Assembly (NCBI RefSeq): GCF_026626665.1
Contig: NZ_JAPNKE010000002.1
Span: 3,693,168-3,757,167 of the forward strand
Length of the DNA stretch: 64,000 nt
Reading direction: 5' to 3'
Source: Nannocystis pusilla
GTDB lineage: Bacteria; Myxococcota_A; Polyangia; Nannocystales; Nannocystaceae
The notes under the pieces were generated by a model that saw only the letters and a program-made list of their open reading frames with translations, was not told the origin of the DNA and ran no database searches. The translations under genes and the position numbers were made by a program. Below, piece by piece: positions 1-64,000 of this stretch; position 1 is the stretch's first letter, and each line of letters begins with the position of its first letter.

Positions 1-657
1 CAGGCCCAGCGCGACCTCTCCGTCTCCCTGGAGTGGCTCGGGGACGTGGAAGTGCAGGCGGGCAATCTCGCTGCCGCCCGCGGCCACTTCGACCGCTCCC
101 TCAAGGCCCGCGAAGCGCTGGCCGCCGTGGACCCGACCAGCACCCAGGCCCAGCGCGCCATCTCCGTCTCCCTGATGAAGCTCGGGGACGTGGAAATGCA
201 GGCGGGCAACCTCGCTGCCGCCCGCGGCCACTTCGACCGCTCCCTCAAGGGAGCCGAAGCGCTGGCTGCCGCCGATCCGAACAGTGCCCAGGCCCAGCGC
301 GACCTCTCCGTCCCCCTAGAAAAGCTCGGGGACGTGGAGGTACAGGCAGGCAACCTCGCCGCCGCCCGCGGCCACTTCGACCGTTCCCTCAAGATCGCCG
401 AAGCGCTGGCCGCCGCCGACCCGACCAGCGCCCAGGCCGTGTTTGATGTTGTTCTCTTGCATCTCCGCTTCATGGAGATCACCCTACGCGAACAAAACCC
501 GGCGTCCCTTCGAACACACCTCCAGACCGCAAAAACACTGCTCGCCGAGATGGACCGCCGCGGCCAGGTCGCAGGCTTTGCCCAGCGCGAGCAGCTTCGT
601 ACACTCCTCCAGAATCTACAAGCCGAACTCGACGGCCCTCTCAAACCCCAAAGATGA
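1..657 (+). CDS. TPR-like repeat protein, C-terminal fragment; the 5' end lies outside the window. It contains 3.5 near-identical 120-nt (40-aa) repeats, LGDVExQAGNLAAARGHFDRSLKxAEALAAADPxSxQAQRDLSVSLEK.
   Basis: Frame-1 ORF is open from nt 1 to TGA at 655-657. The repeat periodicity is visible at both nucleotide and protein level. The alpha-helical TPR-like pattern is typical of STAND/NB-ARC C-terminal sensor arrays. Confidence 0.6.
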   Translation, partial: QAQRDLSVSLEWLGDVEVQAGNLAAARGHFDRSLKAREALAAVDPTSTQAQRAISVSLMKLGDVEMQAGNLAAARGHFDRSLKGAEALAAADPNSAQAQRDLSVPLEKLGDVEVQAGNLAAARGHFDRSLKIAEALAAADPTSAQAVFDVVLLHLRFMEITLREQNPASLRTHLQTAKTLLAEMDRRGQVAGFAQREQLRTLLQNLQAELDGPLKPQR

Positions 658-664
658 GCCCCCG

Positions 665-1526
665 ATGTCCTCGCTGCTCGCCGACCTCCGCGCCCGTTAC
701 CTCGAAGGCCGTCTCGTCGTGTTCGCTGGAGCCGGTGTCTCGCACGCGGGCGGCCTCCCCTCCTGGGCCGGCCTGATCCGGTACCTCCTCGCCGAGGCGC
801 GCGCCCTGGCCTCGCCCACGGAGGCGCACGCACTCGGCGAGGCTGACGCTGCGCTCGCCCGCGAGGATTTGATCCGCGCCCTGAGCGTTGTCCAGACGAC
901 GATGACCAGCGCTGCTTACGGCCGTGCCGTCTCCCGCGCCCTCGACGACAGCCGCCTCCCCGCCCCGCCGCTCGCTCGGGCGCTCGCCGGGCTCGCGCCG
1001 ATGCTGCACGCGGTCGTCACCACCAACCTCGATCGCTTCTCGATCGCGCCTTCGCCGGCGAGTGGCCGAGCTTCTCCCTGCCACACCTCAATCTTGGCCA
1101 GCAACGGCATTACATCCTTCAACTCCACGGCACCCGCACAGACCGCAGCTCGTGGGTGCTCGGCGAGCGCGAGTACGAGGATTTGCTGCACGGCCGTCCC
1201 GAACTGCGGCGCTTCGTCGAGGGGCTGTTTCGCTTCCATCCGCTGCTGTTCGTCGGCTACGGTCTGCGCGACCCCGACTTCGACCATCTGTGCGGGCAGC
1301 TCGAGTGTTCGCCCGCGGCCAGGCGCCGCAGCACTTCGCGCTGATGCCGGAGGGCAAGTTCGGCCCGTACGAGCGCCGCCGACTCGCCGAGGCCGGCATC
1401 GAGCTCATCACCTACGCCAACCCTGAAGGCACGCACGCAGCGCTGCTGCAGCTGCTCACGAACCTCGCCGCCGCCCAACCCGGCACCGCGGGTGTGGTAC
1501 CGCCGGATTCCGCGAGGCTCTGTTGA
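665..1526 (+). pseudogene. SIR2_2-family (defence-associated sirtuin-like) protein, disrupted by two frameshifts
   Basis: ATG at 665 is 8 nt after the upstream stop. Motifs seen: LVVFAGAGVSHAGGLPSWAGLI, TTNLDR...AF, LHG...LLFVGYGLRDPDFDHL and a C-terminal ...ELITYANPEGTHAALLQLLTNL. The reading frame goes 2 to 1 at an 11-bp tandem duplication (ctcgatcgc..ctcgatcgc, 1028-1047), then 1 to 3 near 1300. Confidence 0.6.
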
Positions 1527-2290
1527 GGCCGACACCTGGCGCCCGACGGCTTCGCGGCGACGGCCTTGCAACGCCCAGCCGGTCGCTCGTGAGGAGTTCC
1601 ACCGCCTGCTCGCCGCAGAACTCGGCTTGCAGTCGTGGGCGGACGGGCGCGGCGGGACGACCGGCACACGTGGGCAGCGGTCGGCCTGCTGCGCGCTGGG
1701 ATCGTGCGTGACACGGTGGTGGGTGTGCCGGCGCCGACGTGTGCATGGTGCTCCTGAACCTGGAGCGTCTCCACCATCTCTCCACGACACAGGTCGACGC
1801 CCGCGATCCATGGGGACTCGCGGGCGTTCAGAAGGTGAGCGAATTCGTGAACAGATACGCGGGTTTCGGCGATTTGCGAGTGCGATCAACGGGTTGAGAA
1901 ATCCGCGTAGTTACTGCTTCATGCAATAGCCGCCGATCCCTCGATCGCGCTCGCAAGCCGCCCCGAGCCTCCGTCCAGGGCCAGAGGATTCGGCCGATGC
2001 ACGAGAGCCCGCGGACTCGCGGGCTTCGACCTGCGTCCGCGGCTTCGAGCCGAAGCAGCACGAACGAACTGGCGCGCGAGATCCATGAGCGCCGAGGCCA
2101 TCCCGTGACTCTCACCAGGAAATTTCGGCTCCGCGTCGGGGGCGCAATCGGCACGCATCCCGGGCCCGTTCGCTCGCTTGCGCCGAGCCCGCTTCATTGC
2201 ACGCTGAGCTGGCTGGAGGGCGACACGACCGCCCCCCGTCCGATTTGCGATGACCTTGCCTCGGGGCGACTTCCGTCCAGGCTCGCCGCG

Positions 2291-3132
2291 ATGTCCCTCC
2301 CCGCCTTACCTCCTCTCCGTTCGACCGCGACGCCTCTGGCGCTCGCGGCGGCCTGTCTGGTCGCCATGGCCTCCCATGTCGCCACGGGCGCTGCGCCGCA
2401 CGCCGAGGCGACTGCGACTCCAGAGTGCGCCCCGATCCTGTCGCGCCTCTCGCACGCCGCAGCGAATCTCGGTTACGGCATCAGCGCCGAAGCGTTCGGG
2501 CTGGCGGGGAGCAGAGGGCCGAGCCGTCTTCAAGCGACGTGCTCCGCGGAGCGGGTCACGATCGAGCTCACGGAAGAATCCGGCTCCTTGGTGAGCATCC
2601 ACCTCGGCCGCGAGCTCGACCCGCCATTCACGCTGGAGCTCATCGGCCGATTCCCGGGCGCGGGTAACGTCTCGCACACTGCGGTCCTCGGAGACATCAC
2701 AGCAGCCGCGTCGAGTGGATATCTCGCCTTCTCTGCCGACACACCTGGGGGTGGGCGTTCGTCGAGTTCGACCTGGCGGGCGAGGTCTTGGCGGAGGGCG
2801 GGGAGCCGGCGGCAGTGAACCAGGGGCTGGGAACGACGTTGAGCACGTCCGCGACGTGGAAGGATGCCCACGCCCTGAAGCTCGCGCTCGCGGGCTCATG
2901 GGACGCCGGAGCAGGTCAGCCCGGGGACGCGGCGCTCGCGGTCGCGGTCCCCAATCCTCGCGCGTACGGCATCAAGAAGAGCATCATCGGCCAGGCGCTG
3001 GCCTGCGGCGCGGCGGCCCTCACGTGCACGGCCGCCGTGACGTGGTTCCCCCCGGCCGGGGGTTCGTGCGTCGGACAGAGCTCGATCTGCGCCCTGTCGA
3101 TCGGCTGCGCCATCACATCCTGCGCCGACTGA
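2291..3132 (+). CDS. secreted or lipoprotein-like hypothetical protein with a signal peptide and Cys-rich C-terminus; apparent frameshift near 2750 at a G-run
   Basis: N-terminus MSLPALPPLRSTATPLALAAACLVAMAS looks like a signal peptide. Frame 2 (2291-~2760) continues in frame 1 (to 3132) after tgggggtggg. Confidence 0.4.
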
Positions 3133-3146
3133 TCGGAGCTCCCGTC

Positions 3147-3707
3147 GTGCCCGCTCTCCCCGCTCGCCGCACCCTCCTGGACCGCCCGCAGCGCCTCGGC
3201 TTCCTGCCGACCCTTTGGTTCTGGAACGATCGCGAGCGACAGCGCCTCCTGATGCCGCTCATCGTCATGATCGCGCTGCCGCTGACGCCTCTCCTCTTTT
3301 TCCTCATGGTGTGGTTGCAGTTACCCATGTGGACCCTGCTCCTCGCGGGAACCGTGTGGCCGCAACTGGTGTGCGGCCTCGTCGAACGGCGCATTCGTGG
3401 CGAGCTCCGTCGTCGAGCGCTCGACGCGAATCTTCACGCGCTCGCGCCGTTACCCGCGGAGCCGCTGCGGTCGAGCGAGCTCGCGTTCATCCTGTTGGCC
3501 GGCCTCGGGGCCCTCGCAAGCACCCTCGCGGTCGCTGCGGCCTGGGGCGTGGGGCCGGCGCTCTGGACCGCGCTGGGTCTGGTGGTGGTCCTCGTCAGCG
3601 TCTGGGCCGTCTCGCCTCGCCTCTCGCAGCTCGAAGCTCGCGCCCAGGGCGGCCCGGCGCTCGCCGAACCGTCCAGCCCGCGCACCCACCCCGGCGCCCA
3701 CCGGTGA
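3147..3707 (+). CDS. small integral membrane protein, hypothetical
   Basis: Candidate GTG at 3147 sits 15 nt after the upstream stop. Hydrophobic helices MPLIVMIALPLTPLLFFLMVWLQLPMWTLLLAG and AFILLAGLGALASTLAVAAAWGV. Confidence 0.4.
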   Translation: MPALPARRTLLDRPQRLGFLPTLWFWNDRERQRLLMPLIVMIALPLTPLLFFLMVWLQLPMWTLLLAGTVWPQLVCGLVERRIRGELRRRALDANLHALAPLPAEPLRSSELAFILLAGLGALASTLAVAAAWGVGPALWTALGLVVVLVSVWAVSPRLSQLEARAQGGPALAEPSSPRTHPGAHR

Positions 3708-3926
3708 GGCGCCGAGCGGAGGCCCGGCCCCAGGGTTCGAGCACTGCAGCGTCAGCACGCCTCCAATCGTACGAACCTGCCCGCCCACTCAATCAGGGCT
3801 GACCAGGAGCGTCTCTGCGACGTCCCCACGATACCTCGACGACCCCGGGGCAACGACGCTTGCATCAACCCGTGAGCCCCGCCGCGCCCCTGCCCGCCGC
3901 GCGTCCGAAGATGATAGGCTGCCCGG

Positions 3927-5235
3927 ATGTCGCCTTCCCGCTGTCCGGACCCCTGCAGGCTCGCCGCGCTGGCCCTGTTCGCCTGCGGCCCGACCCCCGG
4001 CAGCGACACGACCACCGACACGAGCACGACGACCGCCACGAGTTCCTCGGAGCCGACCGTCGGCACGACGACGACCGGCACGACGACGACCGGCACGACG
4101 ATGACCGGCACACCGACGACCAGCCCCGACGGCGACACGGCCGCCGCCACGACCGTCGGCCCGACGACGACCGGCGTGGACCCGGGCACCACGAGTGACA
4201 CCACCACGACCAGCGACAGCACGACCACCGCCGACGACGACTGCACCATCGTCGAGTTCGCCGAGCCCACGCTCGAGGCCGCCGTGCGCCTAGCCTACGG
4301 TCTACCGCCCGGGCCGATCGCCGGCGACGCGCTGACCGGCCCGGGGGGATCGCCGTCACCGAGCTCCAGCATGGCCCGATCGCCGACCTCACCGGGCTGG
4401 AGTGTGCGACCGGGGTCGTGAGTCTGACCCTGGTCGGCCACGAGGCCTTGACCGACATCTCCCGGATCGCGGGGCTGACCAAGCTCGAGTGGCTCGAGCT
4501 CTCGGAGACCGCGGTCACCGACCTCTCGCCGCTGGCAGAACTGACGGCCCTGAAGAATCTCTACCTCGGCAGCATCCCGGCGACCGACATCAGCCCGCTC
4601 GCCGGTCTGTCCGCCCTCGAATCTCTGAGCCTGAGATCCTCGCCGACCACCGACCTCTCGCCCTTGCAGGGCCTCACGGCGCTCAGGCGGCTCGACCTCG
4701 GCAATACCCTCCCCCCGACCTCTCCCCGCTCACCGGCCTCGTTACCCTCGAGAACCTCGACCTCGCCCTCTCCGGGGTCACCGACCTCGCGCCGCTCGCC
4801 GGCCTGCCGGCGCTCGTCCAGCTCGACCTGACCCACTCCGCGGTCATCGACCTCGGGCCGCTCGCCAGCCTGCCCAAGCTCGAGCGTCTGTTCATCGCCG
4901 ACACCGAGGTCGCCGACCTGTCCCCTCTGACGGGCCTCCCGATCCTCTACCTGTACGCCCCGTCGTGTGCGATCAGCGACCTGAGCCCGATCGCCAGCTT
5001 CCCGCTCCCGGAAGTGATCGACCTCAGGGACAACGCAATCGTCGAGGTCGACGCCCTCGCCGGCGTCGACTGGGTCGCCCCCGAGAATACGTGCGCCATG
5101 CTCCTGCTGACTGGCAATCCGCTGTCCGCCGCGGCCAAGCAGCAGCTCCCCGCCATGTGCGACGCCACCGGTGTCAGCTTCCAGGCCAGCGGCCTCGAGT
5201 GCATCACCGACGCCTGCATCCCCCCGCCGCCCTGA
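3927..5235 (+). CDS. lipoprotein with a Thr-rich linker and leucine-rich repeats (internalin-like, DLSPL periodicity); two apparent frameshifts (~4400, ~4700)
   Basis: N-terminus LAALALFACG is a lipobox. A poly-T/TTTG linker is followed by repeated LxxLxxLxLxxTxVTDLSPLAGL units spread over three frames. Confidence 0.55.
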
Positions 5236-5261
5236 GCTGCCGTCGAACCCGGACGATCCGC

Positions 5262-5746
5262 TCAGCCCGCGGCGCCCTGTTGTAGCGCCGCGAGCACCTG
5301 TGCCTGTCGCGGCGTCGGCTGAGGCGCCGGAAGCTGCGACCTGGCCAGCCGCTCGACGGCCCACGCGTGCGCGGTCATGCCATTGCGGTCGCGCGCGGTC
5401 GGGTCGGCCCCCGCCGCGAGCAGCAGCTCGATCACCGCCACGTCGACATGGCGACCTTGCGGGCGGCGCTCGCGTGCGGAGCGGACGTGAAGGCGTACAA
5501 CGGGCGGCTGTAGCCGAGCAGGTGACGATTCGGATCGGCCCCGGCGGCCAGCAACAGCTCGGTCATCGCCTCGCGCACAGGCGCGTCGGGCCGCATCGTC
5601 GCGGCCCGGATCGGCGCGGTCTCGTATCGGCCGACGCCGTTCGGATCGGCCCCCGCGTCGATCTCCGCACATACGGCCGCGAGGTCCCCGGCTTTGATCG
5701 CCCTGAGCAGGCGCAGCACCTTGCGATGGGCCGGAGTCCTCGCCAC
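5262..5746 (-). CDS. ankyrin-repeat protein with one apparent frameshift
   Basis: Repeated ...LLLAAGADPN... ankyrin consensus on the minus strand, in two frames. Confidence 0.5.
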
Positions 5747-6103
5747 CCAGAGATCTTACCGCGAGCTGCCGCCGACCTCCTTGATCTGCGCCCCGGCGGC
5801 GCTGCCCGACTCGGTCTGCAGCTCGAAATACACCGTGTCGATGCCTGCGCTGGCCCGAGGACCCCGACCCGCGACGCCGCGATCTCCTGAAGCTCTCGCA
5901 CGGAGCAGCGTGGGCGCCTCGCGCAAGACGGGAATGGGCGGCTCCGGGTCGAAGCGCTCCAGCTCCGGCTCGCACACCAAGGTAAGCCGCGCCCGAACCG
6001 CGCACGACCGTCGTGCATCCGGCGGTCGCGCTCGAGGCCGCCGAAAAAATCTACCCTCGCCTTCGCAACACTCGCCCGCGCGGCGGCATACCGGCGGAGA
6101 ACG

Positions 6104-6702
6104 ATGAACCACTCCGGAGCGACCACCGCCCTCGCGGACATCAAGTGGCTGCAACGCCTCGCCGTCGTCCTCGCACGAGACGCCGACGACGCCGCCGACC
6201 TCGTGCAGGACACCCTCGTGACCGCATGGTCCCACCCGCCGGCCGACGACGGCCAGCCGTTGCGCCCGTGGCTGGCGACGGTCCTTCGCAACCGTTTCCG
6301 CATGCAGCTGCGCACGCAGGCGCGCCGTGAGCGGCGCGAGCAGGCCGGGGCGTCGACGGGGGCGACCGTCTCCGAGCCCGACCGAGAGTTGCTGCGCCTG
6401 AGCTGCTCCGTGTCCTCCTCGCCGAGCTCGAGCGGCTCGCGCCCGAGGACCAGAAGATCCTCGTCCGGAGGTTCTTCGAGGGCGAGAGCGCCGCCGAGAT
6501 TGCCCGCGGGCTCGCCATCCCTGCGGCGACCGTCCGCTCGCGCCTCCACCGCTCGCTCCAGCGCCTGCGCGCTCGCATGGACGAGCAGTTCGGGGGCGTT
6601 CGGCCTGGTGTGTCGTGGTCCTGCCCGTGCCTTCCGGCGCGTCGCTCTCATCTGCGAGCCCGAACAGCTCCACGAGCATCGCTGCGAAAGTCATCCTCGT
6701 GA
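6104..6702 (+). CDS. ECF (sigma-70 family) RNA polymerase sigma factor, frameshifted near 6386-6414 by an imperfect ~14-nt tandem duplication
   Basis: Region 2 DLVQDTLVTAW..RPWLATVLRNRFR. Region 4 LLAELERLAPEDQKILVRRFFEGESAAEIARGLAIPAATVRSRLHRSLQRL lies in the adjacent frame. Both frames encode ELLR at the junction. The 3' end is uncertain. Confidence 0.65.
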
Positions 6703-9585
6703 CGAGCATCGTCGGTGTGGCCGGCTGGCTCGCACTCACGGAGCCCTCCCCGGCGGGCCCTCCCTCCGCGGGACCGACTAACTCGCGAACCGTCTCGCAG
6801 TCTCCGGTCGAGGGACCGGCGAGGACGCCGAACGATCCGCGCCGTGCAGATCGGGCGGCCATTTCCGGCTACGTGCGCGACGCCGCGAAGCGACCGGTTC
6901 CGGCCGCGACGGTGTGCGCGGCGTCGTCGTCGGAGGCGCTCGGCGCGTCGGAGCGGCGCGCGAGGCCTTGCACGATCGCAGCGGCGGACGGCTGGTATCG
7001 CCTCGACGGCCTGCTGGCAGCGCCGCATCGCGTCACCGCCAGCGCGCCGCATTTCATCCCGCAGGCGCACCGGAGCGGCTCCGGGGCCCTGGCGCGCGAG
7101 CTGGTGCCTCTGCGCTCCGGGCAGGAACAGCGCGGCATCGACATCACGCTGCTGCCCGGCGGGGTCAACCTCGTCGGGATCGTGCGCGACCTCGGCGGCG
7201 GAGAGGTCGATGGGGCGATCGTCGAAGCGGGCGACGCGGCCGGGCGCTCGGGCGCGGACGGGAGCTTCTCGCTGAGGGTCCGCCCGGGCGAGGTGCTGGT
7301 GAGGGCGACGGCGGAGGGCTACGCGGACACGCAGGCCTCCGGGCGCGCACCGGGATTGACGCTCGAGGTCCTCATGACTCCCGAGTCGGTGCTGCTCGGC
7401 CGGGTGGTGCGCGCCGACGACGGATCGCCGGTCGCGGGCGCCGAGGTGAGCGCGCTCGACGGCGGCGGCTGGGGTCGCCAGGGACCGGCCTTCACCGACG
7501 CCTCCGGAAACTTCAGGATCGACGCGCTGCGACCCGGTGCCTACAAGGCGCGGGCGCTGCATGACGAGGGTCATGGTGCTGCGGCGGCGCTGGTGGTGCT
7601 CGGCCTCGGTGAAACCTCCGCGCCGGTGGAGGTTCGCATGCACCCGGCTTTCCTGGTCGAAGGGACAGTCGTGATCGCCGGCGGGGGCACGTGCGATCGT
7701 GGCTCGATCATCCTCTCGGATCCCCAAGGTCAGCGTCATGCGGCTATCGCCCCCGACGGCAGGGTGCGGATCCCGGCTGCTGCCCGGGAGTTACAAAGTG
7801 GATGTCCGGTGCGAAGGGTTCGTGTCGGCGCCGAGCTACCCGCCCCTGGCGATCGCCGACCGCAGCCTCCGCGAGCTACGGTGGGAGGTCCGACCGGGTC
7901 AGGCGATCCGCGGCACGGTCGTCGCTAAGACCAGGGAGCCCGGCACTGCGACGACGGTGACGGTGAGCCCGCAGGTCGATCCGAGCCGTTCGAATGCGCA
8001 GTCGACCAGCGGCCGCGCAGAGGCCGACGACAACGGACGGTTCGAAGTCACGGGCCTGCTGCCGGGGCGCTATGCATTGCGCGTGTTCGCCGGAGATCCG
8101 CCGCAGCTCCTCCCAGGGCCCGAAATCGAGGTTCGTGAAGGACATGACCTCGACGGCCTCCGCATCGAGCTTCCGGCGGCCGGCGAGGTTCGTGGCGAGG
8201 TCCGCGACGTCCACGGCCGAGCCATCCCCGGCGCGCGAGTCTTGCTTCGCGGGCCGAACTACGCGCAGACGACCAGCCTCGACGACGGGAGCTTCCGCCT
8301 CTCCGGCCTCGCTGCCGGCGCGTACCAGGCGAGCGTGAGCAAGAGCTACCAGCCGATGCGCATGCACGACGCCGAGGACGGTGATGCGCCGCGCGTGCAG
8401 GTCGAGACCGGCGAGGCCGCGGTCCTCGACCTCGTCGTCGAGGCCCCGGGCGGGAGGATCACCGGACGGGTCGTGGATGGCGACGAGGCCGCGCAAGACG
8501 ACGTCTTCGTCGAGGTCTTGCACGAGCCCGAGAGCGGCTCACCCGGGGCCGCCTTGCGCGACATGCGGTGGAGCATGGACCGCGGCCTGCGGCCACGGAT
8601 GACCGACGTCGACGGAAGATTCGAGTTTGGCGACCTGCCTGAAGGGACATATACGCTCGTAGCCCACCGGCGTGGCGGCGGCGAGGGGATCGTCGAACGC
8701 GTGGCGCTCGGCAGCGAGGTCGTCGTCCAGATCGCCGCACCGGGCTCGCTGGTCGGAAGGGTGCGCTCGCCCGTCGGCGGCGGACCGGAGCGATTCTCGG
8801 TGGAGCTCCGCGATGTGGCGACCGGCTACCAGGTACGCGACAGCTTCTTCCGCACCGACGGAACGTTCGCGTTCCCGCAGGTCCCCGCAGGGAAGTTCGT
8901 GGTCGCGGTCGAGGCACCCGAAGGCTCGGGCAAGGCCGAGGTCGCGCTGGTGACGGGCGAGCGCGGACAGGTCGAGGTCGTGCTGGCGGGCCGCGTGACC
9001 GTCCGTGGCCGCGTGCTCGACCTCGACACCGGCGAGCCGGTGCCGGGGATGCGCGTGAAGTTCGGCGCGGAAGGGACAGAGGCGTTCATCAGCTCGGCGG
9101 ATCATGTCGACGAGCGCTCGGTGTCCGACGCGGAGGGCCGGTTCGAGGTCGCCGACGTGCCTGTCGGCCACGCGACGGTGGTCGTCACGGCCCGGAGCTT
9201 CGGAGCGACGAGCGACCACGAGACCATCTGGACGCGGGCGATGATCTCGAGCGGTGGCGTGGTCGAACTGGCGCCGCTCCAGGTGCCGCGACGACGGCTT
9301 CACCCCGGCGACGAGGCCGGCGAGCTCGGCATGAGGATGCGGCGCGACGACCCGACGGAGGGAGCGGAAGCGCGGCGGCCGACAGTCGCGTTCGTGCAGC
9401 CTGGCGGCCCGGCGGCGCACGCCGGGCTGCGGCCCGGCGACGCGATCGTCGCGGTCGACGGACATGACGTCACCGGCGACCACGTGCAGCGCTTCGATGC
9501 CCTGACACGTGTGCCCGTGGGAACCGAGCTCCGCCTCGAGCTCGTGCGTGGAGGCAGCGTCACCCTCACCGCCGCACGCCGATGA
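6615..9585 (+). CDS. membrane-anchored anti-sigma-like protein with carboxypeptidase-regulatory-like (CarboxypepD_reg) repeats and a C-terminal PDZ domain; frameshift near 7700
   Basis: TM helix AKVILVTSIVGVAGWLAL sits just downstream of the sigma gene. Repeated GxVxDxxGxPVxGAxVxxxxxxxxTDxxGxFxxxxLxxGxY units. C-terminal PDZ: GLRPGDAIVAVDG. Confidence 0.6.
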
Positions 9586-9595
9586 GTCGTCGGCT

Positions 9596-11380
9596 TCACT
9601 CGGGGCGCGGTGCGAGCTCGGGGTCGATCAGCGCGCGCACGTAGGCGTGGTAGTGCGTGGCGATCGCCGCCTCGAACCTGGCCTGAAGTTCAGGCGACAT
9701 CCCGAACGGTCCGTCGGCCCAGAAGCTGAAGTCGGCGATGAAGTCGTCCTCGGAGCGGTCGTAGACGCGCCAGTCGATCGCGGGGAACGGCGGGAGATAG
9801 TCGGACGGCGGGAACTCGAGCCACGCGCGCAGGCTGGTGCTCCCGGCGCTCGCCTCCTCGTCGTCGTCCTCGTCGTCCTCGTCGTCCTCGTCGTCCGCGG
9901 CGCGCGGGTCGGTGAACACGACGCCGAGGCCGTTGCGGTCCAGCAGCTCGCGCCAGAACCGGGCGACGATCCGGAACAGCGCCGCGTCGCCGTCGATCGG
10001 CATCACGTGGCCGTTCCACGGGTCGCTCATCAGGATCGTCTCGAACTCGCCGCCGGGCGGGCACAGCGCGATCCGGTCCTCCTGGAACGTCCCGGGCGCA
10101 GGGCGGTGGCACGGGCAGAACAGCACGGTCCAGCCGTCGAGCTCGAGCGCCGCCAGCAGTTGGTCGTCGACGCTCTCGCGCAGCGCGTCGGTCTCGGCCT
10201 CGTCGAGCAGGCGGACGCGCCGCGCGGCCGCGGCCAGGCGCTCCTCGCTCAGCCTCGCCCGCGGCGACGGAGCCGGCGCCGCGCCGGGCGGGCCCTCGGC
10301 GACCCACGTCGCCAGCAGGGCCAGCGGTTGCGACGCCCTCAGGAACCCGTGGCACAGGAACTCGACGTCGGCCGCCACGTCCCCGCGGGCGAGGTACTCC
10401 TGGGCCGCCGCCCGCCACGCCTCGACGGCCGCGCGCGCGACCGATTCGTCGGTCGGCGCGGGGTCCAGGTAGTCCTCCACCGCCAGCGAGCGGACGAACA
10501 CCTCGCGCTCGTGGATGTCGACCAACTCGTCGCCCTCGTGCGTGACGACGCGTACCAGCCAGCGCAAGAGGCCGTACTGGGGCGCCTCGTCCTCGTGCCG
10601 GACCGACATCACGTGCAGCGCGTGGCGCCTCTCGCCGGCGACCGCCTCGACGAGCGGACGATCGCCGCCGGCGCCGAGCAGCTTGATCCCGCGGGAGAGC
10701 AGCCACCCGGCTCGCCCGCCGACGGCCTCGGGGATCAGCGCCTGCAGCAGCGCGCCCGCGATCGACTCCGGATAGCCCGGGCGCGGAGCGGCGAGCGCCG
10801 AGCGCAGCGTCGCCTCGGCCCGCGCGCGCCAGTTCGGCGCGAGCGGGAGGTCGTCGGCGATGTACGACGGCATGCGGACCCAGCCGCGCGCCCGCTGCTG
10901 GACGTCGCCGTCGCTCCAGCGCACCGCGATGTGCACCGCGCCCTCGCTGCCGCGCAGGTGCGGCCGCAGCCAGTCGACCTGCAGCGCCCGCGCCCCGTCG
11001 ACGACGCGCAGCCCGTCGAACACGTGGGTCTTCAGGGCCGCGGCGACGCTACCTGGCCGTTCGGACAGCTCGACGAACTCGTCGCCGACGAGCGCCGCGA
11101 GCTCGGCCCGCAGCGCCGGGTCGGCCGCGTCGCCCGCCTCGGCGAGCGCGACGATCGCCAGCTCGGGGCCGCGACCGAGGCACTGCGTGCGTCGAAGCTC
11201 CTCGGCGAGCGCGTCGCGGTCGAGCGTCGGCACGTTCGCCGGCGGCCAGGCGACGGGCAGGTCTCGCGGCAGCGCGGCCGCCCGCGTCAGCGCCTCGATC
11301 AGGGCCTCGGACAACTCGACGGAGCTCACCGCGCCGACCCTAGCGAATCGGGGCGCCGATCGCCACGGAGACCCGCGCAT
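9596..11380 (-). CDS. hypothetical protein (~595 aa) with a poly-acidic DDEDDEDDEDDDEE stretch
   Basis: Long minus-strand ORF with coding-like GC3 bias. ATG at 11380 is divergent from the lipoprotein gene. No recognisable domain. Confidence 0.45.
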   Translation of the reverse strand: MRGSPWRSAPRFARVGAVSSVELSEALIEALTRAAALPRDLPVAWPPANVPTLDRDALAEELRRTQCLGRGPELAIVALAEAGDAADPALRAELAALVGDEFVELSERPGSVAAALKTHVFDGLRVVDGARALQVDWLRPHLRGSEGAVHIAVRWSDGDVQQRARGWVRMPSYIADDLPLAPNWRARAEATLRSALAAPRPGYPESIAGALLQALIPEAVGGRAGWLLSRGIKLLGAGGDRPLVEAVAGERRHALHVMSVRHEDEAPQYGLLRWLVRVVTHEGDELVDIHEREVFVRSLAVEDYLDPAPTDESVARAAVEAWRAAAQEYLARGDVAADVEFLCHGFLRASQPLALLATWVAEGPPGAAPAPSPRARLSEERLAAAARRVRLLDEAETDALRESVDDQLLAALELDGWTVLFCPCHRPAPGTFQEDRIALCPPGGEFETILMSDPWNGHVMPIDGDAALFRIVARFWRELLDRNGLGVVFTDPRAADDEDDEDDEDDDEEASAGSTSLRAWLEFPPSDYLPPFPAIDWRVYDRSEDDFIADFSFWADGPFGMSPELQARFEAAIATHYHAYVRALIDPELAPRPE

Positions 11381-11570
11381 CGCCGGCCAGACGCGCGGAG
11401 GACGTCGGGCGCGCGACCGCGATACGCGGGCCAGTCGAGCTGCCCCACGCGCGCCGCCGGCCGGTCGACCGCGGCGCGACATCCGAGGACGAACCGCTAC
11501 GCTGTTCGAGCCGTGTCTGGGCCACGGCACGAGGACGACGCCCCGGGGTTCGTGGTACGATGGCGCGCGA

Positions 11571-12839
11571 ATGGTCGCAAAGGACGCGAGCAAGTCGGGG
11601 TGCTTGGCGCTGGCGCTCGGGCTCGTCGCGTGCGCGCCCCAGTCGCGCGAAATCATGGCCTTCGGGACGACGCTGCAGATGATGGGCGGGGCGCCGGAGC
11701 TCTCGTTGATCGGGCTCGAGCTCCATTTGAAAGAAGGCGACCGCGAGGTCTCGGTCGAGTACGGCGCGGGCGCGGTGCTGACGTTTCGCGGGGCCGAGCT
11801 GGCGCCCGGGGCGAAGCTGCACCTGCGCGCCTCGGGGCCGCGCAAGGGGCACACGGCCGCGCCGCCCAGCCTGCCGCTGCTGCGGGCGGTGGCGGAGACG
11901 AGGAGAGCCGACGGAGCCGCCACGGGGCTCGTGGCGCTGCTGCAGAAGCACGAGGGGGACGTGCTCGAAGCGTCGCCGATGGCCTGGGAACCGGCGCTTG
12001 GTTCGGCGCCGCCGCTCGGCTACGTGGAGACCTTGGTGGCGAGCGAGGGCGGGACGCTGGTGCATCTGCGACCGTCGGAGCCGGCGCAGGATCGGGTCAT
12101 CGGCTGGTCGCCGGACGTCGGGGCTCGCTTCACGCTCGCCCCGGGGTTTCCGGCGGATTGGCCGACCGCGTGCCCGCTGGGGACGGAGCGGCTGACGTCG
12201 GGGAGCGCCGGGAGCTTGCGGGTCGCGCCGAGCGGGCGCTTCGCCGTGTTCGCGCGCATCGCGGGAGCGTACTGCACGGCCGCGGGGACGACGACGAGCA
12301 CCCGGCTCGACGAGCTGGTCGAAGCGACCGTGTTCGACACGCGCACCGGTCAGGCGATCGCCGCGCCCGTGCAGGTCCGCGGGGCCAAGCTGCGGCACGA
12401 ATCGGCGAGGCGGGCGGCCGTGACCGACGACGGGGAGCTGCTGGTGTCGCTGCCCGGTGACGAGGACGCGGGGATCGAGCCGCGCTGGAGCGTCCACGCG
12501 GCCGACGGGGCGCAGGTGCTGACGTTCCCGATGCTCCCGGACGCGTGGGCGAACGAGGTGTTCGCGTGGGACGACGGGTGGCTGCTTCGCACCGAGGACG
12601 AGCTGGTGGCGCTGGCCCGCGACGGGACGGAGAAGCGTCGGGCGCCGCTCGCCGCCGACGCGCCGATCGTGGTCACCCGGGACGCGCTGTTCGTGCTCGA
12701 GGTCGAAGCGGCAGAGGACCCGGACCTGCACTTCCCGGGCGAGCGGCCGTGCCTGCACCGGCACGACGCGACCCTGTCGCGCGTGGCGACGAGCTGCCTC
12801 GAGAACGAGGCGATCGCGGCGGCGTTCGATCGCGGTTGA
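11571..12839 (+). CDS. lipoprotein, hypothetical
   Basis: ATG at 11571. N-terminus MVAKDASKSGCLALALGLVACAPQ is a lipobox. The ORF is continuous to 12839. Confidence 0.55.
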   Translation: MVAKDASKSGCLALALGLVACAPQSREIMAFGTTLQMMGGAPELSLIGLELHLKEGDREVSVEYGAGAVLTFRGAELAPGAKLHLRASGPRKGHTAAPPSLPLLRAVAETRRADGAATGLVALLQKHEGDVLEASPMAWEPALGSAPPLGYVETLVASEGGTLVHLRPSEPAQDRVIGWSPDVGARFTLAPGFPADWPTACPLGTERLTSGSAGSLRVAPSGRFAVFARIAGAYCTAAGTTTSTRLDELVEATVFDTRTGQAIAAPVQVRGAKLRHESARRAAVTDDGELLVSLPGDEDAGIEPRWSVHAADGAQVLTFPMLPDAWANEVFAWDDGWLLRTEDELVALARDGTEKRRAPLAADAPIVVTRDALFVLEVEAAEDPDLHFPGERPCLHRHDATLSRVATSCLENEAIAAAFDRG

Positions 12840-13041
12840 CGTCGCGGTAGCGGTCGAGCTCGCTCGCCCGCCGTCCGCAGAGCGGACTCGGGCCCTACGT
12901 GACGTGGCGTCGCCCGTGACTATCGAATCGTGGCAGGCGAAATCGGGGCCGCTCGAAGCCGACGCAATCTCGAAGAGCGCCCCCTTCGCTGGTGTCACGA
13001 TTGAGATGTCGCCGCGGACTTCCGTGCCCCACGAGCGCCGC

Positions 13042-13518
13042 CTAGGCGGCCGGCAGCGCGTCGTCGTCGCCGGCCTTCGCGCCTCTCCGCCGGGGGCGTG
13101 GCGTGCCGCGCTCGACGGATTCGCCGCGGAGGCTGCGGCCGCGTTGAAACACGAACACCCGGCCGAAGACGCCGACGGCGACGGTCGTGTCGCCGGTGGT
13201 GGCCGAAACGAGGAGGTAATCCCCGTGGATGAGCACCGGATCGCTCAATGAGGTGGTCGCGCGGAGCGCGGTCAAATGCTGCGACCGGTCCGGCTTCGTG
13301 AGCAGGGCCAACATGAGCAGCGTCGCCACCGCCAACTGGTCGAGCCAGCGCGGGCGGACCCGGTGCCGCGCTCGCAACGCGAACCAGAGCAGCGCCAGGA
13401 AGGCGACGAAGACCGGGATCACGACTGCCTGCTTCATGAAGGGGCCGATCGCACCTCCCGCCAGCGCAGTGTGCATGAGGGTCGTGGCGGACTGGGAATC
13501 CAGCAGGTCAAGTTGCAT
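13042..13518 (-). CDS. hypothetical small membrane protein
   Basis: Hydrophobic segment AVVIPVFVAFLALLWFAL. Weak call. Confidence 0.25.
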   Translation of the reverse strand: MQLDLLDSQSATTLMHTALAGGAIGPFMKQAVVIPVFVAFLALLWFALRARHRVRPRWLDQLAVATLLMLALLTKPDRSQHLTALRATTSLSDPVLIHGDYLLVSATTGDTTVAVGVFGRVFVFQRGRSLRGESVERGTPRPRRRGAKAGDDDALPAA

Positions 13519-14160
13519 CGGGATCGTCTTCCGCGATCGCGCCTGCGATCTGCGGAATGGCGGCCCGACCACTCCAGAACCTGTGACGGACCTCCCGCCA
13601 CACCCTACGCGGATACGCACCCGCGTACTACGCAGATACCGCACCACGGCTCAGCATGCAAGCGACTTGCGACTCCCATGAACGGAGCGCCCCTCGCGCC
13701 CCGTCCCGACACACTCGCTGGATTGGATTACCCGACTGTCATCTTCGGCCCGCGCTGCCACGGGCAGCACAGGCACCTCTACGCGCCGAGGTCGTCGCTC
13801 GCCGCGCCGCACCGCGCCCCCTGGCGCTCGCAGCGGCCGCGAGGCATCGCCCGCCACCTCCCGGCAGGTAGCGCCGCGCCCGCGGCGACCGCGATGGCCT
13901 TGCGGACCGAAGGACGGCCCGAGGCTCATTGGGGACCTCGGCACGCCGACCCCGCAACATCGATTCACGGCGCGGCTGGACGAGCGCTCGACATGGCAGC
14001 AGACCCTCCGCCGCTCGCCGGGCCGGAGCGACGCCGCGAGCTTTCGGCGCAGTACGACCCCGCAATCACCGAGCCCGGGCGAATCATGTGTGCGCCTCCG
14101 ATCGCTATGAAAATCATCACCGCTCGCCGCGGGGTCCCTACAATCCCCGCAGTCGCGCGG

Positions 14161-15125
14161 TCACACCATTCGCTGCAGCTCTTCCACGATCCGCTTCGCC
14201 TCCTCGCGCACGCTGGGCTCCGGATCGGCGAGGAACATCCGCGCCCTCTCGATGCAATCGGCAGGGCGCCGCTGGAACACGCCCTGAAGCACCGCGAGGC
14301 GGATGTTGGCCGCTTCGTCGCGGCGAAACGACCAGAGGAGCGCCAGGGCGCCCGGGTGCGGGTCGGCGCCGAGCCCGAGCACGACCTCGTACGTGCGATA
14401 CGCCGGTTCGGCGAGCGCCTGGCCGAGAGCATGGAGCGCTTCGTCCGTCGCGTGGCGGCACAATCGCTTCAGCGCCACGAACGGCCGCTCCCCGGGGCGT
14501 TGCAGCAGCCGCACGTAGTGCGAGACCACGCGGCTGTCTTCGATGGTGGCCAGCGCCTGCTCCGCTTCCCGCCAGACGGTGTCGTCGTCGGCCAGCGTCC
14601 GGCGCCCCAGCGCGTCGATGACCGCGCCCAGCGCCGCGCCGTCGGGCGGCTGAACCTCGAGCGTCGTCGCGACCTGGACGCCGATCTCCGCTGCCGGTCG
14701 TCGCATGCTGTCCGCGGACCACGGCTCTTCCGCGCATCGCAGCTGCTTGCCGACCACGATCCGGTGCGCGCCGGCGGCCTCGAAGCGGACCCAGTGCGCG
14801 AGCAACAACCGCCTCCGGAACGGCTTGTCGGGGGAGAGACGCCGCCCGCCGACGACGCCGCCCAGCGGGGCCCTGCGTCGCGGATCGGGAGGCTGCGCCC
14901 GCGCTCCACGTCGATCGCCGCCAGCGCGTAGCTCTCGGGCCGGCCCAGGCGGTTGCGGTAGTCGCCGCCCTCGATCAGGATGAGCGGCTCGCCCGCGACG
15001 AGCCGCACCTCGAAGGTCAGATAGAGCGGCTCGTCCTGACGGAGCGTCCTCCGATCGGGCTCGAGAGACACGGCGAGCTCGCGCGCGAGCAGGTCCACGT
15101 GAATCGCCGACTCGACGGGCGTCAT
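14161..15125 (-). CDS. HEAT/PBS-lyase-like repeat protein with one frameshift (~14870)
   Basis: Repeats of the ...VRxxAxxALGxLG... HEAT type. The N-terminal part (MTPVESAIHVDLLARELAV...) and C-terminal part are in different frames. Confidence 0.5.
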
Positions 15126-15268
15126 GCGCCGAGGATGTCAGACTCGTGCGCAGTCGGGGACCATTGCTCGCTCGAGCCGTTCGAGGCGGGGAGCGCCCTG
15201 ACAGGCGAACTTCGCTGCATTGACGGGGCGGGCGATCTCGCTCAGACTGCCGTCACAGGGAGGATCGC

Positions 15269-15922
15269 ATGATCACGCTCTACGGCTTCGGCCGAGTCCA
15301 TCCAAAGGTCATCGGCGAGACGCGCGACCTGCGGGTGCAGTGGGCGCTCGAGGAGCTCGGGCTGCCGTACCGCGTCCATCCGCTCGACCACACCGGCGGC
15401 GAGTTCGACAGCCCGGCGTTCGCGGCGATAAGCCCGTTCCACCAGGCGCCGGTGATCGACGACGACGGCGTCGTCATCGCCGAGACGGGCGCCATCCTGC
15501 TCTACCTGGCGGAGAAGGCCGGCACGCTGCCGACCGACGCCCCCGGTCGAGCCGCGGTCGTCCAGTGGTGCTTCGCCGCGCTCACCACGGTCGAGCCGCC
15601 GGTCGCCATGATCCAGCTGTCCGACGCCGGCGGGCTGCCGAGCAACGGCGAACAGAGGGCCGCGCTGGTCCGCTGGTCTCACCGCGTCCTCGACGGGATC
15701 GAGCGCCGGCTCGACGGGCGGACCTGGATCGCCGCGGACGAATTCACGGTCGCCGACATCCTCCTCACGAGCGTCCTGCGCGAGATCCGTCGCACCGACC
15801 TCCTCGCCGACTACCCGCGGCTGCGGGCGTATTTCGAGCGGACGCAGGCGCGCCCCGCCTGGCAGCGGACGCTCGAGCGCTACGCGGAGCGGTTCGGCGT
15901 GACCGTCGCGGACATCCGCTGA
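15269..15922 (+). CDS. glutathione S-transferase
   Basis: RBS ggaggatcgc then ATG. Thioredoxin-like N-domain (MITLYGF..ESGAILLYLAEK) plus an alpha-helical C-domain. Intact. Confidence 0.8.
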   Translation: MITLYGFGRVHPKVIGETRDLRVQWALEELGLPYRVHPLDHTGGEFDSPAFAAISPFHQAPVIDDDGVVIAETGAILLYLAEKAGTLPTDAPGRAAVVQWCFAALTTVEPPVAMIQLSDAGGLPSNGEQRAALVRWSHRVLDGIERRLDGRTWIAADEFTVADILLTSVLREIRRTDLLADYPRLRAYFERTQARPAWQRTLERYAERFGVTVADIR

Positions 15923-16033
15923 TCACGACAGCCGCCCTCTCCTGCTCTTCTCTTCGAAAGAGAGCGGCCGCTTCCTCGACCGCCCCGCTCTCGGAGCTGT
16001 TTTCATGCGCGGCACACCTCGCCGCGAATGCCC

Positions 16034-16945
16034 TCATCGCCCCGGGCCCCGCCGCCGCGCCCGCAGGAAATCGACCAGCGCGCGCAGCTTCGGCGCCACC
16101 TGCGTGCGGCTCGGGTAGTACAGAAACAGGCCAGGGAACGGCGGGCAGTACGAAGTCAGCACCCGGACCAGGCGCTTCTCGGCCAGCGCCTCCGTCACCG
16201 AGTTCTCGAGCAGGTACGCCAGCCCGACCCCGTCGAGGGCCGCGCGCACCATCACGTCGTACTCGTTGGTGACCAGCCGACCTTCGACCGCCAGGCTGAT
16301 GTCACGACCCTTCTCGGTGAACTCCCAGCGGTACACCGCTCCGCTGGAGACCCGGCGGTAGTTGATGCATTCGTGCTCGAGCAGCTCGCGCGGGTGCTTC
16401 GGCTTCGGGTGCGCGGCGAAGTACGCCGGCGAGCCGACCACCGCCGAGCGCATGTCGCCCGTCAGGCGGACCGCGACCACGTCCTTGTCGAGCATCTCGC
16501 CGATCCGGACGCCCGCGTCGAAGCCCTGCGCGACGATGTCGGCGAACCCGTCGTCGGTCGTGATCTCGAGGCGAATCTCCGGGTGCGCCGCCAGGAACGG
16601 GGCCAGGATCGGCTCCAGCACCCAGCGGCTGGCCACTCGCGGCACGTTCAGGCGCAGCGTCCCGGTCGGCCGCCCGCGCACCTGATCGAGCGCTTCGAAC
16701 GCGGCCTCGACCCCGGCCATCGCCGGCCGGAGCTGGCCGACGAAGCGCTCCCCCGCCTCGGTCAGCCCCACGCTCCGGGTCGTGCGCTGCAGCAGCCGCA
16801 CCCCCACGCGCTCCTCGAGCGCGCGGACGCTCTGGCTCACCGCCGACGGGGTCACGCGCAGCTCCGCCGCCGCGGCCGTGAAGCTGCGCTTCTCCGCCAC
16901 CACCAGCAGCGCCGTCAGACCCGAGAGATCGTGCATCGCTGCCAT
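16034..16945 (-). CDS. LysR-family transcriptional regulator
   Basis: N-terminal HTH LTALLVVAEKRSFTAAAAELRVTPSAVSQSVRALEERVG plus a substrate-binding domain. Divergent from the SDR gene. Confidence 0.85.
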   Translation of the reverse strand: MAAMHDLSGLTALLVVAEKRSFTAAAAELRVTPSAVSQSVRALEERVGVRLLQRTTRSVGLTEAGERFVGQLRPAMAGVEAAFEALDQVRGRPTGTLRLNVPRVASRWVLEPILAPFLAAHPEIRLEITTDDGFADIVAQGFDAGVRIGEMLDKDVVAVRLTGDMRSAVVGSPAYFAAHPKPKHPRELLEHECINYRRVSSGAVYRWEFTEKGRDISLAVEGRLVTNEYDVMVRAALDGVGLAYLLENSVTEALAEKRLVRVLTSYCPPFPGLFLYYPSRTQVAPKLRALVDFLRARRRGPGR

Positions 16946-17031
16946 TTTTTAGCAGAACTGAAAAGCGAGCGGCAATTGCGCGCTTCTCCGCCGGGGCGCG
17001 GACGCCTAGCTTCTCCCGCCAGGAGACCGCC

Positions 17032-17896
17032 ATGAGCACCCGCCCCGCCCCCGCTTCCGAGACCGCCAAGGTCTGGTTCATCACCGGCTCGTCCTCCGGC
17101 TTCGGCCGCGCCCTCGTCGAGGAGGTCCTCGCCCGCGGCGACAGCGTCGTCGCCACCGCGCGCCGGCCCGACGTCCTCGCCGACCTGGCCGCCCGCGCCC
17201 CCGATCGCTTCCAGCTCGCCGAGCTCGACGTCACCCGCCCCGAGCAGGTGCGCGCCGTCGTCGCCGCCGCCCTGGCCCGCTTCGGCCGCATCGACGTCCT
17301 CGTCAACAACGCCGGCTTTAGCATCCTCGGCGCGCTCGAGGAGACCGACGACGACGCCCTGCGGGCGACCATGGAGCTGATGTTCTTCGCCGCGATCGCC
17401 ACCACCCGCGAGGTCCTGCCGCACATGCGCGCGCCGGAGCGGCACGATCGTCCAGATCACCAGCGTCGGCGGCATCACCACCGCGCCCGGATTCGGGGCC
17501 TACTGCGCGGCCAAGCACGCGCTCGAGGCCGCGTCCGAGAGCCTCGCCGCCGAGGTCGAGCCACACGGCGTGCGCGTCCTCGTGGTCGAGCCGGGCGCCT
17601 TCCGCACCGCCCTGTTCGGCCCGGCCTTCCGCCACATGCCGGCCATGGACGCCTACGCCGCCACCGTCGGGGCCATGCGCTCGTGGGTGACGCAGACCCA
17701 CGGTGAACAGGGCGGCGATCCGGCCAAGGCCGCGCGCGCGATCGTCGACGTCGTCGGCCGCTCCGCCGGCCCGCTGCGCCTCCCGCTCGGCGGCGACGCG
17801 GTCGACCAGATCCGCGCCAAGCTGGCCAGGATCGCCGCCGACGTCGATCACGCCGAAGCGCTGGCCCGCAGCACCGACTTCGACCCGCAGGCCTGA
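17032..17896 (+). CDS. short-chain dehydrogenase/reductase (SDR) with one frameshift (~17430, consistent with loss of one GC from a cgcgcgcg run)
   Basis: TGSSSGFGRAL Rossmann motif, NNAG, then ...VQITSVGG...YCAAK in the +1 frame. RBS aggagaccgcc. Confidence 0.7.
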
Positions 17897-17972
17897 CGCG
17901 ACGGCCGGGCGCTCACCGACTCCAGCGCCGCGCGAGCACCTCCATCACGCCGAATCGACCGCCATCACTCGC

Positions 17973-18498
17973 TCAGTGGGCCGGCGGCGTCGCGTAGGTC
18001 ACCGCGGTCGCGCCGCTCTGCTTGAGCGCCTCGCCGATCGCGAACTCCCACGTCTTGTGACCGGCCAGCTCGCACCGATCGTGCTCGATGTCCTCGCACA
18101 GGTAGAACGGCAGCGGCGAGCCCTGTCCGGGGACCACTGCGAAGCCGGTCCACAGCGGGCACCCGCCGTAGTGCAGCTTGAGGAGCAGCTTGTCGCCCTC
18201 GATCTTGGGCTCGGCCTCGTGCAGAGAGCTGGCGATCCGGAAGCCCTCGGGGCAACGATCGACCACCAGGCCGACGTAGTTGTGGCCCTCGGTCTTGAGC
18301 GCGAACGCGGGATCCTTGCTGCGATCGTTCTTGCTGACCGCTCCAGCCGGCTCGCTCGGCTTGGCCGGCTCGCTCGGCTTGGCCGGCTCGCTCGGCTTGG
18401 CCGGCTCGGCCGCCTTGGCCGGCTCGGCTGCTTCGGCTTGTCGCAGGCGACGAGCACGGGAGAGAGAGGAGAGTGGCGAAGAGATGCGAGGGTTGCAT
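17973..18498 (-). CDS. small secreted/lipoprotein-like protein with (AKPSEP)n repeats encoded by 15-bp tandem repeats
   Basis: N-terminus MQPSHLFATLLSLPCSS. A 15-bp repeat sits at 18345-18420. The C-terminal domain is conserved-looking (HYGGCPLWTGFAVVPG). Frame switching makes the model uncertain. Confidence 0.35.
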
Positions 18499-18620
18499 GG
18501 ACGTGTCTGCCTGGGAGGCCGCGGCCCGGGCGGGGTCGTCTCCCGCCGCGAGGCCGCGGAGCCTACAACGAAGCTCCGCGCCGAGTCACGCCGCGCGAGG
18601 TCTTCGCGCCCGCGATTTCG

Positions 18621-18643
18621 AACATGTCCGTTCAGGCATGTCC
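18621..18643. promoter_or_regulatory. two CATGTCC motifs (AACATGTCC ... GGCATGTCC) spaced 14 bp, ~290 nt upstream of the TSP3 lipoprotein gene
   Basis: Same motif family as at 29543-29595, 31177-31186 and 41538-41587. Confidence 0.35.
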
Positions 18644-18930
18644 TATCAATCCGATCGTGGACCCCGCGCAGCGACGCCGCGGGCCGCGGGCGCGACTCGA
18701 TCGGGTCCTCGAAGCCCCATCTCAGCCGTTCAGCGATCGTGAGTTTGCGAGCGGCCGCACCCGCGAGCGCCGCTTCCCATGCACCTCCTCGCGCCGCGCC
18801 GCGGGAGCTCCTCGCCCGCCCGGACCCCCGCCGCCGCTCGCCCTGCCGGGTCCGAAGTCCGTCCGATCGTCCGCGCGCACGGCCGCAAAATCGATGAGCT
18901 ACTGCGATCTGCTCGCGCGACTGCAGCGTC

Positions 18931-20394
18931 ATGATTCGCCCTCACCACCGCCAACCGCGCCGGCTGCTCGGCGCCGTGCTCCTCGCCCTCGGCGCTTGCA
19001 ACCCCGCCGTGCTCGACCCCTTCGAAACCGACGGCGCCACCGAACCCGGCGCCACCGTCGACCCCGGCAGCACGAGCGGCGCCACCGGCCCCGCCGAATC
19101 GACCTCCGGCGCGAGCACGACCGCCGACCTGACCACCACCGGCACCACCGGCGGCGACGAGCCGCTGCCGAGCTGCGACGGTCCGGTCACCGACTGCAAG
19201 CTGGACCTGGACCGCGACGGCGTGATGGGGCACTGCGACAACGCTCCCGATCACTTCAACCCTGACCAGTCGGACGTCGACGGCGACGGCTTCGGCGACG
19301 TCGCCGACCTCTGCCCCACTCTCCCAGTCGGCGAGCCCAAGGCCGACAGCGACAAGGACGGCATCGGCAACGCCTGCGACCTGTGCGTCAAGGCGGCCGC
19401 GCACTACAACGACCCCGACGCCCCGATCCCCGAGCGCCTGAAGGTGCGCAACATCCCGAGCACCGCCGACAGCGATCGCGACGGCATCGGCGACGCCTGC
19501 GACAACTGCGTGCGCACCCCCAATTGCGAGGGCTACGGCGAGGGCCTCGACCCGTACGAGCTCGGCGATCCGATCGCCTTCGACGGCCCCGACTGCCAGA
19601 TCGACGCCGACAACGATCTCGTCGGCGACGCCTGCGCCGGCACCATGCTCCCGGGCGCCGCCGGCCCGGTCGGCTTCGGCCTCGACGACGACTTCGACCA
19701 GGACGGCCTGCGCAACGGGGACGACGGCTGCCCGCGCCAGCCCGTGCCCCTGCAGGCGTGCGACGACGACGTCGACTGCCCGACGGCCAGCAAGTGCGTC
19801 CAGGGCCAGTGCGGCCACGCCGACCTCGACGGCGACGACGTCGGCGACATCTGCGACCCCCTGCCCCTTCGTCGGCAACCCGCAGCAGGTCCAGCCGGGC
19901 ATGGCGGAGGAGAGCGACCAGGACGGCGACTTCGTCGGCTTCAACTGCGAGTCCACGTCGGACGCCGACCTCGTCCCCGACCCGCGCCGGATCGGCTTCT
20001 ACGACCTCAGCGCCAACGGCTATTGCTGCGTCCGCCTCCACCCCGCCGGCACCACCCTCGATCCCGACGGCGCCACCGTGCCGCTGCCCGCCAAGGTCCT
20101 CGCCCAACCAGGCGTCGGCCAGCTCCGCCCGGCTGCGCCCAGGAGGGCCAGCCGCTGAACGGCACCGTCGACCTCGCCACCTTGTGGGCCAGCTTCTGCC
20201 TCATGCCGCAGTCGGACCAGGACTTCGACGGCGTCGGCGACGTCGTCGATCTGTGCCCCTGGTCGTTCGACCCTGTCAACACCGTCTACGTCGACGACGC
20301 GAACATGCAATGGGAGAACTACGGCGAGTTCTGCCAGGGCGAGTACAGCCCCGAGCACCTTGACCCGGCGATGATGTGCATGCCGGGCACCTGA
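18931..20394 (+). CDS. lipoprotein with thrombospondin type-3 (calcium-binding DxDxDGxxDxxD) repeats; two frameshifts
   Basis: N-terminus LGAVLLALGACNP is a lipobox. Many DSDKDGIGNACDLC / DSDRDGIGDACDNC repeats spread over three frames. Confidence 0.6.
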   Translation: MIRPHHRQPRRLLGAVLLALGACNPAVLDPFETDGATEPGATVDPGSTSGATGPAESTSGASTTADLTTTGTTGGDEPLPSCDGPVTDCKLDLDRDGVMGHCDNAPDHFNPDQSDVDGDGFGDVADLCPTLPVGEPKADSDKDGIGNACDLCVKAAAHYNDPDAPIPERLKVRNIPSTADSDRDGIGDACDNCVRTPNCEGYGEGLDPYELGDPIAFDGPDCQIDADNDLVGDACAGTMLPGAAGPVGFGLDDDFDQDGLRNGDDGCPRQPVPLQACDDDVDCPTASKCVQGQCGHADLDGDDVGDICDPLPLRRQPAAGPAGHGGGERPGRRLRRLQLRVHVGRRPRPRPAPDRLLRPQRQRLLLRPPPPRRHHPRSRRRHRAAARQGPRPTRRRPAPPGCAQEGQPLNGTVDLATLWASFCLMPQSDQDFDGVGDVVDLCPWSFDPVNTVYVDDANMQWENYGEFCQGEYSPEHLDPAMMCMPGT

Positions 20395-20652
20395 TGACGC
20401 GCCCGCTGCGGCGCCTGTCCTTCGCGACATATCCCATCGAACATGCGCATCGTACTCGGCTCGCGGTCGAGCGAGCGCCGTCACCCGGTGACGCGCCACA
20501 CCCAAATACCTCGACCACCGCCAGGACCTCCGCGCGGTATCATGAATGGGCGGCGCCCCGAAGCGCCCGCGCATTCGCGTCACCCGCAGCGGGTCACGCG
20601 TGCGGCTGGCGGGGCGACCGCAGCGCCGGGGGATCGTTCGCGGCGCAAAAGG

Positions 20653-20689
20653 ATTCGGCGCGCCTGCAGGACCTGCAGGCGCGCCGAAT
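20653..20689 (-). terminator. 37-nt near-perfect palindrome ATTCGGCGCGCCTGCAGG-a-CCTGCAGGCGCGCCGAAT, 34 nt downstream of csbD; putative bidirectional terminator hairpin
   Basis: 18-bp inverted arms seen directly in the sequence. It lies between convergent genes (TSP3 lipoprotein and csbD). Confidence 0.45.
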
Positions 20690-20723
20690 CGCATCGCAGA
20701 GCGGCGCGGAGCGCCGACATTCG

Positions 20724-20930
20724 TCACAGGTTGCTGTTGTTCTCGGCCTTGTAGCCCAGCTTGCGCTCGATCTCTTCGCGGCGCTCACCCGAGCGCTCCT
20801 GAATGATCCCGCACAGCTTGTCGGCGTTGCCTTCGGCCTTGAGGAAATCGTCGTCGGTCAGGTTCCCCCAGAACTGCTTCGCCTTGCCCTTGAGCTGCTC
20901 CCACTTCCCCTGGATTTGATCGCGGTTCAT
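20724..20930 (-). CDS. csbD: CsbD-family general stress protein
   Basis: RBS GGAGAAACCGACC then ATG. Product [48 protein letters not shown] is the canonical CsbD fold sequence. Confidence 0.7.
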
Positions 20931-21431
20931 GGTCGGTTTCTCCGCCCACCAGTTTGATCGTGGTTGCACGGCGCGCCTGCCCGACTAGCGCCACGAAACG
21001 GCGCCAGGCGCTCGCCGACGGCCCTTGTCGGACCGTCGATTTCGGCGGCCCGTTCGCCATTCCCACCGTTCGCGCGCATGACGCCGCCCGATCGTACGAA
21101 TCACGCCGCAGCGGGCTCGGCCGTATGAACCCGCCTCCCCCTCGACCTCGGCGCCTTTCTGCGGGGACGCGGGCGTGGAGACGGGGGTATCACCTGGCCC
21201 GCACCCGAGACCCGATCCTCGCAGCGACTCTTGCATAGGCGTCATGCGAAAGATCACCTGCCCGGCCGCGCTCGGCCCCCTGCGCGCCCCGCCACGAATC
21301 ACCATTCGTGCGAATCATGGGCCCTCACGGGCTGCGGCGGCCGGGCGCGGCCACCCGCTCGTCGGAGTTCACCGCGCCGCGGCCAGCGGCCGGCGGGGCG
21401 CCTCGGACACCGCGGACACAAGGAGCATCGG

Positions 21432-24400
21432 GTGAACCTCACCAGGGACGAGCAGCGCACGTCGCTCACCAAGCGGCTCACCGTAGCGATCGCCACGCCG
21501 ATCGCCCTCCTGTTGCTGCTCGGCGTCGTCCTCGGCCGGCAGATCCTCCTGATGGCGGACGACGCCGCCTGGGTCAACCACAGCAATGAAGTCCTCTCGC
21601 AGGCCAACGCGACGATGCTCGAGATCGTCGATCAGGAGACCGCCCTGCGCGGCTTCCTGTTGACCGGCGATCGCCAGTATCTGGGCCCGTTCGAGCGGGC
21701 GCACCCTGACGGCAAGTTCGAGCGCCTGCACGAGATCGTCGCCGACAGCCCCTCGCAGCAGGCTCAGTTCGATCAGGCCCACCAGCACTACCGCGAGTGG
21801 TACGCCACCTGCGAGGCCGCCCTGAACGGTCACGACCTCGACCAGGCGCGCAGCCCCGCCGCCATGCTCGCGCGCAAGGCCCGGATGGACGACATCCGCG
21901 AAGCCATGGCCGTGGCCACCGACATCGAGAAGGACCTGCTGCGCGCGCGCCGTCGCCTCGGAGCGCTCGACCGCGGTCGCGCGGACCGCCTTCGTCGCGC
22001 TGCTCGCCGGCGTCGCCCTCCTGCTCGCCTTCCTCTCGCGCCGTCAGCTCGCCGCGATCGCCAGCACCTTCGGCACCGCCCTCGACGCCGAGCAGCAGGC
22101 CCGCGCCGCGCTCGAGGCCGAGGCGTGGATCCGCGAGGGTCACACGCGCGTCGCCGAGGTCGTGCAGGGCGAGAAGAGCACCGTGCAGGTCGGCCACGAC
22201 TGCCTGGCCGCGCTCGCCGCTCACGCCGGCGCCGACGTCGGCGCCTTCTTCGTGCGCGACGGCGGCGACTGGGTGCGGCGGATCGGCCTCGCGCTCGACT
22301 CGCGGGTCGCCGGGCCCGAGACCTTCGCCGCCGGTGAGGGCGTCATCGGCCGCGCCGCCGCCGGCGGCCAGGTCGTCGAGCTGCGCGACGCCGCCGAGCT
22401 GCCCCTGCGCACCGGCACCAGCGAGCGCTTCCCCGCCCACGTGCTCGTCCTGCCCGCGCGGGTCGACGGCGTCACCGTCGCCGTGCTCGAGCTCGGCTTT
22501 TTGCGCCCGGCCGAGCCGCGCGTGCGCCGCTGCTCGAGCGGATCGGCGAGACCGTCGCGCTCGCGGTCCGCAGCTCCGAGCAGAAGGAGCGGCTCGCCGC
22601 CCTGCTCGAGGAGACCCAGCGCCAGGCCGAGGAGCTGCAGACCCAGCAAGAAGAGCTGCGGGTGCAGAACGAGGAGCTCGAGCAGCAGACCCGCGCGCTC
22701 GAGGAGTCGCGGGCGCGCCTCGGCAATCAGCAGGCCGAGCTCGAGCAGATCAACGCCCACCTCGAGGAGCAGACGCAGGCGCTGCAGGCCGAGCGCGACA
22801 CCCTCACGCAGGCGCAGATCCAGCTCAAGCGGACCTCGGCCTTCAAGTCCGAGTTCCTCGCCAACATGTCGCACGAGCTGCGCACCCCGCTCAACAGCTC
22901 GCTGATCTTGGCCCGCCTGCTGGCCGACAACCGCCAGGGCAACCTCGACGCCGAGCAGGTCAAGTTCGCCGAGACCATCTACTCCGCCGGCAACGACCTC
23001 CTCACCCTCATCAACGACATCCTCGACCTGTCGAAGATCGAGGCCGGCATGCTCGACGTCCGGCCCGAGACCATCTCGCTGGCGCGGCTCACCGATCAGA
23101 TGATGACGACCTTCCGCCCGGTCGCCCGCGACCGGCGGCTCGCCCTCGACCTCGACGTCCAGCGCGACGTCCCGGGCGCGCTCGTCACCGATCCGACGCG
23201 GCTGTCGCAGATCCTGCGCAACCTGCTGTCGAACGCGCTCAAGTTCACCGAGCAGGGCGGCGTCAAGCTCACGGTGCGCGCCGCCGGGGCCGGCAGGGTC
23301 GCCTTCGACGTCACCGACACCGGCATCGGCATCCCGCCCGATCAGCAGGAGCTGATCTTCGAAGCGTTCCGCCAGGCCGACGGCACGACCAACCGCAAGT
23401 ACGGCGGCACCGGCCTTGGTCTGTCGATCTCACGCGACCTCGCGCGCCTGCTCGGCGGCGAGCTCACCGTCGCCAGCGTCGTCGGCCGCGGCAGCACCTT
23501 CACCCTCACCATCCCCGCGCAGCTCGTCGTCCATGGCTCGGCCGCGGCGCCGAGCCTCGCGCCCTTGCCGCCTCCGCCGCCGCTTCCTCCCCTGCGTCGC
23601 CTCCCCGCGCCCCCGCCTCTGCCCCAGACGCCGACCGCCGCGCGCTCGATCCTCCTCGTCGAGGACGACCCCGCGTTCGCCGGCGTCCTCGCCGGCCTCG
23701 CGCGCGAGCTCGACTTCCACCCCTCCACGCCGACACCGCCGAGGAGGGCCTTGCGCTCGCGCGGCAGCAGCGGCCGAGCGCCATCGTCCTCGACGTCTCT
23801 CTGCCCGACCGCTCCGGCCTCAGCGTCCTCGACGCGCTCAAGCATGACCCTGCGACCCGGCACATCCCGGTCCACGTCATCTCCGCCAGCGACCACACCC
23901 GCACCGCGCTCGAGATGGGCGCGGTCGCCTACGCCATCAAGCCCGTCGTCCGCGATCAGCTGGTCACGGCCTTGCGGCGGCTCGAGTCGAAGGCCACCCA
24001 GTCGCTGCGGCGCGTCCTCGTCGTCGAGGACGACGTCGTCCACCGCGAGAGCACCTGCAAGCTGCTCGCGGCCGACGACGTCGAGACCGTCCCGGTGGGC
24101 ACCGCCGCCGACGCGCTCCGCGCGTTGCGCACCACCACCTTCGACTGCATGGTCCTCGACCTCAGCCTGCCCGACAGGTCAGGTTCCGAATTGTTGCGGG
24201 AGATGGCCCAGGGCGAGCAGTACGGGTTCCCGCCCGTCATCGTCTACACCGGCCGCGCGATCAGCCGCGCCGAGGAGCAGGAGCTCGGGCGCTTCTCGCA
24301 GTCCATCATCATCAAGGGCGCGCGCTCGCCGGAGCGGCTGCTCGACGAGGTCACCCTGTTCCTCCACCAGGTCGAGACCAACCTTCCGCCCGAGCGACAG

Positions 24401-24811
24401 CGCATGCTGCGGGACGCTCGCCACCGCGACGCCGTGTTCGAGGGCCGGCGCGTGCTCGTCGTCGAGGACGACGTCCGCAACGTATTCGCCTTGACCAGCG
24501 TGCTCGAGCCGCGCGGGGCCAAGGTGGAGATCGCGCGCAACGGCAAGGAGGCGCTGCAGCACCTGAAGCTCAAGCCGGGCGTCGACCTGATCCTGATGGA
24601 CCTGATGATGCCGGAGATGGACGGCCTCACCGCCACGCGGGCGATCCGCGCCGACCCGGCGACCGCCAAGATCCCGATCATCGCCCTCACCGCCAAGGCC
24701 ATGGCCGACGATCGCGCCAGCTGCCTCGCCGCCGGCGCCAACGACTACATCGCCAAGCCGCTCGACGTCGACAAGCTGCTGTCGCTGGCGCGGGTGTGGA
24801 TGCCCAAATGA
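21432..24811 (+). CDS. hybrid sensor histidine kinase: CHASE3-GAF-(E/Q-rich coiled coil)-HisKA-HATPase-REC-REC-REC; at least three frameshifts
   Basis: RBS aggagcatcg then GTG at 21432. A TM segment precedes the CHASE3 region. GAF: ...[15 protein letters not shown].... H-box: [15 protein letters not shown]-box: GGTGLGLSI. Three D-containing receiver domains follow. Confidence 0.75.
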
Positions 24812-25623
24812 CGACGTCGCCCGACCCCGAGCTGACCGCGCTGCTCGACGCGGTGTACCACCGCTATCACTACGACTTCCGCGGCTACGCCGAGGCCTCG
24901 CTGCGCCGCCGGATCGGCGCCGCCCTGACCCACCTCCGCTGCCCCACCGTGAACGATTTGCGCGAGCGCGTGCTCGCCGAGCCGCGCGGCTTCAGCGAGC
25001 TGCTCCGCTTCCTCACCGTCCAGGTCAGCGACCTGTTCCGCGACCCCTCGTATTATCGATCGCTCCGCGAGCGCATCGTGCCGTACCTGCGCACTTATCC
25101 CTCGCTCAAGGTGTGGGTCGCCGGCTGCGCCACCGGCGAGGAGGCCTACTCGCTCGCCATCGTGTTCGCCGAGGAGGGCCTGCTCGACCGCACCCTCATC
25201 TACGCCACCGACATCCACCCCGAGAGCCTGCGGGCCGCCGAGGCCGGCGTCTACGACCTCGAGCGCTTCGCCCGCTTCTCCGACAGCTACCGCCAGGCCG
25301 GCGGCCGCGGCTCCCTGTCCGACTTCTACACCGCGCAGTACGCCTCGGCGATCCTCGACCGGCGGCTCAAGCAGGCGATCCTGTTCTCCGACCACAGCCT
25401 CGCCACCGACGTCGCCTTCGCCGAGGTCGAGCTGGTGTCGTGTCGCAACGTCCTGATCTACTTCGACCGCCCGCTGCAGGACCGGGCGATCGGCGTCCTG
25501 CGCGACTCGGTGCGGCGCAAGGGCTTCCTCGGCCTGGGCGCCAAGGAGACCCTGCGGTTCTCGGCGCACGCCGAGGCGTTCACCGAGCTCGTCCCCGAGG
25601 ACCGGATCTATCAACGGCGGTAG
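24808..25623 (+). CDS. cheR: CheR-type protein-glutamate O-methyltransferase
   Basis: ATGA overlap with the upstream HK stop. VWVAGCATGEEAYSLAI, RNVLIYF. Intact. Confidence 0.85.
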   Translation: MTTSPDPELTALLDAVYHRYHYDFRGYAEASLRRRIGAALTHLRCPTVNDLRERVLAEPRGFSELLRFLTVQVSDLFRDPSYYRSLRERIVPYLRTYPSLKVWVAGCATGEEAYSLAIVFAEEGLLDRTLIYATDIHPESLRAAEAGVYDLERFARFSDSYRQAGGRGSLSDFYTAQYASAILDRRLKQAILFSDHSLATDVAFAEVELVSCRNVLIYFDRPLQDRAIGVLRDSVRRKGFLGLGAKETLRFSAHAEAFTELVPEDRIYQRR

Positions 25624-25626
25624 ACC

Positions 25627-26222
25627 ATGGCGACGCGCGACATTCACCTGATCGTGATCGGCGGCTCGTCGGGGGCGCTCGACGCCTCGCCGCCCTGCTG
25701 CCCGCGCTGCCCGCGGGCTATCCGCTGGCGCTGGCCGTGGTCCTGCACCTGCCGCCGACCCAGCCCAGCCACCTCGTCGAGGTCCTGCGCACGAGGACCT
25801 CGCTGCCGACGCGGGAGCCCGACGACAAGGAGCCCATCGTGCCCGGCACGCTCTACGTCGCCCCGCCGAACTACCACCTGCTCGTCGAGCGCGGGCGCAG
25901 CTTCGCCCTCTCGGTCGACCGCCCCGAGCTGTTCTCGCGGCCCTCGATCGACGTGCTGTTCGAGTCGGCCGCCGACGCCTTCGGGCCGCACGTCGCCGGC
26001 GTCCTGCTCAGCGGCGCCAACGAGGACGGCGCCCGCGGCCTCGGCCACATCGCCGCGGCCGGCGGCCTCACCATCGTCGAGTCGCCGACCACCGCCGCGG
26101 TCCCGACCATGCCGGCGGCCGCGCTGCGGCGCGTCGCCGTCGACCACGCCGTGCCGGCGGCCGTCATCGGCACCTTGCTCGCGCGGCTCGCCGCGCCCAC
26201 GCGCTCCGGGGAGGCGACATGA
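25627..26222 (+). CDS. cheB: CheB-type methylesterase catalytic domain with no receiver domain; one frameshift (~25690)
   Basis: IVIGGSSGAL ... PSIDVLFESAA ... GVLLSGANEDGARGL. Start is 3 nt after the cheR stop and it ends in an ATGA overlap with the next gene. Confidence 0.7.
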
Positions 26223-27687
26223 ACCTCGAACCGATCAACTTCCTCCTCGTCGACGACACCGAGCAGAACCTCATCGCCCTCGAGGCGCTCCTGCGGCGCG
26301 ACGGCCTCAACATCCTCACCGCGCGCAGCGGCTTCGAGGCGCTCGAGCTGCTGCTCGTCCACGACGTCGCCCTCGCCTTCCTCGACGTGCAGATGCCGGG
26401 GATGGACGGCTTCGAGCTGGCCGAACTGATGCGAGGCACCGAGCGCACCAAGAACGTGCCGATCATCTTCATCACCGCCGGCGCGCGCGACAGCGAGCGG
26501 GTGTTCCAGGGCTACGAGTCCGGCGCGGTCGATTTCCTGCACAAGCCGATCGACCCGCGGGTGCTGCGGAGCAAGGCCGACGTGTTCTTCGAGCTGTCGC
26601 GGCAGCGGCGCGACTGCACCCACGCCCTGCGCCTCAACGAGATGTTCGTCGGCATCCTCGGCCACGACCTGCGCACCCCGCTGTCGGCGATCCAGACCGG
26701 CACCGAGATCCTCGAGCAGCTGGTGGAAGGCGACGACCAGCGCGGCATCTTGCGGCGCATGTTCGTCTCGAGCCACCGCATGAACGAGATGATCGAGCAG
26801 CTGCTCGACCTCACGCGCGCGGCTGGCCGGCGGCCTCGGCTTCGCGCGCGCGCCAACGGGTCGACCTCTTCGAGCTGGTGCAGCGCGCCGTCGACGAGCT
26901 GCGCACCACGCATTCGCAGCGCGAGGTCCGGGTCGAGACCCTCGGCGACACCGTCACCGCCGGCGATCCCGACCGCCTGGTCCAGGCGCTGTCGAACCTG
27001 ATCGGCAACGCGATCCAGCACGGCCACGCGGACGGCCCGATCGGCATCCGCGTGTTCGACGACGGCCACCAGATCGCGGTCGAGATCCGCAACCGCGGCG
27101 TCATCCCGCCCGAGCTCGTGCCGGTGCTGTTCGACCCGTTCCGCGGCCGCGACCACTCGCCCTCGCGCACCAACGCCCGCGGCCTCGGCCTCGGCCTCTA
27201 CATCGCCCAGCAGATCGCCCAGGCCCACGGCGGCACCGTCTCGGTGCTCTCGAGCGACGAGACCGACACCGTGTTCACGCTCCGCCTGCCGCGCGTCTCG
27301 CCCGAGCCCACGCGCGCCGATCGCCCGGCGCGCGGCCACACCGTGCTGATCGCCGACGACGACGAGGCGACCCGCGAGAGCCTGCGCGAGGCCTTCGCCG
27401 GCGAGGGTTACGCGACCATGACCGCGACCAACGGGCGCGACGCCCTCGACCAATTGCTGCACGCGCGGGTCAAGCCCGACCTCGTGATCCTCGACCTCGT
27501 GATGCCGCTGCTCGAGGGCGGGCAGGTCTATCAGGCCATGCAGGCCGTCCCCGAGCTGGCGCGGATCCCCGTCATCGTGTCGACCTCCGATCCGGCCCGC
27601 GCCCCCGCCGGCACGATCCTGATCCCCAAGCCGGTCAAGCTCGGCCGCCTGCTCGACACCGCCGCGCGGCTCGTCCGCTCGCCGTGA
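26219..27687 (+). CDS. hybrid histidine kinase/response regulator (REC-HisKA-HATPase-REC); frameshift near 26830
   Basis: N-terminal REC (LLVDDTEQN...DVQMPGMDGFEL). H-box GILGHDLRTPLSAI. HATPase GLGLGLYIAQQIAQAHGG. C-terminal REC (VLIADDDEATRE...DLVMP). Confidence 0.75.
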
Positions 27688-27690
27688 GCG

Positions 27691-28152
27691 CTACTCTGGC
27701 CCGCCTCGATCAGCGAGCGGGCCGCCTCGGGCCCGAGCATCCCGAGCACGCGGAAGCGCCTCCTCGAGCTCGTTGTAGTGGACGAAGAATTGCTCGAGGT
27801 CGGCCAGCGCGCGCGGGCTGATGTCCTGCACGCGCTGCAGCTGCTCGTACGTACGCGACACGACGCTGACCGCGAGGAAGCGGTCGTTGCGGACCGGCTC
27901 CTCGCCCGCGGTCGATTGCTCGGCCGTCATCACCCCGAGCAATCGCGCCCGCAGCAGGCAGCCGGCGAACGTCGGCTCGTCGGTGAGCACGAGCGCGTCG
28001 AGCGGGTCGCCGTCGCCGCCCCTGGTGCCGGGGATGAACCCGAACTCGAGCGGGAACGCCATCCCGGCCGGCAGCACCTTGTGCAGGGTGAAGCTCTCCA
28101 GCGCCGGGTCCCACTTGAATTTGCTGCGACTGCCGGCCGGCGACTCGATCAC
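27691..28152 (-). CDS. ppa: inorganic pyrophosphatase
   Basis: ...[17 protein letters not shown]...[21 protein letters not shown]...FFVHYNELE. The N-terminus may be slightly longer (GTG start) and the C-terminus looks extended or frameshifted. Confidence 0.7.
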
Positions 28153-28310
28153 GGCGTGGACGTCGCCTTCGACGAACGCCGGGATCCTTGCGATTTGTCG
28201 CGCGACATGCTCGCCTCATAGCACCCGCGCGCACGCCGTCGAATCGCCGGACTCATCCTTGTTGCCCTACAGGTGCGCGTTCACTGCCGAGTCCGCACGG
28301 GGATAATCCC

Positions 28311-28318
28311 GGACGTCC
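28311..28318. promoter_or_regulatory. GGACGTCC palindrome (variant of the GGACATGTCC family) 38 nt upstream of adh; the same octamer recurs at 51264-51271 upstream of the ABC transporter
   Basis: Seen in the sequence, in the divergent ppa/adh intergenic region. Confidence 0.3.
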
Positions 28319-28355
28319 TACCGTCCAGGCCGCGCTCGAGTCATGCCTTCGGCCC

Positions 28356-29525
28356 ATGAAAGCACTGCGCTACCACGGGGCCCGCGACGTGCGGGTCGAG
28401 ACCGTCCCCGATCCGCAGCTCGCCGACGCCAGGGACATGATCGTCAAGGTCACGGCTTGCGCCATCTGCGGCTCGGACCTCCATCTCTATGACGGCCTGA
28501 TCCCCACGCTGCAGAAGGGCGACGTCCTCGGCCACGAGTTCATGGGCGAGGTGCTCGAGGTCGGCCGCGAGGTGCGCGACGTGCAGAAGGGCGACCGCGT
28601 GGTCGTGCCGTTCAACATCGGCTGCGGCGACTGCTTCTTCTGCAAGCGCCAGCTGTGGTCGCTGTGCGATCGCAGCAACCCCAACGCCGCCCTGGCGACC
28701 AAGCAGTTCGGCGCCGCGCCGGCCGGCCTGTTCGGCTATTCGCACATGTTCGGCGGCTATCCGGGCGGCCAGGCCGAGTACGTGCGGGTGCCGTTCGCCG
28801 ACATCAACCACTTCAAGGTCGAGACCGACCTCAGCGACGAGCAGGTGCTGTTCATCGGCGACATCTTCGCCACCGGCTTCATGGCGGTCGACGTGTGCGA
28901 CGTCCAGGAGGGCGACGTCGTGGCCGTGTGGGGCTGCGGGCCGGTCGGCCTGTTCGCGCTGAAGAGCGCCCACATGCTGGGCGCCAAGCGGGTGATCGCC
29001 ATCGACCGCTTCCCCGAGCGCCTCGAGCTGGCGCGGACGAAGTGCGACGCCACCCCGATCGACTACGAGAAGTCCGACGTCATCGAGGTCCTCAAGGAGC
29101 TGACCAGCGGGCGCGGGCCGGACATCTGCATCGACGCCGTCGGCATGGAGGCGCACGGCCACGGCCTCGAGTTCTGGTACGACCGGGTCAAGCAGGCCGT
29201 CGGCCTGCAGGCGGACCGCCCGACCGCGCTGCGCCAGGCGGTCATGGCCTGCCGCAAGGGCGGCACCGTCTCGGTCCCCGGGGTCTACGGCGGCCCCATC
29301 GACCACTTCCCGTTCGGCGCCGCCTTCAACAAGGGGCTGACGCTCAAGATGGGCCAGACCCACACCCACCGCTACGCCCCGGCCCTGCTGCAGCGGATCG
29401 CCGCCGGCGAGATCGATCCGTCCTTCATCATCACCCACCGCCTCCACCTCGAGGAGGCGCCGAAGGGCTACGACATCTTCCAGCACAAGAAGGAAGGCTG
29501 CATCAAGGTCGTGCTGCGGCCGTGA
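28356..29525 (+). CDS. zinc-dependent alcohol dehydrogenase (MDR family, formaldehyde/alcohol dehydrogenase-like)
   Basis: [26 protein letters not shown] Rossmann motif. Intact 389-aa ORF. Confidence 0.85.
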
Positions 29526-29570
29526 GTCTCGCGTGCCCCTTGGGGCATGTCTCTTCTACCATGTCTTTCA

Positions 29571-29594
29571 GGGCATGTCCTCATCGACATGCCC
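29571..29594. terminator. hairpin GGGCATGTC-n6-GACATGCCC between convergent genes (adh + / GAF-HK -); putative bidirectional terminator or REP-like element
   Basis: 9-bp perfect inverted arms. An additional GCCCC-tt-GGGGC hairpin lies at 29535-29546. The region is AT-richer than its flanks. Confidence 0.4.
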
Positions 29595-29595
29595 C

Positions 29596-30908
29596 TCAGG
29601 GACGCGACCCGGGCCCGCCGTCGCCCTCGCTCCCGCTGCACCTCGCCGCGCCGGCGGGCGGCTCGTACATCGGCAGCGCCAGGCGGAAGCAGGCGCCGGG
29701 CCCGTCCGCGTCCTCGACCACGAGCGAGCCGCCGTGCGCCTGGACGATGCTGCGCGCCAGGTAGAGGCCGAGGCCGAGGCCGGACGACGTCGGCCCGAGG
29801 GCGAAGCGGTCGAACAGCGTCGGCAAGAGCTCGGCGGGGATGCCGGGGCCGAAGTCGCGGACGCGGACGAGGCTCCAGTTGGCGCCGTCGAACCGTTCGC
29901 GGCGGATCGTCAGCGACAACGCCGTCCCCTCCGGGGAGTGGGTGCTCGCGTTGTGGATCAGGTTCTCCAGCGCCTGCCGCAGCGCCTCGGGGTCGGCCCA
30001 CGCCAGCACCTGCGGCGGCGCCTCGATCTCGAGCGCCTGCCCGCTGGTGGCGAACAGCGCGGCGGTGCTGCGGGTCAGCTCGACCAGGTCGACCACCTGC
30101 AGCCGGAGGTCGAACAGGCCGCGCTCGATCCGCTCCACGCTGAGCAGGTTGGACAGCACCCGCCCCAGCCGCTCGACCCCGCTGCTCGCCTTGCTCAGCT
30201 CGTCGAGGTCCGCCGCGCGCGCTCCGCCTCCGCCCGCACCGTCAGCACGTCCAGCCGCGCGGCCAGCGGCGCGATCAGGTTGCGCAGGTCGTGCGCCACG
30301 ACCGAAATCAGCTCCTCGGCCGTCCGCTGGCGCGCGCGCTCGGCCGCCACGCGGGTGGCCTCCTCGACCAGCTCGGCGCGGTGGGTGACGACTCCGATCC
30401 ACTGGGCCACGGCGGTCAGGAACTCGAGGTCGCTCCAGCGGTACTTGTTCCTGCTCGCGGCCGTCACCATCAGCACCCCGCGGCGCTTGCCTTGCACCTC
30501 GATCGGCACCGCCATCGTCGACTGCACCTTGAGCCCCTCACGGATCCCCTGCAGTTCGCCGGCGTCGGCTTGCACGTCGTCGCACAGGTAGCGCTTGCCG
30601 GTCTGGAACACCTCGACCGCGCGGCCCCCGTTGCTCAGCGGCAGGCGATCGAGGCCGAGCGCGCGCTGGAGGCGGGACATCGGCGAATCACTGGTCCCGA
30701 TCGCCACCAGCGAATCGCGGGCGGCGTCGTGCAGGAACGCGTCCACCTTGTCGGTCTCGACCACCGAGGCCACGACCTCGCAGGCCGCATCGAGGGTCTC
30801 GCGGACCGACGTGACCGGCGTCGCCAGCAGCCGCGTCAGCGCCACGAACAGTGGGGAGTCGGGCGTGCGCTCGCCGGCTGGGGTTTCGGGCAGATCGACC
30901 ATGGGCAC
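29596..30908 (-). CDS. GAF-domain sensor histidine kinase; frameshift near 30210
   Basis: N-terminal GAF (..VDAFLHDAARDSLVAIGT..). H-box VVAHDLRNL. HATPase ..GLGLGLYLARSIVQAHGG... Confidence 0.7.
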
Positions 30909-31176
30909 ACGGACGTGCAGGCCCGGACCCTATGGACCCGACTCCGGCGATGGGCGAGCCCGCGCTCTCCGGCGGGCGGCGGCGCAGGGAGCAACTTCGC
31001 CCGCCGCATCGTCGCCGGATGCGGCGCGCCCGGGCGCAGGAAACGCACCGTCGGTCGCTTGCCCCGAAGTCGGGAAAACCCCCGCGAGCCGCCTCCGCGG
31101 CGCGCGAAGGCTCCGAGGCCCGCTCGAAGCCCCCGTGCCGCCCGGCCGCCGCGGCGCCCTGCTGTGATTGCCTGAA

Positions 31177-31186
31177 GGACATGTCC
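31177..31186. promoter_or_regulatory. perfect palindrome GGACATGTCC in the divergent promoter region between GAF-HK (-) and SDR (+)
   Basis: Seen in the sequence, 77 nt upstream of ATG 31263. Confidence 0.4.
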
Positions 31187-31262
31187 GATCGGCCATACTA
31201 TGAACGGCCGAGCCCGCCGGCCCTCGCTGGCGCCCCGGCGAATCGCCCGCATACTGCGCGGA

Positions 31263-32255
31263 ATGGGGCGCGCAGGCGAATCGAGGGTCGCGGTCGTCAC
31301 CGGCGCGTCGAGCGGGCTCGGGCGGGCGACCGCCTACGGCCTGGCCGAGCGCGGCTGGCAGGTCGCACTGGCGGCGCGCCGCGAGGCCGAGCTCGAGCGC
31401 ACCGCCGCGGGCTGCCGCGAGCGCGGCGGCCAGGCGCTGGTGGTGCCGACCGACGTCACCCACGAGGACGCGGTGATGCACCTGGCGGAGGCGGCCCTGT
31501 CGACCTGGGGCCGCATCGACGCGTGGATCAACAACGCCGGCGTCACCCTGTTCGCCCCGCTCGAGGGCGGCTCGCTCGCGGATCACCGGCAGGTGATCGA
31601 GACCAACCTGCACGGCGCCCTGCACGGCGCGCGCGCGGTTGTCCCGGTGTTTCGCCGCCAGGGCCGCGGCACCCTCATCAACATCGGCTCGGTGCTCAGC
31701 AAGATCGGCCACGCCTTCGTGCCGTCCTACGTGATCAGCAAGTTCGCGCTGCACGGCCTGTCCGAGGCCCTGCGCGTCGAGCTGGCCGAGTGCCCCGACA
31801 TCCACGTGTGCACCGTCTTCCCCTACGCGATCGACACGCCGCACTTCCAGGTCGCGGCCAACGACCTCGGTCGCCACGTCAACGCCATGCCGCCGGTGCA
31901 GTCGCCCGCGCAGGTCGCGGGCGTGGTGGTCGACCTCGTCGAGCACCCCCGACGCCAGCGCTTCGTCCCGCGGATCGCCGAGCTCGGCCTCGTGATCCAC
32001 CGCGTCTTCCCGCGCACCATGGAGCGGCTGCTCTACCGCGCGCTCGGCAAGTTTCACCTCGGCGCGCCCGAGCCCCCCGTCGAGGGCAACCTGTTCCGCC
32101 CCACCGGCGAGCACGCGGCGGTCCGCGGTCATCGCCCGCCGCGGCTCGGCACCCCGGCGTTCCTCGCCTGGACCGCGCGCGAGCTGCTGCGCATCGAACT
32201 CGACGCCGCCCGCCACCGCCTTCACAAATGGCACGTGACGCGTACGACGCGGTGA
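31263..32255 (+). CDS. SDR-family oxidoreductase
   Basis: [26 protein letters not shown]. Confidence 0.75.
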
Positions 32256-33652
32256 TCGTGGGCGCCGGGCCCAACGGCCTGGCCGCCGCCGTCACCCTGG
32301 CCAGCGCGGGCCGCTCGACGCGGGTGGTCGAGGCCGGCGCGACCCCGGGCGGCGGCTGTCGCTCGGCCGAGCTCACCCTGCCCGGCTTCGTCCACGATCC
32401 GTGCGCCGCGATCCACCCGCTCGGCCTGGCCTCGCCGTACTTCCGCACCCTGCCGCTGGCGCGTCACGGCCTCTCGTGGATCGAGCCGCCGACCCCGCTC
32501 GTGCACCTGCTGGCCGACGGCCGGGCCGTGCGCCTCGAGCGATCGATCACCGCCACCGCGCAGCAGTTCGGCGCCGACGCTCAGGCCTGGTGCGACCTCG
32601 TCGCTCCGTTCGCCGAGCGCTTCGACGCCCTGCTGCCGATGCTCCTCGGCCCGCTGCGCTGGCCCGCCGAACCGCTGCTCCTGGCCCGCTTCGGCGCGTA
32701 CGGCCTGCGGTCGATGCAGGGCCTCGCGCGGCGGTTCACCGGCGAGCCCGCGCGCGCCTTGCTGGCCGGCATCGCCGCCCACGCGATGGTCCCGCTGGAC
32801 GCCCCTGCCACCGCCGCCTTCGCCCTGGTGCTGACGGTGGCCGCGCACGCGGTGGGCTGGCCGCTCGCCCGCGGCGGCTCGCAGGCGATCGTCGACGCCC
32901 TCGTCGCGCACCTGCGCGAGCTCGGCGGCGAGCTCGAGCTGAACCACGAGGTCGCCCACATCTCCGAGCTGCCGCCGGCCCGCGCTTATTTGTTCGACGT
33001 CTCGCCGCGGCGCCTGGCCACCATCACCGCCGGCCGCCTGCCCTCGGCCTACCTGCGCCGGCTCGGCCGCTTCCGCTACGGCCCCGGCGTCTACAAGCTC
33101 GACTGGGCCTTGCGGGCGCCGATCCCCTGGCGCGATCCGGCCTGTGCGCGCGCCGGCACCCTCCACCTCTCGGGCTCCCTCGCGGCCGTCGCCGACACCC
33201 TCGTCCAGGTCCATCGCGGCGCCGTCGCGGCCGAGCCGTTCGTGTTGCTCGCGCAGCCGAGCCTGTTCGACGCCGGCCGCGCACCGCCGGGCATGCACAC
33301 CGCCTGGGCTTACTGTCACGTGCCGCACGGCTCGGCCATCGACGTCGGCGCGCGGATCGAGGCCCACATCGAGCGCTTCGCCCCCGGCTTCCGCGACGTC
33401 GTCCTCGCCCGCTCGGCCCGCACCGCCGTCGACATCGCCCGCTACAACCCCAACTACGTCGGCGGCGACATCAACGGCGGCCTCGCGGACCTGCGCCAGC
33501 TGTTCTTTCGCCCGCTCGTCCGCGCCGATCCGTACACCACCCCCGCACCCGACATCTTCCTCTGCTCGTCGTCGACGCCACCCGGCGGCGGCGTCCACGG
33601 GATGTGCGGCCACGGCTGCGCGCGCAGCGTGCTCGCGCGGGTGTTCGCGTGA
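32228..33652 (+). CDS. FAD/NAD(P)-binding oxidoreductase of the phytoene-desaturase (CrtI/amine oxidase) family
   Basis: N-terminus [22 protein letters not shown] is a dinucleotide-binding motif. C-terminus ...[10 protein letters not shown]. Overlaps the upstream SDR gene by 28 nt. Confidence 0.7.
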
Positions 33653-33670
33653 TCGATCACCCTGTCGGGC

Positions 33671-34477
33671 ATGACCCGGATCCTGTCCCTCAACCTCGGC
33701 GGCTACGGCGATCGGCACGGCCCGTGGAGCGCTCGCCGGCCGCTCGTCGCCGCCATGCTCGCCGAGCAGCGGCCCGACCTCGTCGCCTTGCAGGCGGTCG
33801 CGCGCGACCCGGCGATCGAAGGCGGCAGCGACCAGGCGAGCCAGCTCGCGCGCGACGTCGGCGGCTACGAGGTCGTCTGGCGCCCCGCCGCGGCGGACAC
33901 CGACGGCCGTGAGCTCGGCCTCGCCTTGCTGTCGCGGGCGCCCGCGCTGGCCGTGCACGTCCGCCCGCTGACGCGCCGCCGCGACGCCGACGATCCCTTC
34001 GACCGCGTCCTGCTGCACGGCGTCTTCCCGTGGCCGCGCGGCCCGCTGCACGTCCTGTGCGCCCACCTGTCGTGGACCGAGGCGCAGGCCCGCGACAACG
34101 TCGGCGAGGTCCTCGGGTACCTCGCCGCGGTCCCCGGCCCCAGGCTCCTCCTCGGCGACTTCAACCAGACGCCCACCAGCGACGCGCTCGCCCGCCTGCT
34201 GGAAGCCGGCCTCGTCGACGCCTGGGCTGCGCGGTGCCCCGACCTCCCGGGTCACACCTTTTACGAGCGCGGCGCCCTGCGCAAACGCATCGATTATCTG
34301 CTGCTCGATCGTCAGCTCGCCGCGCGGCTCTGCGACGTCTCGCTCGTCCTCGACGGTCCGGGCGAGCGACGGGCCTCCGATCACGCCGGCCTGCTCGCGC
34401 GGCTCGCAAGCGGCGACGAGCGAGCCGACGTCATGGAATCGACGGACCAGGGTTTCCGCCAGCCCGCGCCCCGCTGA
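33671..34477 (+). CDS. endonuclease/exonuclease/phosphatase (EEP) family protein
   Basis: MTRILSLNLGG...PDLVALQAV...LLGDFNQTP...SDHAGLLARL. Confidence 0.7.
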   Translation: MTRILSLNLGGYGDRHGPWSARRPLVAAMLAEQRPDLVALQAVARDPAIEGGSDQASQLARDVGGYEVVWRPAAADTDGRELGLALLSRAPALAVHVRPLTRRRDADDPFDRVLLHGVFPWPRGPLHVLCAHLSWTEAQARDNVGEVLGYLAAVPGPRLLLGDFNQTPTSDALARLLEAGLVDAWAARCPDLPGHTFYERGALRKRIDYLLLDRQLAARLCDVSLVLDGPGERRASDHAGLLARLASGDERADVMESTDQGFRQPAPR

Positions 34478-34568
34478 CCGCAATCGGCGCAGTCGGCGAC
34501 AATCACAGGACCCCGCGATATGCATCGACCGGGCGGGATTCGACTGGCCCCCTCCGATCGACCGTGTC

Positions 34569-35051
34569 ATGAACGGCCCGATGATCGAAACCGCTCAAGA
34601 CCCCACCATCTACCAGGTGATCCGCGAGCAGCACCGCGCCGTCGCGGAGCTGCTCGCCGAGCTGTCGCGCGAGCGGGACGTCGCGCGGGGGCAGCAGCTG
34701 TTCGGCCAGGTCCGCGACGCGCTCGAGCGCCACGCGCGGGCCGAGGAGGCCGTGTTCGACGACATCCTCGCCCAGCAGGACGCGCAGGGCAAGGCGCTGG
34801 TCAAGGACGCCGAGCGGGACCACGCGCAGGTCCGGCAGCAGCTCGCCGAGCTCGAGGCGATGCGGGCCGACGACGCCAAATGGGCGACGAAGGTCGAGGC
34901 GCTCACCCGCAGCGTCACCGATCACGTCGCGTTCGAGGAGAGCACGATCTTCGCCGCGGTCGAGGCCATCCTCGACGACGATCAGGCGCGCACCCTCGCC
35001 GAGACCTTCGAGGCGCTCGAATCACGGGTCGAGCCCGAGGCCGCCGCGTGA
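34569..35051 (+). CDS. hemerythrin-like domain protein
   Basis: IYQVIREQHRAV...LERHARAEEAVFDDIL...DHVAFEESTIFAAV, an H/E/D-rich four-helix pattern. Confidence 0.65.
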   Translation: MNGPMIETAQDPTIYQVIREQHRAVAELLAELSRERDVARGQQLFGQVRDALERHARAEEAVFDDILAQQDAQGKALVKDAERDHAQVRQQLAELEAMRADDAKWATKVEALTRSVTDHVAFEESTIFAAVEAILDDDQARTLAETFEALESRVEPEAAA

Positions 35052-35096
35052 TCGTCCGACTGTGATGATTCGCGGTTCGCCGGGCAGAGGTCGCCG

Positions 35097-36174
35097 ATGA
35101 GCGGAGTCGTATCACCGGAGTTCGTGCTCGCCTCGCGGGAGCCGGACCTGCGTGCGCGGATCGGCGGCCAGGTCCGCTCGCCGCGCGAGGTCGTGGTCAT
35201 GCGCGCCTTGCCGGGCCTCGGCGACTTCCTGTGCGCCACCCCGGCGCTGCGGGCCCTGCGAGCCGCGCTGCCGCGGGCCAGGATCACCCTCCTGGGCCTC
35301 GCCGGGGCCCGCGAGCTCGTCGCCCGCTACCCGCACCTCGTCGACGACCTGCTCGAGTTCCCCGGCTTCCCCGGCCTGCCCGAGACCCCCGCCGACGTGC
35401 GCGCCCTGCCCGACTTCCTGCGCGCGGTCCAGGGCCGCTTCGACCTCGCCCTGCAGATGCACGGCGACGGCCTCGTCAGCAACATCTTCGTCCAGCTGCT
35501 GGGCGCGCGCGAGCGCCGGCTTCTACGCCCCGCCGCAGCCGTGCCCCGATCCCGCGACCTTCGTGCTCTACCCCGGCGACTTCGCGGAGCCGCGGATCCT
35601 CCTCGCCTTGCTCGCCGCGCTCGGCATCGAGGCGCGCGGCGAGCGGCTCGAGTTCCCGCTCGCGCCGGACGACGCGCACCAGTGCGACGCATTGCTGCAG
35701 GCCGCCGGCCTCGCGCCCGACGCCGCGTTCGCGATCGTCCACCCCGGCGCCGCCGAGCCGCACCGCCGCGTCGACCCCGGCGTCCTCGCGCAGGTCGCCG
35801 ACGGCCTCGTGACCCGCGGCCTCGCGGTCGTCCTCACCGGCGCCGCCGACGAGGCCGACCTCGCCGCCGCGGTCCGCCGCCACGCCCAGCGCGACCTCGT
35901 CGATCGGGTCGGCCGCACCGGCCTCGGCTCGCTCGGCGCCCTGGTCGCGCGCGCTCGCCTCGTCGTCGCCGGCGACACCGGCGTCTCGCACCTCGCCAGC
36001 GCGCTGTGTACCCCGAGCGTCGTCGTCTTCCGCAGCACCGCCCCGGGCCGCTGGGCGCCCCTCGATCGCGTGCGTCACCGCGTCGTCGACGCCCGCGTGG
36101 TCGCGCCGACGGCCGCGGCGATCCTCGCCGAGGCCGACGCCGCCCTGTTCCTCGCGGGGGTGGATCGTGCTTGA
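35097..36174 (+). CDS. GT9-family glycosyltransferase (ADP-heptose heptosyltransferase-like); frameshift near 35515
   Basis: N-domain [23 protein letters not shown]-domain [24 protein letters not shown]. Confidence 0.65.
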
Positions 36175-36688
36175 CCCGCGGGTCGCCCTCCGCCGCGCTC
36201 GCCGGCTGCTCGTCGTCCCGCCCGCGGCCGGCTGCGACGAGCTCGGGCCGGCGCTCGTGCGCCTGCGCGTCGCGGTGCCGCAGGCGAAGGTGGTCCTGCT
36301 GGCCGACGCGCGCGCGGCCGGGCGCGTCGCCGCCTTCGTCGACCAGGTCGTGCCGGCCGGCGCCCTGACGCGGTTCGACGCCCCGCACCTCTCGACCCTG
36401 GTCGAGCGGCTGGCCGCAGCGCGCCTCGACGCCGCCCTGGTGTTCACGGCCGCCGGCGAGACCGCCTTCGAGGTCGCCTACCTCGCCTATCTCGCCGGCA
36501 TCCCGGTGCGCGCCGGCTTCGCCGGCGAGTTCGGCGGCGGCGTGCTGGCGCCGGCCGTCCCGCCCCCGTCGGCCCGCGTCATCGGTCCGGGGCGTCACCT
36601 CTCCCTGCTCGACGCGCTCGACCTGAGCGCGGCTCTCGCCCCCGCGAGCGCGAAAGCGAGGCCCTCGTGCGACGACTCCGCGTCCTGA
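36167..36688 (+). CDS. GT9 N-terminal-domain-only protein; possibly fused to the downstream GT4 by a frameshift
   Basis: GTG overlaps the upstream stop. Matches only the N-terminal Rossmann half of heptosyltransferases. It ends 20 nt into the next ORF in another frame. Confidence 0.4.
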
Positions 36689-37630
36689 CCTGGCACGTTC
36701 ACGGCAGCTACCTCTACTACCTCACCCAGGCCCCGCACGAGTTCTACCTGCCCGTAAAGCCAGGTCGTCCCGAGGGCTACGGCGGGCGCAGCGGCAGCTT
36801 CCCCTGGGGCGCCAACGTCCACGAGGTCCCGGTCGAAGCCGTCGCCCAGCAGCCATTCGACGTCGTCCTGTTCCAGTCGCGCCGCAACTACGAGTGCGAT
36901 CAATTCGAGGTCCTCGGCGCCGCCCAGCGCCGCCTGCCGCGCGTCTACCTCGAGCACGATCCGCCGCGCGAGTCGCCGACCGACACCCGCCACCCCGTCG
37001 ACGACCCCGACGTCTTGCTCGTCCACGTCACCCCGTTCAACGCCCTGATGTGGGACGCCGGGCGCACCCCCGTGCGGGTCGTCGAGCACGGCGTCGTCGT
37101 CCCCGACGACGCCGTCTACAGCGGCGAGCTCGCGCGCGGCGTCGTCGTCGTCAACGACCTCGCGCGGCGCGGGCGACGGCTCGGCCGCGACGTGTTCGAC
37201 CGCGTGCGCGCCCACGTCCCGCTCGACCTCGCCGGCATGGACTCGGCCGCGCTCGGCGGCCTCGGCGACCTGCCGCTGGGCGAGCTCCACGCCCGGCTCG
37301 GCCGCTACCGCTTCTTCTTCAACCCGATCCGCTACACCAGCCTCGGCCTGGCCGTGTGCGAGGCGATGATGATCGGCCTGCCGATCCTCGGCCTCGCCAC
37401 CACCGAGATGAGCACCGCCGTGCAGCGCGGCGTCAACGGCTACGTCGAGACCGACCTCGACCGCCTGCTCGCGCACATGCGGCGCCTGCTCGCCGATCCG
37501 GCCGAGGCCGCCGAGCTGGCCGCCGGCGCGCGGCGGATCGCCCGCCAGCGGTTCGGCATCGCCCGCTTCGCCGCCGACTGGTCGCGGATCCTGGGCGAGG
37601 TCACAGGCTGTCCCGAAGGACATCTAATAA
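36667..37630 (+). CDS. GT4-like glycosyltransferase; 3' end unresolved
   Basis: [19 protein letters not shown]...EAMMIGLPILG.... Frame 1 has no stop until 40098 and runs into a 78-bp repeat array with atypical codon usage. A +1 shift near 37595 would end at the double stop TAATAA (37625-37630). Confidence 0.5.
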
Positions 37631-38040
37631 CCCACGCTCGCGGATGTCCCGAGAGCCAGGTCGGAGCCCCGGCCGAGGTCACCGGGTGTCCGGATGGACA
37701 TGCCACCGCCCACGCCACGGGATGTCCCGAGAGCCAGGTCGGAGCCCCGGCCGCTCTCCAAGGATGTGCCGATGGACCTGCCATCGCCCACGCCACGGGA
37801 TGCCCCGAAAGCCAGGTCGGAGCCCCGGCCGATATCCCCGGATGTCCCGATGGACTAGCCACCACCGGCGCCACGGAATGTCCCGAGAGCCAGGTCGGAG
37901 CCCCGACCGACCTCCCCGGATGTCCCGATGGACAGGCTATCGCCCCACCCGGCTCCCCGGCATGTCCCGGAGACCAGGTCGGCCCCCTGGCCGGGATCAC
38001 CGCCTGTCCCGCGGGACAGGCCCCGGAGCCCCCCGGAGGA
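37598..38040. repeat. tandem array of ~5.6 copies of a 78-bp unit (one copy 84 bp) between the two GT4 genes; each unit carries GGATGTCCCGAGAGCCAGGTCGGAGCCCCGGCC and GTCCGGATGGACATGCC-like motifs; ends in the perfect palindrome CCTGTCCCGCGGGACAGG (37999-38016)
   Basis: Direct repeat boundaries at 37598, 37675, 37753, 37831, 37909 and 37993. GC3 of the in-frame reading is far below the local coding norm (gga/tgt/gat/cat codons). Confidence 0.7.
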
Positions 38041-38044
38041 CCGC

Positions 38045-39916
38045 GTGAAGCCGCTGCCGTTCGAGACCGGCGCCGGCGTCGGCCATTCGCAGAGCCCGCT
38101 GCGGATCGCCATGATCAGCGAGCACGCCTCGCCGCTCGCCCCGCTCGGCGGGCGCGACAGCGGCGGCCAGAACGTCTACGTCGCCCAGGTCGCGCGCCAC
38201 CTCGGCCGCCTCGGCCACCGCGTCGACGTGTTCACCCGCCGCGACAGCCCGACCTTGCCGGCGGTCGTCGAGCTGGCCGACGGCGTGCGCGTGATCCCGG
38301 TCGACGCCGGCCCGCCCGCGCCGCTGGCCAAGGAGTCGCTGCTGCCGCTCATGCCTGCCTTCACCCGCGAGGTCGCGGCCCACGCCCGGCGCGAGCGCTA
38401 CGACCTCGCGCACGCCAACTTCTTCATGAGCGGCCTCGTCGCCGCCGAGCTCAAGCGCGAGCTCGGCGTCCCGTTCGCGGTCACCTTCCACGCGCTCGGC
38501 AAGGTCCGGCGGCAGCACCAGGGCCAGGCCGACGGCTTCCCCGACGAGCGCTTCGCCATCGAGGCGCGGGTCGTCGGCGAGGCCGACCTGATCGTCGCCG
38601 AGTGTCCGCAGGACGAGGTCGACCTCATGACCCTCTACGCGGCCGACCCCGAGAAGCTGGTCATGATCCCGTGCGGCTTCGACCCCGAGGAGTTCTGGCC
38701 CGGCGGTCGCGCCGAGGCCCGCGCCGCGCTCGGCCTCGCCGACGGCGACCGCGTCGTCTTGCAGCTCGGGCGCATGGTCCCGCGCAAGGGCGTCGACAAC
38801 GTCATCCGCGCGCTCGCGCGGCTGCCGGGCGAGCTGCGCGCGCGGCTCGTCGTCGTCGGCGGCGAGTCGCGCCGGCCCGACCCGGCCCTCACCCCCGAGA
38901 TCGGCCGATTGATGGCGGTCGCCCGCGACGAGGGCGTCGCCGATCGCGTCACCTTCGTCGGCAGCCGCGGCCGCGGCGAGCTGCGCGACTACTACGTCGC
39001 CGCCGACGTATTCGTCAGCACCCCCTGGTACGAGCCGTTCGGCATCACCCCGCTCGAGGCCATGGCCTGCGGCGTCCCGGTCGTCGGCGCCAACGTCGGC
39101 GGCATCGCCCACACCGTCGCCCACGGCGAGACCGGCTACCTCGTCCCGCCGAGCGACCCCGACGCCCTGGCCGACAAGCTCGCCCTCGTGCTGTCGCAGC
39201 CGCGCCTGGCCCGGCGCCTGGCCCAGCTCGGCCTGCAGCGCGTCCACGCGTTGTTCACCTGGGAGAAGGTCGCCGCCCGCCTGGCCGACGCCTTCGCCGC
39301 GGCCGCGGGCCGGCGCCCCGCCCAGGCCCCCACCGCCGCCTTCGCCGCGGTCGATCGCGGCTTCGACGACCTCCTCGCGGTGCTCTCGCGCGCCAAGACC
39401 TGCCTGCGCGACGACATCGTCCGCGCCGCCGACCTCGTCAGCGGCGCCTTTGCCCGCGGCGCCAAGGTGCTCGTGTGCGGCAACGGCGGCAGCGCCACCG
39501 ACGCCCAGCACTTCGCCGCCGAGCTCGTCGGCCGCTTCCTCGCCCCCGACCGCGCCGCCTTGCCGGTCATCGCCCTCAACGCCGACACCGCGGTCCTGAC
39601 CGCGTGGGCCAACGACGTCGGCTACGCCGACGTGTTCGCCCGCCAGGTCCGCGCCTACGGCCGCCCCGGCGACGTGGTGTTCGGCATCTCGACCAGCGGG
39701 CGCTCGGCCAACGTCGTCGCCGCCCTCAAGACCGCGCGCGACTGCGGCCTGCGCACCTTCGCCTTGCTCGGCGGCACCGGCGGCGAGGCCGGCGATCTCG
39801 CCGACTGCGCCCTCATCGTCCCCTCCCCCGACACGCAGCGCATTCAGGAGGTCCACACATTGGCCCTCCACCTGATCTGCGAATTGGTCGAGGCGCGGGT
39901 GGCCCCGTCGTCCTGA
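38045..39916 (+). CDS. bifunctional GT4 glycosyltransferase (MshA-like) fused to SIS-domain sedoheptulose-7-phosphate isomerase (GmhA)
   Basis: RBS ggagga then GTG 38045 (alternative ATG 38111). GT4: LRIAMISEHASPL...GGQNVYV...EPFGITPLEAMACGVPVV. C-terminal SIS: VCGNGGSATDAQHFAAELVGRF...GISTSGRSANV. Confidence 0.75.
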   Translation: MKPLPFETGAGVGHSQSPLRIAMISEHASPLAPLGGRDSGGQNVYVAQVARHLGRLGHRVDVFTRRDSPTLPAVVELADGVRVIPVDAGPPAPLAKESLLPLMPAFTREVAAHARRERYDLAHANFFMSGLVAAELKRELGVPFAVTFHALGKVRRQHQGQADGFPDERFAIEARVVGEADLIVAECPQDEVDLMTLYAADPEKLVMIPCGFDPEEFWPGGRAEARAALGLADGDRVVLQLGRMVPRKGVDNVIRALARLPGELRARLVVVGGESRRPDPALTPEIGRLMAVARDEGVADRVTFVGSRGRGELRDYYVAADVFVSTPWYEPFGITPLEAMACGVPVVGANVGGIAHTVAHGETGYLVPPSDPDALADKLALVLSQPRLARRLAQLGLQRVHALFTWEKVAARLADAFAAAAGRRPAQAPTAAFAAVDRGFDDLLAVLSRAKTCLRDDIVRAADLVSGAFARGAKVLVCGNGGSATDAQHFAAELVGRFLAPDRAALPVIALNADTAVLTAWANDVGYADVFARQVRAYGRPGDVVFGISTSGRSANVVAALKTARDCGLRTFALLGGTGGEAGDLADCALIVPSPDTQRIQEVHTLALHLICELVEARVAPSS

Positions 39917-39928
39917 ATCATGGCCCCC

Positions 39929-40171
39929 GGAGGACCGATGACCCGCGTGTTCGCATCATCCCTCGCCACGACCGACCGCTCGGACCTCTGCATCGAATCA
40001 TCGCCATCGGAGGACCGATGACCCGCGTGATCGCATCTCTCGTCACCCGCGGCGGCTCCGGCCCCTGCATCGAATCATCGCCATCGGAGGACCGATGACC
40101 CGCGTGATCGCATCTCTCGTCACCCGCGGCGGCTCCGGCCCCTGCATCGAATCATCGCCATCGGAGGACCG
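39929..40171 (+). repeat. three tandem copies (80, 77, 77 nt) of the RBS + start codon + first ~20 codons of the downstream SDR gene; they form a chain of three ATGA-overlapping mini-ORFs (27, 26, 26 aa)
   Basis: ggaggaccgATGacccgcgtgatcgc... recurs at 39929, 40009 and 40086. The authentic gene starts at 40172. Each mini-ORF stop, TGA, overlaps the next ATG. Confidence 0.75.
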
Positions 40172-40912
40172 ATGACCCTCGTGATCGAATCACCCCTCGC
40201 GGACAAGATCGTCCTCGTCACCGGCGGCGGCTCGGGCCTCGGCGCCGAGATCGGTCGCACCCTCGCGGCCGCCGGCGCCCACGTGATCGCCGCCGACATT
40301 CAGACCGGCCCGCTCGCCCGCCTCGTCGCCGAGGTGCGCGACCTCGGCGGCCGCATCGAGGCGGCGGAGCTCGACGTCCGCGACGCCGACGCCGGCCAGG
40401 CCTTGGTCGACGGCATCGTCGCCCGCCACGGCCGGCTCGACGTCCTCGTCAACAACGCCGGCACCGACAAGACCTTGGCGGTCGACGAGCTCAGCGTCGA
40501 CGACATCGACCGCGTCCTCGCCGTCAACCTGCGCGGCCCGTTCGTCCTCAGCCGCGCCGCCTTCCCGCGCCTGCGCGCCCAGGGGGGCGGCTACATCGTC
40601 AACATCGTCTCGACCGCCGCCAAGCGGGCCTGGCAGAACGCCAGCGCCTACCACGCCAGCAAGTGGGGCCTTTTGGGCCTCTCGCACGCCCTGCACGTCG
40701 AGGGCCGCCCATTCGGCATCAAGGTCACCGCCCTGCTGGCCGGCGGCATGCGCACCCCCTTCATCCTCGACCGCTTCCCCGACACCCCGATCACCAACCT
40801 TCAGGACCCGCGCAACGTCGCCGAGACCATCCGCTTCCTCCTCGCCATGCCCGGCGAGTCGGTCATCCCCGAGCTGATGGTCGTGCCGATGCGCGAGACG
40901 AGCTGGCCATGA
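40172..40912 (+). CDS. classical SDR-family oxidoreductase
   Basis: VLVTGGGSGLGAEIG, NNAG, YHASKWGL. Intact. Overlaps gmhB via ATGA. Confidence 0.8.
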   Translation: MTLVIESPLADKIVLVTGGGSGLGAEIGRTLAAAGAHVIAADIQTGPLARLVAEVRDLGGRIEAAELDVRDADAGQALVDGIVARHGRLDVLVNNAGTDKTLAVDELSVDDIDRVLAVNLRGPFVLSRAAFPRLRAQGGGYIVNIVSTAAKRAWQNASAYHASKWGLLGLSHALHVEGRPFGIKVTALLAGGMRTPFILDRFPDTPITNLQDPRNVAETIRFLLAMPGESVIPELMVVPMRETSWP

Positions 40913-41553
40913 CCCGCCTCCGCCCCGCCGCCTTCCTCGACAAGGACGGCACCCTCATCGACGACGTCCCCTACAACGTCGACCCCGCCCACGTCCGCCT
41001 CACCCGCGGCGCCCGCGACGGCGCCTGGTCGCTGCGGGCCGCCGGCTACGCCCTCGTCGTCGTCACCAACCAGTCCGGCGTCGCCCGCGGCCTGTTCGGC
41101 GCCCACGACCTGCTCGGCGTCCAGGCCCGCGTCGAGGACCTCCTCGGCCTCGAGCTCGACGGCTTCTACTGGTGCCCGCACCTGCCCGCCGGCGTCGTCG
41201 CCGAGTACGCGATCGTCTGCGCCTGCCGCAAGCCCGCCCCCGGCCTGCTCACCCGCGCCGCCGCCGAGCTCGGCCTCGACCTCGCGCGCTCGTGGATGAT
41301 CGGCGACATCGCCAGCGACATCGAGGCCGGCCGCCGCGCCGGCTGCCGCACCGCCCTGCTCGCCGCCTCGCCGCCCCCGGCCCTGCGCCCCGCGCCCACC
41401 CTCGTCGCCGCCGACCTCGCCGAGGCCGCCCGCCGGATCGTCGGCGACGCCGCCCGCAGCGACCACGACGAGCACCCCGCGCCCCCGCCTGAGCGCCCGC
41501 GATGCTCTCTCGCAGCTCACGCTCGCCGGTCCTTAAAGACATGTCCTCCATGA
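40909..41553 (+). CDS. gmhB: D-glycero-D-manno-heptose 1,7-bisphosphate phosphatase (HAD family)
   Basis: AAFLDKDGTLI...VVVTNQSGVARG...CPHLP...CRKPAPGLL...MIGDIASDIEAG. Confidence 0.75.
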   Translation: MTRLRPAAFLDKDGTLIDDVPYNVDPAHVRLTRGARDGAWSLRAAGYALVVVTNQSGVARGLFGAHDLLGVQARVEDLLGLELDGFYWCPHLPAGVVAEYAIVCACRKPAPGLLTRAAAELGLDLARSWMIGDIASDIEAGRRAGCRTALLAASPPPALRPAPTLVAADLAEAARRIVGDAARSDHDEHPAPPPERPRCSLAAHARRSLKTCPP

Positions 41554-41587
41554 CATGTCCAAAAACGAATGTCCGAACGGACATGTT
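41538..41587. promoter_or_regulatory. cluster of four GACATGTCC-type motifs spaced 14 bp apart, including the inverted repeat ATGTCCG-aa-CGGACAT, in the AT-richer gmhB-hldE intergenic region
   Basis: agACATGTCCtccatgACATGTCCaaaaacgaATGTCCgaacGGACATgttc seen directly in the sequence. It lies upstream of the hldE ATG at 41633. Confidence 0.45.
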
Positions 41588-41632
41588 CTCAAAGGCATGG
41601 TTTAGAACACACCATCACCCGGAGCGCCCGCG

Positions 41633-43096
41633 ATGACCCACGTCCTGCTCCCCGTGCTCGACGCCTTCGCCGACCTGCGGACCCTCGTGATCGGCGAGGC
41701 CATGCTCGACGCCTACCTCGACGGCCACAGCGAGCGGCTGTGCCGCGAGGCCCCGGTGCCCGTCGTCGACGTCGACGCGCGCCGCGACGTCCCCGGCGGC
41801 GGCGCCAACACGGCCGTCAACGCGGCCGCGCTCGAGGCCCGGGTCACCTTCCTCTCCGTCGTCGGCGGCGACGACGAGGCCGACCGCCTGGCGCGCTCGC
41901 TGGCCGCCCTCGGCGTCCCCGCCCACGGCCTCGTGCGCGCCGGCGGGCGCCGCACCCTCGTCAAGCAGCGCGTCCTCGCCGGCGGCCAGATCCTCCTGCG
42001 CCTCGACGCCGGCAGCCGCGACGACCTCGACCCCGTCACCGAGGCCCGCCTGTGCGAGCGCCTGCGGGCCGCCTGGAGCGACGTCGACGCCGTCATCGTC
42101 TCCGACTACGGCTACGGCCTCCTCACGGGCGGCGTGATCGACGAGCTCGCCGCACTGCAGGCCGCCCACCCGCGCGTCCTCGTCGCCGACGCCAAGGACC
42201 TGCGCCGGCTAGCGCGCGCCCGGCCCACCGCCGTCAAGCCCAACTACTGCGAGGCCGCGCGCCTGCTCGGCCTCGCCAATGGCCACGGCGACGGCCGCGT
42301 CGAGCAGATCGCCGCCCACGAGGCCGAGTTCCTGCAGATCACCGGCGCGCGGATCGCCGCCGTCACCCTCGACTGCGCCGGCGCCCTGGTCTTCGAGACA
42401 GGTCAGCCCGCCTACCGCACCTACGCCCGGCCCTCCTCCGACGCCAACGCCACCGGCGCCGGCGACACCTTCGTCGGCGCCCTCGCCCTCGCCCTCGCCG
42501 CCGGCGCCCCGACCCACGCCTGCGCCGACCTGGCCTCGAGCGCCGCCAGCCTCGTGGTCGCGCGCGACGGCACCACCGCCTGCAGCGCCGCCGAGCTGCG
42601 CGTCCACCTCGCCTCGCAGGACAAGCTGCTCGGCCACGACGACCTCGCCCTGCTCGCCGACTGCCTGCACCGCGCCGGCAAGCGGCTCGTGTTCACCAAC
42701 GGCTGCTTCGACATCCTCCACCGCGGCCACATCACCTGCCTCAGCCGCGCCAAGGCGCTGGGCGACGTCCTGATCGTCGGCCTCAACGCCGACGCCAGCG
42801 TCCGCCGGCTCAAGGGCGCCGCTCGCCCGATCAACTGCGCCGCCGATCGGGCCCAGGTGCTGGCCGCCCTCTCGTGCGTCGACCACATCGTCGAGTTCGC
42901 CGACGACACCCCGACCCGCCTCATCGAGCTCGCGCGGCCCGACGTCTACGTCAAGGGCGGCGACTACAGCCTCGACAAGCTGCCCGAGGCCCCGCTCGTG
43001 TCGCGCCTCGGCGGCGAGGTCTGCTTCATGCCCTACCTCGACGATGTCAGCACCACCGGGATCCTCGCGCGGATCGGCGAACGAGGCCCGGGATGA
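41633..43096 (+). CDS. hldE: bifunctional D-beta-D-heptose 7-phosphate kinase / D-beta-D-heptose 1-phosphate adenylyltransferase
   Basis: N-terminal PfkB kinase domain (GGGANTAVN...NATGAGDTF). C-terminal cytidylyltransferase domain (FTNGCFDILHRGH). Intact. Confidence 0.9.
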   Translation: MTHVLLPVLDAFADLRTLVIGEAMLDAYLDGHSERLCREAPVPVVDVDARRDVPGGGANTAVNAAALEARVTFLSVVGGDDEADRLARSLAALGVPAHGLVRAGGRRTLVKQRVLAGGQILLRLDAGSRDDLDPVTEARLCERLRAAWSDVDAVIVSDYGYGLLTGGVIDELAALQAAHPRVLVADAKDLRRLARARPTAVKPNYCEAARLLGLANGHGDGRVEQIAAHEAEFLQITGARIAAVTLDCAGALVFETGQPAYRTYARPSSDANATGAGDTFVGALALALAAGAPTHACADLASSAASLVVARDGTTACSAAELRVHLASQDKLLGHDDLALLADCLHRAGKRLVFTNGCFDILHRGHITCLSRAKALGDVLIVGLNADASVRRLKGAARPINCAADRAQVLAALSCVDHIVEFADDTPTRLIELARPDVYVKGGDYSLDKLPEAPLVSRLGGEVCFMPYLDDVSTTGILARIGERGPG

Positions 43097-44196
43097 CCTG
43101 GTCGTCCGCCCGCCGCGTCCTGTGCGTCCGCCTCGACACCGTCGGCGACGTGCTCATGACCACCCCGGCCCTGCGCGCGCTCAAGGAGGGTCACCCGCAG
43201 CGCCACCTCACCCTCCTCACCTCGAGCCCCGGCGCCCTCGTCGGCCGCCTCGTGCCCGAGGTCGACGACGTCTGGACCTACGACGCCGCCTGGCTCAAGG
43301 CCGGCCCCGCGCGCCGCGACGCCAGCCTCGACCGCGGCGTGATCGACCGCCTCCGCGCCGGCCGCTTCGACGCCGCCGTCGTCTTCACCGTCTACAGCCA
43401 GAACCCGCTGCCCGCCGCCCTCCTCGCCTGGCTCGCCGACATCCCGCTGCGCCTGGCTCACTGCCGCGAGAACCCCTACCAGCTCCTCACCGACTGGATC
43501 CCCGAGACCGAGCCCGAGCGCGGCGTGCGGCACGAGGTCACCCGCCAGCTCGACCTCGTCGCCGCCGTCGGCCTGCGCCCCTCGCATCATCGACTGTCCC
43601 TCCGGCCATGTCCCGAAGACCACCTCGCGGCCGAGGCCGAGCTCCGCCCCCTGCGCCTCGGCCGGCGCTGGGCCGTCGTCCACCCCGGCGCCACCGCCAG
43701 CTCGCGCCGCTACCCGCCCGCCGCCTTCGCCGTGGTCGCCCGCGCCCTCGTCCGCGACCACGGCGTCGGCCTCGTGTTCACCGGCGCCGGCGACGAGGTC
43801 CCTCTGGTCGAGCAGATCCGCGGCGCCGCCGGCGTCCCCACCCACTCCCTCGCCGGCCGCCTCTCGCTCGGCGCCCTCGCGGCCGTGATCGCCCGCGCCG
43901 GCCTGCTCATCAGCAACAACACCGGCCCCGCCCACGTCGCCGCCGCCGTGGGCACCCCCGTCGTCGACCTCTACGCCCTCACCAACCCGCAGCACACCCC
44001 CTGGGCCGTCCCCGCGCGGGTCCTGAACCACCCGGTCCCGTGCGCCCCCTGCTACCGCTCGACCTGTCCCGAAGGCCATCACCTGTGCCTGCGCGGCGTC
44101 CCCCCGGCCGCGGTCGTCGCCGCCGCCCTCGAGCTGCTGCGCCCCGACCCCCGCGAAGCCCCCACCGCCGCCCCGGTCCCCCTCGCCCTCACGTGA
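43093..44196 (+). CDS. GT9 heptosyltransferase
   Basis: ATGA overlap with hldE. RVLCVRLDTVGDVLMTTPALRAL..., C-domain ...NNTGPAHVAAAVGTPVVDLY. Intact. Confidence 0.8.
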   Translation: MTWSSARRVLCVRLDTVGDVLMTTPALRALKEGHPQRHLTLLTSSPGALVGRLVPEVDDVWTYDAAWLKAGPARRDASLDRGVIDRLRAGRFDAAVVFTVYSQNPLPAALLAWLADIPLRLAHCRENPYQLLTDWIPETEPERGVRHEVTRQLDLVAAVGLRPSHHRLSLRPCPEDHLAAEAELRPLRLGRRWAVVHPGATASSRRYPPAAFAVVARALVRDHGVGLVFTGAGDEVPLVEQIRGAAGVPTHSLAGRLSLGALAAVIARAGLLISNNTGPAHVAAAVGTPVVDLYALTNPQHTPWAVPARVLNHPVPCAPCYRSTCPEGHHLCLRGVPPAAVVAAALELLRPDPREAPTAAPVPLALT

Positions 44197-44247
44197 CGCG
44201 TCGCCTCGACCGCAACCCCACTTCGAATCACTCGCCTCCTCGATGTC

Positions 44248-45603
44248 ATGAGTCCCATGTCTCCACGCAACGACCTGCTCCCCGACGTCGCCCCGCTCGC
44301 CCTCGATCCCCGGCCGCGGCTCGGCCGCGACTACTCGCGGCTGACCGGCCCGGGCCCGGCCGCGCTGCTCGAGCGGGCGCGCCTCCTCGACGGGTCGCGC
44401 GTGCGGCGGATCCTCGTCGTCCGGCTCGACAACCTCGGCGACATCATCCTCACCGGCCCGGCCCTGCGCGCGCTCAAGGCCCATCTCCCGCACGTCCACC
44501 TCACCCTGCTCGCCAGCCCCGGCGGCGCCGCCGCGGCCGCCCTGCTGCCGTGGGTCGACGCCGTCGAGCCCTGCCGCGCCCTGTGGCAGGACCTGGGCCG
44601 CCTCGCCTTCGATCCCGCGCGCGAGCGCGAGCTCATCGCCACCCTGCGGCGCGGCGAGTACGACCTCGCCTTCATCCTCACCAGCTTCCGCCAGAGCCCG
44701 CACCCGGCCGCCGTCGTCTGCGCCATGGCCGGCATCCCTGTGCGGATCGGCGAGTCGCGCGAGCGCGGGCGGGCCCTCACCGTCGCCCTCCCGCACGCCG
44801 ACGACGGCCTCCATCAGAGCGAGCGCAACCTTCAACTCGTCGAGCGCCTCGGCGTGCCGGTCGTCGATCGCCGGCTCGAAATCCGCCTCCCGCGGCCCGC
44901 CTGGACCGCCGCCCAGGCCCGCCTGGCCGCCCACGGCGTCGCCGGCGACTACCTCGTGTGGAACCCCTTCGCCAGCTGCGCCGCGCGCACCTACGACCCC
45001 TTGCGCCACGCCCTCGCCGCCCGCGCTCTGGCCGAGTACGCCGACCTGCGCCTGCTCGTCTGCGGCGCCGCCCGCGACCGCGAGCGCGCCCGCGAGCTCC
45101 TGCCGCTGCTCGGCCCGCGCGGCCTCGACCTGGTCGGAGAGACAGATCTGCCCGAGTTCGCCGCCCTCCTCGCCGGCGCCCGCCTCGTCCTCACCAACAA
45201 CACCGCCGCCCTCCACCTCGCCGACGCCCTCGCGGTGCCCCAGCTCGTCACCTACGCCGGTACCGACCGCGACAGCCAGTGGATGCCCCGCACCTCGCCC
45301 CACCGCCTCCTGCGCCGCCCCACCGCCTGCACCCCCTGCTATCGCTTCGCCTGCCCGACCGGCCACGAGTGCCTCGCCCTGGCCCCCGCCGAGGTCCTCG
45401 CCGCCGGCCTCTCGCTGCTCGCCGAGACCGCCGTGCGCGTGAAGCCCGGAGCGGCGAGCGCTCGTGCGCGTGACGTGAGAGCGCAGCAGCGCCGCCGCGG
45501 CGGCAGGCTGCTGACCGACCTGCCGCGCGTCCGACCGAGCTCGCAACGAGCGCGGCGCCGCTACGGCGCGGGGCACACGCCCTTGTCGTTGTACCCGTCG
45601 TAG
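44248..45603 (+). CDS. GT9 heptosyltransferase (second copy); C-terminal ~50 aa look non-native and overlap the convergent gene
   Basis: RILVVRLDNLGDIILTGPALRAL..., C-domain ...NNTAALHLADALAVPQLV. Confidence 0.7.
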   Translation: MSPMSPRNDLLPDVAPLALDPRPRLGRDYSRLTGPGPAALLERARLLDGSRVRRILVVRLDNLGDIILTGPALRALKAHLPHVHLTLLASPGGAAAAALLPWVDAVEPCRALWQDLGRLAFDPARERELIATLRRGEYDLAFILTSFRQSPHPAAVVCAMAGIPVRIGESRERGRALTVALPHADDGLHQSERNLQLVERLGVPVVDRRLEIRLPRPAWTAAQARLAAHGVAGDYLVWNPFASCAARTYDPLRHALAARALAEYADLRLLVCGAARDRERARELLPLLGPRGLDLVGETDLPEFAALLAGARLVLTNNTAALHLADALAVPQLVTYAGTDRDSQWMPRTSPHRLLRRPTACTPCYRFACPTGHECLALAPAEVLAAGLSLLAETAVRVKPGAASARARDVRAQQRRRGGRLLTDLPRVRPSSQRARRRYGAGHTPLSLYPS

Positions 45604-46102
45604 AACAGCCCGCGGCAACGGCCACAGTAGCGCCATTGCCCCTGGCCGATCGAGCTGTTGCCGCCTTGATGGTCATTCGGCAGGTAGAACACCCAACCGA
45701 CGGGGAGTGCTCCCCGCCCGCAGGACATACCGATCCGAGGCTCTGATTGCCTGGTGCCCAGAATAGGCCGTGGCATTTGCCGCAGAACCGCCAGTCTCGT
45801 TGGCCCGTGCTGTCGGTCGCGCCCATCTGATCGTTCGGGAGATAGAAGTTCAGCCCCTGGAGAGCGTGTTCCCCCCCGGTCGGGCACACAGCGCCCACGG
45901 TCTCCCCATTTTGCGCATAAAACATCCCGAAGCACTTGCGGCAGAACCGCCAGTCCTTCTGGCCGGGGAGCGCGGGGGCCCCCGCGGAGTCATTGGGGAT
46001 GAAGAACTCCCAGCCCGCGGCGACGTGCCCGCCGACTCTGGAATGTTGGCACCCGCCGCGCCGATCGGCGTGAGGCGCGCCATTCGAGGCGTCTTTCGTC
46101 AT
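45561..46102 (-). CDS. small Cys-rich protein with three ~45-aa repeats (W[RE]FCxKCxG[ML]F...G.VCPxGGEH...Y.PND); one frameshift
   Basis: Strong RBS GGAGGAGACC then ATG at 46102 (MTKDASNGAP). The repeat motif recurs three times in two frames. Confidence 0.5.
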
Positions 46103-46706
46103 GGTCTCCTCCGATTCCAGGAAACGATGCCTCGAGACGGACCCCCGGTCGGCCGAATCGTGGTGCCGACCACAGAAGCGCCACGAAATCGCTCGCCCCG
46201 CGGAAGACATCGCGCTTCACCGCCACGACACGGCGGAGCTTTCACGGTCGGAGCGCAGCAGCAAACCTCGGAGCGCGCGAGGAGCTCGCAGGCCTCGGCC
46301 CAGGCGCCGAGGACGTCGCACGAGCGCTCCACACGCCCTGGGCGCCGGTCTCTTACGGCCTCGCGCCTCCGCCCCGACCGATTTCGCGCCTTCCCTGGGC
46401 CCGGCCGCGCCACGGACCCCCGCCTGCGAGCACCCGGACACACATCATTCGCAAATCCTGAGTCTGCCGCAGCAGCCTGATGTATCGAGGCCCGAAGCTG
46501 CGGCTGAGACCGTCCCACATCCCTCGGCGCACAGATCGATCCGACCGCCGCGCACCGTGCGCGATTGCCTGAGACCCGGCATCGAGCGCAAACGGGACCC
46601 CCAGCAGAGCGGCCCGCACACCCCTCTACGCCGCGCCTCTGGCGATTAGTGCGAACCGCCTCGCAGGCAACTGCCAACAAAATCTCACCCGGGAGGAACA
46701 CTCGCC

Positions 46707-46892
46707 ATGCATCTCGAACGAGTCGAAACCCGATCGGAGCAGAGCCACGGCACCGCCGTGGAGCCGTGGAGCAACCTCGACGAGGACGACTTTCTCATCG
46801 CGGCCGAGGCCAGCCTCGAAGCCCTGTACGAGGGCGAGGACGAGGAGGAGTTGTCCCCGGACGACATCGAGGAGTTGCCCGAAGATCAGTAG
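46707..46892 (+). CDS. small acidic protein (61 aa), hypothetical
   Basis: RBS gggaggaacactcgcc then ATG. C-terminus is very acidic (EGEDEEELSPDDIEELPEDQ). Confidence 0.35.
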   Translation: MHLERVETRSEQSHGTAVEPWSNLDEDDFLIAAEASLEALYEGEDEEELSPDDIEELPEDQ

Positions 46893-47084
46893 GCCGATCC
46901 TGCCGTCCGGGCCGACATCCGGGACCACCCGCTCTACATAGTCTCCTTACATCACCCAGACTTGCTCACCGCCGGGCACCGCGCAGACCCCCTGATATCA
47001 ATCATGGCCCTCGCCCAGAGGAGCGATTGCCACCCGGGCTGAAGCCCGCGCCACTGCTCCGAGCGGCGCCCCGGCGCCTGCCTG

Positions 47085-48011
47085 ATGCAGCTCGCCGCGG
47101 GACGCCCGGTCGAGATTCTCACTTCGACACCGCCGCGCCCGCCCGCGACAGATGCGGCTTCGCCGACCCGCCCCGTCCTGCGGCATCATGGCGTTGCCAT
47201 GCGGTTCGGTCCCGGACAATTCCTCGGCGTCTGCGAGCGGCGGCGAACCGCCCACGGCCTCGCGCTCGCCGATCTGCGGCCGACCGTGCCCGAGCACGAG
47301 GTTCACCGGCACACCCACGACGACGCCCACTTCCTGCTCTTGCTCGCCGGTCGCTATCTCAGCAGCGCGCGCGGCATGCCGGCCGTCTGCGACCACCCTG
47401 CGCTCGTCCTCAACCCGCCGGGCACCACCCACGACGATCGCTTCCGCGGCCTCGACGGCCGCTTCTTCACCCTGTCCGTCCCCACCGATAACTGGCGAGC
47501 CGTCACCACCACCTGCCCGCTCCCCGACCACCCCGTGCGGCTGGGCACGGCAGCCCTGCTCGCGGCCTATCGCCTGTGCCACGAATTGCCCCGCTGGGAC
47601 GACGCCTCCGCGCTCGTCGTCGAGTCCGAGTACCATCTGCTCCTCGCCGAGGCCGCGCTCGACGCCCGCGAGCGGCGCTCGTCCGGACCGCCCTGGCTGG
47701 CGCGCGCCCGCGATCACTTGCACGACACCTGCGCCGTCACCCCGCGCCTGTCCGAGCTCGCCGCCGCCGCCGACGTCCACCCCGTCCACTTCGCGCGCGC
47801 CTTCCGGGCCCGCTACGGCCGCTCTCCCGGCGAGTACCTGCGTCACTGTCGCCTCGAGCGCGCCAGCGCCTTGCTGCGGGACCTCCGCACGCCCCTCGCC
47901 GACATCGCCGACCAGTGCGGCTACGTCGACCAGAGCCACTTCAGCCGCGCCTTCCGCCGCGCCTACCGACTCACGCCCGCCGCCTTCCGCCGGCTCGTGC
48001 GGCCCGCCTGA
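47085..48011 (+). CDS. AraC-family transcriptional regulator
   Basis: C-terminal HTH pair ...[28 protein letters not shown]...[33 protein letters not shown]. Confidence 0.8.
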
Positions 48012-48078
48012 CACGTTCACCGCGTACAAGACCGGGCCCCGCCGCGCGGCTAGCCTCGCGCTCTCCCGACCTGGCCCG

Positions 48079-49170
48079 ATGCCCGCCTTCAAGCTGTTCG
48101 CCGCCTGCCCCCTCGCCCTCCTGCTGCTCCTCGACGCCACCGCGCCGTCCTGTCCCGCCGACGCTCCGGCCCCGCTCGCCCCGCCCGCGCCGCCCCGCCT
48201 CGAGGACCTCACGAGCGCCGTCGAGGCCGGCGAGTTCGGCCGGATCACCAGCATCCTCGTCGCCCGCGACGGCCAGCGGCTCTACGAACATTACTTCGAC
48301 GACGGCGGACCCGAGGCCGCGCGCAACACCCGGTCCGCCACCAAGACCCTCGCCGGCATCCTCGTCGGCCAGGCCATCGCCGACGGCAAGCTGCCCGGCG
48401 TGCAGGCCCCGATCCTCGACTACCTCGCCGCCTACGGCCCGCCCGAGCACCCCGATCCGCGCAAGGCCGCGATCACCGTCGAGGACCTGCTGACCATGTC
48501 GTCGCTGCTCGAATGCCACGACGAGAACCAGTTCTCGCGCGGCCACGAGGAGCGCATGTACCTCGTCGAGGATTGGGTCAAGTTCTACCTCGACCTGCCG
48601 ATCCAGGGCTTCCCGGCCTGGATGCCGAAGCCGGCCGATTCGCCGCACGGCCGCAGCTTCCGCTACTGCACCGCCGGCGTGACCGCGCTCGGCGCCGTGC
48701 TGCAGGCCGCGGTCGGCGAGCGCCTCGACCTCTACGCCCAGCGCAAGTTGCTCACGCCGCTCGGCATCGCCGACCCCCAATGGCAATACTCGCCGCTGGG
48801 TCTGCCGCAGGCCGGCGGCGGCCTCGGCCTGCGCAGCCGCGACCTCCTGGCGCTCGGCCAGCTCTACCTCGACGGCGGCCGCCACGCCGGCCGGCAGCTC
48901 GTGCCCGCCGAGTGGGTCGCGCGCTCCGTCCAGCCGCACGCCCGCGTCGACGAGGGCGTCGAGTACGGCTATTTGTGGTGGTTGATGCAGTTCCCCGTCG
49001 GCGACCGGATCTGGCAGTCGTGGGCGATGAACGGCAGCGGCGGCAATACCGTGCAGGTGTTCCCGACCGAGAGAGTCGTCGTCGTCATCACCACCACCAA
49101 CTTCGATCGCCCGCAGCCGCATCGCCTCACCGCCAAGCTGCTGACCGACAAGCTCCTCCCGGCCCTGTGA
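48079..49170 (+). CDS. serine hydrolase of the beta-lactamase/transpeptidase family, secreted
   Basis: Signal peptide [24 protein letters not shown] (SxxK) motif. ...YCTAG...GSGGN. Confidence 0.8.
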
Positions 49171-49238
49171 GCGGCGACGAAGCGAGGGACGCATCGCCGG
49201 CAGGCGACGCGCCCCTCTCGCGCCCGCAGCTCGCCGGC

Positions 49239-51074
49239 TCAGGCCAGCTCGCAGGCCATGTGCGGGCGCTCGTCGGGCATGGCGAACAGCGGCCGCTCGC
49301 GCGGCAGCTGCGACGGCGACAGCTCGTGCACGGCGCCGTCCTCCACGAACAGCACCCGGTCGAACAGCGACAGCAAGCTCCAGCGGTGGCACGCCGCCAG
49401 CACCGTCGCCTCGGGCGACGACTGGAAGATGGCAGCCAGCACCTCGCGCTCGGTCGGCGGGTCCAGGGCCGCCGTCGGCTCGTCGAGCAGCAGCAGGTCC
49501 CGCGAGTGCGCCCGCAGCAGCCCGCGGGCCAGCGCGATCCGCTGGCGCTCGCCGCCGGACAGGTTGAGGCCGCTCTGGGCCAGGTGCGTGTCCCAGCCCG
49601 CGGGCAGCTTGGCGATCACCGGTCCCAGGCGCGCCAGGCGGATCACCTGCGCCAGCAGCTCCTCCGGCACGGCCTCGCCGAGCGTCACGTTGTAGCGCAG
49701 CGTCTCCGAGAAGATCTGCGGCTCCTGCGGGATCAGCAGCGTGCGCTGGGCCAGCGCCTCGAACGAGCTGCGGCGGCCGTCGAGCGCCACCTCGCCCGCC
49801 TCCGGGCGCAGCATCCCGGCCAGCAGCTTGAGCAGCGTCGACTTGCCGCCGCCGCTCGTGCCGACCACCGCGATCTTCTCGCCGCGGCGGATCGTCAGCG
49901 ACCCGCAGCGGAGCGCCCGCGCATCGTCTGCGTAGCTGAACCCCAGCGCGTCGAGCCGCAGCTCGCGCCAGCGCGGCCCGGCCACCGACGCCGGCATGGC
50001 CGCCGGCGACCCGCGCAGCAGCTCGCTGGCGTCTTCGTAGGCGGTGCAGGCCTCGACGATGTTGCCGTAGTAGGCCGAGAAGGAGCTGATCGCCCCGAAG
50101 ATCTTGTCGAGGTAGGCGATGAGCACGTAGACCTGCGCCACGTCGAGCGCGGTGCCCTGCAGGCCGGCGCCGTGGAAGTACCACAGCAGCGACGTCGCCA
50201 TCACCAGCGCGTAGCCGCAGCTCACCGCCCCCCACTTGAGCTCGCTGAAGCGCGACACCCGGCGGACCAGCTCGCCGCCCTGGGCTCGCTGGCGCCCGAG
50301 GTCGGCGCAGGCCAGCGCCTCGAGGTTCAGCGTCTTCACCGTGACCACGTTCGTCAGGTAATCGACGCACACCCGGCCGACCGTGTTGTCGAATTGATTG
50401 ACCAGGCGGATGTTGTCGACCATGCGGCGGTTGAAGTACAGCATCGCCGCGATGGTGACCCCGCCCATGACCACCACGTTGGCGGCCACGCGCACGTCGA
50501 GGGCCCACAGCGCCGCGCTGGCGAGCACCACCTTGACGCTGCCCTCGAGCACCTGCCACGAATACTGGCCGACCACGTTGCCGACCGCGAGCGCCGAGCG
50601 GTTGAGCTTGGCCAGGTTCTCGCCCGTGTGGCGCTCCACGTGCCAGTGCAGCCCGTAGCCGAGCAGCGCCTGGAACACCCCCGTCATCGTCGTCATGCGC
50701 GCCTGATAGGCCACCCCGCTCTGCAGGTAGCGCCCCAGGTGGTGCAGCAGGATGTTGGCGAAGCGCAGCCCGAGGTACGCGCCGATCCCGAGCAGCGCGC
50801 CCTCGTAGGCGACCTGCGAGAAGCCGTGCTCGACGAACACGCCGACCGTGTAGCCGATGGCCCACGGGACCAGCAGCTCGGCCGTGTTGGCGGCGATGAA
50901 CAGGGCGACGAACGCCCAGAAGCGCGACCGGCTGGGGGCCACGGCCGCCCACGCGGCCCGCAGCAGCGGCGCCAGCCCGCGCGCGGGTGGCAGCGGCCGC
51001 GCCGGCCCGGCGGCTTCGCGGGCCCCGACCCCGGCCCACGACCACGGCGAGAGGAAACGAGCGAGTGCGTGCAT
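49239..51074 (-). CDS. ABC transporter, fused permease/ATP-binding exporter (MsbA-like)
   Basis: Six-TM N-terminal domain. Walker A GTSGGGKST, signature LSGGERQRIALAR, Walker B LLLLDEPT. Intact. Confidence 0.85.
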   Translation of the reverse strand: MHALARFLSPWSWAGVGAREAAGPARPLPPARGLAPLLRAAWAAVAPSRSRFWAFVALFIAANTAELLVPWAIGYTVGVFVEHGFSQVAYEGALLGIGAYLGLRFANILLHHLGRYLQSGVAYQARMTTMTGVFQALLGYGLHWHVERHTGENLAKLNRSALAVGNVVGQYSWQVLEGSVKVVLASAALWALDVRVAANVVVMGGVTIAAMLYFNRRMVDNIRLVNQFDNTVGRVCVDYLTNVVTVKTLNLEALACADLGRQRAQGGELVRRVSRFSELKWGAVSCGYALVMATSLLWYFHGAGLQGTALDVAQVYVLIAYLDKIFGAISSFSAYYGNIVEACTAYEDASELLRGSPAAMPASVAGPRWRELRLDALGFSYADDARALRCGSLTIRRGEKIAVVGTSGGGKSTLLKLLAGMLRPEAGEVALDGRRSSFEALAQRTLLIPQEPQIFSETLRYNVTLGEAVPEELLAQVIRLARLGPVIAKLPAGWDTHLAQSGLNLSGGERQRIALARGLLRAHSRDLLLLDEPTAALDPPTEREVLAAIFQSSPEATVLAACHRWSLLSLFDRVLFVEDGAVHELSPSQLPRERPLFAMPDERPHMACELA

Positions 51075-52487
51075 GATCACCAATCGGCGCCGGAGGACCG
51101 GGTCGAAGGGGCGCTCAGCCCCGCAGCTCCACGAGGTTCGCAACGAACGCTCGTGCGCGGATGGAGGAGGTTCTCGGGCAGGGACGGCGCGTCGGCGTGA
51201 TCATGAGGAATGAACGTCGGTGCGGAGGCATCAAAATGCATGGAGTCCAGGGATTGCGAGCGAGGACGTCCTCCGACGATCGCTCGCAGCAGCAGAGGCG
51301 GCTGACTATAACAGACGGCCGTCCGCCGCCGCCAGCCGTGAATCGCAGCGGCGGCCGCTCCGCCCGGCGGAGCGAGCGCCGCGCCGCAAGGCGACTATGA
51401 TCATAGCGCGCCCGCCGATCGCCCTGCGTCCGCGAATGGCCGACCCTCTCGCAAGTAGCGACGATCGGTCGCAGCCTCGACGCCCCGGCCATGCACCAGC
51501 ATCAATCTCCGCGATCTCACGCCGCGCGGGCACGGGGGCCCGTCACCGGCGTCTCTTGCCGGCATTCGCCCCCCATTCGCCGCTGCCGCCTCCCGGCACA
51601 TTCACCTCCGCAGAGCCCGCTGGTTCGCCGGTCCGCGCGCCGCCGGAGCCCCCCAATTACATCCTACCGGGTCCTGCGAGCACGACCGGAAATCCCCCAC
51701 CTGCGCGGGCATTTGCCAGGTTGACCGCTGTCCCCGGGCCAATTAGCCCAGTGTGATGTCCCCCCGCAACGAGCAAACCCGGCAGCGCTCCGGGACGAGA
51801 CTATCGTCTGCAACTTGACGTATCAAACCCGGCGCTTCCTGGTGCTCCGCGGCGACCTCGAGCTGGCCGGCATCGATCGGGCGCTGCAGCCGCGCTCGCA
51901 GATCGAGGCGAGGTTCGACTCTCTGTGGCAGACGGCGCTCGAGCCGGCGCTGCGGGCCGGTCTCGAGCTCACGTTCGCCGAGCGATGCGGCGCCTCGCCG
52001 CCGCTCGTGGCGCTACGAGAATCGCAGCCATGGCGACCGCCGATTGCCCGCCGCTCTCGCTCTTCGCGGCGACGCGCTGCGGTGATTCCACGCCACCCGG
52101 AGCGCCCCTCGCTCGGCGTCGCCGAATGCTCGCCCTCACCGAGCGTCGCGATACGTCGATTCGTAAGCGTTCGCTCTACCGCGTCGTGATGCTGGCGCAT
52201 CTTGATTTATATCTCATGTGTGAGCACCGAATCTGCCTTCACCCCGCTGGCCCCGTGCTGGCTGGGGCTCGCGTTGTGGTCACCGACCCTGCTTACGGGC
52301 CATCCGCGCGGGATCCCCGAAGAAGAAATCGAGGATATCTGCGACGGCCTGTTCGGCCGTATCCCACGCGTGTACGAAATCTCCTGGTCCCGGCCCAGAC
52401 TCCCAGTCTTCGGAGCTGACGATCCACTGGCCGCTCGCGCGGTGCAGCACGAGCGATGGTGCGTCACACACCGGCCCGTCGAGCCGC

Positions 52488-52745
52488 CTGGAGCTGCCGA
52501 TCGAGCGCGGCCTCGCCGGCCCCGGCCTCCTCGCCGACACGATCGTCCATCGCTGGCAAGACCACCTGCCCGCGAACCGCCTCGAGGCGCTCTACGCCCG
52601 CGACGGCCTCCAGCTCGCGCGCTCGACGATCTGCGGCTGGCACGAGCAGCTCGCCGACCTCGTCGAGGCGCGCTGGCGGCTGTTGGCGGCGAGCGGGGTG
52701 TCGCTGGAGCAGGCCGCGCTCGAGATCGGCGTGGCAGTGGTCGAG
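52488..52745 (+). mobile_element. degenerate internal fragment of an IS66-family transposase
   Basis: Frame-3 translation PIERGLAGPGLLADTIVHRWQDHLPANRLEALYARDGLQLARSTICGWHEQLADLVEARW matches the conserved IS66 TnpC core (P-x-ERG-x-AGPGLLA...LPLYRQ...RSTLA.W). There is no intact ORF on either side. Confidence 0.5.
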
Positions 52746-53119
52746 TTGCGCGCGTGGTCACGAAGCGCGGAGGGCGAGGCGAGGTGGAGAAGGAGCGCCG
52801 GCAATTCGAGGCGATCGTCGGGGCGCACGTGCGCGAGGGACTACCGAGTCCATGGGACTGTCTGGCGGCGACGATGGCGAGCAGCTGGGCCGCCCTCTCC
52901 CGCGGCAGGGCGATCTCGATCGAGACGGTGTACTTCATGGTGGAGCGCTCCAGGTTCTCACGCGGACCCTCTACGACTCAGGCACTTGACCCGGTGCGGG
53001 AATTACGGCATGAAACTTCTTAAGCACAAGACAAGACAAACCGGTTCACCTTCAAGTGACCCATAAACAGGGCATGCCGGTTCCGGCCCCGAAACAGACA
53101 TTGAAGAAAGCAGGATAAG

Positions 53120-53374
53120 ATGAATATTGATCAAATGATCGAGGCGGCAGTCCACGTCAATGAACTGCAAAGATTTCAAAACTATTATCTGATTAATTTT
53201 TACGGCGGTTCTATCGGATGGCCGATGAGAGTGCCGGCCGACTATAGTGATGGCTACTGCAACATACGAGCCGAACCGGGTGAATGGGCGAGAGACGATC
53301 AGCGCCTCCAATGGCGCTTCAACGATGCGCAAGGCCTGCATCGGGCCCTAATTATCCGGGGCTTAAACCTGTGA
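53120..53374 (+). CDS. hypothetical small protein A (84 aa) in a low-GC island
   Basis: RBS aagcAGGAtaag then ATG. Local GC is roughly 45-50% against ~70% in the flanks. No recognisable domain. Confidence 0.4.
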   Translation: MNIDQMIEAAVHVNELQRFQNYYLINFYGGSIGWPMRVPADYSDGYCNIRAEPGEWARDDQRLQWRFNDAQGLHRALIIRGLNL

Positions 53375-53688
53375 CAGTTGTAAGCAGGTTCAACGCTGTG
53401 TTCGCGTTCCAGGATGATACGACTACCGAGGATATCGCTTTTCCATTTTATAGAATAAAGGGGCACTCTGGCTTGAATGCCGCGTTCGAGGATCGCGCCA
53501 ACTTTGGGCTTGTGCCGGTCGAGGAAACGAAATGGTTCAATATAATCTCCTTGGCGACTTTCAACGGATCGCCAACATTTATCAGTTGTGGCCCCAAAAA
53601 TGAGCCGAGCGTCTGGGCTGAGCCGGAATCATGGGCCAAGAAAGGTGTCAGCGACCTGCGATGGATCGCCGTCCCCGCGACGGAGTAG
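53371..53688 (+). CDS. hypothetical small protein B (105 aa), GTGA-coupled to protein A; alternatively A+B are one gene with a frameshift
   Basis: GTG 53371 overlaps the TGA 53372-74 of gene A. Low-GC composition continues to 53688. W/F-rich, beta-strand-like sequence. Confidence 0.35.
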   Translation: MTVVSRFNAVFAFQDDTTTEDIAFPFYRIKGHSGLNAAFEDRANFGLVPVEETKWFNIISLATFNGSPTFISCGPKNEPSVWAEPESWAKKGVSDLRWIAVPATE

Positions 53689-54421
53689 ATATGCACAGCC
53701 AAATCCGGTCCGAGCCTAGGTGTTCGATGCCGGGGTTTGAGCGCCTGCGCGTGCTTGCGCAGCAGGTCCGCGACCCTGCGCGCCGACCACGACAGCCTCC
53801 GCACCAGCTCGGCGACCTCGGCCTCGACCTCAATTTGCTCGTCGCGCTCGACGCCCTGCTCCCGCCGCCCCGAGTTGGCCGTCGCGTCAGCACCAAAGCG
53901 ATGCGGTTGCTTTCCGGCGGCCTGGTCACTCATGGTTCACCTATTCTCCGCAGGCCCGTCGCCGCGCAACCAGCGCACAATGCGTGCAACCGGTTCACGC
54001 ATCAGATCCTCGTCGTCGTCCATCTTCGAACCTCCGAGGCGCTTGGTAGCGCCTCGAGGCCGAGCCCGTCACGACGCGGTTCGCCGCACGCTTACGTCGA
54101 TTCGACACCCAAGTCCACGCGTCGGATGCGCCTCGCTGCTATTTGCCTGCGCCACCTCGCGGCGACGAGCCCGCGCACCTGAAGATGCGGCGTTCCGCGT
54201 GCATCCACGCCGATTCGCCGCTCGTCCAGGCGACGATTGCTCGCGCCCATTGCGGCGTCTCCGCTCGCCTGCCGCCGATTCGCCGCTCCCGACGACGCCG
54301 CGATGCATCGCCTCGCGGCCGGCCGCCCGCGCGGCCGGCCCCGTGCTGCCGTGCAAGCAGGCGGCCCCGGCACCGCGCGAGGAGAAGCCGGTGCTCGCGC
54401 GATGGAGGTCCGCCGACGCAC

Positions 54422-54817
54422 TCAGCGCTGGCGATGCCCGCCGCCCTGCCCGCCGCGCTCGCGCTGTTGCGACGCTTGCGACGAGCGGCGCTCACGCTCC
54501 TCGTCCGAGCTGCGGCTCTCCTCGCCGCGGCCCTCGCCGGTGCGGCGGCCGCCGTGCGACGCGTGGCCGCCCTTGGCGCCGATCTCGGCCATGTGCTCGC
54601 GGTCCTGGCTGACCGCCTCGCCGCCCTTGCGGCCGGCCTCGCGCGCCTCCTCGGACGTGAACTCGTGCGCGGTGCCCTTCTCGTGGGCGGCGTGACCGCC
54701 CTTGCTTGCGATCTCGCGTTGTTTGTCCTCGTCCATCCCGGCGAAGCCGCGCCCACCCCCGCGCTGGCCCTTGGTCTCGCCCTTGTTCTCGTTGCGGTTG
54801 TCGTCCCTGGTAGGCAT
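54422..54817 (-). CDS. KGG-repeat stress-induced protein (YciG/Con-6-like)
   Basis: MPTRDDNRNENKGETKGQRGGGRGFAGMDEDKQREIASKGGHAAHEKG...GAKGGHASHGG with repeated KGG motifs. Length checks against the ORF track. Confidence 0.7.
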   Translation of the reverse strand: MPTRDDNRNENKGETKGQRGGGRGFAGMDEDKQREIASKGGHAAHEKGTAHEFTSEEAREAGRKGGEAVSQDREHMAEIGAKGGHASHGGRRTGEGRGEESRSSDEERERRSSQASQQRERGGQGGGHRQR

Positions 54818-55084
54818 GACGTCCTCGTATTTCCTGGCGCGGCGCGCCGGACTCGGACATCGGAGACCTGGCGCGACCGCATTGCGCGGAGTATGGCGCG
54901 CTACCGCGCCGGGACAAGCTCGACTATGACGATTTGCCGGACGCGGCGAATGACAGTACTCCCCAGTTCGCCCGATTTGCGGAGGCCGAGGGCGGTGGAC
55001 CGCAGGCGCCGGCCCCGGCGGGGGCGGATGACCGAGGGAAACTCCCAGGGTTGCCGAGCGTGCGGACCCGACCATACCTGGGAC

Positions 55085-56251
55085 ATGAGAGCCGGTCTCG
55101 AAGGTATGTTGAACGACATGGATCGGCCTCTGCCGGCGCAGACCAGCGCCGCCGGCCATCCGATCCTGTGGGTCTCGCAGCTCGCCTGGGACGCCATCCC
55201 CCGGCGCCTGCGGCACCTCCTGTGTCGCGGCGCGCGGCAACGGCGCGTCGTCTTCGTCGAGGCCGTGGTGCCGACCGCCGGCCCGCCGCGGATGGACTTC
55301 GATCACCGCGAAGGACTGGTGGTCGCCACTCCCTTCGTGCCCCGCGGCTTGACCGGCGACGAGGCGACCGGCCTCCTGCGCGGCCTGCTCGACGGCGTCG
55401 TCCGCGACCTCGGCCTCGGGGGCTTCGTCCTCTGCCACGATTCGCCGCGGGCCATGGCCGCCTGCCGCCTCAAGCCGGTCGCCACCATCTACTACGATTG
55501 CCCCGGCGGGCCGCGGTCGCCGCTCGAGGGCGACGAGGCCCTGCGGGAGGAGGCCCTGCGCCGGGCGGACGCCGTGTTCGTCGACGCCGGCCACGACCCG
55601 CTCGGCCCCGAGTTCGGCCCGGCCACTCACCTCCTGCCGAGCGGGGTCGACCTGGCGCACTTCGCCCGCGCCCGCGCCGGCGGCCCCGACCCGGCCGATC
55701 AGCGCGACATCCCCCACCCCCGCCTCGGCTTCTACGGCGCCCTCGACCGCGACGTCGACCTCGACCTCCTGGTCGCCGTCGCCGACCTGCGGACCGACTT
55801 CCACATCGTCCTCATCGATCACGACGGCGGCCCCGATCGGCCGCGCCTGCCCGCCCGGCCCAACATCCACGAGCTCGGGCCCAAGCCCTACGCCGAGCTG
55901 CCGGCCTACCTCGCCGGCTGGGACATCGCCCTCCTGCCCTTCAACCACGAGGCCGCCCTCCGCCGCGCCAAACCGTCCCAGACCCTCGAGTACCTGGCCG
56001 CCGGCAAGCCGGTGGTGGCCACCCCGCTGCGCGACGTCATCAACCCGTACGCCATCCAGGGCATGGTCTCGATCGCCGAGGGCGCCGAGGACTTCGTGAT
56101 CGCCGTCCAGTGCGAGCTCCACCGCGCCGACCGGCGCCGCTGGCTGCAGCGCGTCGACACCAGCCTGCGCGGCAGCTCGTGGGACGACACCTGGGGCGTC
56201 ATGGAGGCCGTGCTGACGCGCCTCGTCGCCCCGCCCGTCGCCACGCCCTGA
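55085..56251 (+). CDS. glycosyltransferase (GT1/GT4-like, C-terminal Rossmann domain recognisable)
   Basis: ...HPRLGFYGALDRDVDLDLLVAVA...LLPFNHEAALRRAKPSQTLEYLAAGKPVVATPL.... The start is uncertain (ATG 55085 or 55109). Confidence 0.6.
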   Translation: MRAGLEGMLNDMDRPLPAQTSAAGHPILWVSQLAWDAIPRRLRHLLCRGARQRRVVFVEAVVPTAGPPRMDFDHREGLVVATPFVPRGLTGDEATGLLRGLLDGVVRDLGLGGFVLCHDSPRAMAACRLKPVATIYYDCPGGPRSPLEGDEALREEALRRADAVFVDAGHDPLGPEFGPATHLLPSGVDLAHFARARAGGPDPADQRDIPHPRLGFYGALDRDVDLDLLVAVADLRTDFHIVLIDHDGGPDRPRLPARPNIHELGPKPYAELPAYLAGWDIALLPFNHEAALRRAKPSQTLEYLAAGKPVVATPLRDVINPYAIQGMVSIAEGAEDFVIAVQCELHRADRRRWLQRVDTSLRGSSWDDTWGVMEAVLTRLVAPPVATP

Positions 56252-56377
56252 GCTGCGTCGCCTGCGCGCGCCCCCGGCCACGCCGGCTCCAGTATCGCCG
56301 CGCGGCGAGCCGAACCCCGCGCGGTCGCTCGTTCGCGCCGCACCGCCGCCCGTCACGCCGCGCAGCGCGCAGCCGCC

Positions 56378-56712
56378 TGCTCGCATTCCCGGGCCGCCTG
56401 CCCGCATTGCGCCAGCGCCCCTCCGCGATGCGTGGCACGCCCTCCTGCTCGCATTCCGGGCCCGCCTGCTCGAATCGCAGTCCGCCTGCCCGCATTGCCG
56501 TTCCGTCTGCTCGCATCGCAGTCCTGCCTGCCCGCATTGCAGTTCGCCTGCTCGCATCGCAGTTCCGCCTGCCCGCATCGCAGATCCGTCTGCTCGCATC
56601 GCAGTCCTGCCTGCCCGCATTGCAGTTCCGCCTGCTCGCATCGCAGTTCCGCCTGCCCGCATCGCAGTTCCGCCTGCCCGCATCGCAGTTCCGCCTGCTC
56701 GCATCGCGTTCG
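56378..56712. repeat. ~16 tandem copies of a degenerate 21-bp unit (CGCCTGCCCGCATCGCAGTTC and variants) in the intergenic region upstream of gene 56857
   Basis: Direct repeats seen in the sequence. No spacers and no intact ORF with coding-like composition. Confidence 0.7.
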
Positions 56713-56856
56713 TGCGCCGCCTACGCCGAGGCATTCGCCGCCAGCGAGGCCATGCACGCGGCTTGTGGCTCGCGCGCCGCGGCGCCGATCGAGTCGCACG
56801 AATGGTGGCCCCCGCGGGCGATTCGTTCAAAGACCTGCGCGACCGGAGGATTCATC

Positions 56857-57393
56857 ATGAACGAGAACAAGCGCAATCAAGAGCCCCTGAGCGACCTCGC
56901 CTACGATTGGGTCACCATCATCCAGCACAAATCGGAGGCCCTCCGCGCCTACGAGCAGTACATTCAGGACGCTCAGCAGGCGAACTCACCCGAGTGCGTC
57001 GAGCTCATGCAGCAGATCTACGAACAGGACGCCCGGCACATCGAGCAGGCCACCCGCCACCTCACCGAGGTCCTGCGCAGCGGCCGGATGGGCCGCACCC
57101 AGGGCGAGAGCCAGACCAGCCAGGGCGAGGCCGGCCGCATGGGCCAGACGAGCGGCCAGAGCGGTCGCGCAGGCATGAGCCAGGGCGAGCGGAGCGGCGC
57201 AGGCACCAGCCAGGCCGCCAGTCAGGGCCGCATGGGCGGCATGAACCAGGGCGAGGGCGGCCAGGGCCGCATGGGCCAGACGAGCGGCCAGGGCGGCATG
57301 TCCGGCGGCAGCGGCATGACCCAGGGCGAGAACCCCCGCGAGTCGATGCAGGGCGAGTCGAGCGAGCGACGCGGCCAGCGGAACCCCCGCTAG
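56857..57393 (+). CDS. hypothetical protein: helical N-domain plus Gly/Gln/Met-rich low-complexity repeats (GRMGQTSGQ...)
   Basis: RBS ggagga with 6-nt spacing then ATG 56857. The N-terminus LSDLAYDWVTIIQHKSEALRAYEQYIQDAQQ looks like a ferritin-like/four-helix stress protein. Confidence 0.5.
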   Translation: MNENKRNQEPLSDLAYDWVTIIQHKSEALRAYEQYIQDAQQANSPECVELMQQIYEQDARHIEQATRHLTEVLRSGRMGRTQGESQTSQGEAGRMGQTSGQSGRAGMSQGERSGAGTSQAASQGRMGGMNQGEGGQGRMGQTSGQGGMSGGSGMTQGENPRESMQGESSERRGQRNPR

Positions 57394-57580
57394 GATTCGT
57401 CCCCAGCGGACTGGACCGCATGCACCCATTCCTCCTCGAGCGCATGATGCGCTCGCGGCGGATGGCAGACACGACAATGACTGACGAATGTGTAAACCGG
57501 ATCACTAATCCGGCACCTCATTCTCATGGTTCACGATTTGCCTTGCCCAGGGCCCGCGAGGATGAACTATAAGCGTCACC

Positions 57581-58625
57581 TTGACGAGAGCAGACCCCAC
57601 GGCCTCGCGCGACATCGTCGTGATGGGGGCGTCCGCCGGCGGCCTCACCGCGTTGTTCGACATCGTGCGGGGGCTGCCGCGCGATTTCCCGGCCGCGGTG
57701 TTCGTGGCGATGCACATGTCGCCCGACAATCCGGGCGTGCTGTCGGATCTGCTGGGGCGCGTCGCCGCGTTGCCGACCGCGCTGGCTGAAGACCGTCAGG
57801 CGATCGAGCGCGGCCGGATCTACATCGCCCGCCCCGATCACCACCTGCTCGTCAAGCGGGCCTACGTGCGGGTCACTCGCGGCCCCAAGGAGAACGGCTT
57901 CCGCCCCGCGGTCGACCCGTTGTTCCGCAGCGCCGCGCTGGCCTACGGCGCGCGCGTCATCGGCGTCGTGCTCTCGGGCGGCCTCAACGACGGCACCGAG
58001 GGCCTGCTGCGGATCACCGAGGCGGGCGGCCTGGCGATCGCCCAGGACCCGGCCGAGGCCACCATCCCCAGCATGCCGCTCAGCGCCATCCAGAACGTCG
58101 AGGTCCACAGCGTGCTGCAGGCCGCCGCGATCCCGGGGCTGCTGAGCCAGCTCGTCCTGCAGTCCGTGGCCGACCCCAACGCGCTCGGCGCTCCCGAGGT
58201 CGAGGACAGCGCCGAGACCGGGCGCGCCCTGCAGCAGAGCCAGCCGGTCGGCGCCCGCTCGCCGTACACCTGCCCCGAGTGCGGCGGCGCCCTGTGGGAG
58301 CTCGCCGACGGCGAGAAGCTGCTGAAGTTCCGCTGTCACGTCGGCCACGCCTTCACCGCCGAGGTGTTGCTGGCCGAGCAAGGCTCCAAGCTCGAGGGCG
58401 CGCTGTGGGGCGCCCTGCGGGCCCTCGAGGAGAACGCCGCCCTGTACCGCCAGCAAGCCGCCCGCACCGGCTCGGCCGGCTTTTTGGCCCTGTCGCGGCA
58501 GTACGGCGAGAGCGCCGCCGAGATCGAGGAGTACGCCGCCACCCTGCGGCCGCTGCTGCACCGGACCTCCGTGCAGTTGACCCCGCCCGCTCCGACCGCG
58601 CCTCCGCCCGAATCACCGGAAGGAA

Positions 58626-58636
<11 letters not shown>
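57581..58636 (+). CDS. stand-alone CheB-type methylesterase domain protein with a C-terminal zinc-ribbon-like extension (CPECGGALWE...FRCHVGH)
   Basis: IVVMGASAGGL...AVDPLFRSAA...GVVLSGGLNDG. No receiver domain. Confidence 0.75.
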
Positions 58637-61714
<3,078 letters not shown>

Positions 61715-61718
<4 letters not shown>

Positions 61719-63310
61719 CCGACCGCGCTCCCCTCGACGACGGCGCCCTCCTCCGCGCCGAGGTCGTGCGGCTCACCGCGCTGCTCGCCGACACCGACGA
61801 GCACCACCACCGCCTGCGCGACGCCCTCATCGTCCGCAGCGAGACGCTCGAGGGCCATGTCCAGGCCCTCGAGTCCCTGCTCGACTGGTACGCCGACCTC
61901 TACGAGCACGCCCCGATCGCCTACCTCGCCCTCGACGGCAACGGCGTGGTGCGCGAGGTCAACCTCACCGGCGCCACGCTGCTCGGCATCGAACGCCTGC
62001 GCCTGATCGGCCGCCCGCTGCGCCTGCACGTCGTCCTGCGCGACCGCCGGAAGTTCCTCGATCACATGCTGCGCTGCCGCCGGGAGACCGAGCCCGTCGT
62101 CACCGAGCTCGAGATCGAGGCCCGGCGCCGCGTCGTCCCGGTCCAGCTGATCAGCCGCCGCTCGGCCGTCGCCGGCGAGGCCGGCACCTACTTCCGCACC
62201 GCCGTGTTCGACCTGACCGAGCGCCGACGCGCCGACTCGGCCCTGCGCCTCGAGCACGAGCGCCTCGGCCTGGCGCTGGTCGCCTGCGGCGCCGGCCTCT
62301 ACGACTACTCGTGGCCGGCGGCCGAGCTGACCCCGAGCGAGCGCTGGTGGCAGCTCGTGGGTCGCCCGCCCGGCGAGCCGCCCCAGGGCGCCGCGCTGTG
62401 GCAGTGGTTCCAGGCCCGGATCGTCCCCGAAGATCGGGCCGCCCGCGACGACGCCCACGCCCGCTTCGTCGCCGGCGAATCGACCGCCTACGCCGCCGAA
62501 TTCCGCCTCCTGCGCCACGACCGGCCCCCCGTGTGGCTGCGCGAGCTGAGCCGCGCCGCCGAGCGCAGCCCCGACGGCCAGGCGCACCACGTCGTCGGCG
62601 TGCTGATGGACATCTCCGCCGAGAAGCAGCGCATCGAGGCCGCCGCCCACCAGACCGCGCTGCTGCGCGACCTCTCCGCGGCGCTGTTCCGCGTCGAGGA
62701 GAACGAGCGGCGCGAGCTCGCCACCCTGCTGCACGACGTCCTCGGCCAGCAGCTCGTCGCCGCCCGCCTGCAGCTCGGCGCGCTGAGGCCGACCGCAGGC
62801 GACGCCGACACCGTGCGCGAGGTCGTCGCCCTCCTCGACGACGCCCACCAGGCGGTCCGCTCGGTCACCTTCCAGCTGCGCCCGCCGATCTTGCAGGACC
62901 TCGGCCTGGTCGCCGGCCTGCGCTGGCTGGCCCGCGAGACCTCGGCGCAGTTCAAGCTGCCGATCGCCGTGATCGCCGAGGACACCCTGCCGCGCCTCGC
63001 CGGCGATCCCGAGTACCTGCTGTTCCGCTGCGTCCGCGAGCTGCTGCTCAACGTCGTCAAGCACGCCGAGGCCACCGCGGCCCGCGTCGAGGTCGGCGGC
63101 GACGAGGACGACACCCTCGTGATCCGCGTCAGCGACGACGGCAAGGGCTTCGACCCGCCGCGCCTCGCCGCCGACCGCCCGGAGAGCCGCAGCTTCGGCC
63201 TCCTCAGCGTGCGCGAGCGAATCATGGGCCTCGGCGGCCACGTACACATCGACAGCGCCCCCGGCCAGGGCACCCGCGTCGAGCTGCACGTCCCGCTCGC
63301 CGACAGCTGA
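61715..63310 (+). CDS. PAS/PAC sensor histidine kinase of the NarL-partner type (HisKA_3 + HATPase_c)
   Basis: GTG overlaps the upstream TGA. Two PAS-like regions. H-box RRELATLLHDVLGQQL. ATPase ...GKGFDP...GLLSVRERIMGLGGHV. Confidence 0.8.
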
Positions 63311-63405
63311 TCGTCAAGGCCGCCTCGCGCTGCGCGTCCTGTTCGCCGACCGCCGCTCGTCACGACGGCGGCGAGCTGCCCATCCCGCTCGCCGCCGTCG
63401 GCTCG

Positions 63406-64000
63406 TCAGTCGCGCTTGCGCAGCGGCGCGAGCCCGTGCTCGAGCGCGTAGCGGGTCATCGCCGCCCGCGAGCGCAGGCCGAGCTGCTGGGAGATCCGCG
63501 CCTTGTGGAATTCGACCGTCTTGAGCGCGATGCCCAGGTCGCCGGCGATCTCCTTGCCCGCCATGCCGGAGGCGACGCGGACCAGGATCTCGCGCTGACG
63601 CGTGGTGAGCAGGTTGCCCCCCGCGGCGGCGCGGCGCCGTCTCGCTCGTCCCCTTCAGCAGCGCCTCGATCGCCGGGCTGACGTGGCTGCCGCCCGCGGC
63701 GACCGTGCGCACCCCGGCGACCAGCTCCTCGGGCGACGCGTCCTTGAGCACGTACCCGCGGGCCCCCGCCGCCAGGGCCGAGTGGGCCCACTGCGGGTCG
63801 GCGTGGCGAGTGACGACCAGCGCGCGGCTCGCCGAGCTCGTCTGCAGCGCGCGCAGCAGCTCGAGCCCCCCAGCGTCGGCAGCTCGAGCTCGAGCGCCAC
63901 CACGTCGGGCTGCAGCTCGCGCGCGGCCGCCAGCGCCGTGGCGCCGTCGGTGAACGCCCCGACCACCTCGAACTCGCCGCCGAGCAGGACGCTCAGGCAC
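63406..64000 (-). CDS. NarL/LuxR-family response regulator (REC + HTH_LuxR), partial; its 5' end lies outside the window; two apparent frameshifts
   Basis: C-terminal HTH ...LTTRQREILVRVASGMAGKEIAGDLGIALKTVEFHKARISQQLGLRSRAAMTRYALEHG. N-terminal receiver fragments are in other frames. Convergent with the HK. Confidence 0.65.

What the first reader, a model, noticed from the sequence alone, without database searches (positions are those of the whole stretch)
52200..54040. Mobile-element scar: degenerate IS66 transposase fragment next to a ~0.7-kb low-GC island carrying two overlapping small genes of unknown function
The translated fragment PIERGLAGPGLLA...LPANRLEALYARDGLQLARSTICGWHEQLADL is a recognisable but internally truncated IS66 TnpC core. 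Immediately downstream, GC drops sharply (53000-53690). Within this low-GC stretch an 84-aa ORF with a good RBS overlaps a 105-aa ORF by GTGA. That arrangement is typical of toxin-antitoxin or small two-gene defence cassettes. Neither product resembles anything I recognise. On the opposite strand, two tiny RBS-led ORFs (MDDDEDLMREPVARIVRWLRGDGPAENR, then MSDQAAGKQP...ELVRRLSWSARRVADLLRK, HTH-like) may be the remains of a regulator or excisionase. Together they look like horizontally acquired cargo of a decayed element.
Basis: partly seen in the sequence, partly recalled or inferred. Interest (0 to 1): 0.65.

Follow-up and report, generated by a model that had tools for sequence, protein, structure and literature searches.

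The report
Defective IS66 transposon carrying one orphan gene
The flagged stretch is the inside of a 1.9-kb transposase-less IS66-type mobile element that jumped into this Nannocystis pusilla strain, and its "two overlapping genes" are one 189-residue orphan gene split by a one-base gap at a run of C's that is probably a sequencing error, so it is an ordinary mobile-element insertion, not a toxin-antitoxin or defence cassette.

Summary
The raw observations hold. A 58-residue IS66 TnpC fragment lies at 52491-52664. The only low-GC stretch of the 64-kb window lies at 52961-53739 (52% vs 72% GC). The interpretation mostly fails.

1. The region is not a scar. It is a complete IS66-type unit (52163-54095, 1,933 bp) with 27-bp GTAAGCG inverted repeats and a perfect 8-bp target duplication. 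Another N. pusilla strain has the uninterrupted target site.
2. ORF A (84 aa) and ORF B (105 aa) are one gene. All 16 relatives are single 189-aa ORFs. An independent read assembly of the same element (99.7% identical) reads GGGCCCCC where the window reads GGGCCCT.
3. The minus-strand "regulator" ORFs are not regulator genes. One is the antisense of a LysR 5' fragment. The other is the last 21 codons of a 167-aa membrane-protein gene fused to the IS66 end.

The 189-aa protein is a Nannocystis-restricted orphan. It has no homologue among 1.84 billion representative proteins and no usable structure model. It is under purifying selection (dN/dS 0.12-0.31), is drifting towards higher GC, and sits in at least five different contexts. 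Its function remains unknown.

Verdict: a new member of a known kind, of low interest.

The parts
52155..52162 (.). Left copy of the 8-bp target-site duplication, GTCGATTC.
   Evidence: Identical to 54096-54103. The sister strain L004 has a single GGCGATTC at the uninterrupted site.
52163..52189 (+). Left terminal inverted repeat, GTAAGCGTTCGCTCTACCGCGTCGTGA (IS66-family type).
   Evidence: 2 matches in the window and 0 in 100 shuffles. The same motif flanks genuine IS66 tnpC and tnpA genes in metagenome contigs.
52491..52664 (+). Fragment of IS66 tnpC, 58 codons from the start of the DDE domain, truncated on both sides.
   Evidence: PF03050 positions 1-58 of 284, E 3.9e-11. NF033517 positions 81-138. 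81% identical to residues 185-241 of L019 TnpC.
52668..52760 (+). Weak IS66 TnpA-like HTH fragment (ARWRLLAASGVSLEQAALEIGVAVVELRAWS).
   Evidence: BLASTP against L023 TnpA gives E 2e-4 and against L017 TnpA E 0.01. There is no HMM hit, so the assignment is tentative.
52961..53739 (+). Low-GC core (52% GC) shared by all copies of the orphan gene: a 160-bp leader, the CDS and about 50 bp of 3' flank.
   Evidence: 88% identical to L001 over exactly this span. Also found in L026, L027, L029-L032 with ragged left limits at 52940-52981. GC.
53120..53688 (+). Single orphan gene that is 189 codons in relatives. Here it is read as ORF A (53120-53374) plus ORF B (53371-53688) because of a 1-nt gap at 53345-53349.
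53345..53349 (+). Frame-breaking site. The window reads GGGCCCT. The independent assembly L028 reads GGGCCCCC (a C5 run).
   Evidence: Of the 3 differences in 1,044 aligned bases, 2 are at this site.
53821..53861 (+). 5' fragment of a LysR-type regulator gene (…DLNLLVALDALL).
   Evidence: 100% identical to the start of the LysR gene in L027, 14319-14359. Longer versions in L003 and L029 hit PF00126 HTH_1.
53937..54005 (-). Last 21 codons plus stop of a 167-aa membrane-protein gene of unknown function, truncated by the IS66 end. This forms most of the 28-aa 'tiny ORF'.
   Evidence: The L029, L031 and L032 167-aa proteins end in …LMREPVARIVRWWRGDGPAENR. Window 52981-54005 is colinear with L029.
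54009..54068 (-). IS66 subterminal sequence, with a ribosome-binding site and the first 7 codons (MDDDEDL) of an IS-borne ORF.
   Evidence: 91% identical to L018 over 54009-54096. L018 reads MDDDENL at the same distance from the repeat.
54069..54095 (-). Right terminal inverted repeat, GTAAGCGTGCGGCGAACCGCGTCGTGA as read on the minus strand.
   Evidence: 22 of 27 bases identical to the left repeat.
54096..54103 (.). Right copy of the 8-bp target-site duplication, GTCGATTC.

Best explanation
Window 52163-54095 is a 1,933-bp non-autonomous IS66-family element, like a mobile insertion cassette or a pseudo-compound transposon. It has two 27-bp GTAAGCG-type terminal inverted repeats. They enclose small remnants of IS66 genes (58 codons of tnpC and a possible tnpA piece) and a captured piece of Nannocystis chromosome.

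The captured piece holds one low-GC orphan gene with its leader, a LysR 5' stub and the 3' end of a 167-aa membrane-protein gene.

The unit inserted as one piece into the spacer between an ABC-transporter gene and a small gene of unknown function, here 54425-54736 on the minus strand, and duplicated 8 bp of target (shown). It has no transposase of its own, so it must have been moved by TnpC (with TnpA and TnpB) supplied in trans by a full-length IS66 relative with the same ends (inferred).

The 'two overlapping genes' are one 189-codon gene for a soluble, acidic, Trp-rich 21-kDa protein. The split is a 1-nt gap at a C5 homopolymer. I rate it about 65% likely to be a consensus error of a nanopore-only assembly and about 35% likely to be a very recent real frameshift.

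The orphan gene is real: it is under purifying selection. It is of foreign, lower-GC origin and is still ameliorating. It is restricted to Nannocystis. It works as a stand-alone protein, not as a toxin-antitoxin pair. Its biochemical role cannot be derived from the evidence here.
For: Ends and insertion:
- The inverted-repeat pair and the 8/8 direct repeat come. The repeat motif occurs exactly twice in the window and 0 times in 100 shuffles.
- After removing 52163-54103, the flanks join into a sequence that is continuous in N. pusilla GCA_049337375.1 (…GATATGGCGATTCGACGCCC…). The surrounding 2.9 kb and 2.4 kb are colinear at 94.5% identity.
- The same repeat motif occurs in 17 metagenome contigs. 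There it lies next to 535-584-aa TnpC genes (PF03050, E 1.6e-75 to 3.3e-72) and TnpA genes (NF047593, E 2e-15 and 8e-10).
- The literature describes IS66 terminal repeats of 20-30 bp starting with GTAAGCG and 8-bp direct repeats (PMC11946415). It also describes MICs and MITEs that are moved by a cognate transposase in trans (PMC3129680).
- The window has only the one tnpC fragment and no full transposase gene.

Cargo:
- Window 52981-54005 is colinear at 90% with L029, which has no IS66 ends.

One gene, not two:
- P0002 and 15 other cluster members are all 189 aa.
- P0134 equals the frame-corrected window protein exactly. Its contig L028 matches window 52808-53850 at 99.7%, differing at the C-run and one other base.
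- dN/dS is 0.15 and is equal in both halves. It is 0.12-0.31 across 7 coding sequences.
- N. pusilla Na p29T was assembled from R9.4.1 nanopore reads polished only with Racon and Medaka (PMC10435759).

Orphan status:
- A full HMMER scan of 1.84 billion representative proteins finds only the window's own ORF A.
- There are no Pfam, NCBIfam, PADLOC, PHROG, PDB, plasmid, phage, IMG/VR or JGI hits.

Foreign origin:
- The CDS is 52% GC in every context, against flanks of 64-74%.
- Terminal-branch substitutions are 40 AT>GC against 14 GC>AT. At third codon positions they are 27 against 6.
Against: - No full-length IS66 with these ends is visible in the 64-kb window, so the trans-acting transposase is assumed, not seen.
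- The interior is scrambled. The tnpC fragment points away from the left repeat, whereas in full elements tnpC at that distance reads towards its repeat. About 300 bp (52190-52490) and about 170 bp (52766-52940) match nothing retrieved. The exact route of assembly is therefore unresolved.
- Against the sequencing-error reading: 15 genes (about 18 kb of CDS) compared with the sister strain show at most one frame break, so the assembly is not riddled with indels. I could not prove that the window comes from the nanopore assembly, or that ERR2215891 is the same strain.
- Structure prediction failed (pLDDT 35 and 31), so nothing supports any specific biochemical role.
Confidence: 0.8

Rival explanations
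1. One reading: a decayed IS66 scar next to a freshly acquired island that encodes a two-gene toxin-antitoxin or small defence cassette, plus remnants of a regulator or excisionase on the opposite strand.
For: In this assembly two ORFs overlap by GTGA, with an AGGA ribosome-binding site before the first. The GC content is low. An IS66 fragment lies nearby.
Against: - All 16 relatives encode one 189-aa protein.
- The GTG is the in-frame Val85 codon of the intact gene.
- dN/dS treats both halves as one frame.
- There are no PADLOC, Pfam, NCBIfam or PHROG hits.
- The minus-strand ORFs are accounted for as the antisense of a LysR stub and as a truncated membrane-protein gene.
Confidence: 0.03
2. 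The frameshift is real. The orphan gene became a pseudogene in this strain after, or during, its ride on the IS66 unit, and is decaying as in N. bainbridge.
For: - N. bainbridge keeps only a 140-bp remnant of the gene, fused to the LysR stub, so decay of this gene does happen.
- The window assembly shows at most one other frame break in about 18 kb of CDS.
- The difference is complex (C deleted plus C>T), not a plain homopolymer contraction.
Against: - The site is a C5 run.
- The source genome was probably assembled from R9.4.1 nanopore reads only.
- An independent assembly of the same mosaic has the intact frame.
- There is no second disabling mutation, and the downstream half shows no relaxed constraint.
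Confidence: 0.35
3. An autonomous IS66 inserted here and then decayed in place, with its interior later replaced by unrelated DNA. On this view the unit was not moved as an already defective cassette.
For: Remnants of tnpC and perhaps tnpA are inside the element. Perfect target duplications are expected for any IS66 insertion.
Against: - The interior block 52981-54005 is colinear with a chromosomal arrangement found elsewhere without IS66 ends. The right IS end cuts a gene of that arrangement. This means the IS ends were joined to that DNA at a donor site.
- Replacement in place would need several illegitimate events inside 1.9 kb while the 8-bp duplication stayed perfect.
- Non-autonomous derivatives of this IS group exist, for example the 107-bp repeat-to-repeat MITE in L009.
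Confidence: 0.15
4. The gene is split on purpose. Either a programmed -1 ribosomal frameshift or translational coupling yields functional products from the two frames.
For: The break lies in a G/C run, and frame B has a GTG overlapping the stop codon of frame A.
Against: - In frame A the codons are CGG GCC CTA, so GGGCCCT is not in the X XXY YYZ register. A -1 slip of the tRNAs would create mismatches (read directly from the sequence).
- No relative has the split.
Confidence: 0.02

Closest known systems
Mobile insertion cassettes (MICs, for example MIC231 derived from IS231 in the Bacillus cereus group) and other non-autonomous IS derivatives
   Same: The unit is bounded by IS-type inverted repeats and flanked by a target duplication. 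It has no functional transposase, carries passenger DNA unrelated to transposition, and is presumed to be mobilised in trans (concept as described in PMC3129680; features shown).
   Different: It derives from the IS66 family, not IS231/IS4. It still holds small fragments of the transposase genes, so it also resembles an internally rearranged IS or a pseudo-compound transposon. Trans-mobilisation was not demonstrated.
IS66-family insertion sequences (tnpA-tnpB-tnpC type)
   Same: It has 27-bp terminal inverted repeats starting with GTAAGCG and an 8-bp target duplication (PMC11946415). The same repeat motif flanks genuine TnpC and TnpA genes in metagenome contigs.
   Different: Only 58 of about 540 TnpC codons remain, no tnpB is present, and the tnpC fragment is misoriented relative to the nearer end. 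The element cannot move on its own.
ISCR / IS91-family gene-capturing elements
   Same: In the L001 context the same orphan-gene core lies directly 3' of a remnant of an ISCR-type transposase (NF052416 positions 442-500 of 509, E 1.1e-6). By eye, the upstream sequence in L026 looks like that of L001. No alignment score or protein-family search was run for L026. The gene therefore travels with more than one kind of mobile element.
   Different: No ISCR sequence is present in the window. Rolling-circle capture was not tested.
Lineage-restricted orphan (ORFan) genes of foreign composition
   Same: There is no homologue outside one genus. GC is far below that of the host and is ameliorating. The gene is under purifying selection and its genomic position varies.
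   Different: Nothing is unusual for this class. The function is unknown.

Membership tests
IS66-family transposable element | Terminal inverted repeats of 20-30 bp beginning GTAAGCG. | tested here: met
   The repeats are at 52163-52189 and 54095-54069, with 22 of 27 bases identical, and both start with GTAAGCG. There are 2 matches in the window against 0 in 100 shuffles. Definition from PMC11946415.
IS66-family transposable element | 8-bp target-site duplication. | tested here: met
   GTCGATTC at 52155-52162 and at 54096-54103. The sister strain has a single copy at the empty site.
IS66-family transposable element | These ends belong to elements that encode TnpC (DDE_Tnp_IS66) and TnpA. | tested here: met
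   The repeat motif is found in 17 metagenome contigs. Adjacent ORFs hit PF03050 with E 1.6e-75 to 3.3e-72, plus PF13817 and PF13007, and NF047593 TnpA.
IS66-family transposable element | It encodes its own complete transposase (autonomous element). | tested here: not met
   Only residues 185-241 of about 540 remain. The unit is therefore filed as a non-autonomous derivative, not as an IS.
Mobile insertion cassette / non-autonomous IS derivative | IS ends and a target duplication around passenger DNA, with no transposase. | tested here: met
Mobile insertion cassette / non-autonomous IS derivative | A cognate full-length IS in the same genome supplies the transposase, and there is evidence of repeated mobilisation (other copies with other target duplications). 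| not testable with these tools
   Only 64 kb of the genome is available and it holds no full IS66.
Type II toxin-antitoxin or two-gene defence cassette | Two separate, co-conserved genes. | tested here: not met
   16 of 16 relatives are single 189-aa ORFs. The split is a 1-nt indel.
Type II toxin-antitoxin or two-gene defence cassette | Similarity to known toxin, antitoxin or defence protein families. | tested here: not met
   No hit in PADLOC, Pfam, NCBIfam or PHROGs at E <= 1. No PDB hit with a single sequence or with a profile.
Type II toxin-antitoxin or two-gene defence cassette | Toxicity of one product that is relieved by the other. | not testable with these tools
   This needs an expression experiment.
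Integron gene cassette | A precise cassette boundary with an attC recombination site. | tested here: inconclusive
   The left limit of the shared core is ragged (52940, 52961, 52977 or 52981 in different contexts). The 50-bp 3' flank shows no RYYYAAC…GTTRRRY pair by eye. Rfam found nothing in 51000-55000. No dedicated attC search was run.
Regulator or excisionase on the minus strand | A conserved minus-strand ORF with an HTH domain. | tested here: not met
   There is only a sub-threshold HTH_32 hit (E 0.017, 16 bits against a cut-off of 33.7). The region is the antisense of a LysR HTH_1 5' fragment that is coding on the plus strand. The N-terminal third of the minus ORF is not conserved in L029.

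The most novel reading that the evidence does not exclude
The 189-aa protein founds a new, Nannocystis-restricted family of mobile-element-borne accessory proteins. Candidate roles are an orphan immunity, anti-defence or defence factor, possibly working with the 167-aa membrane protein that lies convergent to it in three metagenome contexts. It is foreign in composition, kept by selection, and repeatedly relocated with IS66- and ISCR-type elements. Nothing found here excludes this reading, and nothing positively supports any particular role.
Probability: 0.1. Interest if true: 0.45.

Novelty: new member of a known kind. Interest (0 to 1): 0.2.

Why it matters
Mostly this is a cautionary and housekeeping result.

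- An apparent overlapping two-gene cassette in a nanopore-only assembly dissolves into one gene once relatives are consulted.
- An 'IS scar' turns out to be a complete transposase-less IS66 unit, with an empty site in a sister strain. That gives a clean, datable example of an IS66-type element moving chromosomal cargo within Nannocystis pusilla.
- The passenger is a well-behaved orphan gene. It is under selection, is ameliorating and is restricted to one genus. It could be a small test case for how predatory myxobacteria retain foreign genes.
- Nothing here bears on an open question, and no new mechanism is implied.

Tried and rejected
**Searches that found nothing**
- Pfam, NCBIfam, PADLOC and PHROGs on ORF A, ORF B, the 134-aa frame, the intact P0002 and the minus-strand ORFs gave nothing for the orphan.
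- The full HMMER scan of 1.84 billion representatives with P0002 returned only the window's own ORF A.
- PDB by sequence and by a 15-sequence profile gave nothing.
- tblastn against plasmids and phages gave nothing.
- The search for related loci in JGI metagenomes and IMG/VR gave nothing, but only two N-terminal peptide patterns were used, so sensitivity was low.
- Rfam on 51000-55000 at E <= 1 gave no RNA.
- The sigma-70 promoter scan found none, and the terminator-like hits were at chance level.
- No IS66 inverted repeats were found in L001-L003 or L026-L030.
- Pfam on the neighbouring genes of other contexts (167-aa, 256-aa, 193-, 199- and 276-aa proteins) gave no hint.
- A literature search for ERR2215891 returned nothing.

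**Predictions that failed**
- AlphaFold2 with a single sequence and with a 2-row alignment gave pLDDT 35 and 31. The models are unusable, so no fold search was run.

**Ideas tested and dropped**
- An internal duplication between the two halves (AEPGEWA… against AEPESWA…) is not significant (BLASTP E 0.52; 18% of shuffles score as high).
- tblastx of the unexplained interior pieces (52163-52500 and 52660-52965) against the IS66 loci gave only low-complexity noise.
- The idea that the 28-aa ORF is a TnpA N-terminus was rejected: there is no alignment.
- The idea that the minus-strand start 'MKYTVSIEIALPRER' at 52938 is an SRPBCC N-terminus came from memory only. The 243-aa ORF had no NCBIfam hit and Pfam was not run on it, so I do not claim it.
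Full report
**Source and observation**

ORF A is identical to a hypothetical protein of Nannocystis pusilla (OV079_16455) on an 11.9-Mb contig. The window has 72% GC.

GC falls to 0.49-0.52 between about 52961 and 53739. This is the only place in 64 kb where a 600-bp window falls below 0.60 (z = -6.7).

The IS66 fragment is also real but very short. Residues encoded at 52491-52664 match only positions 1-58 of 284 of PF03050 (E 3.9e-11) and positions 81-138 of NF033517.

ORF A (53120-53374), the frame-B ORF (GTG at 53371, or ATG at 53284, to 53688) and the two small minus-strand ORFs are all present as described.

**The two genes are one gene**

- Searching frame B found a 189-aa protein (P0002) from two Logan contigs. 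It covers ORF A and ORF B end to end. Note that 84 + 105 = 189.
- A DNA alignment of the window with contig L001 shows 88% identity over exactly 52961-53739. It also shows a single-base gap in the window inside a run of C's.
- The protein cluster has 16 members, and all are 189 aa. Two come from other N. pusilla genomes.
- One member, P0134, is letter for letter the window protein after frame correction. Its 1,044-bp contig (L028, run ERR2215891) matches window 52808-53850 at 99.7%. This span includes window-specific DNA on both sides of the low-GC core.
- L028 and the window differ at only three bases. One is at 53064. The other two are at the break site, where L028 reads GGGCCCCC and the window reads GGGCCCT.
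- The 'GTG start' of ORF B is the Val85 codon of the intact gene, so the GTGA overlap is accidental.
- dN/dS between the window and L001 is 0.15 (34 synonymous and 22 non-synonymous changes) and is the same in both halves. Across seven coding sequences it is 0.12-0.31. This is a real protein-coding gene read in one frame.

**Artefact or real frameshift**

Evidence for an assembly error:
- The N. pusilla type strain was assembled from R9.4.1 nanopore reads. It was polished only with Racon and Medaka (PMC10435759).
- The break is at a C5 homopolymer.
- No second lesion exists in the gene.

Evidence for a real mutation:
- tblastn of 15 genes of a sister strain against the window shows at most one other frame break in about 18 kb of CDS.
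- I could not prove that the window is from that nanopore assembly, or that ERR2215891 is the same strain.

I put the odds at about 65:35 for an assembly error over a very recent real frameshift.

**A complete IS66-type unit, not a scar**

- The repeat search found a 27-28-nt inverted pair at 52163-52189 and 54069-54095. A 12-nt direct repeat overlaps its outer edges.
- Read properly, the ends are GTAAGCGTTCGCTCTACCGCGTCGTGA and GTAAGCGTGCGGCGAACCGCGTCGTGA (22 of 27 identical). They are flanked by GTCGATTC on both sides.
- IS66-family elements are described as having 20-30-bp terminal repeats starting with GTAAGCG and 8-bp direct repeats (PMC11946415).
- The motif occurs exactly twice in the window and never in 100 shuffles.
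- In JGI metagenomes the motif occurs in 17 contigs. There it lies next to 535-584-aa TnpC genes (PF03050, E 1.6e-75 to 3.3e-72) and TnpA genes (NF047593).
- One contig carries a 107-bp repeat-to-repeat MITE of the same group (L009).
- The window's tnpC piece is 81% identical to residues 185-241 of one of these TnpC proteins. It is the only IS66 coding remnant in the 64 kb. A weak TnpA-like stretch follows it (E 2e-4 in a pairwise comparison).

**Empty site in a sister strain**

The ABC-transporter gene next to the region has a 98%-identical orthologue in N. pusilla GCA_049337375.1. That strain is colinear with the window at 94.5% up to 51982 and again from 54358.

When 52163-54103 is removed from the window, the joined flanks (…GCGATACGTCGATTC|GACACCCAAG…) align across the junction with that strain's …ACGATATGGCGATTCGACGCCCGAG…. 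That is an uninterrupted target site.

The same strain carries its own intact copy of the orphan gene at an unrelated locus, after a PKS-thioesterase-P450 cluster (L027).

**What the unit carries**

- Window 52981-54005 is colinear at 90% with metagenome contig L029. L029 has no IS66 ends. Its gene order is: a 256-aa Cys-rich protein, the orphan gene, a 73-aa LysR HTH stub (PF00126), and a convergent 167-aa membrane protein.
- L031 and L032 show the same pairing of orphan gene and 167-aa gene, with different spacers and different left flanks.
- Window 53821-53861 is 100% identical to the start of an intact LysR gene that lies 3.6 kb downstream of the orphan gene in L027.
- The 28-aa ORF is two things fused: the first 7 codons of an IS-end ORF (MDDDEDL here, MDDDENL in L018, with 91% DNA identity over 54009-54096) and the last 21 codons of the 167-aa gene (…LMREPVARIVRWWRGDGPAENR).
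- The right IS end thus cuts a gene of the donor arrangement. This is why I favour capture at a donor site followed by transposition of the whole unit, rather than decay of an IS in place.
- The interior is nevertheless scrambled. The tnpC fragment faces away from the nearer end, unlike in full elements. Segments 52190-52490 and 52766-52940 match nothing I could retrieve.

**The orphan gene**

- The protein is 21.4 kDa with pI 5.7. It has no hydrophobic segment long enough for a membrane span and no significant internal repeat. It has seven invariant Trp residues and two invariant Cys residues.
- It has no detectable relative outside its own cluster in a full HMMER pass over 1.84 billion representative proteins. 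Every other library searched was also negative.
- Both AlphaFold runs failed (pLDDT 35 and 31), so no fold comparison was attempted.
- The gene occurs in at least five contexts:
  - behind an ISCR/IS91-type transposase remnant (L001: NF052416, E 1.1e-6); in L026 the gene sits at another N. pusilla locus, and the upstream sequence resembles L001's by eye only;
  - after a PKS cluster (L027);
  - in the L029/L031/L032 arrangement;
  - inside the IS66 unit of the window;
  - as a 140-bp relic in N. bainbridge, beside a response-regulator fragment, the LysR stub and a tnpC 3' remnant.
- The left limit of the shared core is ragged (52940 to 52981). This argues against a site-specific cassette.
- The CDS has 52% GC everywhere, against flanks of 64-74%.
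- Singleton substitutions on terminal branches are 40 AT>GC against 14 GC>AT, and 27 against 6 at third positions. The gene is still ameliorating from a source of lower GC.
- Its function remains unknown. The evidence shows that it is a single stand-alone protein kept by selection. It does not show what the protein does.

**Verdict**

The sequence features are real, but the proposed biology is not. This is a new example of a known kind of object: a transposase-less IS66-family unit with passenger DNA. It carries an orphan gene whose apparent split is a one-base problem at a homopolymer. Interest is low. The only open point of some curiosity is the role of the Nannocystis-restricted 189-aa protein.

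Noticed in passing
window 13555-13605 (-); also L003 9158-9387: There is an nhaA-I RNA (Rfam RF03057, 51.6 bits against a gathering score of 37, E 2.8e-7). By reading the sequence, it seems to lie upstream of a minus-strand ORF that starts near 13437. A stretch 81% identical (window 13434-13664) lies in N. bainbridge about 600 bp from that genome's relic of the orphan gene.
   Followed up: partly
L009 4680-4786: A 107-bp element consists of two facing IS66-type inverted repeats (GTAAGCGTTCGACGAACCGCGTCG…) with almost nothing between them. It is a MITE of the same IS66 subgroup in a metagenome contig.
   Followed up: no
window 56462-56711: A tandem array of twelve 21-bp units (consensus CCGCCTGCCCGCATCGCAGTT, 84% matches) lies downstream of the glycosyltransferase gene. 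It aligns in several registers with the sister strain, so its copy number probably varies.
   Followed up: no
window 47645-48486 and 48625-49087: Two further blocks (about 840 bp and 460 bp), beyond the 3' end of the ABC-transporter gene, have no counterpart in N. pusilla GCA_049337375.1. In turn, that strain's genes at L004 13350-14108 and 14582-14989 have no match in the window. The whole neighbourhood, a heptosyltransferase/HldE-type sugar cluster, varies between strains.
   Followed up: no
window about 45564-46210 (-): The orthologue of L004 gene 15032-15868 aligns to the window in two different frames, with a switch near 45704, inside a repetitive low-complexity part. This is the only other possible frame break seen in about 18 kb of compared CDS. 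It could be another indel error or a real difference.
   Followed up: no
L029 4644-5147 (-), L031 1597-2100 (-), L032 2586-3089 (-); remnant at window 53937-54005 (-): A 167-aa hydrophobic protein with no Pfam hit and 61.5% GC (below the GC of its neighbouring genes) lies convergent to the orphan gene in three metagenome contexts. It may be a functional partner or merely a neighbour.
   Followed up: partly
L003 9694-10640 (N. bainbridge): A patchwork of fragments lies within 1 kb: a response-regulator receiver domain (PF00072), 140 bp of the orphan gene, a LysR HTH stub, and the last 80 codons of an IS66 tnpC on the minus strand. No IS66 inverted repeats are present.
   Followed up: partly
L001 1080-1508 (+); L026 about 9700-9850: The C-terminal end of an ISCR/IS91-type transposase (CRRCGGRMRALAVV… motif; NF052416, E 1.1e-6) sits immediately upstream of the orphan-gene core in L001. 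The same may hold in the complete N. pusilla genome CP185339.1 (L026), but there I only saw a resemblance by eye and ran no test.
   Followed up: partly
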